DNA of 64,000 nt. Source: an uncultured Candidatus Saccharibacteria bacterium (GTDB lineage Bacteria; Patescibacteriota; Saccharimonadia; Saccharimonadales; Saccharimonadaceae). The notes beneath the pieces were generated by a model. It ran no database searches, was not told the origin of the DNA, and saw only the letters and a program-made list of their open reading frames with translations. The position numbers and the translations under genes were made by a program. The DNA lies in NCBI GenBank assembly GCA_945873065.1, contig CAMCBN010000003.1, positions 5,166 through 69,165 of the forward strand, in the 5' to 3' direction. Positions within the stretch are counted from its first letter, which is position 1. Each line of letters starts with the position of its first letter. Below are positions 1 through 64,000 of this stretch, in pieces.

Positions 1-131
1 TACCTGTGTACATGGTCAAATATACAGCTATGGGTGGTGTTTTGTTGCCGTATATGCTATAATAGCGGACGTTTGTACTAAGCGTGGGAGACCAACCAGT
101 CGATTGCACCACAGAAAGGATTAATTCTACT

Positions 132-1109
132 ATGGCTCTAAAGGCCGATATATTAGCAAAAGCACAGGAAATGGGTTTGGCCGTTACTGAGGCAAATACA
201 GTGGCCGAGATCGAGGCAGCTATCGCTGCAGCGACCGACAAGGACGTAATAGCCGAACGCAAATCGACTATCGCAAAGAGCGGTAAGCGTAGCCAAAAAG
301 CCCTAGATGAGGCAGAGCTCAAAGCTGAGAAAGAGGCTCGCAAAGAAGCAGGTGATACAACTCCACAAGGTGATGTTGATGCTGCTATCAAAAAAGGTCC
401 TGCGCCAAAAGTTCGTCCACTGATAGAGCGACGCGGTAAAGCTTATCGTGCTGTCGCCAGCAAGGTCAAAAAAGACACAGTCTATAGCTTAGCAGATGCG
501 ATGAAATTGGCCACCGAAACCAACCCAGCTAAATTCGATGCTAGTGTTGAAATCCACGTTCGTCTCGGTGTTGATCCGCGCCAGGCCGATCAAAATATTC
601 GCTCTACGGTAGTGTTGCCACATGGAACGGGCAAGTCGATCCGTGTCGCTGCGCTGACTATCGACGAAGACAAAGCTAAAGCACTCGAGGCTGGCGCTAA
701 TATTGCTGGCGAAGAAGCGATATTTGCGCTACTTGACAAAGGTACGATCGATTTTGATGTACTGATCGCCACGCCGCAGCTAATGGCAAAACTCGGTAAA
801 TATGCTCGTCTGCTTGGCCCGAAGGGTTTAATGCCTAACCCTAAGAGTGGTACAGTTGCTGTCGATGTAGTCAAAGCTATCACCGAAGCAAAAGCCGGCA
901 AGGTTGAGTATCGTGTTGACAAGCAGGCTACAGTCCACCTAGGTATTGGTAAGGTTAGCTTCGGTACTGATAAGCTACTCGAAAATGCAAACACTTTTTT
1001 TGCTAGCTTGCAGTCGCAAAAGCCAAGCTCATTGAAGGGTGCATATATCAAGTCGATCGCCGTAGCTACTACTATGGGTCCTGGCATGAAAGTCGAAGTC
1101 ACTAATTAG
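132..1109 (+). CDS. rplA: 50S ribosomal protein L1 with ~90-aa N-terminal extension
   Basis: L1 motifs KFDASVEIHVRLGVDPR, LGPKGLMPNPKSGTV, TTMGPG; ATG at 132 preferred over GTG at 84. Confidence 0.97.
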   Translation: MALKADILAKAQEMGLAVTEANTVAEIEAAIAAATDKDVIAERKSTIAKSGKRSQKALDEAELKAEKEARKEAGDTTPQGDVDAAIKKGPAPKVRPLIERRGKAYRAVASKVKKDTVYSLADAMKLATETNPAKFDASVEIHVRLGVDPRQADQNIRSTVVLPHGTGKSIRVAALTIDEDKAKALEAGANIAGEEAIFALLDKGTIDFDVLIATPQLMAKLGKYARLLGPKGLMPNPKSGTVAVDVVKAITEAKAGKVEYRVDKQATVHLGIGKVSFGTDKLLENANTFFASLQSQKPSSLKGAYIKSIAVATTMGPGMKVEVTN

Positions 1110-1138
1110 TCGATCCCGATAGCTTTAAGTAAGAATAT

Positions 1139-2188
1139 ATGATTTACCAGACGCCACCTCGCCTACGTCGTTACATCCGATCAAGCGGGGTGGTGTGTTT
1201 GTGTTTGGCCTTACTTATAGGGATATTTGGCTATTTTGGGCAATCGACTATACCAAAACCAAAAACCAACTCAGTGGTTATCGGTAACCCTCACGCGACT
1301 TGTCAACGCAATGGATACATAGCTAATCAGACCTATTCGTACTCGTTGTTATCCAAACAGCATATACAGCGCCACTATTTAGTACATACTCCAGCTGAAA
1401 CTGATTTTGGTACCAATAGTCCGACCGAACCTCACCCAGTTATTATGGCATTCGGAGGGAAGGGGATGAATCAGCGGACATTTGAACAAGTATCTCAACT
1501 AAATCAACTACCAGCGTTAGTCGTTTATCCTCAGCCACTTTTGGGTAAACATCGACAGCGAGCCTGGCAAGGTGCGCCATACTCAAACCGATCAGATGAT
1601 ATTGCATTTGTAAAGCAAGCGCTACGCGAGGTCAAAGCTAGATTTTGTGTTGATACCAACGCTATATATAGTGTTGGTTTTTCGAACGGAGGTGGGTTTT
1701 CGTGGTTGTTGTCTTGCTATGCTTCGCAAGAATTCCGAGCTTTCGCTATGGTCGCTGGGGCCTACTACTATCCAGAGTCAAAATGTAAGCCAGCTGTTCG
1801 TCGTTCGATAATGAGTGTTCATAGCCAACGTGATTCCACCGTGCCGTATAATGGCTCAAAAAAACGTCATTTGCCATCAATCGAAAGCTGGATAGCTCGC
1901 CGGGCTGCCAATAATCGATGCCACCCGCTCAAACCTCAAGTAGGGTATTTAAATCGAGGTGTCACCGCGCAGGTGTGGGACAACTGTGCCGACAATACTT
2001 CTGTAGTAAACCTCACACTGCGTAATGCTGAGCATGGATGGCCACTATTAGCAGGCTACTCGACATCAAACGTCGAGATTCAAACTACCACTACCACTCA
2101 GCTTATTTGGGGATTTTTCACTAGCACACAACATCTTGATCAACCATCGCAACAGGGTATAACTAGATCCATTCCGCCGATACTGTGA
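1139..2188 (+). CDS. Membrane-anchored alpha/beta-hydrolase esterase (PHB depolymerase/LpqC-like)
   Basis: N-terminal hydrophobic helix; nucleophile motif GFSNGG; HSQRDSTVPY and late His (GHGW-like AEHGW). Confidence 0.75.
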   Translation: MIYQTPPRLRRYIRSSGVVCLCLALLIGIFGYFGQSTIPKPKTNSVVIGNPHATCQRNGYIANQTYSYSLLSKQHIQRHYLVHTPAETDFGTNSPTEPHPVIMAFGGKGMNQRTFEQVSQLNQLPALVVYPQPLLGKHRQRAWQGAPYSNRSDDIAFVKQALREVKARFCVDTNAIYSVGFSNGGGFSWLLSCYASQEFRAFAMVAGAYYYPESKCKPAVRRSIMSVHSQRDSTVPYNGSKKRHLPSIESWIARRAANNRCHPLKPQVGYLNRGVTAQVWDNCADNTSVVNLTLRNAEHGWPLLAGYSTSNVEIQTTTTTQLIWGFFTSTQHLDQPSQQGITRSIPPIL

Positions 2189-2301
2189 CAAGATTTCAAG
2201 ATTTGGTAATCATCTAGCCTAATACAAACAAACCCAAGGCTGAATTTTTAGTTTCTAGTAAAAAGCCAAGCCTTGGGTCTATCTACTATTTATTTGAACA
2301 C

Positions 2302-2934
2302 TTAATCTTCGGTGGAGGGTTGACTCGACTCGAGTTCTTGCCAAGTTATCGGATCAGTCAAACGTTCCAGTGTGACACCGCTATCACCGACCATAGCGCG
2401 GCGCTTGTCGCTAGGCAGTTTATTAAACTCTGTAGCATCTGTAATGCCAGCCCGCCTTAGAGCTGCAGAGGCTATTTTCGTAAAATCACCAAGGACCTTT
2501 AGGTTATCAGTTGTTTGCCTTTTCTTGTTGGCATTATTCCATAAGCCCTCAGTCTTTGGATTTGGGGCTTTTGCTACGATTTTACCTTTGTCTGCCACAA
2601 TCACTTCTTGATCCGGCAAAGATGGTTTCTCTTTACTGACTCCGATGCGCAACGAATAACCAGAAAGTCCTGCCCCCACGCGACCAATGCGCCGTCTAAG
2701 AACATTCCAGCGCGAGGTTGAAGGTGTTTTTTCTGGCCTAGGCTCCCGTACGCGCGACTGCACGGTCATAATACTACCCAGACTATCGATGGCTGTGAGC
2801 CTGATTGGCTGTTTTCGCTTAGTTGTGGAAGGTGAAGGTGTTTGATCTCGTAAATATCCAGCTACACGACCAAGTGCTACGCCTACCTGTAGTGCTTCAT
2901 TTGGTATTTGATGCTCTTTACTGTGTCGGCTCAT
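2302..2934 (-). CDS. Hypothetical protein (basic)
   Basis: 210-aa ORF preceded by SD-like AAGGGGAGG; no recognised motif. Confidence 0.6.
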   Translation of the reverse strand: MSRHSKEHQIPNEALQVGVALGRVAGYLRDQTPSPSTTKRKQPIRLTAIDSLGSIMTVQSRVREPRPEKTPSTSRWNVLRRRIGRVGAGLSGYSLRIGVSKEKPSLPDQEVIVADKGKIVAKAPNPKTEGLWNNANKKRQTTDNLKVLGDFTKIASAALRRAGITDATEFNKLPSDKRRAMVGDSGVTLERLTDPITWQELESSQPSTED

Positions 2935-3152
2935 ATGCCTCCCCTTCTATCATCATTACGCCTAATCTATGCATAATTATTGACGATTAGTATATTATGT
3001 GACTGTAGTGTAGCAGGTTTCTGGCATAACGTCTATGCTCCTTGCGTGAAACGAGTACATTGCCATATACTGTATGTAAATAACCTAGTCGTACTACGCA
3101 AACAAGAGGGTTGCAATATATCAAAATTAAATGACGATGGAGATTTATAGCT

Positions 3153-3611
3153 ATGTTACATGCTTCATATGTGCGCAGCCGCACGACGACGAAACAGTAC
3201 GCCTGGCATACGAAAAAGCGCCACTACACAAAAGAGAAAGCCACTGAATGTGATTTTTGCACATTACTAAAGCACCCTACAGCACAAGTTGTCGCTGTAT
3301 ACGAACATTGCTCGGTGATCAAAAATAATTTCCCTTACGATATGTGGGACCATTATGGTGTGAACGATCACCTGATGGTGGTGCCAAAGCGTCATGTCGT
3401 TAGTCTCGGCGATCTCACGCCAGAGGAGCAACTAGATTGCCTAAAAGCGATTACCAAATACGAAGCTGATGGCTACTCTATCTACGCTCGTGCACCCAGC
3501 AACAAAGGTAAATCTATCACTCACCAACACACCCACCTGATCAAGACCGATGACAAACGCAAAAAATTCATTCTTTATTTAGCCCAACCATATCTTAGAC
3601 TCATGCGATGA
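3153..3611 (+). CDS. HIT-family nucleotide hydrolase
   Basis: CDFC zinc motif, HLMVVPKRH, histidine triad HQHTH; start codon uncertain. Confidence 0.85.
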   Translation: MLHASYVRSRTTTKQYAWHTKKRHYTKEKATECDFCTLLKHPTAQVVAVYEHCSVIKNNFPYDMWDHYGVNDHLMVVPKRHVVSLGDLTPEEQLDCLKAITKYEADGYSIYARAPSNKGKSITHQHTHLIKTDDKRKKFILYLAQPYLRLMR

Positions 3612-3628
3612 ACTAAAACCGTGGTATT

Positions 3629-5407
3629 TTATTCTACGGCAGATTCTGTATAGTAGTCTACCAATTTTTGCTCTAGTTCATCGCCACCCACATTCGATTG
3701 ACCGTTTGTTTCGTAGCTATGTGGGTCCATTCGGCTACGGCGCGCGTGGATACTTTCTAGAATCTCGACGAAGTTCTTGCGTGTAGCTCTGGCCCAGGCT
3801 GCTAGCTCTTGCTGACGTTTTTCTTTTTGTCTGTCGCTCATGCCACTGTAGTCCTCACGCTTGATACGAGTATCGATGTACTTATACGCTATATGAGCGA
3901 TATCGCCCAGACGCGAACGTCGTCTCTCAGCCTTCGTGAGAAATTGTACTTCTACGGGTATGTTAATTTTTTTGCTTTCTTCACTAGAATCTTCTAGAGG
4001 TAGTACAAAAGTAGCTTTAGCAACATTCATGATCGCATAACCATTAGATCCGACATCTTCCTCAGTTTGTTTTTTTACCATATATGATCTATTGTCACTT
4101 ATAGATTCAACGCAGTGAGATGTTTCGAATTCATCGCTGCTCTCTAGTGCTTGATCTTTGTCGTTTAATGACGCTACCATAGTATCAACATAGTGATCTG
4201 AGCCTTGTATGTATATGGCAGCACGTTTACCACGAGCGGGCTTGAGATGTAATTCGTTATTTTTTGCGCGTTGTTGTATGTATTCACAAAAGTTACCAAA
4301 GTCACGTCGAGACTTCTCTTCGTCATCTGATATCACCATCAGACCGACCATATCCATCGGATCTTCACCTTCGTAACGAGCATACTTATCTGCACATGAA
4401 CCAACTGTCTTCAAGCGATAATTACCCGAGACTAACGAGCTGTCATCAGCGGCAAAAAGAAATTCACCGACCTGTACTGGCAATTCATTTCGATCTTCGT
4501 AATCAGGCTCAACGACTCGCACCATAGTCAGTTGGTCTTTGTTCTTGCCCAGGGCTTTACGTATGACATTAGCCAAACCGGCCCGATCGATATCTGCCAA
4601 GCGGGCCTCGGCTTTTTTGATTAACTCACCTTGTCCTTGCTTTTGCAAACGGATGGTCTTGGCGCGATCCATCAGATACGATCCAAGCCCTTCAAGCCCT
4701 ACTACTTCACAAATTGGTGCATAGAACGACTCTGCCTCTAACACATCTTGCAACAATGCCGACTCGCGCTCAGATGATGGGTAGCGAAGGTTATCGACCA
4801 GCTCGCAGGCCTTAATGATAACGGATTCGAGATTAACGTTATTTAGTAAACGACGCATGTCATCGCAGTCGATAATAGGCTCGGCTGTTTTCCACACTTT
4901 AGCTGGTATATTACCCTTGTAACCGTTGACTATCATCTCGACTATCTCATCATCAAGCGGGCTATCGCCGACCTCCGCCTGGCGGGCCATTTCTTTGCGG
5001 TGTTTGCCAGCTGCTACTTCGATATTATCGAGGTCACTTAGTACATTACGCGTAAATTGGCGTCGATCTTCCGGAATCTCTGGATCAGACAGGTAAGCCA
5101 AAAGAGCTTTGGCAGCAGCGGCTTGCGATTTAGCGGTGTATTTTTCGTTTTTATTAAGAAATCGTGACACCACATCGTGCAATAAAATAGCATCGCTACA
5201 ATCTGGTACTAATTTACCAGCGAAAGCCTCTACCAAGCTGCTCGTACGCAGAGCATGTTCCTTGAAATCGGCACGCTCTTGCTCGGCGTTCGCTAAGTAA
5301 TCTTCAACAATAGCATCAACGGCGGTGAGATGCTCGCCATTACATTCCACTTCGGCTATAGATACCGATGGGCAGACCTGCAAAGATTCAGTCATAAGAT
5401 CCTTCAT
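3629..5407 (-). CDS. Divergent RelA/SpoT homolog (HD + synthetase domains only, no TGS/ACT)
   Basis: AILLHDVV, IIKACELVDNL, FYAPICEVVG, YRLKTVGSCADK, DMVGLMVI, NGY, VEVQFLT, GDIAHIAYK occur in the order of RSH hydrolase/synthetase motifs. Confidence 0.75.
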   Translation of the reverse strand: MKDLMTESLQVCPSVSIAEVECNGEHLTAVDAIVEDYLANAEQERADFKEHALRTSSLVEAFAGKLVPDCSDAILLHDVVSRFLNKNEKYTAKSQAAAAKALLAYLSDPEIPEDRRQFTRNVLSDLDNIEVAAGKHRKEMARQAEVGDSPLDDEIVEMIVNGYKGNIPAKVWKTAEPIIDCDDMRRLLNNVNLESVIIKACELVDNLRYPSSERESALLQDVLEAESFYAPICEVVGLEGLGSYLMDRAKTIRLQKQGQGELIKKAEARLADIDRAGLANVIRKALGKNKDQLTMVRVVEPDYEDRNELPVQVGEFLFAADDSSLVSGNYRLKTVGSCADKYARYEGEDPMDMVGLMVISDDEEKSRRDFGNFCEYIQQRAKNNELHLKPARGKRAAIYIQGSDHYVDTMVASLNDKDQALESSDEFETSHCVESISDNRSYMVKKQTEEDVGSNGYAIMNVAKATFVLPLEDSSEESKKINIPVEVQFLTKAERRRSRLGDIAHIAYKYIDTRIKREDYSGMSDRQKEKRQQELAAWARATRKNFVEILESIHARRSRMDPHSYETNGQSNVGGDELEQKLVDYYTESAVE

Positions 5408-5477
5408 TGTAGATTATTTACTTCTGTTTGTCAACTACTGATTGCCTTTCATTCTAGGAGATGATACAATGCCTAGT

Positions 5478-5620
5478 AGACATTGCCAAAGACAGTAGCG
5501 GGCGATTGAGGCCGATAAGAATGCTACCGAGGATTTCGACACACTGTCATACACATATCCAATATATGACAGCAAGGGTGAAACACGAACCGTCTTTGGC
5601 TTACGAAGGCGTTTTTTGTT
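5478..5620 (+). promoter_or_regulatory. L10 (rplJ) leader with attenuator-like hairpin
   Basis: AAAGACAGTAGC...TAAGAATGCTACCGAGG core upstream of rplJ; GCCAAAGAC (5485-5493) is complementary to GTCTTTGGC (5592-5600), which overlaps hairpin 5591-5611 followed by a T run. Confidence 0.8.
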
Positions 5621-5681
5621 GGCAGTGTCGATCTTTAACAATGCGGTCGTATTATCAACACTAACCAAAGGAGTATTATCG

Positions 5682-6203
5682 ATGGCTATTTCCAAAGATA
5701 AGAAACAAGCTTTGGTTGCTGAGATGAGTGAACTATTTGCGAATGCAAAGGGTACCGCTGTCGCTAAATATCAAGGTACTAGCGTAGCTGATTTGCAGGA
5801 GCTACGCAAAGCTGCTCGCGAAAATGGCATAGTCGTCAAGGTGGTTAAAAACCGCCTGGTGCGCGTCGCTTTCGCTGAGCTAGATACCTACAAGGACACT
5901 GACACATCTGCACTGCAGGGTCAGCTAATTTATGCGATTTCAAGTGACGATGAAGTCATGGCGGCAAAAGTCCTTAATGATTTCGCCAAAACTCATCCTA
6001 GCGTTGAGCTGGTCGCTGGTTTCAGCGGCGAAGGTTTGGCACAAAGCACTGCTGATGTTACAGCACTAGCAGGCTTGCCGAGCAAAAATCAGCTCATCGC
6101 CGAAACTGTCGCGCAACTGCTTTCACCAGTGCACGATGTTACCAACGCGCTTTCTGGCAATTTACATGCATTGCTAGATGGAGTCGAAGCCAAAGCTGCT
6201 TAA
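5682..6203 (+). CDS. rplJ: 50S ribosomal protein L10
   Basis: LQELRK, VVKNRL, LPSKNQL motifs; SD AAGGAG at 5668-5673 supports ATG 5682. Confidence 0.96.
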   Translation: MAISKDKKQALVAEMSELFANAKGTAVAKYQGTSVADLQELRKAARENGIVVKVVKNRLVRVAFAELDTYKDTDTSALQGQLIYAISSDDEVMAAKVLNDFAKTHPSVELVAGFSGEGLAQSTADVTALAGLPSKNQLIAETVAQLLSPVHDVTNALSGNLHALLDGVEAKAA

Positions 6204-6228
6204 TAACTAATTACCAAGGAGAATAACT

Positions 6229-6606
6229 ATGGCAGACGTAAAGAAACTTGCCGAAGAACTGACTAAACTGACAGTTCTAGAAGTAAACGAATTAAAGAAT
6301 GTCTTAAAGGACGAATATGGTATCGAGCCAGCTGCTGCAGCAGTCGCTGTCGCTGGCCCAGCCGCTGGCGGTGAAGCTGCTGCCGAAGACGAAAAGACCG
6401 AGTTCACCGTCACCCTGAAGGATGCTGGTAGTCAGAAGGTTGCTGTCATCAAGGCTGTCAAAGAATTGACTGGACTTGGCCTCGGTGAGGCAAAAGCTTT
6501 GGTCGACAATGCACCAAGCCCGATCAAAGAAAAGGTCTCCAAAGACGACGCTGAAGCTGCCAAGAAGGCTTTGGAAGACGCTGGCGCTAGCGTCGAAGTC
6601 GCCTAA
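6229..6606 (+). CDS. rplL: 50S ribosomal protein L7/L12
   Basis: [39 protein letters not shown]; SD AAGGAG. Confidence 0.98.
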
Positions 6607-6639
6607 TAAATTCATTACGAAACGACCGCAGAATAACAC

Positions 6640-6671
6640 AGCACTCCATCAGTCACGATGGGGTGCTTTAC
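6640..6671 (+). terminator. Intrinsic terminator after rplL
   Basis: AGCACTCCATC-agtcac-GATGGGGTGCT hairpin followed by a short T tract. Confidence 0.65.
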
Positions 6672-6773
6672 TTAGCAATAATCGCTAGTCCACGACAAGA
6701 ATGCCGTATGAAGGTAGGCGAATTGGGTCAACGATTATTTTTACAACGAATTAAATCATACATCTGTTGCCGC

Positions 6774-6825
6774 TGTGGATAACTCTCACGCGTCTTGACA
6801 AAAGGGGGCTCGTCCTCTATATAAT
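6774..6825 (+). promoter_or_regulatory. Sigma70-type promoter with upstream perfect DnaA box
   Basis: TGTGGATAA (reverse complement of TTATCCACA) 6774-6782; TTGACA 6795-6800; TATATAAT 6818-6825. Confidence 0.6.
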
Positions 6826-6862
6826 AGATTGATATCAAAAACAGACAAGGACTGCGAGAAAT

Positions 6863-7381
6863 ATGTCTGATTTACCAGAAAAACAAGTTAAGCGATTACG
6901 ATCGCTTATTCAGGAGGCCGAGACGAACCTCGCCGCCGCCAAAGAATTATTATTAAGTATCATTGGTGATGATGGCACAGCTGTCGTCACGACGAGCGGA
7001 CACGATACGTCTGTCTCGGGTAAGGTTGTCGAAGGGGTGTTTGATGGGCAGGTTATGGTCGGTCCTGATGGCAAGAACTATCCAGTACCAGCAAACTACG
7101 CCAGTAAATCCAAGCTGGTCGAGGGCGACATCTTGAAGTTAACTATCGCTGATGATGGTGGCTTTATTTACAAGCAGATTGGCCCAGTAGTGCGCAAACA
7201 GATTATTGGTACATTGACACAGCACGATGGAGTGTACTACGTCGAGGCCCAAGGTCGGGAGTATCGCATATTACTCGCTAGCGTGACATATTTCCGGATC
7301 GAGATCGGCGCCCAAGTGACGATTTTAGTACCCGAAGACAACCCCGACGCTACGTGGGCAGCGGTCGAGGCGGCATTGTAA
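6863..7381 (+). CDS. Conserved CPR-type hypothetical protein (N-terminal coiled coil, beta-rich C-terminus)
   Basis: 172-aa ORF with own promoter; helical N-terminus then G/V/Y-rich strands (GVFDGQVM, YPVPANYASKSKLVEGD); not an L7/L12 sequence. Confidence 0.8.
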   Translation: MSDLPEKQVKRLRSLIQEAETNLAAAKELLLSIIGDDGTAVVTTSGHDTSVSGKVVEGVFDGQVMVGPDGKNYPVPANYASKSKLVEGDILKLTIADDGGFIYKQIGPVVRKQIIGTLTQHDGVYYVEAQGREYRILLASVTYFRIEIGAQVTILVPEDNPDATWAAVEAAL

Positions 7382-8301
7382 CTTCAGGCGCGGGCAAAGT
7401 GGCGCACAAATTTATCGATTTGCCAATTGGAACATTTCTACTCACCAGAGTTAGTTTTGATAGCGAGCATAATGCACCGTATCTGCGCTTGATGAACGAG
7501 GCTGGTGAGTTTTTATATGCGCACCCAGGCGGTCAATGTACGCTCGAATTTAACATGCACCGCAAACGTTGTATCGGCTGGTATGATATGCGAGCGGGCA
7601 ATTGTCATTCATGCCCAGCCGAGCGTGAGGTTGATGATAAGTATGAGCAATGTCCCGAATGCCAGCAAAAAACTGGCTTCAACCCAGCTTTTTATAACAC
7701 CACTGAACTGAGCCAGCAGCAAGCCGAATTAAACGCCAAGCCGCACATATTGTATCTGGCGTATTTCGCACCGCATGTTATCAAAGTTGGCATCACGTAT
7801 GCCGCTCGTAATTTGGCGCGGCTACTGGAGCAGGGAGCGCGCAGCGCCGTCATTCTCGAGACCTTTCCCAGCGCCAATATAGCGCGGCAATACGAAGCAC
7901 AGATTGCTCGGCTGCCAGGAATATGTGAAAGCGTACAGCTACGTAAGAAAATTAATTTATTGACCGAACAGCGCTACGATCAAACGACAGCGCGCCAATC
8001 ATTAGAGCAGGCAGTGCAAGAAATTACAATGCGCTTGAATGTATCCTTTGAAGACTGCGAATACCTGGAATTATCTCGTTACATGTTGGATGGGCCTGAA
8101 TTTGACAGCACGATGTTAAGCGAAATCAGCGAGCCGAAAATTTCCGGCGAATTTGTCGGGATGATCGGCTCGCTAATCATTATGCGCTACGGCGAACGCC
8201 CAATCTTTTTGCCGCTAAAAAAGTTCATCGGCCGCGACGTCATCATCTCGCGCGAAACTGTCCCGCTTGAACTCGCGCCGCTACAAACGGCGTTGTTTTG
8301 A
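7354..8301 (+). CDS. DUF2797-like protein
   Basis: CIG...C...QCPEC zinc-like cysteines, LYLAY...KVGIT, RLLEQGA; true start may be GTG 7399. Confidence 0.75.
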   Translation: MGSGRGGIVTSGAGKVAHKFIDLPIGTFLLTRVSFDSEHNAPYLRLMNEAGEFLYAHPGGQCTLEFNMHRKRCIGWYDMRAGNCHSCPAEREVDDKYEQCPECQQKTGFNPAFYNTTELSQQQAELNAKPHILYLAYFAPHVIKVGITYAARNLARLLEQGARSAVILETFPSANIARQYEAQIARLPGICESVQLRKKINLLTEQRYDQTTARQSLEQAVQEITMRLNVSFEDCEYLELSRYMLDGPEFDSTMLSEISEPKISGEFVGMIGSLIIMRYGERPIFLPLKKFIGRDVIISRETVPLELAPLQTALF

Positions 8302-8337
8302 CCAACTGTTGCCAGGGCCGTATGCTATTATTAAAGC

Positions 8338-9039
8338 ATGGATAGCAAAAATATCTTGAATAGCCTTCATACCCTCGCTACTGGCAATGACGATTACGCT
8401 GCATTTAATCGGCGCATCGTCAATACGCAACAGGCGGTGCTCGGCGTGCGCGTGCCAGACATGCGGCGACTCGCAAGAGCCGTCGCGAAAGAAGCGACAG
8501 CTGATAATACCCGCAAATTACTTGACGAGAAATCTAATATTTTTGAATATATTTTCACGGTTGGGCTCATTATTTCTTACGCGAAATTAGACGACGCAGC
8601 AGCAATTACTCTAACGCGGAAATGGCTAGGGCAGGTCGACTCGTGGGCACAGATTGATTCGGTAGCAGATAAAAATCGACGCTACATGCACACGGCGTGG
8701 CGGAAGTTTGTATTGGAATGTCTGGAGAGTCAGCAGGAATTTTCTGTGCGATTTGGCGTAATTGTCTTGATGACGAACTATTTGGACGAATCGCACATCG
8801 ACGAAGTTTTGGATAAGCTACGTGCCGTGAAACATGATGGGTACTATGTCAAGATGGCGCTAGCCTGGACATACGCGACTGCGGCGATCAATTTTTTCGA
8901 CAAAGTTATGAACGAGTTGGCGAGCGGTGCGATTGATCCGTGGACGACCAAAAAATCCTATCAAAAAATGCACGAATCGCGACGATTTACAGAGGAGCAG
9001 CGTAAAGTTATTGATCAAATGCGCAGCAGGGCACGATAA
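8338..9039 (+). CDS. DNA alkylation repair protein (AlkD-like HEAT-repeat family)
   Basis: LGVRVPDMRRLA, VDSWAQID, EFSVRFG, YYVKMALAW. Confidence 0.85.
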   Translation: MDSKNILNSLHTLATGNDDYAAFNRRIVNTQQAVLGVRVPDMRRLARAVAKEATADNTRKLLDEKSNIFEYIFTVGLIISYAKLDDAAAITLTRKWLGQVDSWAQIDSVADKNRRYMHTAWRKFVLECLESQQEFSVRFGVIVLMTNYLDESHIDEVLDKLRAVKHDGYYVKMALAWTYATAAINFFDKVMNELASGAIDPWTTKKSYQKMHESRRFTEEQRKVIDQMRSRAR

Positions 9040-9158
9040 CTACCCTATTGAATGTTATTTAATAAGCTGACGCTTAGAACGCAAGAGCTCATTAGTAATG
9101 TTAGCTCGTCGACACGCGCCGCAAAAATTGCTATAATCACTCGAAAAGGAGCAGGGGA

Positions 9159-10640
9159 GTGAGTCAGGCATTATACCGAAAATACCGCAGTAAGTCGCTC
9201 GACGAGATCGTTGGGCAACCACATATTACGACGATCCTCAAACGGGCTATTGCTCGTAGTGTCATTGCTCATGCATACTTATTAACCGGACCGCGCGGCG
9301 TTGGCAAGACATCAATCGCTCGAATTTTAGCTCATGAGATCAATCATATACCATATATCGGTGAGTCGACTCATCTCGATATTATTGAAATTGATGCGGC
9401 CAGTAATAATTCAGTAGAAGATATACGCGACCTACGCAAAAAAGCACAAATCGCACCAGTCAGCGCCGCCAAAAAAATATATATCATCGATGAAGTACAC
9501 ATGTTGAGCAAATCGGCATTCAATGCGCTACTAAAGACTCTAGAGGAGCCCCCTGAACACGTAGTATTCATCCTCGCTACAACTGACGCTGACAAGCTAC
9601 CAGCCACAATCTTGAGTCGGGTGCAGCGTTTTAATTTTCGGTCTATCAGCGTGGGTGATATAGTACATCATCTGACGACGATCGCCAAATCTGAGCAGAT
9701 CGATATTACCCCTGAAGCACTAACGCTGATAGCACAGCATGGCGATGGGAGTTTTCGTGATAGTATTAGCCTGCTCGACCAAGCACGCTCATTAAGCGAT
9801 CAGACTATCGACTACGATATGGTAGCAGGCATGCTAGGATTAGCTGACGAAGCGATACTATCAAAGCTACTGGAGGCTCGTCAGACGAAAGATGTAGCTA
9901 AGATAGCTCGATTGATCGATCAAGCCGAGCAGAGCGGGGTGCCAGCTGATATCTTGGCTGATCAATTAATACAAATGATTCGCCAGCAGGTAGTGTCATC
10001 GCCTACCCTCGTCCCTCTCCTCGATGAATTACTCGAGGTGCGACACGCTACCTGGCCACAAGTCAAACTACTCACAGTCCTATCGCGTCAGGCATCGACT
10101 GAATCGTCTGAGCAATCAAACGCACTACCTCAAGAGGATGTTTCGCCAACGACAGCCACCAGTCATGTCGAATCTCCGCCAGCAGAATATCATTACCACA
10201 CTTCGTCGGATCTAGATCAGTCTACAGAGATCGAGAAAATACCTACTCCTACACCAAACACACAAAATACAAATACCGGTAGTAATCCCAGCTCGATACT
10301 ACCACCAAAGGAAGAATCACCACATACACCGCCAATTCATGAATTTCCTTGGCAAAAATTCACCGATGCATTAAACGGAAAGATAGGCGCGTATACTATG
10401 CTAGTCCGCGCTGATTATATCTTTGACGGGGCGACTTTGCAAATTTTTGCGGGTCGGAAATTCGCTAAGACACAACTAGACAAGTCATTGCCGATCTTGA
10501 CACAAACCGCCCAATCGCTTGGATTCAACGATATAGACATCACAATACTACCATCCGCAAAACCACCACAGGATAGCCAAAAAGCAGCTATCCTTGCTAT
10601 GATGGGGGGAGGAGAAGAGATCACTATCGATGCCGAATAA
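9159..10640 (+). CDS. dnaX: DNA polymerase III subunit gamma/tau
   Basis: LYRKYR, GPRGVGKTS Walker A, EIDAASN, IIDEVHML, NALLKTLEEPP; GTG start with SD. Confidence 0.97.
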   Translation: MSQALYRKYRSKSLDEIVGQPHITTILKRAIARSVIAHAYLLTGPRGVGKTSIARILAHEINHIPYIGESTHLDIIEIDAASNNSVEDIRDLRKKAQIAPVSAAKKIYIIDEVHMLSKSAFNALLKTLEEPPEHVVFILATTDADKLPATILSRVQRFNFRSISVGDIVHHLTTIAKSEQIDITPEALTLIAQHGDGSFRDSISLLDQARSLSDQTIDYDMVAGMLGLADEAILSKLLEARQTKDVAKIARLIDQAEQSGVPADILADQLIQMIRQQVVSSPTLVPLLDELLEVRHATWPQVKLLTVLSRQASTESSEQSNALPQEDVSPTTATSHVESPPAEYHYHTSSDLDQSTEIEKIPTPTPNTQNTNTGSNPSSILPPKEESPHTPPIHEFPWQKFTDALNGKIGAYTMLVRADYIFDGATLQIFAGRKFAKTQLDKSLPILTQTAQSLGFNDIDITILPSAKPPQDSQKAAILAMMGGGEEITIDAE

Positions 10641-11985
10641 TAACACCCAAACCAATCCAGCTAAAGTCCCCCCACAAAGTCTTGATGCCGAGATGAGCTT
10701 ACTCGGAGCAGCGCTGATAGATGATAATGTACTAGCCGATGCTAGTGAGTTACTGACATCGAAGGATTTTTATGATAAGCGTCACCAATTAATCTTCGCC
10801 GCTATGATGCGGCTATACGAACGACATAAGCCTGTTGACCTCCTCACGGTAACAGACCAGCTGCAAAACAAAGACCAGCTCGAGACTATCGGTGGATCGG
10901 CTTATCTCACAGAATTAACGAACTATGTACCGACAGCCGCTCATGCAAGGAGCTACGCCGAGATCATCGCACAAAAAGCAGTGCGACGCCGATTGATCAA
11001 GGTGAGTGCCGATATCAGCCAACTCGGTTTTGACGAGGAAACATCGACACAAGAGCTGCTAGAAAAGGCCGAGGCAGAATTATTCAGCGTATCCGACCAG
11101 TCACTCAAGCAAGATCTAGTCAGTCTAGAAAGTATCCTGACTGACAGTTTCGATCGAATCGAAGAGCTGCATCGCAATAAAGGGCAGCTACGTGGCATCC
11201 GGACAGGATATCGTGATCTTGACACGATGACAGCTGGATTACAGCGTTCAGACTTGATAGTTATCGCTGCTCGACCAGCGATGGGGAAGACTACTCTGGT
11301 GACAAATCTCGCCTACAACGTAGCAACGATAGCTAAACTACCCGTACTATTTTTTAGCTTAGAGATGAGCAAAGAGCAGCTAACTGATCGTATGTTAGCC
11401 GATGCCAGCGGTGTAGATAGCTGGAACATCCGCACCGGTAACCTCAGTGACGATGACTGGGCAAAGCTGTCCGACGCGATGGGAGAAATGGCAGAGGCAC
11501 CGATTTTTATTGATGATACACCAGGGTTGAGTGTCCTTGAGATGCGCACCAAAGCGCGCCGTGCCATGCACGATCAACCACTGGGACTGGTGATAGTCGA
11601 CTACCTTCAGCTGATGCAAGCTAATGGTAACCATCAGGGTAATCGCGTACAAGAAGTGTCGGAAATTTCTCGTGGACTGAAATTGATCGCTCGTGAACTT
11701 AATGTACCAGTGATCGCTCTTAGTCAGCTTAGCCGTACAGTCGAAAGTCGCAATCCACCGATACCGCAATTAGCCGACTTGCGTGAATCCGGGTCGATCG
11801 AACAGGACGCCGACATAGTCAGTTTCATCTATCGTCCTGGTTATTACGAGCCCGACAACCCCGAAGTACAAAACATTACCGATCTCATCATCGCCAAGCA
11901 CCGTAATGGACCTGTTGGCAAAATTCAGCTGTACTTCCACCCTGAGCGTTTACGCTTTATGAGCCTCGACAAACGCCACGAATAG
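10630..11985 (+). CDS. dnaB: Replicative DNA helicase
   Basis: PPQSLDAE, AARPAMGKT, FSLEMS, VDYLQL, LSQLSR, LRESGSIEQDAD; overlaps dnaX by 11 nt. Confidence 0.98.
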   Translation: MPNNNTQTNPAKVPPQSLDAEMSLLGAALIDDNVLADASELLTSKDFYDKRHQLIFAAMMRLYERHKPVDLLTVTDQLQNKDQLETIGGSAYLTELTNYVPTAAHARSYAEIIAQKAVRRRLIKVSADISQLGFDEETSTQELLEKAEAELFSVSDQSLKQDLVSLESILTDSFDRIEELHRNKGQLRGIRTGYRDLDTMTAGLQRSDLIVIAARPAMGKTTLVTNLAYNVATIAKLPVLFFSLEMSKEQLTDRMLADASGVDSWNIRTGNLSDDDWAKLSDAMGEMAEAPIFIDDTPGLSVLEMRTKARRAMHDQPLGLVIVDYLQLMQANGNHQGNRVQEVSEISRGLKLIARELNVPVIALSQLSRTVESRNPPIPQLADLRESGSIEQDADIVSFIYRPGYYEPDNPEVQNITDLIIAKHRNGPVGKIQLYFHPERLRFMSLDKRHE

Positions 11986-12068
11986 ACTTAGCGATTGAGC
12001 CCCCTTGTCCAAGAGAAACACACTACATGAGGGTAGCTGGTATTTCTGGTATAAGGTATAATAACTAC

Positions 12069-13526
12069 ATGCACAGACAAGTGACTGACTACACCTTATA
12101 TCGCTGGCGTTATGGTATCGCCTATTGTTTTGCAACTATAGCAGTGGTAGCTGCTGTACTTGTCGCCGGATTATTTATTCCTGGAGAGATACGGTCGGGC
12201 GAAATAGAATCTTCTATAACGAGTAGCGAGCTGTCCTTTCAAAATCTAACCCCTGTCATGATCGTTGGTTCGCCGTACTATATTTTGCAAAAAGTGAGCT
12301 TTATTCTGCTAGGTGTTACGCCGCTGAGTATCAAGTTACCATCGATGATATTAGCGCTGGCGACAGCTCTCGGCCTGTTATTATTGTTTCGTGCATGGTT
12401 TACGCGTAGTATTGCCATTATTACGATACTTTTAGTGGCGCTGTCGGCTCAGTTCCTATTTTTGGCACAAGATGGTACGCCTAGTATCGCCTTTAGTTGT
12501 CTTACAGTATGGCTTTTGTATGCAGCGACGCAGGCTGTTCGTACCAAAAAAATGTCATCGACTTTGTGGAAAGTAGTCGCTTGTGTGCTAGCGGCGTTAT
12601 TGTTGTATATACCATTAGGTATATACGTAGTAGCAGCTCTTGGTGTGCTGGCAGTATTCCATCCACATGCTCGCTATACAGTGCTGCGAGTGCAACGAAC
12701 ACGGCTTTTTGCTGCGGTATTGGTCGGTGGCATCGCACTATTACCTCTGATTTATGCTATATTGACTGATCACACAGTAGCCAAACAGCTACTAGGCCTA
12801 CCGCTACAAGCGGTAGATGTCGCGGCGAACGTTAAGCAGCTGATCATTGCGCTATTTGGCGCTACTGCTCCAGGTACATCATATCTCGTACAACCACTCC
12901 ACTCGATCGGCATGGTTTTAATGATGATCATCGGCTTTGGCTACCTCATAAACCATTATTACACTGCACGAAGTTATGCGTTGCTTTTGATAGGTTTGTC
13001 GCTATTCGGGATAGTGATCATCAACCCAGAACGTATAACAGCACTCTTCCCAGCGAGTGCGATTTTGGTAGCATTTAGTGTTGCTTGGCTAGTAAATCAC
13101 TGGTATAGCATGTTTCCACGTAACCCATATGCTCGCGTGACAGGACTACTACCAATAGTCGTACTAATTAGCGGTCTAGCTTTTGCTGGTATAAATCGAT
13201 ATATAGAGACCTACCGCTACAATCCAGAGATTTTAGCCCACTACTCAAGTGATTTACAACTCATCACCAATCGCCTACAACGCCAAGATGTCCAACCAGA
13301 CCAGCCGCTCCTACTCGCAGTCACAGATAACGAGCACTTACTATACCACATTACAGCTCGATACAACGATCGACTGCGTGTCACTACAGCGGTCCCGAAA
13401 GGACAGAAGTTCTTGGCGACGCGCGCCTTTCGTCGGCAGCACAGCCTGGGGCAGCCGAGCGACATTATAGCAAACGCTCGATCAGTCGATAGCGATAGAT
13501 TTTATGGCTATAGTCAAATACCGTGA
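12069..13526 (+). CDS. Polytopic membrane glycosyltransferase (GT-C, ArnT/GT39-like)
   Basis: Many hydrophobic segments; SPYYILQK...GVTPLSIKLPS pattern; TATAAT 6 nt upstream of ATG 12069. Confidence 0.65.
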   Translation: MHRQVTDYTLYRWRYGIAYCFATIAVVAAVLVAGLFIPGEIRSGEIESSITSSELSFQNLTPVMIVGSPYYILQKVSFILLGVTPLSIKLPSMILALATALGLLLLFRAWFTRSIAIITILLVALSAQFLFLAQDGTPSIAFSCLTVWLLYAATQAVRTKKMSSTLWKVVACVLAALLLYIPLGIYVVAALGVLAVFHPHARYTVLRVQRTRLFAAVLVGGIALLPLIYAILTDHTVAKQLLGLPLQAVDVAANVKQLIIALFGATAPGTSYLVQPLHSIGMVLMMIIGFGYLINHYYTARSYALLLIGLSLFGIVIINPERITALFPASAILVAFSVAWLVNHWYSMFPRNPYARVTGLLPIVVLISGLAFAGINRYIETYRYNPEILAHYSSDLQLITNRLQRQDVQPDQPLLLAVTDNEHLLYHITARYNDRLRVTTAVPKGQKFLATRAFRRQHSLGQPSDIIANARSVDSDRFYGYSQIP

Positions 13527-13638
13527 AGTGGCGTGTGTGCTATTTATATAGTTCGTGGGGATCCTGTTTTTGAGTTGATGTCACTGATCGTGTATAATAA
13601 GCAAGAATGACAATCAAAAACGGAGGAATATCAATACG

Positions 13639-13929
13639 ATGGCGTTTGATCAAGTGAAAATGCTGCAAAAACTGCGTAAGGCGCAAAAACAATTAGGCAA
13701 AGAAATCATTGAAGTTGAGGCTGGCGATGGCGCGGTTGTCGTTCAGGTGACTGGCGAACTGAAGATTAAATCGGTGAAAATTAACCCGGAGATGGTCGAC
13801 CTTGACAATATTGAGCAGCTCGAGCACTGGGTTCAAATCGCGGTGCGCGATGGTCTGGCTAAGGCGCAAGAAGTTGCCGCAGAAACTATGAAGCCGCTGA
13901 TGGGCGGGCTGGGCAATCTAGGCCTATAA
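13639..13929 (+). CDS. ybaB: YbaB/EbfC nucleoid-associated protein
   Basis: EAGDGAVVVQVTGELKIKSVKI; directly upstream of recR; SD GGAGG. Confidence 0.92.
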   Translation: MAFDQVKMLQKLRKAQKQLGKEIIEVEAGDGAVVVQVTGELKIKSVKINPEMVDLDNIEQLEHWVQIAVRDGLAKAQEVAAETMKPLMGGLGNLGL

Positions 13930-13938
13930 CAATTTCTT

Positions 13939-14556
13939 ATGGCAACAAAAATTTTGCCAGCGGCATTAGAGCGGCTGATTGAGGAATTTGGCAATTTACC
14001 AGGCGTTGGACCGCGCACAGCGGAGCGCTATGCATACGCCGTTTTGCGGCGCGACCCAACTCAGGCTGAGCGTTTGGCGCGTGCCCTTAATGAACTACAC
14101 CGTCGGGTTAAAACCTGTCCGGTGACGTTTGCCTTGATCGACGCCGAAGAAGAAGTATCGCCGCTATATACGGATGAGGCGCGCAATAAACAGCTCGTCT
14201 GCGTGGTCGAAGAGCCGCTCGACATCGTGGCGCTGGAGCGCACGGGGCAATACCACGGCACCTACCATGTGCTGGGCGGAGCGATTTCGCCGATTGACGG
14301 TATTGGGCCGGAGCAATTACATATTCCCGAACTGATCGAGCGCTGCAAAAACGACCAGGTCGCCGAAATCATCATAGCCACCAACGCCTCCGTTGAAGGC
14401 GAATCGACCGCGCTTTTCCTCCAGCGCTATATCCAAGAAGCCAGCCTAAAAATTACCATCTCGCGTCTGGCTCGCGGCATCCCCGTCGGCGTCGACCTCG
14501 AATACGCCGATCAAATCACCTTGACGCACGCGCTGGAAGGGCGGCGCACATTGTAG
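13939..14556 (+). CDS. recR: Recombination mediator RecR
   Basis: LPGVGPRTAER, CVVEEPLD, YHVLGGAISP, ATNASVEGEST, LARGIPVG. Confidence 0.97.
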   Translation: MATKILPAALERLIEEFGNLPGVGPRTAERYAYAVLRRDPTQAERLARALNELHRRVKTCPVTFALIDAEEEVSPLYTDEARNKQLVCVVEEPLDIVALERTGQYHGTYHVLGGAISPIDGIGPEQLHIPELIERCKNDQVAEIIIATNASVEGESTALFLQRYIQEASLKITISRLARGIPVGVDLEYADQITLTHALEGRRTL

Positions 14557-14574
14557 ATCTGTTATAATTTATAT

Positions 14575-15564
14575 ATGTTTGATGAAGCGAAGCAACTGAT
14601 TGGTGCAGCGACGAAAATTGTCATAATCCAAGCCGAAAATCCCGACGGCGATAGCTTAGGGTCGGCACTGGCGCTGGAGGAAATCCTCGGCGACCTCGGC
14701 AAGTCGGTTTGTTTATATTGCCCAGTCGATATTCCGAAATATTTGCGTTATATCAAGGGCTGGGATCGAGTTTTGGGCGATTTTCCATCGGGCGCAGAGC
14801 TAGCGATCATCGTTGACACTAGTGCAGATATATTGCTCAGTAAAGTTTTAGAGACGCCCGGTGCGCGGCATTTTCTCGAGACGCACCCGGTACTAGTGCT
14901 GGACCACCACGCCACCGACAGCACGCTGAGTTTCGACCATACCATGATCAGCCAGAACGTGGTAGCGACCGGGGAGCTAATTTACAATCTGGCGCGCGAG
15001 GCTGGCTGGGCGATTAATCCGCAAGCCGCCGAAGACTTACTCATTGCCATCATGTCCGACAGCCTCGGCCTGACCACGCCAAACACCAGTGCCGCAACCT
15101 TCCGCGTGGCGGGCGAATTAACTGCGCTGGGCGCTTCTAATGCTGAGATTGAGGAGCGCCGCCGTGAATTTATGAAAAAATCGCCGGAGATTTTGGCGTA
15201 TAAAGGCAAGCTGATTGAGAGAATCGAATATTTGCTCGACGGGCAATTAGCACTGGTGCATGTGCCGTTTGAAGAAATCCAAGAGTATAGCGATGCCTAC
15301 AACCCGGGGGCGCTGATCGGCGACGAACTACGGCTGGTCGAAGGCGTGGCGCTTTCTTGCGTCATCAAAACCTATCCCGACGGCAAACTAACCGCCCGCC
15401 TGCGCGGCAACCTGCCAATTGCCGACACCGTCGCTGGCTACTTCGGCGGCGGCGGACACCCGTACGCAGCGGGATTCAGGGTGTATGAAGATTATGACAC
15501 TATTATTCGCGAACTGGTGGAGGCGACAGATAGAGCTTTGAGCGAAGTAAAAATTCTTAAATAA
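14575..15564 (+). CDS. DHH/DHHA1 phosphoesterase (NrnA-like)
   Basis: NPDGDSLGS, IVDTS, LDHH, GGGGHPYAAG. Confidence 0.92.
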   Translation: MFDEAKQLIGAATKIVIIQAENPDGDSLGSALALEEILGDLGKSVCLYCPVDIPKYLRYIKGWDRVLGDFPSGAELAIIVDTSADILLSKVLETPGARHFLETHPVLVLDHHATDSTLSFDHTMISQNVVATGELIYNLAREAGWAINPQAAEDLLIAIMSDSLGLTTPNTSAATFRVAGELTALGASNAEIEERRREFMKKSPEILAYKGKLIERIEYLLDGQLALVHVPFEEIQEYSDAYNPGALIGDELRLVEGVALSCVIKTYPDGKLTARLRGNLPIADTVAGYFGGGGHPYAAGFRVYEDYDTIIRELVEATDRALSEVKILK

Positions 15565-15606
15565 CCAAAACCTTACCCGATTTTGGCATCATTTTTGACA
15601 AAACCG

Positions 15607-15640
15607 TTGACTTTTTGTTCTATTATTGATACATATATCA
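15607..15640 (+). promoter_or_regulatory. Cassette-type promoter (TTGACT-N17-TACATA, extended -10)
   Basis: TTGACT 15607-15612, TGATACATATAT; very similar to 19524-19553 and 39396-39427. Confidence 0.6.
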
Positions 15641-15749
15641 GCTTTTGCAATCAGCGAGAGCCGACATCTCCTTCATAGCCATTGAAGTTGAGATGTGTCA
15701 TTTCGCGGAGAAATACGTTTTCTTCGCCCGACTCCATGAGGAGTTCATC

Positions 15750-16004
15750 ATGGCAAATCCGCAGACCGACCCTAACTTCGGCAACGGAGAGGTCGGAGGA
15801 GACAACAGCTGGATGTCGCCCGTCTACGGCACAACTGCCGACGGCGACCCGGTGACTGTCTCTTTCGGTCAGGGATCTCGCGACGGACATATCGGTATCG
15901 CCAGTGGTCACGTCAGTGGCTCTGAGTACTATAGCCCTGGCGGGCACGACCATTTCGGCCCGAATGGTGAGCCGTTCGGAGATCGCGGAGCCTACAACGG
16001 CTAG
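15750..16004 (+). CDS. Small Gly/Asp-rich orphan protein (84 aa)
   Basis: SD GAGGAG before ATG 15750; coherent composition; 3' part of the listed 119-aa ORF. Confidence 0.65.
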   Translation: MANPQTDPNFGNGEVGGDNSWMSPVYGTTADGDPVTVSFGQGSRDGHIGIASGHVSGSEYYSPGGHDHFGPNGEPFGDRGAYNG

Positions 16005-16006
16005 CC

Positions 16007-16039
16007 GTGTCAGTCCTGAGTATGACGCTAAACTGCTCA
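16007..16039 (+). ncRNA. Candidate H-type pseudoknot in 3' UTR
   Basis: S1 GTGTCA(16007-12)/TGACGC(16023-28); S2 TGAGTA(16017-22)/TGCTCA(16034-39); paired by eye. Confidence 0.5.
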
Positions 16040-16063
16040 CTTGCCTTGTAGTAATATATAATT

Positions 16064-16297
16064 ATGAAAGAAAAACTACTAGATCTAGCCGATTTACTGG
16101 CAAAACGAAACGACGCCGAAGGACTGACGCTTTTGCGCAATATTACGCTTGAGCTATTTTCTTCGGGGTATAAAGTTGAGGGTCTTAGTTTACTTGAGCT
16201 AAACGAATACATCGACGAGGCGCAAGCGGTGATAAAGGCTGGTAAAAGTTCAGAGGAAATCCTAACATCGCCGATTCGAAAACTTATCGATCAATAG
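16064..16297 (+). CDS. Hypothetical protein (77 aa)
   Basis: Helical protein-like ORF; TAATAT 6 nt upstream of ATG. Confidence 0.6.
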   Translation: MKEKLLDLADLLAKRNDAEGLTLLRNITLELFSSGYKVEGLSLLELNEYIDEAQAVIKAGKSSEEILTSPIRKLIDQ

Positions 16298-16385
16298 AGA
16301 TTCGTGAGCTGGTGGTACATCTTGTCGGTATTTATTGCTAGACGTAATGCACTATATGTTGATACAATTTGGCACAATAACAAAC

Positions 16386-16976
16386 ATGGACACTCCTCGC
16401 GCTACTCAGCTTGTACGTCAAGCGACGGCCGATTTTTGGCAAGAAAAAACAGCGGAGATTAACGATGTCGCTAGTTTGGAAAAATTTGTCAATGATTATC
16501 TTGCGCTTTTGGGATGTGAATATGATTTTGCGGTAGCGAAAGCTCTAACTCAACTGCGAACCAACAGTCTAGCCGCACCGTTAGCGGAAAAAGTCGCAAA
16601 AATTACACTGCTAGCAAACGAAATTTGTGCCAAACCACCCGCCGAAAAGCGCCGCACATTATGGCAGAATATAGCTACAATCACCAACTATGCCGAGCCA
16701 ATACTCGCCAGTCTCGCCATTAAACTTCAATCACGCAAAGATGTCGTGAACTATTTACAATCTACAATGGAACACTCGGTGCTTTGGCCTAAGAATGATG
16801 TCGCTTATAAGATCGTTAACGTTGCGGCTCATTACAATATCGACGAGAACGATCAACCATTGTACAAAGTGTGGGATTTAGCAACAGAGCTAGAAATAAT
16901 GCCACCTGGCGAAACTGTATTCGATGAAAAATGGCAAAGCTTGGCGTCTTTGGTTACTTCTCTAAAAAGATGTTAG
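16386..16976 (+). CDS. Hypothetical protein
   Basis: Long ORF; ATG 16386 preferred over TTG 16335; no motif recognised. Confidence 0.6.
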   Translation: MDTPRATQLVRQATADFWQEKTAEINDVASLEKFVNDYLALLGCEYDFAVAKALTQLRTNSLAAPLAEKVAKITLLANEICAKPPAEKRRTLWQNIATITNYAEPILASLAIKLQSRKDVVNYLQSTMEHSVLWPKNDVAYKIVNVAAHYNIDENDQPLYKVWDLATELEIMPPGETVFDEKWQSLASLVTSLKRC

Positions 16977-17023
16977 GGTGGACGAACTCTTCCGTCCACA
17001 TCACCTGTGTTATTATCAAATTA

Positions 17024-17929
17024 ATGAAACGACTTTTATTACTCAAGCAAACCAATTCTCCCGTCACAGCACATTTGTATGAGCATATGACGATGAACGC
17101 CCTGAAAAGGCTCGCTTGTAAGGCGGATCTTTTTAAGCAGATTGATTATTTTTTCCTTGGCACAAACTATACCAAAACGGGGCTTATAACTATCGATATT
17201 GACCTATATACAGATGAGTCAACCAGATTAGAAAAATCACTGCAAAATATAAAAACACCAATCACCGAAGAAACTATCCAGCTAGCTATGCAACAAATTG
17301 CTGCCGAAACCGAACAAATTATCGTCTGTGACGATGCGACCAAACTGAAGCATAGCCTTAACACCCTTAACGACAAAGCTTGGCAATCTCTTGAGACAGC
17401 GGACACCATAAATACGACCAACCATCTGTTCAAAAATGAAAACATAAAACAAGTCGACGAACCTGCGCTGACGGTCGATCACATTACGTATGCATTGACT
17501 GGAACGTTGCCGGATGACGACACACTGAAGCCGCTGTTTTATTACCTGACTAGCGCTATCCACAGCACAGTAGCAGATATTGCGAATCATCAACTCGGCT
17601 ATTACGAAACGAGTAGATCTTTTAGTTGTCATGGAAACCGCGCAATGTGCACTAATGAGTTTGCTGCAATGCGTCATCTTATTAATAATGTAGAGCTAGA
17701 AAGATCGTATCATAACATCATCGAAAAGATAATCAAACCAGCCAATCTATCTCGTATCATAGGGCGACTGAAGTCTTTCTCGTATACAAACGGAACTCTA
17801 GACACCCCAAACATTGATCTATTCGAAAAAAACGTTGGCGTAATTATTGGTCCAAAAATCTGGCAAAATCTAGCAGATGAAGGATTGATCACAAGGCTAT
17901 TGACTAACTTTAAACTTGAGCAAATATGA
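17024..17929 (+). CDS. Hypothetical protein with N-terminal HxxEH (M16 peptidase-like) motif
   Basis: TAHLYEHM near N-terminus; TATTAT 7 nt upstream of ATG 17024. Confidence 0.55.
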   Translation: MKRLLLLKQTNSPVTAHLYEHMTMNALKRLACKADLFKQIDYFFLGTNYTKTGLITIDIDLYTDESTRLEKSLQNIKTPITEETIQLAMQQIAAETEQIIVCDDATKLKHSLNTLNDKAWQSLETADTINTTNHLFKNENIKQVDEPALTVDHITYALTGTLPDDDTLKPLFYYLTSAIHSTVADIANHQLGYYETSRSFSCHGNRAMCTNEFAAMRHLINNVELERSYHNIIEKIIKPANLSRIIGRLKSFSYTNGTLDTPNIDLFEKNVGVIIGPKIWQNLADEGLITRLLTNFKLEQI

Positions 17930-18004
17930 CTAGCCTGATTAGTTCATAATACTGAAACAGAGCAAAAATAGCTAATCCTGCTATTTTCCTGTAAAATAAA
18001 ATAG

Positions 18005-19441
18005 ATGAAACTCTACAACACCCTGACGCGCCGCAAAGACGAACTGAAGCCGCTCGATGGCAATACCGTAAAAATATACACCTGCGGGCTGACAGTGTAC
18101 AGCCAGCCGCACATCGGCAATTGGGTCGGCTATATTTATTGGGACGCGTTGGTGCGTTTGCTGCGCCATCAGGGTTATAACGTGATTCGCACGCAGAACA
18201 TTACCGATGTTGGACACTTGACTAGCGACGACGATAATGGCGAGGATAAGATGGAGCAGGGCGCTCAGCGCGAGGGCAAAACTGCGTGGGATGTAGCCGA
18301 GAAATATATAGAAATCGCCGAGCGTGAGGCGTATGATGTTTTGAAATTAATTCGGCCAGATCATTTGGTGCGAGCGACGGATTACATCGACCAGCAAATT
18401 GCGTTTGCGCGCGAGCTAGAAGAAAAGGGATTTACCTATATCATCGACGGCGACGGACTGTATTTTGACACCAGTAAATTGGCAAACTACGGCGCGTTGG
18501 CGCGGCTGGATATCAACGGTCTAGAAGCCGGCGCACGGGTCAGCGTGGCAGGCAAAAAGAATATCACCGACTTTGCCGTCTGGAAATTTTCACCAACCAA
18601 CAAACGGCGCGACATGGAGTGGGACAGCCCGTGGGGCAAGGGCTTTCCAGGCTGGCATCTCGAGTGTTCGGTCATTGCCCGCGAAACCTTGGGCGACCAG
18701 ATCGACATTCACACTGGCGGTATCGACCACATCCCGGTGCACCACGTCAACGAAATCGCCCAGACAGAAAGCGTGACCGGCCAGCAATTTGCCCAGATGT
18801 GGCTGCACAATAATCACATCAAAGTAGACGGGCGCAAGATGAGCAAGTCGCTCGGCAATATTATTACGCTGGATGATATCACGGCGCGCGGCTTCGACCC
18901 GATGGCGTTCAAACTGGCGATTCTCAGCAAACACTACCAAACGGAGGGCAATTTTACCTGGGAGATTCTGGAAGCGGCGGCGGCGCGGCTGGACAATTGG
19001 CGCGGGCGTGCGGTACTGCGCTGGCAAACGCACGACACGTTGGTGGACGATGACGACAAGGATGAGCGCGAGGGCAGCGTATCGCTACTGGCGGCCAAGC
19101 AAGCGCTGATTGAACGATTGGCAGACGACCTGGATACGCCGGGCGCGCTGGCGCTGATTGACGAGAGCTTCAACCGGCTGGATCATGTCAGGCTGGAGCG
19201 AATTCACCGTGCGGCGCTGGTGGAATTTCTGGAGCTGATCGACGAACTGCTGGGATTGGAGCTATTGAATTCGACGCCGGATATTTCTGATGATGCTAAA
19301 CGAACGCTGCTGGCTCGGCAACGGGCGCGCGAAGATAAAGATTGGACGAGCGCCGACCAGCTGCGAGGAGAATTAGCAGAACAGGGAATTGCGGTGCGCG
19401 ACACACCGGGCGGGCAAATTTGGACGTACAACGCACAGTAA
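18005..19441 (+). CDS. cysS: Cysteine--tRNA ligase
   Basis: YTCGLTVY...HIGN, NITDVGH, PGWHLECS, DIHTGGIDH, KMSKS. Confidence 0.97.
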   Translation: MKLYNTLTRRKDELKPLDGNTVKIYTCGLTVYSQPHIGNWVGYIYWDALVRLLRHQGYNVIRTQNITDVGHLTSDDDNGEDKMEQGAQREGKTAWDVAEKYIEIAEREAYDVLKLIRPDHLVRATDYIDQQIAFARELEEKGFTYIIDGDGLYFDTSKLANYGALARLDINGLEAGARVSVAGKKNITDFAVWKFSPTNKRRDMEWDSPWGKGFPGWHLECSVIARETLGDQIDIHTGGIDHIPVHHVNEIAQTESVTGQQFAQMWLHNNHIKVDGRKMSKSLGNIITLDDITARGFDPMAFKLAILSKHYQTEGNFTWEILEAAAARLDNWRGRAVLRWQTHDTLVDDDDKDEREGSVSLLAAKQALIERLADDLDTPGALALIDESFNRLDHVRLERIHRAALVEFLELIDELLGLELLNSTPDISDDAKRTLLARQRAREDKDWTSADQLRGELAEQGIAVRDTPGGQIWTYNAQ

Positions 19442-19501
19442 TTTGAGCCCGAAGTGCCACTTTTTCATCAGGTTTTCCATTAAATCTCACCTCTGTTACA
19501 G

Positions 19502-19534
19502 CCAAAAGTCAATGCAAGAAGCATTGACTTTTGG
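19502..19534. repeat. Perfect 14-bp inverted repeat overlapping the -35 box of a cassette promoter
   Basis: CCAAAAGTCAATGC-aagaa-GCATTGACTTTTGG; right arm contains TTGACT (19524-29), with TGATACATATAC downstream. Confidence 0.85.
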
Positions 19535-19672
19535 TTTCAATATGATACATATACATTAGCCTTTTTGATAGATTTCAAAAATCTGTCAAGTGGCGCTTCG
19601 TCCTTGGAGCAGATCTCCAGGGGCTTGAGGTGCCAAAGGCTGGCACCTCTACATCGAAGAAAGGATAGCATT

Positions 19673-19963
19673 ATGTTTAATGCGTTTCTTTTCAGCGCAA
19701 TCGTTATGACTGCGACGCTCGTCTTTTTACTCCCCGTGACAATCTACAGGGTCGTTAAGGAGGAAAGACGGTGGCGCGAAGTTGCCGCTGGTTGGGGCTT
19801 TCTCGTAGCCCTTGGACTTGCAGCAATAGTACACGCATACGCCGCTATTGAGTGGCACACCGTTAGTGGAGTAGTGGCAATAGACGCCATCGGGCTAGTA
19901 CTAACATCAGTGGCACTGCCATTCCTCATCTTTGACTCGACGAACGAGAAGAGATGCAAATAG
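19673..19963 (+). CDS. Small orphan membrane protein (96 aa, ~3 TM)
   Basis: AAGGA SD before ATG 19673; three hydrophobic stretches; hairpin GAGGTGCCA/TGGCACCTC upstream. Confidence 0.65.
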   Translation: MFNAFLFSAIVMTATLVFLLPVTIYRVVKEERRWREVAAGWGFLVALGLAAIVHAYAAIEWHTVSGVVAIDAIGLVLTSVALPFLIFDSTNEKRCK

Positions 19964-19990
19964 GAGAAAGATGAGCTGACGTGCCTCGCC

Positions 19991-20090
19991 GCGCCCAGCT
20001 GGTGGGTGCAAAAAGCTAACTTCAGTTAGTAACCAGTAAAATCGCCTGAAACCCAGGCGTCCCCGCACGAAATGTGCGGGGTTATTCCTT
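19991..20090 (+). terminator. Array of four hairpins ending in a terminator-like stem
   Basis: GCGCCCA/TGGGTGC, CTAAC/GTTAG, CGCCTG/CAGGCG, CCCCGCAC/GTGCGGGG followed by TTATTCCTT. Confidence 0.65.
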
Positions 20091-20130
20091 TGTGGTTCAC
20101 CTCGCCTTAAGTCGTGTTATAATACAAGTT

Positions 20131-21261
20131 ATGAAGGTAAAGATAGAGATCGACACCAGAACTTTCGTGCGATTTTGGTTAGTAGTGATTGGTTTTGCAG
20201 CGATAATCTTGATGATTTACTTGGCACGTACAGCGCTATTTATTCTCGGCGCTTCCGGCTTTTTGGCTTTAGCGCTGAACGGTCCAGTCAATGCTATCGT
20301 CGAGCGCCTACCTAATCGTAGCCGCACATTGAGCACAGCATTAGCCTTTACAGCAATTGTAGCCATATTGGGGGTCGTGCTATTTCTAGTAGTACCGCCG
20401 ATAGTCGAGCAGACGACTAAATTTATCGACTCTTTGCCTAAGATGATCAATAACGCTGGCGAACAGTGGCGCGATTTCGGAACTTTTATTGAGCAATATC
20501 ACATAGAGGCTCAGGTCAACCAGGTGATTGATGGTCTTCGCAACAGCGCTGAGTCGTGGACGCGCAATTTTAGCAGCAACCTTATCTCTGGTATTGGCTC
20601 ATTCTTCTCTACGATAGCTTCAGTGTTTTTGGTCTTGGTATTAACTTTTTTGATGCTTACCGAAGGACCGGCCTGGGCAGAACGTTTTTGGGGGTTGTAT
20701 CGCGACCAAGCCAAGATGGAGCGCCACCAAAAATTAACCAAGCGTATGCATGCAGTAATCTCGGGTTACGTAGTGGGGCAACTGACCGTTTCTGGTATAG
20801 GTTCATTATTCGCCGGAGCAGCGGTTTTTATCCTGAGTTTATTCTTCACTGCTATTCCATCCAACTTAGCTTTGGTGACTATAGCTACTAGTTTCGTGCT
20901 ATCACTGATACCAATGTTTGGTGCGACTATCGCTGGAGTGTTGGTGTCATTGTTACTGGCGTTTAATGCTTTGCCTGGTGGTATTATTTTCGCTATTTTC
21001 TTTATCGTCTATCAGCAAATAGAAAATAACTTCATATCGCCAACTATTCAGTCGCGCAAGATTGAACTCACCCCTCTACTGGTACTTGCAGCAGTGACTG
21101 TTGGTTTATATATCTTTGGTATTTTAGGGGGGTTAGTCTCTATACCGGTCGCTGGCTGCTTAAAAGTTTTACTAGAAGATTACCTAGAATACTCACGTAA
21201 AGCCCGCGAGGAATCTACTAAGCCGCTCGCTAAATTAGCTAGCAAAATTCGTAAAGCCTAA
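20131..21261 (+). CDS. AI-2E (PerM-like) family transporter
   Basis: Polytopic; SLIPMFG, YQQIENNFISP, GILGGLVSIP; TATAAT 7 nt before ATG 20131. Confidence 0.9.
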   Translation: MKVKIEIDTRTFVRFWLVVIGFAAIILMIYLARTALFILGASGFLALALNGPVNAIVERLPNRSRTLSTALAFTAIVAILGVVLFLVVPPIVEQTTKFIDSLPKMINNAGEQWRDFGTFIEQYHIEAQVNQVIDGLRNSAESWTRNFSSNLISGIGSFFSTIASVFLVLVLTFLMLTEGPAWAERFWGLYRDQAKMERHQKLTKRMHAVISGYVVGQLTVSGIGSLFAGAAVFILSLFFTAIPSNLALVTIATSFVLSLIPMFGATIAGVLVSLLLAFNALPGGIIFAIFFIVYQQIENNFISPTIQSRKIELTPLLVLAAVTVGLYIFGILGGLVSIPVAGCLKVLLEDYLEYSRKAREESTKPLAKLASKIRKA

Positions 21262-21328
21262 AACCAAAACGCTCCATATTACACGAAATCTTCTCTCGAT
21301 GGAGCTAACATAGGTGTTTAGTGCAAAA

Positions 21329-21544
21329 CTACGTGAAATTGACCATTATACCCAGCAAAGTTATAGCGGTCGCAGCTAATACTGAAATAGCCACCATCAT
21401 ACGATTTGGGTAATAATCAACTTTGGTAGAGGTAGAGGTGTTAGTGACGTACTTACGAGTCTTTGTAGCTTCACGTTTGACACTCGACGTAGATTTAGTC
21501 GGTCGTTTTTGATTATTTAGGGTTTTCTTTTTCTTTACGCTCAT
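21329..21544 (-). CDS. Small basic protein with C-terminal TM helix
   Basis: MSVKKKK...YYPNRMMVAISVLAA; TATACT 6 nt before ATG 21544. Confidence 0.7.
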   Translation of the reverse strand: MSVKKKKTLNNQKRPTKSTSSVKREATKTRKYVTNTSTSTKVDYYPNRMMVAISVLAATAITLLGIMVNFT

Positions 21545-21568
21545 GCTTATAGTATACTGGGTATTAAG

Positions 21569-24100
21569 ATGAATTACTATAGCAAAACCACCCAACAAGC
21601 TTTAGCCGAGCTAAAATCATCGGCCGATGGTCTCAGCCAGGCTGTTGCGTCCAAACGCTTGCAGCAATACGGCATCAATAGTATCACTGTACGTGGTGTA
21701 CCGCTGTGGCGACGGTTAATCGAGCCATTTTGCTCAGTGTTTATGACGGTGCTGTTCGTGGCGGCGATCATTAGTTTCATGCATCAAGCTTTCGTAGATG
21801 GAATAATCGTTTTAGCTATCATCGCGATAAGCGCTATCATAGACTATACTCAGCAATTATCAACCGAGCGGATATTGCGTTCTTTACAAAAGAAGTCCTC
21901 ACTTCGCACAGTAGTCCGTCGCAGTGGTAGCGAGCAAATCATTGACTCTGAAGGGTTGGTACCTGGTGACATAATCCTCCTCGAAGAAGGCGATAAAATT
22001 CCTGCTGACGCTCGCGTAATAGAATCTCACTCTCTACGTGTTGACGAATCGCAACTGACAGGTGAATCTTTGCCAGTCGAGAAAAATAATGATATCGTAG
22101 CTAATGATGCGGCCGTTTATGAACGATACAATAGTCTATATCAAGGCTCATTCATAATCGGCGGACATGGCGTAGCGGTCATTACCAGCACTGGTAACTC
22201 TACTGAGTATGGTAAATTAGCCGCTTTATCTAGCCAAACTCGCGAGCCTAGCCCAGTGCAGCGCAAGATAGACCAACTGATCAACAAGATCATTATCGCT
22301 ATGTTAATAATAGCCGCTGCTACCTTGCTATTAGCGCTTTGGCGAGGTATGGAGTTTAGTCAAGCTGTACAATTTGTCATCGCACTGTCAGTGAGTGCTG
22401 TACCAGAAGGGCTACCGGTGGCTATATCAGTAATCGTAGCACTCGGCATGCAACGTATGGCACGGCGCAAAGCACTCGTCCGCACCATGGCAGCTATCGA
22501 AACTATCGGCGTCATCACCACCATAGCTACCGATAAAACTGGCACATTAACAAAAAACAAACTTACTGTCCAAACGACCTGGGCTTTACGCGATCCCGAA
22601 TTGTTAGCCAAAACGATTGCTAATAGCACATTACCACATGTCAGTGGCAAGACATACGATCCGCTAGATAAAGCTTTCGCTGATTATCGCACTAGCCAAC
22701 ACATCGTCCAATCGCGAGCGTCCGAAGTAGTGGTTTACCAATTCGAGCATAGTATCGCTATGAGTGGTACACAGCAGCTATCATCAGGTAAATATACTTT
22801 ATCGATCAAAGGTGCGCCAGAGGCTATTGTCGCACACTGTCGCCTTAGCCCCAGTGAAAGTAAAGCTATTACCAAGCAGCTACAACAGTTGACGGAGCAG
22901 GGTTATCGCGTGCTAGCTTTGGCTTACGCTAATCGTACTAAACCGCTCAGTTCGTTGACACAGTTACCGAAACACGAGTACTTACAATTTGTTGGCTTGG
23001 TGGGCGTAGCGGATGTTTTGCGCCCTGAGGCTCGCACTTCAATAGTTAAGGCTCAGCAGGCTGGCATCACTGTGCGTATGATCACCGGTGACCATTTTGA
23101 GACAGCCTACCAAATAGGGCAACAGCTGGGGCTGGCTCATCAACGCGAAGAAGTGTTCGACTGTCGCCAACTAGATGATTTATCAGACAAAGAGCTTGCT
23201 CATCTAGTCAAGCGAATTCGGGTGTTTTCTCGTGTCATTCCAGAACAAAAACATCGTATCCTAACAGCTCTCAAGGTCACTGACATCACTGCTATGACGG
23301 GCGATGGTGTCAATGATGTACCAGCCCTGACCAATGCCCATGTTGGCATCGCTATGGGCTCGGGGTCAGCGATCGCCAAAGATGCTGGCGATATTATTTT
23401 ACTCGATAATAACTTCCGCTCCATCATCAGTGCAGTACAAGAGGGGCGTACCATTTATGCCAACATCAAGCGAATGGTAATGTACTTATTGTCTACTAAT
23501 TTAGGTGAAGTGCTGGTGTCAATAGGCTCGTTGATAGCTGGCATGCCCATACCATTATTACCAGTACAGATTTTATGGGTAAATCTAGTCACCGATACTA
23601 CCATGGTCATCCCGCTCGGTCTTGAGTCCAGTCAAAAACACACTATGCGCCGCCCACCACACCGGCCAGACGCACCTTTATTGAGCTTATTCATCCTTGG
23701 ACGTGTTATTCTGATAGCCGCCACCATGGCTGTAGTGACACTATCTTTGTACGCAATTTATAATGCAAGGTATGGTGTAGAATACGCACGTACAATTGCC
23801 TTCGTGGCTCTCGTCGTCATGCAGTGGGCCAGTGCTATGACTGCTCGTAGCGAACATGAGCCAGTTTGGCGCAGAATGTTGCGTTGGAGTCCGGCTTTTC
23901 ATGGAGGGTTGATAGTTTCGGTAGTATTGCAATTGGCTGCAATGTTTGGGCCACTTGGCAGCCTATTACATGTCACGACAGTAACGCAATACGATTTACT
24001 TATCACCTTTGCCATCGCCTTGATAGTGCCACTAGCTGTGATAGAGTGGCACAAATGGCTTGGCCGACAGAATTTGTCGAAGAATGATCGTACTGCTTAA
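21569..24100 (+). CDS. P-type cation-transporting ATPase (type II-like)
   Basis: TGES, PEGL, DKTGTLT, KGAPE, MITGDH, GDGVNDVPAL. Confidence 0.95.
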   Translation: MNYYSKTTQQALAELKSSADGLSQAVASKRLQQYGINSITVRGVPLWRRLIEPFCSVFMTVLFVAAIISFMHQAFVDGIIVLAIIAISAIIDYTQQLSTERILRSLQKKSSLRTVVRRSGSEQIIDSEGLVPGDIILLEEGDKIPADARVIESHSLRVDESQLTGESLPVEKNNDIVANDAAVYERYNSLYQGSFIIGGHGVAVITSTGNSTEYGKLAALSSQTREPSPVQRKIDQLINKIIIAMLIIAAATLLLALWRGMEFSQAVQFVIALSVSAVPEGLPVAISVIVALGMQRMARRKALVRTMAAIETIGVITTIATDKTGTLTKNKLTVQTTWALRDPELLAKTIANSTLPHVSGKTYDPLDKAFADYRTSQHIVQSRASEVVVYQFEHSIAMSGTQQLSSGKYTLSIKGAPEAIVAHCRLSPSESKAITKQLQQLTEQGYRVLALAYANRTKPLSSLTQLPKHEYLQFVGLVGVADVLRPEARTSIVKAQQAGITVRMITGDHFETAYQIGQQLGLAHQREEVFDCRQLDDLSDKELAHLVKRIRVFSRVIPEQKHRILTALKVTDITAMTGDGVNDVPALTNAHVGIAMGSGSAIAKDAGDIILLDNNFRSIISAVQEGRTIYANIKRMVMYLLSTNLGEVLVSIGSLIAGMPIPLLPVQILWVNLVTDTTMVIPLGLESSQKHTMRRPPHRPDAPLLSLFILGRVILIAATMAVVTLSLYAIYNARYGVEYARTIAFVALVVMQWASAMTARSEHEPVWRRMLRWSPAFHGGLIVSVVLQLAAMFGPLGSLLHVTTVTQYDLLITFAIALIVPLAVIEWHKWLGRQNLSKNDRTA

Positions 24101-24180
24101 AATCTAATAAAGTCGGATGATATAGATCTTGTAACTATGCTAGCAGAAGGTCTTTTCCGTCACTTCGCTCAGTGTCGATC

Positions 24181-26235
24181 TTAATGTTTCTTCATGTATT
24201 GCTGTAGTAGCTCAATATCCGCCAAATCCTTCGCTCGTCCTAAGTGCTGTTTGCATTCTATCAGATCTGCGATACCCATAAATGACACATCATGGTCTGA
24301 AAAGGCATGTTTTTTTAATGTACGTAAATTTTTGCCCATCCATGAACGCATAATATTATATCCATCATGCGACAAAATCCGTTTACCATTATCTTGCACA
24401 TATTCCTGCCAGTGTTTAGTATCGCGAAAATAGCTATAAACATCATCACTCACCACTAGGTCTACGTCGACAGTAGAGCGTAATCCCAGTACTTCCATGA
24501 CACCACCACCGATCACTACATAATAATCCGAGACAAGCCCGAGGCGATCGACCATTTCGATTGTCGATCGCCGTGCATTATCCTGATGCAGAATCGCATC
24601 GTTGAGCGTCTCAAATATATTTGCCTCTCCGACCAAATTTGTAATCCCATATGAGTCCAGCTGATGTCGTAATGTCGGCGGGACATGTGAGAAACAAAGG
24701 CGAATACCATCACTACTCAGCCTACGGTACCACCGTTTGATAGCACGAGTCGCCGTATAGTCCATCGTACTTATCGCTCCCGCATCAATGATCACGCTAT
24801 GTATTGGCTGCTGTGCTTGGCGAATAGCTAGATTCAGCCTCTCCTCGAAATACGCAATATTTTCGAAAAACAAAGCTTCGTCAAATCGATACGCCAGCAC
24901 ACCTACTGGGCTAGAGTGATGGCGATGATGCCGATCAACACGCTGCCTAGCCCAATTTGAGAGCACACCATCACGAAGGAGTACTTCATCACGAGGGTGA
25001 TATTGCCTACTTAGACGTTCTACCAACGATACTATGATAGCCATGAGTATGCCATCACGTACTCCAAGAAATACCACACCTAGTAACGCCAAAATCGCCA
25101 CCACAAACTCCGCTCGGTGTACAAACCAGATCTTGCGAAATTCCTCTAACCGCACCAAATGCCACCCGATCACACAGACGACCGCTGCTAGTGCAGCCTG
25201 TGGTATATACGCAAATATCCAGCTACCGCAAAGCAATAACACACCAATATACACCGCCATAAACACACCCGTCAACCTTGAACGAGAACCAGCTAAATCG
25301 GCTACTAACGAGCGAGGTGGACTACCGTTTACCACAAAACCATAGGTCAATGCTGATGCAATATTGGCTGCTCCGAGTGCTCGAATATCCTGACGCAACT
25401 GAACTGGCTCATCGTGCTCACCAGCAAGACCACGTATCAGCATTGAACTTTGCGCCACAATGACCAATGCAATAGAAAGGGCAGTCGGGAACAATTTCAC
25501 AGTAGTGTCAAACGAAAAAACTGGCAAGGATAGCCCAGGTAAACCTGATGGCAATACACCGATTGTCATCACCTCCACGCCTGTCATGCGTAGACCAGCA
25601 TATACGATTGACGCTACACCAAGTGCTACCAGTGCCGCTGGATATCGTGAACGACGAAGCAAGATCATTACAACGATAGTCACCACGGCAATAACTATCG
25701 CCGCTGGTTGAATATGACTAGTAGCCGTGATCAACTGATGCAATGACCCCTGATGTATTGTTTGTACACCCAATATCTCTGGTAATTTCGCTGCGATCAA
25801 CTGTACACCAATACCGGCCATAAAACCCACTACCACCGGTCGAGATATTAGATCAGCCACAAAATCAAGCCGCAACCCAACGATTATCAATAAGATAATC
25901 GCTACCATCGATGTCAGTAGTGCCATCACGCCACCATACTGCGCCGATCCAGCACTAGATATCAGCCCAGCACCAGCCGCCATCAAGACTGCAGTCGCTG
26001 AATCTGCACCAATAATTAAGCGCTTCGTCGATGCGCATAATGCAAAAATGATCGGCGCCAACAACGCACTATACAAACCAGCTTGAAATGGCAACCCAAC
26101 AATAGCTGCATAGCCCAATGATTCTGGTACAGCAATAGCAGTCACTGCTAACGCAGCCACCATATCATGACGCACATAACCCATCCAAGCCGTTAGGCGC
26201 CAACCCGCAAAAAATTGCTGAAAACGTTTATGCAT
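24181..26235 (-). CDS. SulP-family anion transporter with STAS domain and extra C-terminal nucleotidyltransferase-like domain
   Basis: VPESLGYAAIVGLP, GLYS, STAS (YRFDEALFFENI, IIDAGAISTMDYTA), then YVVIGGG...TVDVDLVV...GRAKDLAD. Confidence 0.88.
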   Translation of the reverse strand: MHKRFQQFFAGWRLTAWMGYVRHDMVAALAVTAIAVPESLGYAAIVGLPFQAGLYSALLAPIIFALCASTKRLIIGADSATAVLMAAGAGLISSAGSAQYGGVMALLTSMVAIILLIIVGLRLDFVADLISRPVVVGFMAGIGVQLIAAKLPEILGVQTIHQGSLHQLITATSHIQPAAIVIAVVTIVVMILLRRSRYPAALVALGVASIVYAGLRMTGVEVMTIGVLPSGLPGLSLPVFSFDTTVKLFPTALSIALVIVAQSSMLIRGLAGEHDEPVQLRQDIRALGAANIASALTYGFVVNGSPPRSLVADLAGSRSRLTGVFMAVYIGVLLLCGSWIFAYIPQAALAAVVCVIGWHLVRLEEFRKIWFVHRAEFVVAILALLGVVFLGVRDGILMAIIVSLVERLSRQYHPRDEVLLRDGVLSNWARQRVDRHHRHHSSPVGVLAYRFDEALFFENIAYFEERLNLAIRQAQQPIHSVIIDAGAISTMDYTATRAIKRWYRRLSSDGIRLCFSHVPPTLRHQLDSYGITNLVGEANIFETLNDAILHQDNARRSTIEMVDRLGLVSDYYVVIGGGVMEVLGLRSTVDVDLVVSDDVYSYFRDTKHWQEYVQDNGKRILSHDGYNIMRSWMGKNLRTLKKHAFSDHDVSFMGIADLIECKQHLGRAKDLADIELLQQYMKKH

Positions 26236-26321
26236 ATCTTCACCTTATCACACAGAGAAAAATCTTGATACACAAAAAAACACTCGAAGCATGAAACCTC
26301 GAGTGATATTAATCTCAGACT

Positions 26322-26396
26322 TGGCTGGGGTGGAGGGATTCGAACCCCCGAATGCTGGGACCAGAACCCAGTGCCTTACCACTTGGCGACACCCCA
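26322..26396 (-). tRNA. tRNA-Gln (anticodon CTG)
   Basis: Minus strand TGGGGTG...CTGGG-TTCTGGT-CCCAG...GGTTCGAATCC...CACCCCA-GCCA; CCA encoded. Confidence 0.97.
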
Positions 26397-26519
26397 TCGC
26401 TGTATGTACTCTAGCACGAACCGTAGATATTTTCAAGCGAACAAAGGCTAACTACCTCACTACCAAAAAAGATAGAGAGCCCTATGGGATCCGTCTTTTC
26501 CGGTTAATATATCTTCTCG

Positions 26520-27014
26520 TTATCTTTTCGTAAATTGATCCAACACCTGGCCAGCGACATACAGCATCGCTAGGCCGACCAACAAAGTGACGAAAGAAGT
26601 AACTATTAAAGCTGGTGCAAGGACAACATCAAGCAATACTCCAACAATCGCAAACCCTGTCGAAATCAACAGTGCGAGTACTAATAAAAACCAACCAACA
26701 CGCTTCTGTTGCTTGAGACCAGCAGTAGCCAGGCCAAGTAATATAGCCATACCAATAGCCAATAGCATCGACACGACCAGGTGCAAGCGCAAGAAACCGA
26801 CCATCCCACCGTTATAGTAATCCATGTACACACCCATAGCCCGAAGTGTATTAAGGAAATTACCCAATAAGCGCAAAGCGTTTAGACCAGCAATAATAGC
26901 CATCACTAGGCTAATGATCCACAGGTTAGACCGAAACCAAGCCTTTGTCTTACTATCAAAGCTTGGAAAAGGTTGGCTTAACTTTGTGACTAATGTAGTA
27001 ATAAAGTCAGACAT
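26520..27014 (-). CDS. Hypothetical membrane protein (~4 TM)
   Basis: Hydrophobic helices; TATAAT 6 nt before ATG. Confidence 0.75.
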   Translation of the reverse strand: MSDFITTLVTKLSQPFPSFDSKTKAWFRSNLWIISLVMAIIAGLNALRLLGNFLNTLRAMGVYMDYYNGGMVGFLRLHLVVSMLLAIGMAILLGLATAGLKQQKRVGWFLLVLALLISTGFAIVGVLLDVVLAPALIVTSFVTLLVGLAMLYVAGQVLDQFTKR

Positions 27015-27021
27015 ATAATTA

Positions 27022-27750
27022 TTATACCATACAAAGATATAACCGCACCCATTCTTCAGAGGTTAGCGCAGAAGGTTTTCGCTCAGGATTTATACCAAAC
27101 TTCGCGCGAGGTAGCTTCGTAAATGATGAAATCGATGCATAGTGTTGCGCGACAAACCTTTGATAGGCTGTCTGTTCGGTGCGAGGTATAAGAGACTGAG
27201 CACGCGGTAGTAATTCAAGCAAAACAGTGTCTACTGCTGGTGGTGGAGTGAAATCGCTGCGCCGTAAGCGATAGCGGATACGCGCTTGCCACCATGGAGC
27301 GAGCTGCATACCTAATGCAGCGGTAAAATGTTGATCGCTCGGTACGATTTTTTCGGCGAATTGTCGTTGGACGATCAGATATATTGCCTGAGGTGGATGT
27401 ATCGCAGCCGTGAGTTGTCGGACGATAGTAGCACTTAGCCGAAAGGGTATATTAGCGAAAACTTTATATGGTGTATCTGGTAATCGTAATCGCCGAATGT
27501 CGGCCGCGATAATTCGCACATTTGGCTGTGATCCTAGATGAGATCGTAATTTTTGTAACGCCTGCAGCTCTACTTCGACCGCTACTACTTGGTGACAACG
27601 TCGGGCCAGTACACTGCTAATCACACCACTACCAGCACCTAGATCATACACGGTATCACGCCGACGGATAGACGTATGACCTAGCAGCATTGCTACCGTA
27701 TGCGGACTACGAAGAAAGTGCTGATCGTGTGTTTTGACGAGACGTGGCAT
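27022..27750 (-). CDS. rRNA adenine dimethyltransferase family protein (KsgA/Erm-like)
   Basis: QHFL, DLGAGSG, VFANIPF, FTPPPAVDT. Confidence 0.88.
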   Translation of the reverse strand: MPRLVKTHDQHFLRSPHTVAMLLGHTSIRRRDTVYDLGAGSGVISSVLARRCHQVVAVEVELQALQKLRSHLGSQPNVRIIAADIRRLRLPDTPYKVFANIPFRLSATIVRQLTAAIHPPQAIYLIVQRQFAEKIVPSDQHFTAALGMQLAPWWQARIRYRLRRSDFTPPPAVDTVLLELLPRAQSLIPRTEQTAYQRFVAQHYASISSFTKLPRAKFGINPERKPSALTSEEWVRLYLCMV

Positions 27751-27858
27751 ATGATTAGTGTAACAGAATCATAAGATAAATCAGTTACATCGAACAACCT
27801 TAAGAAATTTATCATTAGACTGGCACCGGCAAACACAAGCGTGTATACTAAAAATCGT

Positions 27859-30006
27859 ATGGATGGGCATCAAACAACTGAGGTCGATACTACTATCCGT
27901 GCAGCTCACGCAATTGTAGCAGCGCGGTATTTTTTGCGTAGCGATTCAATACCTACAGGTGCACCTTTATCAAACGATATCATTCACCCCATCACCAGTG
28001 CCAACAAACGACAACTTGCTAAAGATTTCGCCTTTTCGATAGTGTATGCAAACTTACGACAATACTATACGCACAGTGATCATTCGTTGTACATTACGAC
28101 TGAATCTTCTCATCGTGTAGCGCTAGAAGCGCACGCTTTTCTCGAAGGAGTATTACACCCAACACGCCCTGACACTACTAGTCTCACATGGTTTCACAAG
28201 CAACCACTCGACACACCTCTCGTGTTACCGAACACAGCATCAGTAGGGCATCCAGACACCGGTGGAGCGCTAAGTATCGCATACGGTATGACATTGCACA
28301 ACCCTCAACACTCCGCGATTTGCTTTATCGACGATATGATTGCCGAAACTAGCTCCGAGAATATTGCCTGGCATACCGTATCATATCGATCAAAACCAAC
28401 CGATCATGGTGCTATATTGCCGATCCTAATCCTGAGTGAGAATTCGCCACTGTGGAATATTAATACATACCAGCTTCTTGCGCTATTTATTGGGCGAGGG
28501 TACGAACCACGCCTAGTAGACTGCACAGCCAGTCTTTCATTTACACAGATAAATCAGACTATAGCCAAAGAAATAGCTTGGCTCGACCAAACTGCGACAA
28601 AGTATACCACTTCATCAATATCTAGTCGTAATACACCACGACAGCCACTACTGATCATTAGGCCGCCCGCACAACCTTTTGTAGCCCAATCAGACAAACC
28701 ATCAAATCAGTCAAGTACCAAGCGTACCCTATTAGACAGTTCTGTCGATCAGACTACTATCGAGTATTTAACAAGATTATTCTCGTGGTGTAATAGCCTA
28801 GATTCATCCTACCGGACCGAACCACGCGAAATATCACAGCGATCAGCATGGTATAGCGGCGCATCATCCCAGCACGACGACGCTCAACCATCACGTCAAG
28901 CCTTGACGTTTCCACCGATTGAAGATGTGACCGTTGTAGCTACGCCACCAGGTAGTACTCAAGCCGATACGATCAGTAGCGCATATGCCTATCTACGCGC
29001 CATGCAACAGAATAATGACAGTTCTCAATTTTGCACAATCTACAGCTCAATAACTAACGCCTTACCATTTATCGAAGACACGGCAAAGATCACAGTTCCG
29101 ACTCCGCTACTCTATGGTATAGCTCAAGGATATATAGCATCTGGCAGGCAGCCGTTTTTGCTGACTCACGCACGTGACACGTCGCGCCTTGCGTCTGCTA
29201 TCGGGCAATACCACACTTTGCTGCCATCCGATGGCACAGATTCGACGAAAAACACACCGATCACGAGTTACAATCACCTCATTCACAGTACACCACAGCA
29301 ATCTCTTGATTGTCTAGACGAAATACTAAGCCAACCACACACATCGACGACCATTTACCTTCCAGCCGATGCTAACTGCACTGCAGTCGCTACAACACTG
29401 GCACTGACGAGCCGACGACGATGTAACATTATTTGCGCTGGAGCGGTGAATCAGCCTAGTTGGCTAACTACCAAAGCCGCCCGGGCACAAATGTTAACAG
29501 GTCTGGCTATCTGGAATTTTGCCAGCCACCCTGACCCAAACATTGTGCTGGCTGGGGCAGGTGACACCGCCATGGCTGAGATTATCGCTGCGATAGGCCT
29601 TGTCGCGGCACACTGCTCGAAAGCTCATATTCGCTGTATCAATATCTCAAGCTTCACCCCGACCAACTTTGGTACTGCTCAGCGTCAAATACCCCAGCGG
29701 GTATTTAACCGCATCTTCACCAAAGATAAACCAGTCATCATTAATTTCATTGGAAGACCTTATATCATGTCAGCATTGCTCAGTCAATATGCCGTAGATC
29801 CACATCGTGTAATCATCCATGGTCACACGGTAGCTATGCCGCACGCCACTGTGCAAACCACCTTACGCAACAACCATACTAGCCGATATGATATAGCTAC
29901 TTCGACCATCGCTAAGTTGAAACAAAACGGTGTCATATCAGCCGAAGAAGCACAGCACGCTACACTTGCTATTAACAAAATACAGGATAGATCCTCACGT
30001 CAATAG
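27859..30006 (+). CDS. Phosphoketolase (Xfp)-like protein with degenerate active-site motifs
   Basis: GALSIAYG, AWH, GAILPILIL, GYEP, IYLPADAN, VLAGAGD, FTKDKPVI retained; GHWGT, HEGGELG, GDGE, NGYKI absent; alternative GTG start 27841. Confidence 0.75.
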   Translation: MDGHQTTEVDTTIRAAHAIVAARYFLRSDSIPTGAPLSNDIIHPITSANKRQLAKDFAFSIVYANLRQYYTHSDHSLYITTESSHRVALEAHAFLEGVLHPTRPDTTSLTWFHKQPLDTPLVLPNTASVGHPDTGGALSIAYGMTLHNPQHSAICFIDDMIAETSSENIAWHTVSYRSKPTDHGAILPILILSENSPLWNINTYQLLALFIGRGYEPRLVDCTASLSFTQINQTIAKEIAWLDQTATKYTTSSISSRNTPRQPLLIIRPPAQPFVAQSDKPSNQSSTKRTLLDSSVDQTTIEYLTRLFSWCNSLDSSYRTEPREISQRSAWYSGASSQHDDAQPSRQALTFPPIEDVTVVATPPGSTQADTISSAYAYLRAMQQNNDSSQFCTIYSSITNALPFIEDTAKITVPTPLLYGIAQGYIASGRQPFLLTHARDTSRLASAIGQYHTLLPSDGTDSTKNTPITSYNHLIHSTPQQSLDCLDEILSQPHTSTTIYLPADANCTAVATTLALTSRRRCNIICAGAVNQPSWLTTKAARAQMLTGLAIWNFASHPDPNIVLAGAGDTAMAEIIAAIGLVAAHCSKAHIRCINISSFTPTNFGTAQRQIPQRVFNRIFTKDKPVIINFIGRPYIMSALLSQYAVDPHRVIIHGHTVAMPHATVQTTLRNNHTSRYDIATSTIAKLKQNGVISAEEAQHATLAINKIQDRSSRQ

Positions 30007-30054
30007 CAGCATATCATTTGAATGCAGCCTCTGCTATGCAGTATACTCATTGAT

Positions 30055-31530
30055 ATGAAACAACCTCAATTTGTAACATTGAAATTAGAAAAAATCGTTG
30101 GCGGCGGCCAAGCTATCGGTACGCTCGAAGACGGGCGCAAATGTTTTGTATGGGGCGGCCTGCCGGGCGAGACGGTAACAGTGCGCATTACCAAAAAGAA
30201 GTCGCGTTTCGTTGAGGGCGTAGTGGCGAAAGTTTTGGCTCCATCGCCCGAACGGATAGAGCCTCGCGACCCTGATAGTTATCTTTCAACCAGCCCTTGG
30301 CAGATTATGAGTTTCGACGCCGAACAACGGCATAAAGCTGCGCTGATCAAAGAAGCATTTGAGCTGCATAAGCTCGCTTTGCCGAATCCGATCGAAGTCT
30401 TTACCGACAGGCGAGAATTTCAATATCGCAACAAGGTTGAATTTAGCTGGTATAGCGACACGGTCAGTCTCGAGCCGCCTCATCCTCAGGACGATCTAGG
30501 TCAAAGCAGAGCTGTCCCGACAGATGATAGTGGTAAAAAGACGACGGACGACGCACGAGACACCCTCGACCTGGCATTCTTTCGCCGCGGCTCTAAAGGC
30601 AAGATCGTCGTGAACGGCACATCGCTGGCACACCCCGAAATTAACACTTTAGCCCGCACCATCCGCGACCTCCTGCGCACTAAGCCCGTCTCTGCCCGCA
30701 ACCTCAAAACTCTCCTCATCCGCTCAGATAAGCAAGGAAACTGCGTCTGGCAATTATATCTCAAAGATGAGCTGCTCGACCTCGTCACCCCCGATGAAGC
30801 CGCTGCGCTACCAGCCCAAGGCGGGGAAATTATTTATTCTGACCCCAAAAGCCCCGCCAGCCGCGTCACCAAGCGCCTGACTGCCTTCGGCGACACCACC
30901 CTCGCTGACACCATCCTCGGCGTCCCATTCCGCTACGCTTGTGAAGGCTTTTTTCAAGTTAACGTACCTGTGTACGAGCAAGCGCTGCGCGATATGAAGG
31001 AGTGGGTCAACGGCTCAAGTTTTGAATCGTCTCATTCTCAAAACAATCCGGAGCGAAGCGGAGCTGTTCTGATGAATGACGATAACACAGAGGCGGCGAA
31101 TAAGCAGGGAACATTAGACCTCTACTCCGGCGTCGGTACCATCGGCCTAACTATCGGCGGCTCGCACGTCACCCTCGTCGAAAGCAACGAACATGCTGTC
31201 AATGAAATGAAACGCAACATCGCCCAGCTTGGCCGCGAAAACACTGCCCGCGCCGTCCTGGCGCCCAGTGAAAAAGCCCTCGGCTATATCACCAGCGACC
31301 AGTTGGTCATCGTCGACCCGCCGCGCGCCGGCCTGCACGCCGATGTCATCGCCAAACTCCTCGAAGCAGCCCCGCCGCGCATCATCTATCTCAGTTGCAA
31401 CCCTGTTACCCAAGCCCGCGACGCCGCCCTCCTGGCCGCCAAATATTTCATCCGCGCTCACCGCGGCTACAATTTTTTCCCGCGCACACCGCACATCGAA
31501 CACCTCGTCGTGTTAGATAGAAAAATGTGA
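30055..31530 (+). CDS. TRAM-domain RNA (uracil-5)-methyltransferase, RlmD/RumA-like, with two in-frame insertions
   Basis: GGLPGETV TRAM, YRNKVEF, FFQVN, LDLYSGVGTIG, VDPPRAG, YLSCNP, FFPRTPHIE. Confidence 0.92.
   Translation: MKQPQFVTLKLEKIVGGGQAIGTLEDGRKCFVWGGLPGETVTVRITKKKSRFVEGVVAKVLAPSPERIEPRDPDSYLSTSPWQIMSFDAEQRHKAALIKEAFELHKLALPNPIEVFTDRREFQYRNKVEFSWYSDTVSLEPPHPQDDLGQSRAVPTDDSGKKTTDDARDTLDLAFFRRGSKGKIVVNGTSLAHPEINTLARTIRDLLRTKPVSARNLKTLLIRSDKQGNCVWQLYLKDELLDLVTPDEAAALPAQGGEIIYSDPKSPASRVTKRLTAFGDTTLADTILGVPFRYACEGFFQVNVPVYEQALRDMKEWVNGSSFESSHSQNNPERSGAVLMNDDNTEAANKQGTLDLYSGVGTIGLTIGGSHVTLVESNEHAVNEMKRNIAQLGRENTARAVLAPSEKALGYITSDQLVIVDPPRAGLHADVIAKLLEAAPPRIIYLSCNPVTQARDAALLAAKYFIRAHRGYNFFPRTPHIEHLVVLDRKM
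30474..30549 (+). repeat. In-frame palindromic element, copy 1
   Basis: Ungapped 46/76 identity to 31026-31101 with 28 of 30 differences being transitions; imperfect hairpin. Confidence 0.85.
31026..31101 (+). repeat. In-frame palindromic element, copy 2 (GCGAAGC apex)
   Basis: Homolog of 30474-30549 in the same frame (offset 552 nt); hairpin centred on GCGAAGC 31053-31059. Confidence 0.85.
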
Positions 31531-31543
31531 ACTACTCACAAAC

Positions 31544-33034
31544 CTACCGTCCATAATACACCTGTCCGGGAACTGTATTACCCAGTAGCATATCGATCGT
31601 TACGAAACCATACCCTTGTCGGCTCAGTGCATCCAAGATACACGGGATAGCATTGACAGATGTAACATGAATATCATGTAGAAGAATAATAGCTCCGGGA
31701 CGAGCGTTCGCTACAGCGCGACTGCAGACGATCGAGCTATTGCGATCTGCCCAATCACGAGTATCTACCGACCACAAAACCGACGACATACCGAGCCTTC
31801 CCAGCTCAGTGTTAACCGTTTGGCTGGTGGCACCATACGGTGGGCGAACGATCTTCGGGGTATATCCTATAGCACGCTGAATCGCAGCATTAGTATCGCC
31901 GATCTCTTGGCGAATACCAGCCAAACTTAGCCTGGTGAGGCTTGGGTGACTCCAAGTGTGGTTGCCGATCTGATGACCGCTAGTTTGCATTCGCCGCAAT
32001 ACACCAGCCTGCGCATCGACTTTGCTACCGATCACAAAAAAGGTAGCCTTCGCACCACGCTGGTCGAGTATATCAAGTAGTCGCATAGTGTGCGCCCCCG
32101 GCCCATCGTCGAAAGTGATCGCGACACATCGCCCGCCTGGACAACTGGCACCAGTCCGGGGGGCTGGGGTAATCGGTGTAGATGGCACCGGTACTGGTTT
32201 TGGTTTTGGCGGATCAGGTACAGTGAATAAACTTTTAGCGAGCGGATTTTGCAACTCTGCGACGAGTTCATTGACAGATACCGAGAGCTCTATTTCACCC
32301 TGCGATGATGCTAATACCATGCCTTGTCCAAATGGCCATCCTATAGTCGTAGAGCTATTGACGACAAAGTTTTGCAACACTGTTTCATCGATACTATCAT
32401 CGACCGCAGCATCAGGCTTTTCGACTTCAGCTAACGCTTTTTTAGCAGATTTTTGAGCAAGCGCTAAAACTTTCGCCACGCTAGCATCCGAGCCACCGAC
32501 TAGCTCACGGAGTGTAATAGGTTTACCGCTCTTTTTATCAAAGGTCCAAAAGTAACGCAACGAGGCCGGGTGAGCTCCGTGGGTATTTTGCTTGATCGAG
32601 ATGATGAGCGATAGATGTTGAGCTGAATTGTAGGACACCTGGTAACCGATAGTTTCTGTCATTGGCTCGGAAATGCTGCTGCCAGCCTTGACAGCCTGTG
32701 TGAAATCTTCATCTGCTTGATCGATGGTTTTGCTAGCGAGCATATCGATCGACTTGATACCAGTGATCGGATATTCTATGGAAACCTTTTGCTTGGTAGA
32801 ATTGCGCGTGACAAACTTCGAGCGTATACCTTGGTATTTTGAATCAGCAAAATAATATCGTTCATCAGATGGGTTAGTCGGCGATTCAGTCGAACGTGAT
32901 GGTGGTGAAGGCGGTTTCTTCCACAGACTCAAGACGAAAAAAGAAATAACTACTATGATAGCGAGACCAGCGAAAATAGCAAGTCGTCGGTGCGATACCG
33001 AGTAGAGACGCCGTTTAGAGGATGATGCTTTCAT
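31544..33034 (-). CDS. Membrane-anchored polysaccharide/peptidoglycan deacetylase (CE4, PdaC/PgdA-like architecture)
   Basis: N-terminal TM, Pro-rich linker, TFDDGP, GNHTWSHP, RPPYG, WSVDTRDW, ILLHD. Confidence 0.92.
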   Translation of the reverse strand: MKASSSKRRLYSVSHRRLAIFAGLAIIVVISFFVLSLWKKPPSPPSRSTESPTNPSDERYYFADSKYQGIRSKFVTRNSTKQKVSIEYPITGIKSIDMLASKTIDQADEDFTQAVKAGSSISEPMTETIGYQVSYNSAQHLSLIISIKQNTHGAHPASLRYFWTFDKKSGKPITLRELVGGSDASVAKVLALAQKSAKKALAEVEKPDAAVDDSIDETVLQNFVVNSSTTIGWPFGQGMVLASSQGEIELSVSVNELVAELQNPLAKSLFTVPDPPKPKPVPVPSTPITPAPRTGASCPGGRCVAITFDDGPGAHTMRLLDILDQRGAKATFFVIGSKVDAQAGVLRRMQTSGHQIGNHTWSHPSLTRLSLAGIRQEIGDTNAAIQRAIGYTPKIVRPPYGATSQTVNTELGRLGMSSVLWSVDTRDWADRNSSIVCSRAVANARPGAIILLHDIHVTSVNAIPCILDALSRQGYGFVTIDMLLGNTVPGQVYYGR

Positions 33035-33122
33035 GGCTAAATTATACCATAAGCATAATTGTCAACGTAAACAATATCGATATCGACACCACGAGAAGGG
33101 AAGAGGGTTCTACCTTGAGAGG

Positions 33123-35489
33123 CTACGAGTTTTTATGCTGGTAGCGTCTACCGACCCATGTCGCATACATCCACTGAGCTACTGCCACCAACACGAGCAC
33201 TATTATCACCGGCCACAACGCCGACAAATCTGGCGTAGTAAAATCAAAGAAACCGCGCAACGGTGTTACCACAAAACTCATCGCTACCACCAGCATCACA
33301 GCCGCTACATATAATGACCGACCAAACAGCGCGTGTTTATCTAGAGCTACACCAAACATTCGTCCCGCCAAAAAAACTACATATACACCGAAAAATGTCG
33401 CTACTAATACTGTCATAGTGGATACCATCGCTGAGTGGCCTGGTTGAGCCTGGCTCATCATCCAATACGACAGGCTGACTGCCAACCCTGACACTACAGC
33501 AATCGGCGCAACCGCCAACAGAGTGTCATGCCAGAAGCGCTGTGGATTGATCCGATGGCGTGGTGTAGGTGCAAATAATGTCCACATAATAGTCGGCATC
33601 GTCACCAAGAAAATATTCATAAACGTTAGATGGCGTGGTGCATATGGGTAGACCATCCCCAAGGCTAGTGTGACCGATAATAGCACTACACCATAAATGA
33701 TCTTATGAAAAAACAGCACACCTATCAGTTCGATAGCTTGCATAATGCGATTACCCAAACTCATACCGATCGGCAAAGAGGTAAATGAGTTATTCAGCAA
33801 AATGACATCAGCTACACGCCGACTAGCTGGTGCGCCATCATACATCGCTACGCCAAGGTCTGCTTTCTTCAGCGCCAGTGCATCGTTGACACCGTCACCG
33901 ACCATCCCTGTGAAAGCCTGTTGTGAAAAGTGGGTGATCAAACGCTCTTTTTGCTCAGGCAAAACACGCGCAAATATAGTATGCGTATCAGCGGCAGTAG
34001 CAAAATCTGCGTCGCTCAGTTTGGCCAGTTCAGCGCCAGTGATAGCCTGGTCTGGATTGTGTATACCAGCTTCGCTCGCGATATATTGTACTGTACGTGG
34101 ATTATCACCACTGATAACGCGGATGGTAACACCTTGTTGTTGCAAAAAATCTACCGTATCTACTACGCCATGGCGCAGACTATTACGCAAAACGACCAAC
34201 CCCAATAACCGGCTAGAAGCATTTTGGAGCTGCTTGAGTGGGCTAGTGATATCATCGGATTCTGCCAGTAGTAACACTCGCAGGCCAGAATCAGCTAATT
34301 CGTCTACCTGTGTCTGCTGCTCAACAGATAGTGGCGTGATCTGACGAGCGACAAATTCTGGCGCACCTAGTATTAATGTACGCTTAGTATCACCGATACG
34401 CGCTCTCACCATCGCCATCTTACGACTAGACGAAAACGCCATTACGTCTAACACCTGCACCCCAGTCGGTGGTTGAGCCGCCGCCAAGATGGCCCGACCA
34501 GTTATATTATTACCGCTAGTTTCACGCGCTACCAGCGCCGCCAAATTCGCTACATTCACCAGTGCTAGCGTCAAATCGGGGTCTACTGGCTGGATATCGC
34601 CACGCCCCTCGGGGCTGCCCACATTACCAAAGGAAATAGCCCGCTCAAATGTTACCTCATCGCTAGTCAATGTACCAGTCTTGTCGACACATAGTACCCC
34701 CAACAACGCCATCGCTTCAATCGCCGAAAGTTTTTGTGGCAAAACCTTCGCCTGGGCCAATCGCAACGAACCAAACGCTAGAAGTAGTGAACTAGCCAAC
34801 AATAGCCCTTCTGGCACTACTGTTATCGCTGCAGTAATGATCGTCTTGAGAATGCTCACCGCCTGCAGCCCTGCGAAGGAGTAGCGAGCAAATATCAATA
34901 TTGCCAATGCCACTGCACCGTAGGTGAGTACCGTTATCGCCTGCTGAATGGCTCGTTGCAGTGGCGTTAGCTGCGGTGTATACCGTTGCAGCACCCGACT
35001 AATCGCACCCGCCTTGGTATCGTCGCCTAATGCCACGACACGCGCTCGCCCAGACCCAGCCACTACTGTAGTAGCGGCATAGATTGTATCACCACGATTT
35101 TTATCGACAGCTGCTGATTCGCCAGTGAGCATACTCTCGTTGACTTCTAGACCCTGCGACGATGACACTATCGCATCAGCTGGTAACTCATCGCCCGCTT
35201 GAATGATGATTTCATCATCCAGATGCAGATCGTCGTACAACACTTCGATCGTCTGTCCATCACGCTCTACTCGAGCTCGTGGCGCGCTCATGAGTTCTAG
35301 CTTGCGCAAGGCATATTTAGCACGAATCTCCTGAATGGCTCCGATCAACGAATTAATAACAATCACCACCGAAATAAACCACGCATCACGATATTCACGC
35401 ACATACAGCAACGCCATCGCCAATAGCAAAATCGCCAATGTGATCGGCGAAATAAAATTACGGCGAATAATCGCTAAATAATCACGCAT
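33123..35489 (-). CDS. P-type cation-transporting ATPase (CtpE-like)
   Basis: TGES, VPEGL, DKTGTLT, GAPE, ISGDN, GDGVNDALAL. Confidence 0.93.
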   Translation of the reverse strand: MRDYLAIIRRNFISPITLAILLLAMALLYVREYRDAWFISVVIVINSLIGAIQEIRAKYALRKLELMSAPRARVERDGQTIEVLYDDLHLDDEIIIQAGDELPADAIVSSSQGLEVNESMLTGESAAVDKNRGDTIYAATTVVAGSGRARVVALGDDTKAGAISRVLQRYTPQLTPLQRAIQQAITVLTYGAVALAILIFARYSFAGLQAVSILKTIITAAITVVPEGLLLASSLLLAFGSLRLAQAKVLPQKLSAIEAMALLGVLCVDKTGTLTSDEVTFERAISFGNVGSPEGRGDIQPVDPDLTLALVNVANLAALVARETSGNNITGRAILAAAQPPTGVQVLDVMAFSSSRKMAMVRARIGDTKRTLILGAPEFVARQITPLSVEQQTQVDELADSGLRVLLLAESDDITSPLKQLQNASSRLLGLVVLRNSLRHGVVDTVDFLQQQGVTIRVISGDNPRTVQYIASEAGIHNPDQAITGAELAKLSDADFATAADTHTIFARVLPEQKERLITHFSQQAFTGMVGDGVNDALALKKADLGVAMYDGAPASRRVADVILLNNSFTSLPIGMSLGNRIMQAIELIGVLFFHKIIYGVVLLSVTLALGMVYPYAPRHLTFMNIFLVTMPTIMWTLFAPTPRHRINPQRFWHDTLLAVAPIAVVSGLAVSLSYWMMSQAQPGHSAMVSTMTVLVATFFGVYVVFLAGRMFGVALDKHALFGRSLYVAAVMLVVAMSFVVTPLRGFFDFTTPDLSALWPVIIVLVLVAVAQWMYATWVGRRYQHKNS

Positions 35490-35979
35490 CAGCCACCTCC
35501 ACTTGATGATAATTACATTTTGCGGCTACCCGCCAACCGCTACGTGAGTCGCTATCAGCTTGGTAAATATAGCCATCTTTTACCTCAGATATCCGCACCA
35601 AGGCTGGACTGTATGGTGCCAAAGTGCGATAAAATACTATATCACGATCGGTCACCCGACTAAACCCAGGAAACATCTTTTTGAACTTTTGCCGGCCAAA
35701 CTCATCGAAATAATCGGGCTGACCTTTTGGCGGGAAGAACTTTGCTGGACGTAACCCGATACGCGTGACAAGCTTTTTCACATCGCTCAGTAATAATCGT
35801 GATGGACCATAAATACAACAATACAACTGCCCATCATCCGCAAAAAACACTGTTGCTCGTGCTGACAATCCAGCCGCAATATTATGGGCGACCATCTTAT
35901 CGATCGTCAACTGCACCCCGAAGCGTACCATCAGCAAACGCTGCATCCGTACTGTGTCGAAATTACCAGAGATATCCAT
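35482..35979 (-). CDS. Hypothetical protein
   Basis: 165-aa ORF, TATACT 6 nt before ATG, overlaps next gene start. Confidence 0.75.
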   Translation of the reverse strand: MDISGNFDTVRMQRLLMVRFGVQLTIDKMVAHNIAAGLSARATVFFADDGQLYCCIYGPSRLLLSDVKKLVTRIGLRPAKFFPPKGQPDYFDEFGRQKFKKMFPGFSRVTDRDIVFYRTLAPYSPALVRISEVKDGYIYQADSDSRSGWRVAAKCNYHQVEVADA

Positions 35980-36043
35980 ACAACAAGTATAACAAAGTCA
36001 CGAGAGGACGGCGAGAGAAGGTAGTGTGAGTTATACTGGAGGT

Positions 36044-39000
36044 ATGACTGATTTTTCTACTCGCTATTCGCACCTCAATACTCACCAGCGCCAAGCTGTA
36101 GATGACATCGATGGGCCGCTGCTTGTTATCGCTGGACCAGGCACTGGCAAGACTGAATTGCTGAGTATGCGCACCGCTAACATCCTCCGTCAGACTGATA
36201 CGCTACCCGAAAATATTCTCTGTCTTACTTTCACCGAAAGTGGTGCGATGGCTATGCGTCAACGGTTGCGTAGTATTATCGGAGCAGATGCTTACCGCGT
36301 AGCAATACATACTTTTCATAGTTTTGGTAGCGAAGTTATCAACCAATATCGCGAATATTTTTATCATGGCGCCCAAGTAGAGCCGATCGACGAGCTAGGT
36401 ACGTTAGCTATTTTAGATGATATCTTTCAACAACTCGATCATCGTAATCCACTCAGCAGTAAACAAGGCGAGAAATACACCTATCTGCGCGATACTAGCC
36501 GTAGCATTAGCGAACTCAAGCAGGCCGGTCTCAGCCGCAAAGAATTACTGCGCGTCATAGAGGCAGACGAAGCTTTGCTGGATGAAGTAGAGCCAGCTCT
36601 GACGGAGGTTTTCGCCAATCGCATCACTAAACAAATAGCCGGCAAGCTAGCCCCAATAGCCGGTCAGGCTGCACAGCTATCCTTGCCAAGCCTACCGCCA
36701 GCCATCCCGCCACTGGCTGATAGCTTTTCGCTCAGCCTAGCGCGAGCGATCGACGAGTCGCTAGCTAGCGACAAGACCACGCCGATCACCGCTTGGCGTA
36801 ATCATTGGCTTGAAAAAAACAACACTGGCGATTACATAATGAAGGACCGCAAGCGCCTAGCGAAGCTGCGCGCCCTTGCCGATATTTACCAATCTTACTT
36901 AGACATATTGACCGAAAATTGCCTAATCGATTACGATGATATGATCTTCGAGCTAGTCCAAGCTATGCAGTCTCAGCCCGAACTACGCTACAATTTACAA
37001 GAGCGCTATCAATACATCATGGTGGATGAGTTTCAAGACACTAATCTAGCTCAGTTACGCATCCTTTTCGCCCTGACTGATAATCCAGTCCATGAAGGCA
37101 AGCCAAATATAATGGCAGTCGGCGATGACGATCAAGCGATTTATAGTTTTCAAGGAGCCGATGTAGGTAATATTCATCGTTTCCGCCAGCAATATCGCCA
37201 AGTCAAACTGATAGCATTGACGGACAATTATCGCTCTAGCCCAGCGATCTTGGCGGCAGCTCGCTCGGTCATTACTCAGGGCAGTGACCGGCTCGAAGCG
37301 GTAGTAAACGAGCTAGATAAAACTCTATCGGCTCATCATATGCCCGAGTACAGCACGGTACAGCTACACCAGCTACCTAGCACTATCGCCGAACGACACT
37401 GGCTAGTTCAGCAAATTCGCCAACAAATTAGCAGTGGTATACCAGCTGAAGATATTGCTGTCATCGCCAGACGACACAGCGAGCTGACAGCGTTAGTGCC
37501 ATACCTACAGGCAGCGGACATCAAGGTCAACTACGAGCGACGCAATAATATCCTGGATCTACCGATCATTCGACTCATCGATCTCATCATGAGGCTACTT
37601 TGTGCCATCGCTGATGGTGATATAGGATTAGTCGACAGTTTATTGCCTCAATTGCTAGCCCAACCAGCCCTAGGTTTTGATAGCCAAGATGTCTGGAAAC
37701 TCAGCTTGCGAGCATGGCGCAATCATCAGAGTTGGACAGAGGCAATGATGGCGACAACTACCTTCCGTCCACTGATCATCTGGCTAATTGAGCTAGCTCA
37801 GCAATCACAAACTACGCCTTTCGAGCTCATCATTGACCGCATTATCGGTGCACCCGAACAGCCCACTGACGATGCGCACCAAGCAAACCAACCAGTTGAC
37901 AGTGAGCCATTGTATGTTTCACCTATTTACCAATATTATTTCTCGCCAGAGAAGATCCAGCAAAAACCCGACAGCTACATCACCCACTTAGAGGCATTGC
38001 GCACATTCCGCCAACACCTAGTCGACAACATTGGTAGCTGGTCGTTTTTTAGCCTACGTGAAGCATTAAGTTTTCTCGATATGCATTATGGATTCAATCT
38101 ACCGATCACCAGTATCCAGCTGCGAGCCGAGACCAACCGCGACCACATCAACCTAATGACCGCCCACAAAGCCAAAGGCTTAGAATTTCCACATGTTTAC
38201 ATCTGTGGTGCCACCGACAACGCCTGGGGGCGCACCGTACGATCACCGCAGCGTGTCATAAACTACCCCGATAACTTAACCATCGCGCCAGCAGGCTCTA
38301 GCTACGACGAACGCCTACGACTATTCTTCGTCGCCATGACTCGCGCCAAGGACACACTACATATTAGCTATAGTCAACAAAATGACGCTGGGCGAGCTAC
38401 TTTGCCAGCTAGTTTTCTTGAAGCGACAGAGCTATCAGCCGAGATAGTAGACAGCAATGATTCCATAGCCAGTATCAGCCAACAACTTACCACCGACTGG
38501 CGTGGACACTTCGCCGAATCAAATTCACCAGAGTTACGGCAACTACTCCAACCGCTACTTGAACAGTATAAATTATCCGCTACCGACCTAACCACCTTCC
38601 TCGACGTGGTCCACGGCGGGCCAACGACTTTTTTGGTCAATAATCTGCTACACTTTCCACGCGAGCGTAGCGCTTACGCTCTATACGGTACCACCATTCA
38701 CCACGTGTTACAGAGGGCACATTCACACCTTTCTGCCACCGGCAACACTCGCCCCACCGAGGACATATTGGGTGATTTTCAATACGAAATGCAACGACAG
38801 CCGCTTGATGATAATAAACGTGCTTATTTCACGAAGAAGGGGCTAGATTCACTCAGCGTCTTTTTGCAGCAACAAAGCGATACTTTTCGTCCCGATCAAA
38901 AAACCGAGCTATCCTTTGCGAGCCAGGGTGTTGTCTTGAGCGAAGTGCGGCTAACTGGTACACTCGACCTTGTTGACATTGACTCTAACAGAGGTACTAT

Positions 39001-39367
39001 CACTGTCACCGATTACAAAACCGGCCGCCCCGTCACATCCTGGCAGGGTCACGATGACTACACCAAATATAAGCTTCATCGTTATAAGCAACAGTTGATG
39101 TTCTACGAGCTGCTGGTACGTCATTCACGTGATTACACCCGTTACGAATTCACCGAAGCACGGCTACAATTTGTCGAACCCGACCAAGAAGGGCAAATTC
39201 ACCAGCTGACTGCACATTTCAGTGAAGCAGATCTAACCGAGTTTGCTCGATTACTCACCGTAGTATGGCGGCATATCATGGCATTAGATATGCCAGATAT
39301 CAGTGGTTATTCTGCAGACTATAAAGGTATGCAGGCCTTCGAACAAGACCTCATAAAAGAATACTAA
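36044..39367 (+). CDS. UvrD/PcrA-like helicase with C-terminal PD-(D/E)XK nuclease domain
   Basis: AGPGTGKT, LTFT, VDEFQD, VGDDDQAIYSFQGA, NYRS, TAHKAKGLEF, FVAMTRAK; C-terminal GTLDLVD...TDYKTG. Confidence 0.93.
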   Translation: MTDFSTRYSHLNTHQRQAVDDIDGPLLVIAGPGTGKTELLSMRTANILRQTDTLPENILCLTFTESGAMAMRQRLRSIIGADAYRVAIHTFHSFGSEVINQYREYFYHGAQVEPIDELGTLAILDDIFQQLDHRNPLSSKQGEKYTYLRDTSRSISELKQAGLSRKELLRVIEADEALLDEVEPALTEVFANRITKQIAGKLAPIAGQAAQLSLPSLPPAIPPLADSFSLSLARAIDESLASDKTTPITAWRNHWLEKNNTGDYIMKDRKRLAKLRALADIYQSYLDILTENCLIDYDDMIFELVQAMQSQPELRYNLQERYQYIMVDEFQDTNLAQLRILFALTDNPVHEGKPNIMAVGDDDQAIYSFQGADVGNIHRFRQQYRQVKLIALTDNYRSSPAILAAARSVITQGSDRLEAVVNELDKTLSAHHMPEYSTVQLHQLPSTIAERHWLVQQIRQQISSGIPAEDIAVIARRHSELTALVPYLQAADIKVNYERRNNILDLPIIRLIDLIMRLLCAIADGDIGLVDSLLPQLLAQPALGFDSQDVWKLSLRAWRNHQSWTEAMMATTTFRPLIIWLIELAQQSQTTPFELIIDRIIGAPEQPTDDAHQANQPVDSEPLYVSPIYQYYFSPEKIQQKPDSYITHLEALRTFRQHLVDNIGSWSFFSLREALSFLDMHYGFNLPITSIQLRAETNRDHINLMTAHKAKGLEFPHVYICGATDNAWGRTVRSPQRVINYPDNLTIAPAGSSYDERLRLFFVAMTRAKDTLHISYSQQNDAGRATLPASFLEATELSAEIVDSNDSIASISQQLTTDWRGHFAESNSPELRQLLQPLLEQYKLSATDLTTFLDVVHGGPTTFLVNNLLHFPRERSAYALYGTTIHHVLQRAHSHLSATGNTRPTEDILGDFQYEMQRQPLDDNKRAYFTKKGLDSLSVFLQQQSDTFRPDQKTELSFASQGVVLSEVRLTGTLDLVDIDSNRGTITVTDYKTGRPVTSWQGHDDYTKYKLHRYKQQLMFYELLVRHSRDYTRYEFTEARLQFVEPDQEGQIHQLTAHFSEADLTEFARLLTVVWRHIMALDMPDISGYSADYKGMQAFEQDLIKEY

Positions 39368-39395
39368 CTGCGAGCCATAGCACTTCTATGCGAGC

Positions 39396-39427
39396 TTGAT
39401 TCTTTATTCGTATAGTGATATAAATAT
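39396..39427 (+). promoter_or_regulatory. Cassette-type promoter (TTGATT-N17-TATAAA, extended -10)
   Basis: TTGATT 39396-39401; TGATATAAATAT; resembles 15607 and 19524 promoters. Confidence 0.6.
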
Positions 39428-39586
39428 TAATAGCTCTATGAGCGGACTCTGACCTTGCGCCAGATGCGCGAGATCCCGGAAGCGCTCTGCACGAGAGCGT
39501 TTTTTGGAGAGGGATTCGCCGACAACCGCCGTCCGGGAGATTCCCGGTCGGCCGCCGCAACTCGCGGCAGAAAGGGGGTGATCCCC

Positions 39587-39739
39587 ATGAGTTGTAACCC
39601 ATGTACCCGCATGGGCTACTCGGGCACGAAGACGTGCCCTAGTTGTCGAGGGACGGGCAAAAAGTCCCTCGGGTACCGTTGCGATAACTGCAACGGTACT
39701 GGGCAGGTCTGCCTCCAGTGCGGAGGCAAAAATGCCTGA
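39587..39739 (+). CDS. 50-aa Cys-rich small protein with DnaJ-type zinc-finger repeats
   Basis: CNPC, CPSCRGTG, CDNCNGTG, CLQCGG; strong SD AAGGGGGTGAT 39572-39582. Confidence 0.8.
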   Translation: MSCNPCTRMGYSGTKTCPSCRGTGKKSLGYRCDNCNGTGQVCLQCGGKNA

Positions 39740-39860
39740 TTAAATTTTTTGACGGTGCGGGTCGTGCCCCCGCAACCCGCTGAGCCTCGAGCTCAGCAAC
39801 AGGGCGTCCGTCCGCCCCTGGTACGATTCGCCAGCTGGTTAAATCCGGAAAAGAATCACT

Positions 39861-39929
39861 GGGCGTGCATGGTGAAGGCAGAGTCCTAGAGACTCATAAG
39901 CCTCACGGGTTCGACTCCCGTCGCGTCCA
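39861..39929 (+). other. Degenerate tRNA-like element (Met/CAT-like loop, broken anticodon stem)
   Basis: Acceptor GGGCGTG/CGCGTCC + A; T-arm ACGGG-TTCGACT-CCCGT; CTCATAA loop present; only 69 nt, no encoded CCA. Confidence 0.7.
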
Positions 39930-40035
39930 CTGGAGATGGTGCAATGACGCATCGTCTTCTCAGGTGACTCGCGAGATTCACTCGTGAAAGTAACCCTACC
40001 AGGATACTCTCGAGCAGAGCCGCTTGAGTCACCAC

Positions 40036-40075
40036 CCCCCTACCTCAATGACGAGGTAGGGGGCTTTTCCTTTTT
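40036..40075 (+). terminator. Intrinsic terminator
   Basis: CCCCCTACCTC-aatgac-GAGGTAGGGGG followed by CTTTTCCTTTTT. Confidence 0.85.
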
Positions 40076-40097
40076 GTGCTACAATTAACTAACAGAT

Positions 40098-41174
40098 ATG
40101 AGTTCGTTTTGGAATGACCTGCCGCAGCCGTTTTTCGTCCTGGCGCCGATGGAGGCTGTCACTGATGTAGTGTTTCGCCAGGTTGTCAGGCGGGCAGGCG
40201 CACCGGATATCTTTTTCACGGAGTTTGCTAATGCTACTGGCTGGGTGCACGCTGGTGATAAGGCCATCGCTGGGCGGCTGATCAAAACCGACGATGAACA
40301 CCCGCTGGTGGCGCAAATTTGGGGTGGCGAGCCAGGCGATATGGAGCAATTTGCGCGCCACTGCCGAGAGCTTGGTTTTGATGGGATCGATATCAACATG
40401 GGTTGCCCGGCCAAAAGCGCTATCAAATCGGGCGGGGCGGCGCTTATCCGGAGGCCAGACGTCGCAGTGGCAGCAATTCGCGCCGCCAAAACCGCCGGGC
40501 TGCCAGTCAGCGTTAAAACACGTCTAGGTTACACGTATGCCGATGAATGGCGCGATTGGCTGCGGGTACTGCTCGAGCAAGACATCGTCAACTTAACGAT
40601 CCACCTGCGCACGAAAAGGGAGATGAGCAAGGTGCCGGCGCATTATGAACTCATCGACGAAATTGTCGCGCTGCGCGATGAAGTCGCACCCCAGACACTA
40701 CTGACTATCAACGGCGATATTCGCGACCGCGCGCACGGCCTGGAACTCGCCGCTCAGCACCCCGGCATAAACGGCATCATGATAGGCCGCGGCGTATTTC
40801 ATGATCCGTTTTGCTTTTCGAAATCTGCGAGCGGTATCGCTGAAAAAAATCTGGGCGCGAAGCCGGGACCCGGATTATTTTTCAGTGACACCCGAACAGA
40901 TAGAGAGCTGACGGGGCTTGATGCGCCCGTCACAGCCTCCTCGACAGAGGATATGTCCACTCCTCACAGAGCCGAACTCCTTGAACTGCTCCGCTATCAC
41001 CTCGACCTCTTTGATGAATACCAACCTGTTCTCGAACGCCCCTTCGAAACCCTGAAAAGATTTTTCAAAATCTACATCCGTGACTTCGATGGCGCTAAAG
41101 AGTTGCGCGATCAACTGATGCACACCAGGACAACTGACGAAGCGCGACACGTTTTGCGAAGCGGTAGGTTATAG
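40098..41174 (+). CDS. tRNA-dihydrouridine synthase (Dus family) with in-frame palindromic insertion
   Basis: LAPMEAVTD, FTEF, DINMGCP, VSVKTRLG, TIHLRT, INGDI, GIMIGRG. Confidence 0.93.
   Translation: MSSFWNDLPQPFFVLAPMEAVTDVVFRQVVRRAGAPDIFFTEFANATGWVHAGDKAIAGRLIKTDDEHPLVAQIWGGEPGDMEQFARHCRELGFDGIDINMGCPAKSAIKSGGAALIRRPDVAVAAIRAAKTAGLPVSVKTRLGYTYADEWRDWLRVLLEQDIVNLTIHLRTKREMSKVPAHYELIDEIVALRDEVAPQTLLTINGDIRDRAHGLELAAQHPGINGIMIGRGVFHDPFCFSKSASGIAEKNLGAKPGPGLFFSDTRTDRELTGLDAPVTASSTEDMSTPHRAELLELLRYHLDLFDEYQPVLERPFETLKRFFKIYIRDFDGAKELRDQLMHTRTTDEARHVLRSGRL
40833..40932 (+). repeat. In-frame palindromic element in dus (GCGAAGC apex)
   Basis: Imperfect long stem 40833-40855/40869-40892 with GCGAAGC 40857-40863 in the loop; second hairpin TGACGGG/CCCGTCA 40909-40932. 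Confidence 0.8.
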
Positions 41175-41228
41175 TGGATTTTGAATTTCATTGTTGCCTT
41201 CATTGATTATTTGTGATCTAATGTATAT

Positions 41229-42074
41229 ATGGTGTATATTGAACGTTGGCCGACCAGCTTCATTGACCCGCAGACAGCCCAAGAAGGGTTAATGCCTGCT
41301 CTAAATAATCTACCAGAGGGGCATATTTTGTTGGTATCAGACCAAACAAAAGATATATCTGGTGTAGCCCAAGAAGTCACATTCGCCGAGCGCCCCGATT
41401 ACGAACAGGGCCGAGAACACAGTATGCACGAAGTTCATTTCGCTGATATGTCAGCCATAGGCAAGGACGACTCTACACTATCTGTACAGCCTGTTGCTAT
41501 CAAGCCGTATCCAAAGAGTTGGCCGTGGCTAGCCGAGCACGATTATGTTATTAGCAAAAAACTTAACGATCAGCACAACCGACAGATTGCTTACTCGACT
41601 ATCGGCTTCACTCGTTGGCACGGAATAGTCAGCAGCCTCACGCAATTCGAACAGGGCGTCACTAGTTGCGATAATCTACTATGGAAAGGTGAGAAACACC
41701 CCACCACACCTGAAGACATTCGACTAGCTCTAGGCGTGGCCGCTCAGACTTTGGTATTTTTGCATGATCTAGGCATGGTTCATGGTGATTTCGCTGTTCG
41801 CAATACTGCTTATGACTCGACTATGCAGTTCCGCGTCATTGACGTGACGACCACGCACCCAGACAAAACCCCAGACGAATTTTGTAGCGACATCTCTGCG
41901 TACATCGAGTCTATATCTGATCATACATGGGGGAACTCTGCTGTCAACAACCAACAGATAGCCGAATTATTCCTCGCCCCCTACAGAAAGACCGCTCCAG
42001 ACATCCTACCGAAATCTGCTCGTCTAGACATCACGAGATATGTCGACGCATTGATGCGCCATTACGATAAATAA
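41229..42074 (+). CDS. Hypothetical protein with protein-kinase-like catalytic motifs
   Basis: VAIKPY, LHDLGMVHGDFAVRN, VIDV resemble kinase subdomains II, VIb, VII. Confidence 0.6.
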   Translation: MVYIERWPTSFIDPQTAQEGLMPALNNLPEGHILLVSDQTKDISGVAQEVTFAERPDYEQGREHSMHEVHFADMSAIGKDDSTLSVQPVAIKPYPKSWPWLAEHDYVISKKLNDQHNRQIAYSTIGFTRWHGIVSSLTQFEQGVTSCDNLLWKGEKHPTTPEDIRLALGVAAQTLVFLHDLGMVHGDFAVRNTAYDSTMQFRVIDVTTTHPDKTPDEFCSDISAYIESISDHTWGNSAVNNQQIAELFLAPYRKTAPDILPKSARLDITRYVDALMRHYDK

Positions 42075-42210
42075 GACTCCAGGACAGTACAAAAGCGCCT
42101 CCGGGCATTATTCGGCAAATCTGACCGTTCCGTTCTAAGGCAACCATCAGTGCACACCCCGATAACACCTCGTGCAGTAGGTATATTGTCGAAGATACAT
42201 CATGACCAGA

Positions 42211-42636
42211 TCACTGGCGGCGATGTCGTCGTCGCAAATTGGCTACCTGCAAACGCACCTTGTGGCGATCGACTAGCTGATGAGCTTTCTCTAGCTCGAC
42301 TTGATCGCTAGCGTTATCGCGTTGCTGCAAAGCTCGCTCAAGTGCTGCCTGACTTTCTGCCTCAATGATATCATCACCATGCTCGGCCTCGTCTACTAGA
42401 ATACGAACGCGCTTTTGGTCAATCTCGACTACACCACCACTGATAGCGAAAAATTCCAATCTGTCATCACTGTCGCCCTTATCATGGCGTACTGTCACCA
42501 CGCCAGGCACAGCTAATGTCACTAATGCTTCGTGACTAGGGAAGATCGATATCTCACCCTCGGGTGTCGGCAACATTACCTCATAGACTGTCTCGTGTAA
42601 TTTACTACCAGTGAGTGTGACTAGTTCTAATTCCAT
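42211..42636 (-). CDS. atpC: F1Fo ATP synthase epsilon subunit
   Basis: LPTPEGEISIFPSHEALVT, ISGGVVEI, ILVDEAE; own -10 (TATAGT) 6 nt before ATG. Confidence 0.93.
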   Translation of the reverse strand: MELELVTLTGSKLHETVYEVMLPTPEGEISIFPSHEALVTLAVPGVVTVRHDKGDSDDRLEFFAISGGVVEIDQKRVRILVDEAEHGDDIIEAESQAALERALQQRDNASDQVELEKAHQLVDRHKVRLQVANLRRRHRRQ

Positions 42637-42968
42637 GCTCCTACTATAGCAGAGGTGAGGCGAAAAAGCGAGGTGTTTTACCGGAGCAGATTCCCTAATC
42701 TACAAGTGTTATCACGACATAGCTAGTTTCGGAAAAGCGATAATTTTCTCGTATATGTTGAAAACCAGAGACATATGGCGGCGACACAGAACTCGTGCCA
42801 TACGCCCAGTGCTTTGGTGTCATAACAGGCCCAGCCTCGAATATAATGGACATTCTACGTAACGCGCCAACCCATTCCACTGCGACAAGGACCTAACATT
42901 TTTAGCTGGCGCTATGCAGGAAATCATGCGTAAGCTAAACGATGACACCGAAGAATAGATAATGAAAG

Positions 42969-43014
42969 CGGGGCGGGGAGCAATAGATGAACAGTTATCG
43001 CTCGACCCGCCCCG
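42969..43014 (-). terminator. GC-rich hairpin closing the 43044-43373 cassette
   Basis: CGGGGCGGG/CCCGCCCCG 9-bp stem plus inner GAGC/GCTC; TTTCATT follows on minus strand. Confidence 0.6.
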
Positions 43015-43043
43015 AGTGGTGGGGGAGATACCTGTACGCTAAG

Positions 43044-43373
43044 CTATAGAGCCAAGCCCCAGGCTAGCAGGGACACAAAGATCCCTATGGCAGCAGCTAC
43101 CGAGATCAGTAACATACCGATGGTTTGGGGTAGTTTTGCCGCCCCGAGTATGACTACTCCAAATAGTAGCCACACGACGTACATAACGAGCCAAGGTAGG
43201 TCGCTACGTGAAAATCCCGTTCCGCCGAAGTGAAACAGAATCAGCCAGCTCCCGAGTGGTACACCAGCCCAGGAGAAAACCCTAATCACCCAGAAGGGCA
43301 TGATTTTCACCCTTCTCTGAGTGAAAGAACGCATGGAGCGGGTATCCCATGCGTTCTTTTCATCATCTCGCAT
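43044..43373 (-). CDS. Small orphan membrane protein (109 aa, ~3 TM)
   Basis: Perfect SD AAAGGAGGTGAT; TTGACA-N17-AACACT upstream (43466-43438); hydrophobic helices. Confidence 0.75.
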   Translation of the reverse strand: MRDDEKNAWDTRSMRSFTQRRVKIMPFWVIRVFSWAGVPLGSWLILFHFGGTGFSRSDLPWLVMYVVWLLFGVVILGAAKLPQTIGMLLISVAAAIGIFVSLLAWGLAL

Positions 43374-43487
43374 GTGATCACCTCCTTTACGCGTATTCTA
43401 AATGGGCGACTTTCACCCGAATACCCCACCAACTGTAAGTGTTGCACGGCTCGTAATAATTGTCAAAGGTTCGCCACGGTATATCCA

Positions 43488-43520
43488 CAAAAAGATAGGC
43501 ACTCACATGAGTACCTATCT
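43488..43520 (-). terminator. Intrinsic terminator after atpD
   Basis: Minus strand AGATAGGTACTCA-tg-TGAGTGCCTATCT followed by TTTT. Confidence 0.75.
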
Positions 43521-43554
43521 ATCGCTTTTTATACCTAGGTGAAAACCGTGGTAG

Positions 43555-44934
<1,380 letters not shown>

Positions 44935-45057
44935 TTATTCCTCCTTCTTTCCGGCGAACGATCCATACACTCATACCAATTCTGTTGTGTTTATAACGAG
45001 GGTAACACTCACCCGACCCCTGTTATTAACGTCTCCTTTATCTGCTACTATTTTACA

Positions 45058-45303
45058 CTATTGTTGCTCGGTAGTATATACTTGCTCGACTCTACCCCGG
45101 AAAGCCAAATGATCTTCCTCTTCCCAGCCATATTTTGGCAAAGCGCTAGGCCGCCATTTTTCTAGAATATCATCCAAACGAGGCCGCCTACCACCCAGAC
45201 GAGCGAACAGGGTTCGAATCTGGCTATCACCGAGGCTCCTCCACTGCAGTGTTTGTAAGCAAAGTACTTCATCCTGAATCTGTGACGAAAATTTTTCACA
45301 CAT
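45058..45303 (-). CDS. Hypothetical 81-aa ORF inserted between atpG and atpD
   Basis: ATG 45303; frame stays open 28 codons beyond the TAG, to 44971; no motif recognised. Confidence 0.35.
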   Translation of the reverse strand: MCEKFSSQIQDEVLCLQTLQWRSLGDSQIRTLFARLGGRRPRLDDILEKWRPSALPKYGWEEEDHLAFRGRVEQVYTTEQQ

Positions 45304-45316
45304 ATATCCGATAAAA

Positions 45317-46201
45317 CTAGCCCATCGCCTCCACGCCAGCACTAATCTCGGTCAATTCCTGAGTGATAGCCCCCTGACGCTGCTTATTCATCTCGAGAGT
45401 CAAGTCATCGACCAGACTAGTAGCGTTATCTGTAGCATTTTTCATCGCTAACATCCGTTGGCTGTGCTCACTAGCACGAGCATCAAGGAGCGCTTGATAA
45501 AGGCGCGCACTAACCATCCGCCTAGCAACGGTGTCTAATACTGCCGCTGGGCTCGGCTCGAAGACAGCTTCATCATCAACTTGATCTTCTTTATCGATCA
45601 CCTCATGATCCTCAGCGTCGAGGCCAGCTGGTAGCAAGTGGATGACATCAGCTTGTTGTGTCATACTACTCTTAAATCGAGTAAAAATAACATCAACGGC
45701 ATCGACCTGCTTGTTGACGAACATATCGTGCGCTGTATCTAGTAGAGCCCGAAAAGCCGGACCGCTCGGATAATCTGGAAAATCCTCGTACACACCAGCG
45801 ACCTCTGTGTCTTTTAATCTAGCGACAAATTGCGCCGCCTTGCGGCCGACAGCAATAGTGGTGTTCGATATACCCGCTGCATCATCTTGGCGCAACAATT
45901 GTACGTAATGCTTGAGGACATTAGTATTATAAGCGCCAGCCAAACCTTTATCAGCGGCGATCACTACGATCAAACGACGCTGTACTGGCCGCTGCGCAAA
46001 TAATGGATGATGGTCTGTTACACCTTGGCGTGACAGATAACGCAATAATCCACGCGCTGCTCGGGTGTACGGCGCTGTAGTACGACTCAGTTCTTGCGAC
46101 CGACGCATTTTACTAGCCGCCACCATCTGCATAGCTTTGGTAATCTGTTTAGTGCTTTTGACTGATCGGATACGAGCTTTAAGTTGCTGAGTATTTGGCA
46201 T
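45317..46201 (-). CDS. atpG: F1Fo ATP synthase gamma subunit
   Basis: QITKAMQMVAASK, DKGLAGAYN, SEHSQRMLAMKNATDNA, RQGAITQEL. Confidence 0.97.
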   Translation of the reverse strand: MPNTQQLKARIRSVKSTKQITKAMQMVAASKMRRSQELSRTTAPYTRAARGLLRYLSRQGVTDHHPLFAQRPVQRRLIVVIAADKGLAGAYNTNVLKHYVQLLRQDDAAGISNTTIAVGRKAAQFVARLKDTEVAGVYEDFPDYPSGPAFRALLDTAHDMFVNKQVDAVDVIFTRFKSSMTQQADVIHLLPAGLDAEDHEVIDKEDQVDDEAVFEPSPAAVLDTVARRMVSARLYQALLDARASEHSQRMLAMKNATDNATSLVDDLTLEMNKQRQGAITQELTEISAGVEAMG

Positions 46202-46204
46202 GAT

Positions 46205-47740
46205 TTACTCCGCAAATTCTTTAGCTACTGCCATAGCGGTATTTTTGACAGTCTGAGCAATCGCTTCGTCCTGACCAAACTTATCGGTGCCTTCATTTAA
46301 TGTAATCATTTGCTCCTTCGACTCGACCCAGAGACGACCAAGTAGGGCAGACTGCGCATCTTTTATCTTGCTAGCTGGCACTTCATCGAAATAACCTTCG
46401 CTAACCGCCACGATACTCACTACCTGCTGCCAGACACTAAGTGGTTGATACTGCGACTGCTTGAGTAGCTCTGTCAAGCGTTGACCGCGGCTAATCTGCG
46501 CTTTGGTTTCGGCATCAAGATCGCTGCCAAATTGCGCAAAGCTAGCGAGCTCACGGAACTGACTGAGACCCAGCTTGAGGTTGCCGCTAACGCTCTTAAG
46601 AGCTTTAGTTTGCGCTGCACCACCGACACGCGACACCGAAAGTCCAGCGCTAATCGCCGGGCGAATACCCTGGTAGAACAAATCAGTTTCCATGAAGATC
46701 TGTCCATCGGTGATAGAAATCACATTGGTCGGAATATATGCTGAAATATCGCCAGCCTGCGTCTCGATGATCGGCAGTGCGGTGAGTGATCCAGCGCCTA
46801 GTTCGTCACTAACCTTGGCGCTACGCTCCAGCAGGCGCGAATGCAGATAAAATACATCACCCGGAAAAGCTTCCCGACCTGGTGGACGACGCAATAGCAA
46901 CGACATCTGGCGATAAGCTACTGCGTGCTTGGTCAGGTCATCGTAAATCATCAATGCGTGCTGGCTATTGTCGCGAAAATATTCGCCCATAGCTGTACCA
47001 GCGTATGGTGCCAAGTAGAGTAGGGAAGCCGGATCACTCGGGCTGGTCGCTACCACGATAGTCTGCTCCATCACACCTTCGGCTTTGAGCCGCTCGACCA
47101 AGCGAGCAATTTTGCTCAACTTTTGGCCAACTGCCACATAAATATTAACGACGCCGGTTTTCTGACGTGCCTGATTGATCATAGTGTCGATAGCGATCGC
47201 CGTCTTACCAGTCTGACGATCACCGATGATAAGCTCGCGCTGACCACGACCGATTGGGAACATTGCGTCAATGCTCATGATGCCAGTCATCAATGGTTCG
47301 TGAACGGATTTGCGCCCCATCACACCGACAGCTTCACGTTCGACTAAACCGCGCTGCTTGGTACTAATTTCTGGTCCACCATCTAGAGGTTGGCCAAGTG
47401 GATTAACCACGCGCCCGAGTAGCTCTGGACCGACTGGTACACTCAAGACCTCACCCTTGAGCTGGACCTTATCGCCAGCCGATACGCCTTGGTCGCTACC
47501 AAGTAATACCGCACCGATTTCATCTTCCATCAAGTTTAAAGCGAACGCTTCGACCACTCCATTAGCTGTCTGGATTTCCAGCACTTCACTGTAACCTGCC
47601 TCGCGCAAACCATGCACCCAAGCCACGCCATCACCCACGCGGGTGACTATGCCGACCTTTTCTAAACCTTCAGAGGCTTCCAGTCCAGCAATGGCTTGGC
47701 GTAAGCTCGCGGACAGCTCTGTTAATGCTATCTCTGCCAT
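46205..47740 (-). CDS. atpA: F1Fo ATP synthase alpha subunit
   Basis: [52 protein letters not shown]. Confidence 0.98.
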
Positions 47741-47752
47741 ATATCTTCCTCG

Positions 47753-48145
47753 CTATTTTGCACCCGCTAGGGTAGTTAATTTATGTTGAATCGTGCCATC
47801 GTACTGTCGACCAGGCAAGGTAACTTTCACACCGCCTATCACTCGTGGGTCAACAACTGAGCGTAGTTGCACCGACTGATCGACCAACTGTAGTCGATCG
47901 ACTATCTCACGACGTTGAGCGTCTGACAACAAATGTGCTGTAGTAACTGCGCCTAGCACCACACCACGTTGCGCCAAAGCTTCCTCGATAGCAGCTACCA
48001 TTTGACCAGCCTCGCGTACAGCACCAGTCGTTATCAAATAAGCCGCTACCTGACGCAGCAAAACTGAATGATCAACACTCTCATCCAGCAATTGCTCAGC
48101 TACATAATTCGCTATCCGCCGTCGTGAAAGTCGGCCAGACATCAA
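47753..48145 (-). CDS. atpH: F1Fo ATP synthase delta subunit (short form)
   Basis: Position between atpF and atpA; VDPRVIGGVKV...YDGTI. Confidence 0.88.
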   Translation of the reverse strand: MMSGRLSRRRIANYVAEQLLDESVDHSVLLRQVAAYLITTGAVREAGQMVAAIEEALAQRGVVLGAVTTAHLLSDAQRREIVDRLQLVDQSVQLRSVVDPRVIGGVKVTLPGRQYDGTIQHKLTTLAGAK

Positions 48146-48690
48146 ACAGTCTCCTTTTGTAAGTCGTCCAAGCGCTTGCGTATGAGAGCCTTGTCTTTAG
48201 CAGCATCGACTGTCTCGGCAGTCACAGTACGTGTAGCCTCCACTACCAAGCTAACCATTTCCGATTGTAAATCCCGCTTGGCTTTAGCTAGCTCTGCTTG
48301 AGTTTCTTGACGGCCAGCCTGGATAATTCGCTCAGCTTGCGCTTCGGCGTCTTGCCTGGCATTCGCCACCAACTCAGCCGCCTCTGTCCGAGCCGAGGCT
48401 ACGATATCACGCGACTCTTGACGAGCTTGCTGCATCAACTCCATGGTCCGCATCTCTGTATCGTTGGCTGCCTGCTTGGCCTTAGTAGCTGCTTCAAGAC
48501 CTTCGCGGATATCAGCGTCGCGCTTGTCGAGCATAGCCAAGATCGGCGGATAAACCCATTTTTTAAACACCAGCAACAACAGGATAAATGCCACTGTTTG
48601 CATAACGAGCAGCTTCCAGTCTAGCCCAAGCGAGCCAAACAAGTCACTGCCACCAGCTGTAGCCGATGCCAGATAGTTTACACTGTTCAC
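48142..48690 (-). CDS. atpF: F1Fo ATP synthase b subunit
   Basis: TM (QTVAFILLLLVFKKWVYPPI) then coiled coil. Confidence 0.93.
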   Translation of the reverse strand: MNSVNYLASATAGGSDLFGSLGLDWKLLVMQTVAFILLLLVFKKWVYPPILAMLDKRDADIREGLEAATKAKQAANDTEMRTMELMQQARQESRDIVASARTEAAELVANARQDAEAQAERIIQAGRQETQAELAKAKRDLQSEMVSLVVEATRTVTAETVDAAKDKALIRKRLDDLQKETV

Positions 48691-48703
48691 TGGCGCAAAC
48701 TCC

Positions 48704-48916
48704 TTACATTACTTTACCGACGATAGCCGCCACGAAACCAATAATGGCGATAGCGTCAATGAAGGAAATACCGAGGATCATCATCGTACGCAAATCGTTG
48801 ATCTTTTCTGGGTTACGACCAGCGGCCTTCATAGCTGATGCACCGACCCAACCACAGCCGATCGCTGCAAACGCTGCCGGGATCGCGTAGGTAAGTGAAA
48901 ATGCTAATGCTTCCAT
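48704..48916 (-). CDS. atpE: F1Fo ATP synthase c subunit
   Basis: Two-helix hairpin with GRNPE loop; carboxylate is Asp (FIDA); no obvious Na+-binding Q/E/S signature. Confidence 0.95.
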   Translation of the reverse strand: MEALAFSLTYAIPAAFAAIGCGWVGASAMKAAGRNPEKINDLRTMMILGISFIDAIAIIGFVAAIVGKVM

Positions 48917-48942
48917 GATATTTATCTCCTTTAAATTATTAC

Positions 48943-49788
48943 CTATATTGTTGTTACTCCTTCGGCCGTTGCAGTTCTTGCATCAATCGAAGTCGTCGAA
49001 GCCTCGGGCGTATGTTTTTCCTCATCACCGCCGTGATGCGTCAATCCAAGCGAAATGAATATAGTCGACAACATGAAGAATACATATGCCTGGATACCAC
49101 CGATAAACAATTCGAAGAAGTAAAAGGGTTGCAACACTACTGGCGAAGCAATCTGTGTCAGATAGGCTATCACTGCCAATAGTACTTCACCTGCCAGTAC
49201 GTTACCAAACAGACGGAATGACAAACTTAGCACCCGTGATAACTCTGCGACGATCTCTAAAATACCGACGAAAGACATGATCGGATCGCGCAGTGGATTG
49301 ATGATATAACGCTTGATATTGCCCAAAAAGCCCAACTCGCGTGCCGCATAAATTTGCGCCATCACAATAGTAGTGATCGCCAAACCGAATGTCATGTTCA
49401 GATCAGCCGCTTGACCACGGAACAGCGGTGTATGACCAACAGTGATCGGCCCGACGATCGGTAGCATACCCAACCAATACTGCCCAGCAATGAAGAAGAA
49501 CATAGTGATGACTAATGGTGCCACCCGACGCGACCATTTCGGATCGGGTATAACCTGCTGAACTGTATTGTAGAGGCCCTCAAAGCACCAAACCACTAAC
49601 CGCGTAGCAAAATTCGGCTTTTTATTACCGAGTACCGCGGCGCGTGTCCGGAACATCAGCCAAACCAGCAAAATTAGTCCGACCATACCGACCAAGTTAG
49701 CGTTAGTAACCGGCCACCCAGCAATATCGAACACCGTGTCAGCCTTCACTGAAATATGTAGCGATGATGACGCAAATGCAGTAAACAT
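48943..49788 (-). CDS. atpB: F1Fo ATP synthase a subunit
   Basis: ADLNMT, SLSFRLFGNVLAGE, IQAYVF. Confidence 0.95.
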   Translation of the reverse strand: MFTAFASSSLHISVKADTVFDIAGWPVTNANLVGMVGLILLVWLMFRTRAAVLGNKKPNFATRLVVWCFEGLYNTVQQVIPDPKWSRRVAPLVITMFFFIAGQYWLGMLPIVGPITVGHTPLFRGQAADLNMTFGLAITTIVMAQIYAARELGFLGNIKRYIINPLRDPIMSFVGILEIVAELSRVLSLSFRLFGNVLAGEVLLAVIAYLTQIASPVVLQPFYFFELFIGGIQAYVFFMLSTIFISLGLTHHGGDEEKHTPEASTTSIDARTATAEGVTTI

Positions 49789-49790
49789 CT

Positions 49791-50033
49791 CTATTTTTTA
49801 CCTCCATCAATTTGGCGTTTGACGAGCACCACTGCGCAAAGAGCACCAATAGGTATACCAGCGAACATCAACCATGGCTTCGTCTGCCACGATCGATCGA
49901 GCCAGACACCTAATAGCGTGAGCCCCACGACTGGCACAAAAATCCGCCAAGTCGTATCTGCCATAACACCAAAAACAGCGCTCAACGGCATAGTGTGATC
50001 ACTCCGACCACTCCCAGTAGACTCTGTACTCAT
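49791..50033 (-). CDS. AtpZ/AtpI-like membrane protein
   Basis: First gene of atp operon; GVWLDRSWQTKPW pattern. Confidence 0.8.
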   Translation of the reverse strand: MSTESTGSGRSDHTMPLSAVFGVMADTTWRIFVPVVGLTLLGVWLDRSWQTKPWLMFAGIPIGALCAVVLVKRQIDGGKK

Positions 50034-50095
50034 ATGATTGTATTGTAGCAGGCGAGGAGAGTGCCGTAAAGTGTCTTTTGGCGTATACTATCGTT

Positions 50096-50341
50096 ATGCC
50101 TCGTCGTAATCATACACCACCACATCAACCATACCGACCAGCAATTCATCGATCGCTCAAAAAGCGTTTTCCAAACCGCGCAGCCGCCGAGCGAGCTATT
50201 GCTGCAATCCGCATGTACCACCTTGACGTGTCACTCCGAGCCTACCGATCGCCCTACGATGGTGGATGGTATCTGACCAGCCAAACAGATCAGCCAGACT
50301 TTCCATCCTCGAGCCACCCCAAAGGGCGAACGCGACGATAA
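50096..50341 (+). CDS. Small basic hypothetical protein
   Basis: TATACT 6 nt before ATG 50096; KKRFPN...AYRSPYDGGWYLTS. Confidence 0.6.
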   Translation: MPRRNHTPPHQPYRPAIHRSLKKRFPNRAAAERAIAAIRMYHLDVSLRAYRSPYDGGWYLTSQTDQPDFPSSSHPKGRTRR

Positions 50342-50350
50342 ATAAGATTT

Positions 50351-52594
50351 TTAATAGAACAACACTCGACGCTGGCTATTGGTATTTTTATTAGCCTGTG
50401 GGGTAGCATTATTGTTGGTAGTGTCATCGCCGAGCTGACCGTTTGAGTTATTGCCAACCGTGAAGACTTTGCGATTACTAGTATAGGCTACTGCCGTACC
50501 GTAGCCAGATCGTACATACAAAGCATTATTACCACCAGTGCCTAATACCAACATCTGTTGTGGTGTGGCATAGATACCACCAAAATGTCCAATGCCGAGC
50601 TGACCCGATACATTACTACCTGCGCCAAACACTCGTCCATCTGTAGTCACTACAAATATGTTAGCTACATTTGGATCAAGCCCGTTTGATGTTGTCCAAG
50701 ATGTTGTCGCTCTCACGCCAGCTGGAAGCTTAAAATCGACCGGAACTGGATTGTACATCTGGCGCTTGTACCTATCTGGGTCAAACGGATTTGAGTTGAC
50801 ACCATTACCAAGCGCTCCTGTATTTAGCCCCCATGTCTGGACACGACCATCATTTCGGACTAGCGCAGCAAAGTATTGGTCGGTCGAAACATCGACCACT
50901 CCCGATGATGCGATTCGCTCAAGGGTCGGATTGTAGGCATACCACAAAAAATTCATAATGTACCGGCAGTCAGCCACTTCTGTTTCGCCAGTTGACGAGT
51001 TGGCTTCTATGACACATTTACCACGACCACCAATATCGCTACTATTGCTAAGGTATACGTAGTCTCGACTTCCTGGAACATAGCGAAAATCATATTTTTG
51101 ACTCGGCGAAGCACCCGAAGTAGGACATCGCGACATTTCAGCACGTTTGAAGTCCGTACCAGCACTCGTCAGACAAAGGGCATTCGATGATGCTGGGTTA
51201 GATTCGACTCGAAGTGTATTTGATGTCCGTTCAAAGCTCCATCGCTGGTTGGCTGCAGCCGAGCAATTCTCGGTCTTCGTCGCCTGACCATTCGCTGCTA
51301 GACATTTTTTTGAATTTAGCCCCAGTAGTCGAAATGTCGCTACACCAGCCTGGCCAAAGTTCGTTTTGCCAGCAGAATATAGAGCTCCATTACTATCGCG
51401 CACGTACATAGTGTCCCCATCAAATGTCACCTGTACCGCCTTCGATTTGCCTGGCATACCAAAAGTACCTATCTGTACAGGCGAGCGGCGCTCATTGATG
51501 TCATTTTGCGCCAATTGGCCAAAAAAGTTATTGCCCCAACCATACAATTTGCCACTCTCACCGATCGCATACGCTGTCTGGCTATCGACAGCCCACGACA
51601 CCGCATCACCACGTATTTTTTCGGGGAAGGTGAGCTTGGTAGGTGTGCGAATCGCTGCCTCGGATGAATTGACACCAGCTACACCTTTTTCGTTCGTACC
51701 AGCAACGTAGACATTACCATTTGATGTCACGACAAACGTCACCTCGCCGAGTGGTGCCACAAATGTTGCCACGGCATCACTCGCAGGTAATCTAAATTGT
51801 ACCGGCGACGATACGTGTCGATCCGTCGTCGCGGGATTGCCTAATTGTCCTCCATCGTTGAGCCCAGCCCCCCAGACCTCACCATTATCAGTCAATGCAA
51901 ACAAGTTTCGTCCATGTGACAAAAAATTAGTATATGTGCGAACCACACGTTTATTCGCCGGTAGAGAAAACCTCCCTGGGTGCAATGTATCTGTAGTATT
52001 GCCTAGTCCCAGCTGGCCAAACGCATTAAACCCAGCCGAATTAGGCCGGCCAAATTCATCGATCGTAGTGAAGAATGCTCCATTTGGCGACCCTGATGCA
52101 TAACCAAACGTCACGCTATCTAGTAAAGTACTCAGACCTGTTTGTCCAGCGAGACGATATTCGTACGACTTCCACAAACTATCATCTGTCGTCCGAAATA
52201 TCTCGGTGCGCCCGATCACTACCACACGCTGGATACTACCTTCGCGCCGTTCAGGCTCAGCCACTTCAAATGTCGACCGTATATTGCCAGTCTGTAGCAC
52301 ATAGCGCGATCGACCAGCTACCGAGCTACCCTGGCAATTGGTATCGGGACGTAATTTCGCTGTATTTGACCATTGAGCTAATTCATTATTCTGCTCGAGA
52401 CACTTTGAAGCGTACACCACACCACTTTCGGCTGCTTCGCGAGCCAAGCGACGATAGTACTGAGCGTACAAACCTTCACGAATTGATGTCGTCGCCGAGG
52501 CCGCCACCAATAGCAACAGCATTATCACCACAGAGGCGACAATAATCGTCGGAAGAGCAAATCCCGTGTCTGATCTATTTTTGTACGATCTCAT
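50351..52594 (-). CDS. Prepilin-type N-terminus + RCC1-like repeats + ricin-B-like lectin domain (putative adhesin)
   Basis: TG|FALPTIIV hydrophobic N-terminus; repeated GxNxxGQLG; Cys-paired QxW-type subdomains; ATG 52594 preferred. Confidence 0.8.
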   Translation of the reverse strand: MRSYKNRSDTGFALPTIIVASVVIMLLLLVAASATTSIREGLYAQYYRRLAREAAESGVVYASKCLEQNNELAQWSNTAKLRPDTNCQGSSVAGRSRYVLQTGNIRSTFEVAEPERREGSIQRVVVIGRTEIFRTTDDSLWKSYEYRLAGQTGLSTLLDSVTFGYASGSPNGAFFTTIDEFGRPNSAGFNAFGQLGLGNTTDTLHPGRFSLPANKRVVRTYTNFLSHGRNLFALTDNGEVWGAGLNDGGQLGNPATTDRHVSSPVQFRLPASDAVATFVAPLGEVTFVVTSNGNVYVAGTNEKGVAGVNSSEAAIRTPTKLTFPEKIRGDAVSWAVDSQTAYAIGESGKLYGWGNNFFGQLAQNDINERRSPVQIGTFGMPGKSKAVQVTFDGDTMYVRDSNGALYSAGKTNFGQAGVATFRLLGLNSKKCLAANGQATKTENCSAAANQRWSFERTSNTLRVESNPASSNALCLTSAGTDFKRAEMSRCPTSGASPSQKYDFRYVPGSRDYVYLSNSSDIGGRGKCVIEANSSTGETEVADCRYIMNFLWYAYNPTLERIASSGVVDVSTDQYFAALVRNDGRVQTWGLNTGALGNGVNSNPFDPDRYKRQMYNPVPVDFKLPAGVRATTSWTTSNGLDPNVANIFVVTTDGRVFGAGSNVSGQLGIGHFGGIYATPQQMLVLGTGGNNALYVRSGYGTAVAYTSNRKVFTVGNNSNGQLGDDTTNNNATPQANKNTNSQRRVLFY

Positions 52595-52752
52595 TATCTC
52601 TACAATACCGTAATTTTCAACCGTAAGCAATATCAAAATTATTAATCACAAAGCCATCACATATCTCACCAATTATTCTAGTTTTATTGGCATCTGGGGG
52701 CTTGCGTGTACCGACATCCCGTATATAATAATGCTGTTAGAAGGGGATTAAT

Positions 52753-53043
52753 ATGACATCACAGACAAGCGATACTATCAACTCTACGCCAACTATCATC
52801 ATTTATAGCGCTGAATGGTGTGCGTTTTGCAAAACCGAAAAACAATACCTTGATCGCCTCGGCGTACCGTACACTACTCGCGACATCGAAAAAGACGATG
52901 GTGCCATGGATGAGCTTCTTGCCAAGGTCGGTGGCACCACTAGTAGTGTTCCTGTGACTGACATCAATGGCGAGATTATCCGTGGCTTCGACCGCATTGC
53001 TATCGATGCCGCACTCAAAGCTGCGCATCTCATCAAGGAGTAG
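52753..53043 (+). CDS. Glutaredoxin-like protein (NrdH/YruB type)
   Basis: WCAFC, SVPVTDING, GFD. Confidence 0.9.
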   Translation: MTSQTSDTINSTPTIIIYSAEWCAFCKTEKQYLDRLGVPYTTRDIEKDDGAMDELLAKVGGTTSSVPVTDINGEIIRGFDRIAIDAALKAAHLIKE

Positions 53044-53089
53044 ATTAAACAGAATTGTGCTAGACGAGCAGGAGAAATCGTCGCATTCA

Positions 53090-54805
53090 TCAACTCTCGC
53101 CGATTTGCACTACATCGCCACCGATTTTGTGGCGAAAGTAATCGTCGTGACTAACGTAAAGGACAGCGCCCGAATAACGCTCCAGCGCCGCCTCAATCTC
53201 CTCGATACTCGGTAAATCAAGGTGGTTGGTCGGTTCATCGAGAATGAGTAGCTGCGGATCGTTCGCTAGCATGCTGATGATTTGAAAACGTGCTTTTTGC
53301 CCACCACTCAGCGAAGCAAGGGGAATCGCTCCATCGTTTTCGATGAAAAGGTAGTCGCTCATCAGCTGACGAATTTTCGTTTCATTAATCGGTAGATCGC
53401 GATCAAGATACATTTGCTCAATCGCACGAGCGAGCGGCACCTCCAAGTAAGTTGGCGCTATTTCTTGCTCATACACACCGACACGCACATGCGGATCGAG
53501 GGCGAGAGAACCATTATAAATAATTGGTCGCATTAGAGAATGTCTGCCCCCTAGATCACTAGGGTAGCCCCGCTGTTCTTCAGATTGACCTAAACGATTT
53601 GACGATAAAGACTCCAGCAGCGCCCGAATCAACGTCGACTTACCAGCACCATTTCTCCCTCGCAACTCGACCGCTTCGCCTTCGCGCAAGTCAATATTAA
53701 CACCTTCAAATAAAATCCGTTCGCCGTAACCCAACGCGAGGTCGCGCACCTCGACCAGTTTGCGCTGTGAGCGCATCGCACCATCTTTCATACCGAGACG
53801 AATATTTTTTGCTTTGAATTTCTGGTAGCGATCTGCCACTTTGTAATTCAATTGTGATACATTGTCGCGGTCAATCCAAAAGGTTGGCTTGTCGATCGCC
53901 TCCAGTTTTTCTAGCTCCGACGCTGCCTGTAGTTCGCGTCGTTTAAACTGTTTGATAGTATCAGGGTCACGGGCTTTTTCTTTCATTCGCCGAAACTGCA
54001 AAACTTTGTCGCGCAAATTGGCGATCCGCCGCTCGATCTGTTCGAAGTCCTGCATAGCGTTACCTGTTGCCGAAGCGTTTTGTCGCAAATAATCATCATA
54101 ATTACCACTGTAACTAACACAGCCACCATCCTTCATTTCTACGATACGGTCTACTTCTCTCAAAACATCACGATCATGGGTGATCACCAATACTGCCTGG
54201 CTAGAACTCTTCATCCAATCGATAAATTGCTTTTTGGCGATATAATCCATATGATTGGTCGGCTCGTCGATCAACGCCAAATCAGCATCAGCATGCATGA
54301 TTTTCACCACTTCGACTAAACGCTTTTGTCCACCACTCAGGCTCGATATTTTGCGTTCACCATAGCCCTCCATCTGGAAATTCTTTAGTTCTTCGGCGAC
54401 TAATTCTTCGATCTGATAAAACCCTTTTTCGCCAAAGCGATCCAGCGCCTGCGTGTACTTCTCAATTTTTTGCATGTCGTCGCCCATAGTTTGCGGGTAG
54501 GTATGAAGGATATGTCGCAACCGCATGTACTCAGGTAGCCCTCGCAAAATATATTCCAGCACCGTGATGTCACCGACACCGTGGTGCTCCTGCGCTGTCG
54601 CCACCACCACGCTACCACGACGAAAAATGATCGAGCCACTATAATCATCATCTACACCTGTCAGCATACCAAATAAAGTAGACTTACCAACACCATTACG
54701 CCCAATTAAGCCGACTTTTTCGCCATCATCGACGCTGAATTTGACATCTGTCATCAAAACTTTCGGACCGAATGATTTTTCGGTAACATGGATATCAGCA
54801 ATCAT
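53090..54805 (-). CDS. ABC-F family ATP-binding protein
   Basis: Two ABC cassettes (GRNGVGKS/LSGGQ/DEPTNH; GRNGAGKS/LSGGQ/DEPTNH), no TM domain. Confidence 0.93.
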   Translation of the reverse strand: MIADIHVTEKSFGPKVLMTDVKFSVDDGEKVGLIGRNGVGKSTLFGMLTGVDDDYSGSIIFRRGSVVVATAQEHHGVGDITVLEYILRGLPEYMRLRHILHTYPQTMGDDMQKIEKYTQALDRFGEKGFYQIEELVAEELKNFQMEGYGERKISSLSGGQKRLVEVVKIMHADADLALIDEPTNHMDYIAKKQFIDWMKSSSQAVLVITHDRDVLREVDRIVEMKDGGCVSYSGNYDDYLRQNASATGNAMQDFEQIERRIANLRDKVLQFRRMKEKARDPDTIKQFKRRELQAASELEKLEAIDKPTFWIDRDNVSQLNYKVADRYQKFKAKNIRLGMKDGAMRSQRKLVEVRDLALGYGERILFEGVNIDLREGEAVELRGRNGAGKSTLIRALLESLSSNRLGQSEEQRGYPSDLGGRHSLMRPIIYNGSLALDPHVRVGVYEQEIAPTYLEVPLARAIEQMYLDRDLPINETKIRQLMSDYLFIENDGAIPLASLSGGQKARFQIISMLANDPQLLILDEPTNHLDLPSIEEIEAALERYSGAVLYVSHDDYFRHKIGGDVVQIGES

Positions 54806-54959
54806 TGGTATATTATAGCATGTGAGCTACGACAGCCCACTGCGGCATATATAGCCTTAACCTCAGAATTACGTCCACCTTGTTTATTTTACTACATCGT
54901 AACCTTACATATGGTGGTACAATACTCCCCAGACACACTAGAAAAAAGAAAGGTTATGG

Positions 54960-55328
54960 ATGAGTTACGAGCAACAACCTCTCATTGAAAATGATGGTAT
55001 CACATTAGTTAATTACACTTCTTTGCCACCAGAGCAGACCGCGCTATTCCCATCGTCAGCCTCGACCGAAGATATTGCAGCCTTGCCACTAGACACCCTG
55101 CAGTCTATGGCAGCCGATGAACAATTTACAATGGATAACATTGATTTTACAGCAGCAGAGAAACGCTTCCTGGCCAGTTGGCTCGATCCTATCGCGAGCG
55201 TAGACCCCAACATGGCTAGTGAATTAGCCGAAGAATGCCTACGAATAAAGAGAAACGGAGGGAACGCTGGTAATATGACGGCTTTCATAAAAAATACTTT
55301 GAGTAGCGACATAGCCAGTGCTGCCTAG
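54960..55328 (+). CDS. Hypothetical acidic protein
   Basis: 122-aa ORF in correct spacing; no motif. Confidence 0.55.
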   Translation: MSYEQQPLIENDGITLVNYTSLPPEQTALFPSSASTEDIAALPLDTLQSMAADEQFTMDNIDFTAAEKRFLASWLDPIASVDPNMASELAEECLRIKRNGGNAGNMTAFIKNTLSSDIASAA

Positions 55329-55353
55329 CGACAGATGATGCTATAATACTTGC

Positions 55354-55830
55354 ATGACTAATCGACACGCCGCCAAACCAGCCACCACTCCCATAGTGAA
55401 CCGTCGAGCGCGGTTTGATTATGAATTGAGTGAAGAGATCGTGGCTGGGATCGTGTTGACTGGCCTAGAAGTGCGAGCCGCACGCGACAGGCACGTGCAA
55501 CTCAAAGGTGCTTATGTTACTTTGCGAAACGGCGAATTGTGGCTGAACAATGCTAGTTTTTCCCTCAAGCAAAATGAGCGCGGCAAACCAGGTTCGCGCG
55601 CTGTCGACACTTCAGCGCGAAAATTACTCGCTAGTCGCAAACAAATTGACGATTTCGCTACCGCCAGACAACGAGGCTTGACCATTGTCCCGACAAAGTT
55701 ATTGACTCACGGGAGATTCATCAAGGTCGTTATCGCTCTCGGCAAAGGCAAGAAAAAATACGACAAACGCGAAACTATCAAGCGGCGCGACATCGAGCGC
55801 GAGAGTAGACGCACGCTACGTCGTTATTAG
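55354..55830 (+). CDS. smpB: SsrA-binding protein
   Basis: NRRARFDY, AGIVLTGLEV, RKLL, GKGKKKYDKRETIKRRD. Confidence 0.96.
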   Translation: MTNRHAAKPATTPIVNRRARFDYELSEEIVAGIVLTGLEVRAARDRHVQLKGAYVTLRNGELWLNNASFSLKQNERGKPGSRAVDTSARKLLASRKQIDDFATARQRGLTIVPTKLLTHGRFIKVVIALGKGKKKYDKRETIKRRDIERESRRTLRRY

Positions 55831-55895
55831 CAACACAACCAAGCAATTCTTCTACTTCTTGTTTATACTATTTTGTCGCTTGCGCTATTATGCCT

Positions 55896-57197
55896 CTAGA
55901 TATTTGTACCGCGACGTGCTGCTCTTGCGGCAATCACACGCTCGTATAAGTCGATGACTTTATGGATTTGCCGTTTTTCGGTATAGCGCAGCGCCAGTTT
56001 TTTACTTTGTTCGCCAAACTCAGTACGTTTTTTCGGACTCTTCAAAATACTCAAAACTTTCTCGGCGAAATCGTGCGGGTCGTTTTCGGCGTAATAGCCA
56101 TTTACACCATCTTTCACTACCTCTGATACATCGCGATCGATCAGCACAATAGGCAACCGCGCGTGCGCCGACTCGTGCAGCACCCAACCCTGTGTATCCT
56201 TTAGTGACGGGAACAAGAACACGTCCAGTGCTGCGTACGCAACACCCAATTTCTCGCGCGGAATCATGCCAGTAAAAATTATCCGCTCAGGGAATTTCGA
56301 CTGGGCAGCGATCGCTTCCAACTTCTCGCGAAAATCAAAATCACCGACAAACAGCAGCTTCGCCTTCGGTCGCGCTGCACCGATTTCGTCAAATGCTTCG
56401 ACTAACAACGGTAGATTTTTTTCTTCACCCAATCGCCCAACGAAACCGACGACCTCGTCTTTCTCGCTTAAATTCCACTGCGCCCGAAAATCTGCCAACT
56501 GCTTTTTGGTTGGCTTTGGCACTGCATCAACACCGCTCGGCAAGATTTCCATATCGTAATGATAATCATCAGTCTGCCATGATTTAAGCTGATTATAGCT
56601 TTTTCGACTCAGCGCAATCACGCAATCAGCCTTACTGTGCAAGATCGTCATAGCCTTAGAGATAATATCCCTATTCCACCTAGTCACACCAGAACGTGGC
56701 CGCCACAACTTCAGGATTTCTCCGATATCGTGTCCGTTCATTTTGACAGATAGGGGAAATAGCACACCGACTAGCGCTAATGCTCCAGGCAGTACTGCTG
56801 GGTAATTTTCAACGAACTCGTAAAGATCAGTCGAATGTTGGATAACTAGTGGAATGTCATACTTAACCGCTGCTTTGATACCGAGCAGACCAATTTGTGA
56901 TGGCGTAAACACATGGACCACATCAAGCTGCATGTCGTCAATTTGCTTCAGTTGTTTTGGTGGCAAAAACAGGGAGATATCAGAACTATCGAAAAATCCG
57001 CTGCTAAAACTGCGAAAACGAATCACGTGGTCGCCCTCATCTGGCGCAGCGTGCTTATTTGGATCAAGCGACCGTGCAGGACAAAAAATAAACACTTCGT
57101 GACCTTGCTCTTCCAGCCGCTGCTTCAACGTATCAACCACAAAAGTGATGCCGTTAATCGTCGGCCGATACGTGTCGGTAAATAAACCAATCCTCAT
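55896..57197 (-). CDS. GT4 glycosyltransferase, monoglycosyl-diacylglycerol synthase (Mgs/LafA)-like
   Basis: MRIGLFTDTYRPTINGI, VGRLGEEKN, DTQGWVLHE. Confidence 0.85.
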   Translation of the reverse strand: MRIGLFTDTYRPTINGITFVVDTLKQRLEEQGHEVFIFCPARSLDPNKHAAPDEGDHVIRFRSFSSGFFDSSDISLFLPPKQLKQIDDMQLDVVHVFTPSQIGLLGIKAAVKYDIPLVIQHSTDLYEFVENYPAVLPGALALVGVLFPLSVKMNGHDIGEILKLWRPRSGVTRWNRDIISKAMTILHSKADCVIALSRKSYNQLKSWQTDDYHYDMEILPSGVDAVPKPTKKQLADFRAQWNLSEKDEVVGFVGRLGEEKNLPLLVEAFDEIGAARPKAKLLFVGDFDFREKLEAIAAQSKFPERIIFTGMIPREKLGVAYAALDVFLFPSLKDTQGWVLHESAHARLPIVLIDRDVSEVVKDGVNGYYAENDPHDFAEKVLSILKSPKKRTEFGEQSKKLALRYTEKRQIHKVIDLYERVIAARAARRGTNI

Positions 57198-57221
57198 AAC
57201 GTGTAGGATAATTGTACCATA

Positions 57222-58241
57222 TTAGAGTAAATTTTTATAGAGACCCACTAATCGCTCAGCTCCAGCCTGGCTGTCAAAGCGCTTGGCAATTTCGGCTGAA
57301 CCCTTACGAGCGTGCTTTCTATACGCTGCGTCAGTCTGCAGCCGCTCAACAATCTTAATAAATTCTTTGTCGGTTTTTGCCATCAAAGCATCGCCACGAA
57401 AGGTATCGTTATACTGCGGAATATCACGCAAAACGATTGGCAGCCCCGCGCCAGCTGCTTCCAATACGCACATTGGATGGTTTTCCTGCATCGCAGGCAA
57501 GACAAACACATCAGCAGCCAGATAATATTGTCGCACCTCTTCGAGCGGAATGACTCCAGTAACAACCAGGTTTTCAGGTGCAGATCCGATCATTTTTTGC
57601 ATCGCTCCATACTCCGCCCCTAGGTTTTTGAAAGGAATGCCACCAACCCAAAAAAATCGTGCTTCTGGCATTTTTTTAGCTATGTCGATCAAAATATCTA
57701 GTCGCTTGCGCGGTTGCACTTGGCCGTTACCGATTACCACAAAATCACTCTTTTTTAGCCCCAGCTTTTTACGAGCTGCCTGCCGCTCCGCTGCGGTTGA
57801 AGCATAGCGACCCATGTCGATCGTGTTGTATAGCACTTCCGTTTGTTGGATCTTCATATCGTTAACTAATTCATCGCGCACCATTCCAGAGCACGCCAAT
57901 ACCAAATCGGCTTTTTTGTAGAAAAATTTTAGCCACCAGCGTCCAAGCGGTTTCCAGTATTTCGCACCACGGATTGATCCTACGAAACTATCTGGAACGA
58001 GATGCGCCGAGACGACCTTTTTACCGTCGCGCTTAATAAGATGTCGAAATGAATATATACCAACAGTCTGAATATGAATGATGTCTGCCGACCGATTTAC
58101 ATTGACCTCAACGTCAACATCTTTCCTTTTTTTAAGTGCAGCAGTTATCTCCTTGTAAGCTGTATGTACACCGTGACCTTGCACGGTAAACTCGCTTTCA
58201 GAGATCATATTAACTCGCAGTTTCTTTTCTTTGGTCTTCAT
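57222..58241 (-). CDS. GT4 glycosyltransferase, CpoA/LafB-like
   Basis: KLRVNMISES...QGHGVHTAY, NGQVQPRK, ENHPMCVLEA; ATG 58241 preferred because 58250 abuts the -10. Confidence 0.85.
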   Translation of the reverse strand: MKTKEKKLRVNMISESEFTVQGHGVHTAYKEITAALKKRKDVDVEVNVNRSADIIHIQTVGIYSFRHLIKRDGKKVVSAHLVPDSFVGSIRGAKYWKPLGRWWLKFFYKKADLVLACSGMVRDELVNDMKIQQTEVLYNTIDMGRYASTAAERQAARKKLGLKKSDFVVIGNGQVQPRKRLDILIDIAKKMPEARFFWVGGIPFKNLGAEYGAMQKMIGSAPENLVVTGVIPLEEVRQYYLAADVFVLPAMQENHPMCVLEAAGAGLPIVLRDIPQYNDTFRGDALMAKTDKEFIKIVERLQTDAAYRKHARKGSAEIAKRFDSQAGAERLVGLYKNLL

Positions 58242-58251
58242 AATGGCCATA

Positions 58252-59097
58252 TTATAACATAATTAGAGAGCGGCGAATCTCTTTCGCTACACGACGCGGC
58301 TGCTCGATAACCGACATATGCCCAGTCTCAAGCTCGACAAAACAGTTGGCGGCAACGTCTTTTGCACTAATTGGGCGAACAACCGAATCGTATGTTGAGG
58401 ACAGCACACCAACAAACTGCGACGACGGAATTTCCATACGATGAGAAAAAGCTATCTCGCGCCCAACGCGCCAATATTCAAGAAGCTGAGATCGATTCGC
58501 ATTCGTCCGACGCGTCAACCAATCAACCAGTTGCAATGTCTCGGTATTTTTCTTTCTCAATAGCCACCGTCCGCGAAATACCGAAAAACGATAATTCAAA
58601 TAACCAAATTGCATAATTACTCGCATTCTGAAAAAGACTGCCGATGACAATTTCATCGAGCGCGAAAGTTGCAGCGGCGGATTCAAATACCACGTACGCT
58701 TATGCTGCACCCGGCTTGCTACGACGCAACCCAGCGAATACGCCAGCACAGTGTCGATGTCGACGCCGCGTTTCTCCAAAGCGGGCAACAGCTCTTCCGC
58801 CCATTTACACAGTTTCGCTACCGTTAACCTGTGCACTAGTTCGCTCGCACCGTGCGAGGGTAAATCGACAAAAATTATATTAAACTCATCTCGTAGTTCA
58901 TACGCTAGCGGCACCAAACCATGAAAATCTCCGCCTGCTCCGTGGATAAAAAGCAGAGTTTTAGTATGTGGCGAGGCGTGTAAAGTTTTATGAATATACA
59001 GCGCAGTTTTTACGCCATCAACATTAACAAACTCTCGCTGCAATGAGGCAACAAATTTATCGTAAGCTTGTTCTATCACCGCCTTATTGTACCGCAC
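58252..59097 (-). CDS. Alpha/beta hydrolase
   Basis: FIHGAGG, VDLPSHG, AYSLG nucleophile elbow, GHM. Confidence 0.85.
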   Translation of the reverse strand: MRYNKAVIEQAYDKFVASLQREFVNVDGVKTALYIHKTLHASPHTKTLLFIHGAGGDFHGLVPLAYELRDEFNIIFVDLPSHGASELVHRLTVAKLCKWAEELLPALEKRGVDIDTVLAYSLGCVVASRVQHKRTWYLNPPLQLSRSMKLSSAVFFRMRVIMQFGYLNYRFSVFRGRWLLRKKNTETLQLVDWLTRRTNANRSQLLEYWRVGREIAFSHRMEIPSSQFVGVLSSTYDSVVRPISAKDVAANCFVELETGHMSVIEQPRRVAKEIRRSLIML

Positions 59098-59143
59098 TTA
59101 GCGAAAATTTCCGCCAAATTATTGGCTGCGCTATAATTATTTC

Positions 59144-59968
59144 ATGAAGTTATTTTCCTGGAACGTCAACGGCATTCGCGCGGTGATTACTAAAGGCGAA
59201 TTTGCTACGTTTATCGAAACGTACGACCCGGATGTCATTTGCCTGCAAGAGACCAAAGCGCAGCGCGGGCAAGTCGAGCTCGACCTGCCGCAATATGACG
59301 AGCATTTTTATTCTGCTGCCAAAAAAGGCTATTCGGGGACGGCGATTTTTTCCAAGACGCCAACGCTCCAATACCGCGACGGTTTTCCCGAGGACATTAT
59401 TCAGCAGTTCAATCTGATGGGCGACCAATACGGCGATCCAAACAATGAGGGGCGGATTATCGCAGCAGAGTTTGATGAGTTTTGGCTAGTGACGTGCTAT
59501 ACGCCAAATTCGAAAGGCGATTTGAGCCGATTAGATTTGCGGCACGACAAATGGGACCCGGCATGTTTGGCGTATTTGAAAGGACTGGAAGCAGGGAAGT
59601 ATGGCAACGCCAAACCGGTATTATATTGCGGCGACATGAATGTGGCGCACCGGGCAATTGACCTGGCAAACCCAAAACCAAATATCGGCAAGCACGGCTT
59701 TACTGATGAAGAGCGGGCAGGCTTTCAGGCGTATCTCAACGCTGGTTTTGTCGATGTTTTTCGCGCTGCGAATCCAGATCTGACCGAGGCTTACACCTGG
59801 TGGACGCACTGGCAGAACGCCCGGGCGCGCAATGTCGGCTGGCGGATCGATTACTGGCTGGCTTCGTCTGGTATTGCACCGCGTATCAAAAACCCGCAGA
59901 TTCACCCGGAGCAAATGGGGTCAGATCACTGTCCGGTGAGTATTGAGTTAGCTAATGATGAAACATAG
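59144..59968 (+). CDS. xth: Exodeoxyribonuclease III
   Basis: SWNVNGIRA, CLQETK, GDMNVAH, GWRIDY, GSDHCP. Confidence 0.96.
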   Translation: MKLFSWNVNGIRAVITKGEFATFIETYDPDVICLQETKAQRGQVELDLPQYDEHFYSAAKKGYSGTAIFSKTPTLQYRDGFPEDIIQQFNLMGDQYGDPNNEGRIIAAEFDEFWLVTCYTPNSKGDLSRLDLRHDKWDPACLAYLKGLEAGKYGNAKPVLYCGDMNVAHRAIDLANPKPNIGKHGFTDEERAGFQAYLNAGFVDVFRAANPDLTEAYTWWTHWQNARARNVGWRIDYWLASSGIAPRIKNPQIHPEQMGSDHCPVSIELANDET

Positions 59969-59976
59969 GTCGACGC

Positions 59977-60798
59977 ATGCACTCATTTTGGTATACCCAA
60001 GACAAGTCCAAACCACTGTTTCCTGATATCGAATGGAATAAACCCCAACAACGTAATCGGTCAGGCAAACTAGCTATTGTTGGTGGTAATCACTTTGGTT
60101 TTCGAGCGGTCGAGCAGAATTATCGTTTGGCATTATCTACCGGGGTAGGGCAGGTACGAGTGCTACTACCAGACTCCTTGCGAAAAGCTATTCCGATTAC
60201 TATAACTGATGTGGTGTTTGCACCAAGTAACCACAGTGGCAGTCTGGGTGTGGATGCACGTCTAGACATACAAGCCTTGGCACAATGGGCCGATAGTCTT
60301 TTGTTCATCGGCGATGCAGGCCGCAATAGTCAAACGGCTATCCTATACGAAGAGGTCATCGATCAAAGCACTACGCCACTCGTCATCAGCCGCGATGCCA
60401 TAGATCTGATCCTGCCAAATGCCGATCATGTCGTACAGCAGCCCACCATCGCTCTGGTCGCTTCCTTTGCACAAACGCAAAAACTATTCCGTCGGCTTTA
60501 TTACCCAAAGATCTTGACTTTCCGTATGACATTATTACAGCTCGTCGAAACGCTGCATAAATTTACCATCACCTACCCGCTGACACTGGTAACATTCCAT
60601 GCCAATACGATTATTGTCGCCCGTGATGGCAAAGTGACGACCACCCCATGGACCGATCCGATGAGTATCTGGCAAGGTAGTGTGGCTACCCGAGCTGCCG
60701 CATATTACCTATGGAATCCTTCGCAGCCACTACAGGCTATAACCGCTAGTTTACTCGATACAAGCGCTATACAAAACGCCACTCATCTGGTAGTATAA
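59977..60798 (+). CDS. NnrD/YjeF-C (ribokinase-fold)-like protein, divergent
   Basis: SGKLAIVGGN, GVGQVRV, PLVISRDA; several canonical motifs not evident. Confidence 0.6.
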   Translation: MHSFWYTQDKSKPLFPDIEWNKPQQRNRSGKLAIVGGNHFGFRAVEQNYRLALSTGVGQVRVLLPDSLRKAIPITITDVVFAPSNHSGSLGVDARLDIQALAQWADSLLFIGDAGRNSQTAILYEEVIDQSTTPLVISRDAIDLILPNADHVVQQPTIALVASFAQTQKLFRRLYYPKILTFRMTLLQLVETLHKFTITYPLTLVTFHANTIIVARDGKVTTTPWTDPMSIWQGSVATRAAAYYLWNPSQPLQAITASLLDTSAIQNATHLVV

Positions 60799-60840
60799 GG
60801 ATAGCTTTGTCGTTTTACACAAAGTCGTTCCTGTAAATAC

Positions 60841-60927
60841 GCCGCGGTGGTGGAATTGGTAGACACGTTAGACTCAAAATCTGATGTCCACTAGGACGTG
60901 CCGGTTCAAGTCCGGCCCGCGGTACCA
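60841..60927 (+). tRNA. tRNA-Leu (anticodon CAA)
   Basis: GCCGCGG acceptor, TTAGA-CTCAAAA-TCTGA, long variable arm, GGTTCAAGTCC, encoded CCA. Confidence 0.97.
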
Positions 60928-60938
60928 CTTTTCGAAAT

Positions 60939-60974
60939 AAAACACTCATCCTGGTAGGTGGGTGTTTTTATTTA
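60939..60974 (+). terminator. Intrinsic terminator after tRNA-Leu
   Basis: AAAACACTCATC/GGTGGGTGTTTT hairpin plus T tract. Confidence 0.75.
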
Positions 60975-61001
60975 AGTAACTATTGTATAATGGTTATAGC
61001 T

Positions 61002-62684
61002 ATGCAACCGACATCACCCAGAGCACGAGTACCGCTTAATCGCGATGCAGCGCTTAGCGAAGCACGTAGCCAGATTGATGCCATATACAATACATCATCA
61101 CAGGCTACGACAGCGAAATCGTCGATACAACCGATCACTTCTACTCCATCGATAAAACCCCGTGAACATGCAACCACACGTGATGCTAGCACTGTTTCTG
61201 CTGGTAGCTCGGCCACATTTACGCTGCCACAAAGTTCAGCCAGGCAAAGCCATCGCCCTATCGTGCGACGATCTATCAGCGATATTCACCGTCCGACTCG
61301 GCCATCACAAACTACGCCCCAGCGGTCGGCGACTGCAATGCCACAGCATGATACTCCACTCCACCGTAGCTACACACAGGCTTCAACGAAACCGACACCT
61401 GTTTCAGCTTCGTCGACCTCCACATCACCTGTCAGCCGAATAGTTAAATCTCCTTCGTCACCTCGAGTAGCGCAAGAGCAACCAAAGCCAACAAGCTCAG
61501 CTCATCAACGAACAGAGCCAGCCTTTAACTCATCCAGACCACATTCACCACGAGCCGAACAAAACCAAGCCGAGCCAAAAACCGCGTTTTCGTCAGCTCC
61601 CGCGCAGCCCGAGCACGCTTCACAACCTGGCGCACCGCGCCAACCATCAGAGAGTCAAAAGGCTGCTTGGCAACAATACCATAGTGCTTGGCAAAATTAT
61701 TACCAGCAATATTACGAACGCTATTATCTAGGGCAAGTCAAAAAAGCCAAAGACGAGCTCGCTCAGGCTAATCAGGCTAGCGCTAGTAGCAACGATACAC
61801 CGCCAGCTGCACCATCAGCCACCGACACAGACACTGATAAGGATAAGGATAACGATATCATTAGCAAGGAGGAGGCCCTTGACGATTTGCGCTCAGGGCT
61901 TCTCGATAAGCTCCAAACTACCGCCAAGAATGTCCGTCAAAGTCGTCATTTTGTGCCAGCTTTAGCCGCACTCACAGTAATGGTCGTATTTTTATTCTTG
62001 CAGTACAATCGTGTGATATTTTCGTATGTTGCCGCCTGGACCACTCCGAGCACACTTGACGCCCAAAACTACATCATTAGCCCTTACGACACTAACAATG
62101 TTGGGCCCGACCCAAAGTTAATCATCCCGAAAATCGCTGTCGACGTACCGATCATCTGGGATGCTAATGCTGCCAGCCAAGCATCACTCAATGCCGCCAT
62201 GGACAAAGGTGTCGTTTGGTTCAATATCCCCGGAGCAAATGCCAAACCAGGCGAGGTAGGTAACTTCGTTTTGTCTGGACATTCTAGTAATGATTGGCTC
62301 GACAATGGCAAATACAAATTTATCTTCGCCCGCTTGGAGCAAATGCAAAAGGGTGACAATATTTACGTCAATTACAACGGTACTCGCTACACTTACACCG
62401 TTACTGGCTCGCGCGTTGTTAAGCCAACTGATGTCCAAGCTCTTCAGACGAACGCCACCAAGCCTACCATGACTCTGATCACCTGTGTACCACTCGGGAC
62501 AGCACTAAATCGACTGTTAGTCACTGCCGAGCAGGTCAGTCCAGATCCATCATCTGCCAACAAGAAATCGTCCTCTGATACATCATCGCAAAAACCTGCT
62601 TCGAACAGCGCTACAATGCCAGGGAATTCGCCATCGTTTATCCAGCGAGTCGGCAATCTATTCTCTGGCGGAAATAACCATTGA
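61002..62684 (+). CDS. Sortase with long Ser/Pro/Gln-rich N-terminal region
   Basis: Catalytic H (LSGHS), C (TLITC), R (NRL); single TM before catalytic domain. Confidence 0.92.
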   Translation: MQPTSPRARVPLNRDAALSEARSQIDAIYNTSSQATTAKSSIQPITSTPSIKPREHATTRDASTVSAGSSATFTLPQSSARQSHRPIVRRSISDIHRPTRPSQTTPQRSATAMPQHDTPLHRSYTQASTKPTPVSASSTSTSPVSRIVKSPSSPRVAQEQPKPTSSAHQRTEPAFNSSRPHSPRAEQNQAEPKTAFSSAPAQPEHASQPGAPRQPSESQKAAWQQYHSAWQNYYQQYYERYYLGQVKKAKDELAQANQASASSNDTPPAAPSATDTDTDKDKDNDIISKEEALDDLRSGLLDKLQTTAKNVRQSRHFVPALAALTVMVVFLFLQYNRVIFSYVAAWTTPSTLDAQNYIISPYDTNNVGPDPKLIIPKIAVDVPIIWDANAASQASLNAAMDKGVVWFNIPGANAKPGEVGNFVLSGHSSNDWLDNGKYKFIFARLEQMQKGDNIYVNYNGTRYTYTVTGSRVVKPTDVQALQTNATKPTMTLITCVPLGTALNRLLVTAEQVSPDPSSANKKSSSDTSSQKPASNSATMPGNSPSFIQRVGNLFSGGNNH

Positions 62685-62842
62685 TATAGAGATTAATAAA
62701 CGATATAAACCACAACCATAAAACAACTATAGTTTGGGGCTCTTAGGCATAAGTTAATTTAGATTCACCCCAGTGATAGTAAGTAACATACAACAAAATC
62801 TGTTGTACAACCACTTTCACTTACATCTATTATAGATTAGAC

Positions 62843-62891
62843 TTATTAATTATTAATTATTAATTATTAATTATTAATTATTAATTATTAA
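62843..62891. repeat. Tandem repeat (TTATTAA)x7
   Basis: Seven perfect copies counted; last copy contains the stop codon of the minus-strand gene. Confidence 0.97.
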
Positions 62892-64000
62892 TCTACCATG
62901 ATTTTAGTCTGTCGCAATGTGATAGCATCACCATTCTTCGCGAAACTATAGAGGTACTTCTGGTTTTGCGACAAAACCACCGGCAAATTTACCGACACCG
63001 AATCTGCCACTGTTTGGCGGTTCAGACCATCAAAATCATGCATATGCAATCCCTCTGAATCGGCAAGAGTGAAGTGATATCCGTCTATCCAATTAACGTC
63101 ACCTTTGAGAGGGGTCTTCGTCTCCACTGTTGACACCGACAATAGCTCAAGATCATACGTCGTCAATGATTTAGCGTTATATGCCGTGATAAAACGATGG
63201 TCGCCTATCGAAAAACCAAGCATATTTACCCCGCCAGGCACCGAAACTGACGCTATTGTCTTCATGCTTGAAGCAGATTTGGTGTCGCTTACCACATATG
63301 ACCCTTTCATAATATCTATCGTCTCACCGTAGGCAATGACGTAATATACTTCATTGTAATATTTCTCAATACGAAAATGGAGTGGGGTAGTACCCATATC
63401 TGTGTAGTGCCTGATGATACGCGCATTATCGGCACCGATAGTGAGGTAACCGACTGCGCGCTGTTTAGTCGTCGCATCTAGCTTGGTCGTATATACGATC
63501 GTGTTATCACCATAGAGTGAGAACTCTGCGATATTGCTGATAAGCGGGCCTGTCACCGTTGTGTCGGCTATATTGATCTGTCGTACATCATTTTCGGTAG
63601 TGAGGGCTATCAACTTACGGCTATCACTCTGTGAAAACTCAAGCCGAGCGATATCTATATTAAGCAAGGTCGTGATATTCTTTAGCTCGTGTTTGCCCTG
63701 GGTGTCCAACACAAGCCACTCGGTTTTGGCGCCGTTGTACGTATGCTTAATAAGAAGGTAGCGATTATCTTTATCCCACGACGTTACTGCGAAAGATTGA
63801 GCCGAATCTTCGCTCGGAGCAGTGAAGTGTGACGAGTCCAGCGATACGCTAGTGACCTTTGGCTGATCACCGGCTAAATCCGCCAAACGGACAGTCGGCT
63901 TATGCGCCGATTCGATATATGCCAAATATCGATTATTGCCTGAAGCAGTCGCACTTGATACCGTATCTGATTTGCTGATCGTCTTATTCAAGGGATTCTG
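62888..64000 (-). CDS. Partial large secreted/surface protein, beta-propeller-like C-terminus (5' end outside window)
   Basis: Frame is open to the window edge; repeated beta-strand motifs (SWDKDNRYLL, NWIDGYH, LSQNQKYLY). Confidence 0.7.
   Translation of the reverse strand, partial: QNPLNKTISKSDTVSSATASGNNRYLAYIESAHKPTVRLADLAGDQPKVTSVSLDSSHFTAPSEDSAQSFAVTSWDKDNRYLLIKHTYNGAKTEWLVLDTQGKHELKNITTLLNIDIARLEFSQSDSRKLIALTTENDVRQINIADTTVTGPLISNIAEFSLYGDNTIVYTTKLDATTKQRAVGYLTIGADNARIIRHYTDMGTTPLHFRIEKYYNEVYYVIAYGETIDIMKGSYVVSDTKSASSMKTIASVSVPGGVNMLGFSIGDHRFITAYNAKSLTTYDLELLSVSTVETKTPLKGDVNWIDGYHFTLADSEGLHMHDFDGLNRQTVADSVSVNLPVVLSQNQKYLYSFAKNGDAITLRQTKIMVD

Follow-up and report, generated by a model that had tools for sequence, protein, structure and literature searches.

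The question raised by this locus is what kind of DNA interrupts the tRNA-dihydrouridine synthase gene dus of an uncultured Candidatus Saccharibacteria bacterium, and how it came to lie within a reading frame that has remained intact. In the window, i.e., the whole stretch of 64,000 nucleotides that was analysed, dus occupies positions 40098..41174 of the forward strand and encodes a putative protein of 358 amino acids. The match of this protein to the Pfam family PF01207 (E = 3.5e-47) is restricted to residues 15-249 and stops at ...GRGVFHDPFCF; it is followed by about 45-50 additional residues, SKSASGIAEKNLGAKPGPGLFFSDTRTDRELTGLDAPVTASSTEDMSTPH, and then by the helical domain (..ELLELLRYHLDLF..). 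The additional residues are thus located between the catalytic (TIM) barrel and the helical domain. A preliminary description of the window had proposed that a segment of about 45 amino acids interrupts Dus, and this is confirmed by the end of the PF01207 match ahead of the segment and by the distance from DPF.F to the start of the first helix, which comprises about 10-12 residues in other families of the order and 52 residues in the window. Dus relatives with 75-79% identity are annotated as tRNA-dihydrouridine synthase of Candidatus Nanosynbacter lyticus or Saccharibacteria, and a metagenome homologue with 75% identity bears the name Candidatus Nanosynbacter lyticus.

Comparison of Dus homologues revealed that the content of this linker differs between close relatives. 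Many species of the same genus have a linker of 10-21 amino acids, while 24-125 amino acids are found among metagenome homologues, in which the linker is assembled like a mosaic from modules that recur. Four species of the same genus (G016, G018, G008 and G011) have a homologous insert at the identical nucleotide position of dus; four further genomes (G005, G010, G003 and G017) have a different large palindrome at this site, and yet others contain further inserts. Dus orthologues were recovered from 38 of 41 related genomes with zero stops in any of them, and the insert stays in-frame even where the Dus proteins have diverged deeply, to as little as 78% identity. One dus allele (L103, GCA_041827585.1) is the same as that of the window through the left arm of the inserted element (..CGAGCGGTATCGCTGAAAAAAATC), after which approximately 117 nt are absent. 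This allele is a deletion derivative, and its existence shows that the insert is dispensable. In an AlphaFold model, residues 231-287 of Dus are predicted as coil with a pLDDT below 50 and a helix starts at residue 289; this model, which was built from an alignment of 51 sequences, is poor (mean pLDDT 61), and it weakly suggests that the insert may be an unstructured segment linking the two domains. If the insert is translated, NLGAKPGPGLFFSDTR is one of the peptides expected.

The DNA of the insert contains inverted arms at positions 40833-47 and 40878-92. The RNA fold of positions 40820-40965 has a minimum free energy of -62.9 kcal/mol with a z score of -5.59, and an equally good fold was obtained in 0/200 shuffles. 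The best 70-nt segment of the dus hairpin (-32.9 kcal/mol) falls at about the 0.1 percentile of all segments of this length in the 854-kb genome. A genome-wide census of 70-nt folds exposed no families, the strong hairpins being mostly terminators or unrelated. The inverted arms and the fold bear out what had been described before, namely a hairpin with GCGAAGC in its loop that is followed by a second hairpin, here placed at about 40905-40937. The range of 40833-40960 originally assigned to the insert was refined and resolves into a palindrome of 79 nt at positions 40823..40901 (forward strand), which corresponds to residues 242-268 (KSASGIAEKNLGAKPGPGLFFSDTRTD), and the remnant of a second module at 40907-40956. 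The palindrome has a core at 40828-40896 and is composed of an outer stem (ATCTG/CAGAT), a tandem G.A box (CGAG/CGAA), the arms GGTATCGCTGAAAAAAATCTGGG and CCCGGATTATTTTTCAGTGACACC, and a 13-nt loop with the GCGAAGC heptamer at positions 40857..40863 of the forward strand.

Intrinsic terminator-like repeats consist of a G+C-rich hairpin with a short loop, followed by a T run. The assignment of the dus element to such a repeat, e.g., SPRITE, was considered and rejected: a consensus scan of positions 40000-41400 leaves the element uncalled, its loop comprises 13 nt and its T run is located within the stem.

The palindrome of dus is found in other genes as well. A BLAST comparison of the insert with 105 species of the genus detected non-dus loci in many of them, with E values of about 1e-5 per genome. 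At least eight unrelated genes contain copies (E 1e-12 to 1e-24) that measure about 95 nt and for the most part resemble each other at about 75-90%, as estimated by eye from the alignments. These copies define a family, which is called family A here and has the consensus CGAG-Y-GGTATC-TCAGAAAAAATCTGGGC, a loop of 10-15 nt, and GGGNCCCGGATTNTTTTCTGA-GATACC-CGAG. The dus element scored 76 bits with the covariance model R1, which has matches in 32 of the 105 genus genomes (1-7 per genome with both strands counted, 52-94 bits). A second covariance model, R2, for which nine copies from genes other than dus were used, had the dus element of the window as its top match (63.4 bits, E = 4.1e-17), while the runner-up in the window reached 13 bits. 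Together with the fold and the alignments to copies from rlmD, mutM, mnmA and rnhB, these matches identify the first hairpin of dus as a significant member of a dispersed palindromic family. The loops of orthologous and paralogous copies read CAACTTTACGTGGGC, CTGGCTTACGT or GTGCTTGTCAC, and in a strain with 97% identity (P0001) AK is retained in the loop peptide. GCGAAGC is a lineage-specific feature of the loop and absent as a family trait.

Family A occupies at least nine sites in at least eight genes, and its distribution is confined to a single subclade within a Nanosynbacter-like genus; a search of 300 genomes from 218 other genera of the order yielded no copies. When 185,579 species genomes were scanned for the exact core pattern, all 75 occurrences came from Candidatus Saccharibacteria, including oral taxon 488, Minimicrobia vallesae, TM7 HOT-348 and a Nanosynbacter sp. 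Searches of Rfam and of phage collections produced zero matches to the element. The genome of the window itself contains one intact and two decayed copies, and a search for a second intact copy with blastn-short returned chance matches of 12-20 nt alone. Because of this single intact copy, the term 'repeat' is valid for family A across the clade and not within the genome of the window.

The host genes of family A were identified by their open reading frames, by blastx against the genome of the window and by Pfam. They comprise dus, rlmD with two sites, mutM, mnmA, an RNase HII-YraN fusion, an ABC-F ATPase gene and leuS. The RNase HII-YraN fusion carries one to two copies, some of which are nested or half, and the two copies in an rlmD-like methyltransferase gene of a relative are 627 nt apart. 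All examined copies are located inside coding sequence, the host reading frames are intact, and the copies at all sites are open and have a length that is a multiple of three. Filled, empty and partly deleted alleles are all present among orthologues. The mutM/Fpg site, for example, is empty in the genome of the window (G000; ..LVLRN|DLQQFGGGHP..) and extended by 27 amino acids in relatives. Several inserts sit between domains, as in Dus (barrel and helical domain) and in the fusion of RNase HII with YraN. The encoded peptides vary by frame and orientation (AEKNLG..GLFFSD; QKKFGQLYVGPELFSD; RASQKTIRDP..AQIFSETPLAP), and it is therefore the nucleic acid that is conserved and not the peptide. 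The possibility that all hosts are dispensable genes was dropped once leuS and the ABC-F gene appeared among them.

Two further segments of the window belong to this family. A relative of the window's bacterium (G113) has an RlmD with two well-kept family-A copies, encoding SQKKSGLAYVGPGLFSDD and SQKKSGQLYVGPGLFSDD, precisely where the RlmD of the window has odd segments. The segment at site a (positions 30466..30570, forward strand) is at the position of the intact copy L033:1487-1580, and that at site b (31009..31108, forward strand) at the position of L033:2116-2207. Because kept copies exist at both sites of the related gene, the RlmD inserts of the window are family-A orthologues that have decayed. 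R1 and R2 missed both of them even when run with filters off at E <= 10, so a model-based relation between the dus and RlmD inserts, the lack of which had been named as a refutation in the preliminary description, was not obtained, and the relation is shown by orthology instead.

The preliminary description had placed the dus and RlmD inserts in the same family, or in sister families, of in-frame insertions, and both parts of this proposal are upheld, although largely by other evidence than it had used. A common family is supported by the rlmD copies of the relative, the covariance model built from non-dus copies and the filled and empty sites. The in-frame insertion is evident from the intact host reading frame, the palindromic family element and the empty sites in orthologues, among which short, filled and deleted linkers were found, so that the segment is not universal. 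The match of 12 out of 15 positions to the second RlmD copy, from which the relationship had first been proposed, does exist but is at chance level: a search with this 15-mer that allowed up to three mismatches found three matches, compared to 1.66 expected, and 25/100 shuffles gave at least as many. GCGAAGC fails as a shared mark, with 14 occurrences in the window against 13 expected and with other loops in the orthologous copies; that the dus copy and the second RlmD copy both have it in their loops may be due to gene conversion or to a subfamily specific to this lineage. Finally, the impression that RNA-modification genes are the targets is weakened by mutM, the RNase HII-YraN fusion, the ABC-F ATPase gene and leuS.

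The second part of the dus insert, at positions 40907..40956 of the forward strand, includes the second hairpin and encodes approximately residues 270-287 (ELTGLDAPVTASSTEDMS). It is 92% identical to L104:1092-1141 and represents the right-hand remnant of a different module, module C, which in full has about 126 nt with perfect inverted ends of 29 nt and is found complete in a metagenome relative, within the linker of its dus gene (L104:1023-1148). Module C occurs in both directions: the dus gene of another genome (G096) has the module interior in the opposite orientation, and two protein alleles (P0018 and P0022), which are 85% identical overall in a gapless alignment, are distinguished by the interior, which is inverted exactly and in-frame in one relative to the other (..SSVSEYSLRVASPARGVRLTGLDAPITASSTED.. 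versus ..SSVEEAVTGASSPVSRTPRAGEATRKEYSEAED..). The inversion of module C rests on the DNA of the former and on the protein alignment of the latter two. In other species, the corresponding site of dus harbours a member of a third and unrelated family, family B, whose elements have about 107 nt. Family B was found in 47 of the 105 genomes, e.g., inside the GTPase domain of LepA, and none was found in the genome of the window.

The complementarity of the arms is strongly maintained in family A. In 43 distinct copies, 95.5% of the stem cells pair, and changes on both sides were observed in 17 of the 26 pairs (114 cells), a number that was reached by 0/500 shuffles, while controls with slid pairing gave 4-6 pairs. 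The dus copy of the window forms 22 of the 26 model pairs, and copies at different sites each have their own complementary arm variants. The orthologous dus copies of the window and of G016 are identical at 52 of 92 positions; they differ by six compensatory pairs, with two to three pairs broken, and encode different peptides (AEKNLGAKPGPGLFFSD and PQKKFGQLYVGPELFSD). Thus, the symmetry of the nucleic acid has been kept and the peptide has not. Template-switch mutagenesis at quasipalindromes is an established process, in which copying of one arm onto the other yields covariation without selection. The arm symmetry of family A could persist by such strand-switching or by gene conversion between the arms, or by structural selection, and the strong covariation could equally reflect selection for a functional hairpin.

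Copies in both orientations are found at the dus, mutM and rlmD sites, in different species. This fits an inversion by recombination between the arms as well as repeated insertion, and we infer that in-situ inversion rather than re-insertion is responsible. The occupancy in two orientations, together with the unrelated palindromes that other lineages have at the same place, could also point to site-specific targeting rather than to tolerance combined with in-place flipping.

Several features that are commonly associated with mobile elements were considered. Terminal inverted repeats are present in the sense that the entire family-A element is palindromic and that module C ends in the 29-nt perfect inverted sequences. 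CGAG...CGAG as a target-site duplication was rejected, because it is constant across the host genes and located inside the stem as the tandem G.A box; at the filled and empty mutM sites, no flanking direct repeat besides CGAG was seen. A Y1/HUH transposase (PF01797) is encoded in 17 of the 105 genus genomes, only one of which carries family A. A RAYT/IS200 partner was rejected, since PF01797 is missing from 31 of the 32 carrier genomes, and the search for a partner within the Y1/HUH family thus found none for family A in the 105 genomes. Family A looks old and inactive, because there are few copies and most sites are common to several species.

Taking these results together, we consider it likely that the Dus segment is fossil, non-autonomous palindromic debris that resembles the RPEs of Rickettsia and is translated as a tolerated, disordered linker. 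A family-A repeat of about 80 nt would have inserted in-frame into the Dus linker that joins barrel and helical domain, in an ancestor of several related species, and in the lineage of the window a truncated right half of module C would have come to adjoin it. Most likely, the two pieces are both transcribed and translated, and they would form an unstructured loop of about 45 residues that Dus tolerates and that has no known benefit; the insert is presumably neutral. The family would have spread in the past, and it now appears to be inactive and decaying by deletion. Recombination between the arms could flip the element, which would result in both orientations at one site.

The maintenance of the arms could alternatively indicate that the hairpin is kept by selection for a role of the RNA or DNA, such as slowing of the ribosome between domains, mRNA stability or processing, or a protein-binding site, the mobile origin being secondary. 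The pairing of 95.5% of the stem cells and the two-sided changes in 17 of 26 pairs would be expected in this case, as would the six compensatory pairs between orthologous dus copies with a peptide that is free to vary and the interdomain position of several inserts (Dus; RNase HII and YraN). However, the insert is missing in most species of the genus and in all other genera tested, the L103 allele has lost one arm, and the rlmD copies of the window have decayed. In addition, arm-to-arm copying of a near-palindrome would yield the same covariation without selection, the element has no match in Rfam and a simple scan finds it not terminator-like. We therefore regard selection for the hairpin as unlikely. 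It is quite unlikely, too, that the palindromes are self-maintaining, invertible in-frame coding cassettes, in which the arms would stay complementary while the interior flips to provide alternative linker peptides, with the hairpin being kept for a task at the mRNA or DNA level, such as interdomain translation pausing or marking the site of a recombinase.

An adaptive role could also reside in the protein, if the insert were a flexible, partly basic linker (..KK.G..) that improves the binding of tRNA or other nucleic acids, which would account for the prevalence of nucleic-acid enzymes among the hosts. All hosts found so far, i.e., Dus, RlmD, MnmA, MutM, RNase HII-YraN, LeuS and ABC-F, as well as LepA for family B, bind nucleic acids or the ribosome, and the in-frame retention extends down to 78% Dus identity. 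We nevertheless find this improbable: the same DNA is read in several frames and orientations and gives unrelated peptides, alleles of one gene carry the insert, lack it or replace it by other modules, and the region is predicted to be disordered; moreover, genes of this type account for much of what an 850-kb genome contains, and the bias is weak and was noticed post hoc. Removal of the segment from the mRNA in an intron-like manner or from the protein in an intein-like manner is highly improbable. A strong hairpin could in principle join splice ends, but a segment of about 27 + 17 codons falls far below the size of inteins and of group I/II introns, there is also no Rfam match, and the open copies with a length that is a multiple of three would be needless if the segment were excised. 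In Rickettsia, translation of the Gmk that bears an RPE includes the insert (PMC2229807). A reading without any mobile element, in which palindromes arise locally in a fast-evolving dus linker and resemble other genes by chance, could account for the extremely variable linker length of 24-125 amino acids and for the chance level of both the 12/15 match and the GCGAAGC count. It is refuted by the copies of about 95 nt in at least eight unrelated genes at E 1e-12 to 1e-24 and by the 75 occurrences of the core pattern in Saccharibacteria alone among 185,579 species genomes, and retains next to no probability.

The palindromic debris favoured here provides an explanation for odd lengths and apparently novel insertions in housekeeping proteins of Saccharibacteria, of which the Dus linkers of 24-125 residues are an example. 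Such inserts should be treated with caution and not be read as functional domains, and they are usable as strain-typing markers. Further interest comes from the modular, invertible organization of the Dus linker and from the strong upkeep of arm complementarity. The N. lyticus strain TM7x is cultivable (PMC12369343). A database protein named Nanosynbacter lyticus Dus (P0010) carries the family-A module. Since the module is present in this protein and TM7x can be grown, translation and tolerance of the insert might be testable in N. lyticus, once the presence of the module in TM7x is confirmed.

REPs are extragenic sequences of about 20-40 nt that co-occur with RAYT proteins of the Y1/HUH type. 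Family A shares with the REP/RAYT systems the short hairpin-forming repeat, but identity with them was rejected, because all its examined sites are coding and Y1 is present in just one of the 32 carriers. Bacterial MITEs with open reading frames, such as the 107-bp form of Correia/NEMIS, ERIC and YPAL (PMC2229807), are likewise small and non-autonomous and have terminal inverted repeats and a long hairpin. In contrast to family A, for which neither a duplication nor a partner of the Y1/HUH type was found and all examined sites are coding, these MITEs lie mostly between genes and are flanked by duplicated target sites (TA or other), and for some of them a partner IS is known. PARCELs consist of a 25-residue amphipathic motif that is repeated in tandem in proteins of unknown function located in the membrane or at the surface (PMC2996958). 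They resemble family A by a coding dyad symmetry that is readable in either orientation, by their occurrence in minimal-genome bacteria and by their supposed mobility, whereas family A consists of single copies in cytoplasmic enzymes and has no conserved amphipathic motif. Identity with PARCELs was rejected, given the lack of tandem arrays and the cytoplasmic enzymes as hosts.

The closest resemblance in behaviour is to the RPEs. These are elements of 105-146 bp with long stem-loops that belong to several families and form in-frame fusions in 19 conserved genes of R. conorii, which contains 44 copies; an RPE-bearing Gmk is translated and active (PMC2229807; PMC10969869). RPEs were described by Ogata et al. 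(2000, 2002; reviewed in PMC2229807 and PMC10969869), and protein-coding palindromic repeats of Wolbachia by Ogata et al. (2005; cited in PMC2229807). Both RPEs and family A are short palindromes with long stem-loops that are placed in-frame in conserved housekeeping genes of host-dependent bacteria with reduced genomes. In both cases several families exist, sites are filled or empty among relatives and the insert is thought to be tolerated; RPEs have no linked transposase, and for family A none of the Y1/HUH type was found. They differ in that family A belongs to an unrelated phylum (Saccharibacteria/Patescibacteria), to which its core motif is limited, that it has about 80 nt instead of 105-146 bp, and that it is present in 1-7 copies per genome instead of the 44 of R. 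conorii. The examined sites of family A are all genic, while RPEs are also found in intergenic regions and in RNA genes. Both orientations at one site and in-frame inverted module alleles were observed here and are unmentioned for RPEs in PMC2229807 and PMC10969869. Membership of family A in the RPE families of Rickettsia proper (RPE-1 to RPE-10) was rejected on the basis of its occurrence, the core pattern being confined to Saccharibacteria among 185,579 species genomes. Family A is RPE-like in its behaviour and not an RPE by sequence or taxon. Searches of full-text literature yielded no account of comparable elements from Saccharibacteria. Protein-coding palindromic repeats, which had been held to be a peculiarity of Rickettsia and later of Wolbachia, are now found as families A, B and C in the unrelated Saccharibacteria, and this suggests that intragenic selfish DNA is a general outcome of a host-dependent life with a reduced genome, in which selection is weak and intergenic space is scarce.

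Family A, the in-frame palindromic element of about 80 nt carried by the tRNA-dihydrouridine synthase gene dus, also occupies other protein-coding genes. In the genus of the window, RNase HII and a YraN/UPF0102 nuclease domain form a single fusion protein, and the interdomain linker of relatives (loci L080, L083 and L092, positions about 590-760) contains one full copy of family A together with a second that is either a half copy or interrupted. The corresponding linker in the window's own genome, G000 (contig C2:144600-145694), is shorter and has no recognisable family-A copy. In other Saccharibacteria, in-frame copies are present in the essential gene for leucyl-tRNA synthetase and in an ABC-F ATPase gene (L136:1217-1314, L166:6466-6565 and L160:1233-1329).

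The dus allele of GCA_041827585.1 (L103:890-1030) represents a naturally occurring deletion derivative of the family-A insert: it is identical to the window sequence up to the end of the left arm of the element, the next ~117 nt are absent, and the encoded Dus protein (P0021) comprises 329 amino acids.

A second palindromic family, family B, is about 107 nt long and unrelated to family A. In other species, such as G005 (L008:712-850), family B takes the family-A site in the dus linker, and in G088 it is found in frame within the GTPase domain of LepA (lepA, L102:1245-2318). In the genus, family B is dispersed over 47 of 105 genomes, and a single genome yields as many as seven matches; the family is multi-copy in G006, G051 and G043, and no copy is present in G000.

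Y1 transposase genes of the IS200/IS605 type were detected in 17/105 genomes of the genus, including G006, which has the maximum of nine matches, G051 and G043. Across these 105 genomes, the transposase genes and family A do not tend to be found together. Outside the window, G000 encodes a large serine recombinase with Pfam Recombinase and Zn_ribbon_recom domains (C6:82912-84603, minus strand), and the 3' part of this ORF is repeated on another contig (C2:97579-98154, minus strand). This repeat contains the hairpin that, at -50 kcal/mol per 70 nt, is the strongest in the genome. The ORF and its repeated 3' part probably represent an integrative element.

Module C, the second palindromic module of the dus linker, is bounded by perfect inverted repeats of 29 nt (L104:1023-1148). 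Its interior is found in both orientations, each in frame and in separate lineages, which results in two unrelated peptides of equal length (L104:1023-1148 and, on the minus strand, L032:1380-1600; proteins P0018 and P0022). A 40-nt hairpin internal to module C, TACTCTTTACGGGTGGCTTCGCCAGCCCGTGGCGTTCGG, also occurs on its own, in multiple copies, in two further species, G055 (six loci, e.g., C1:53297-53337) and G060 (C19:87775-87819). Its occurrence outside module C suggests that these modules are assembled from smaller hairpin units.
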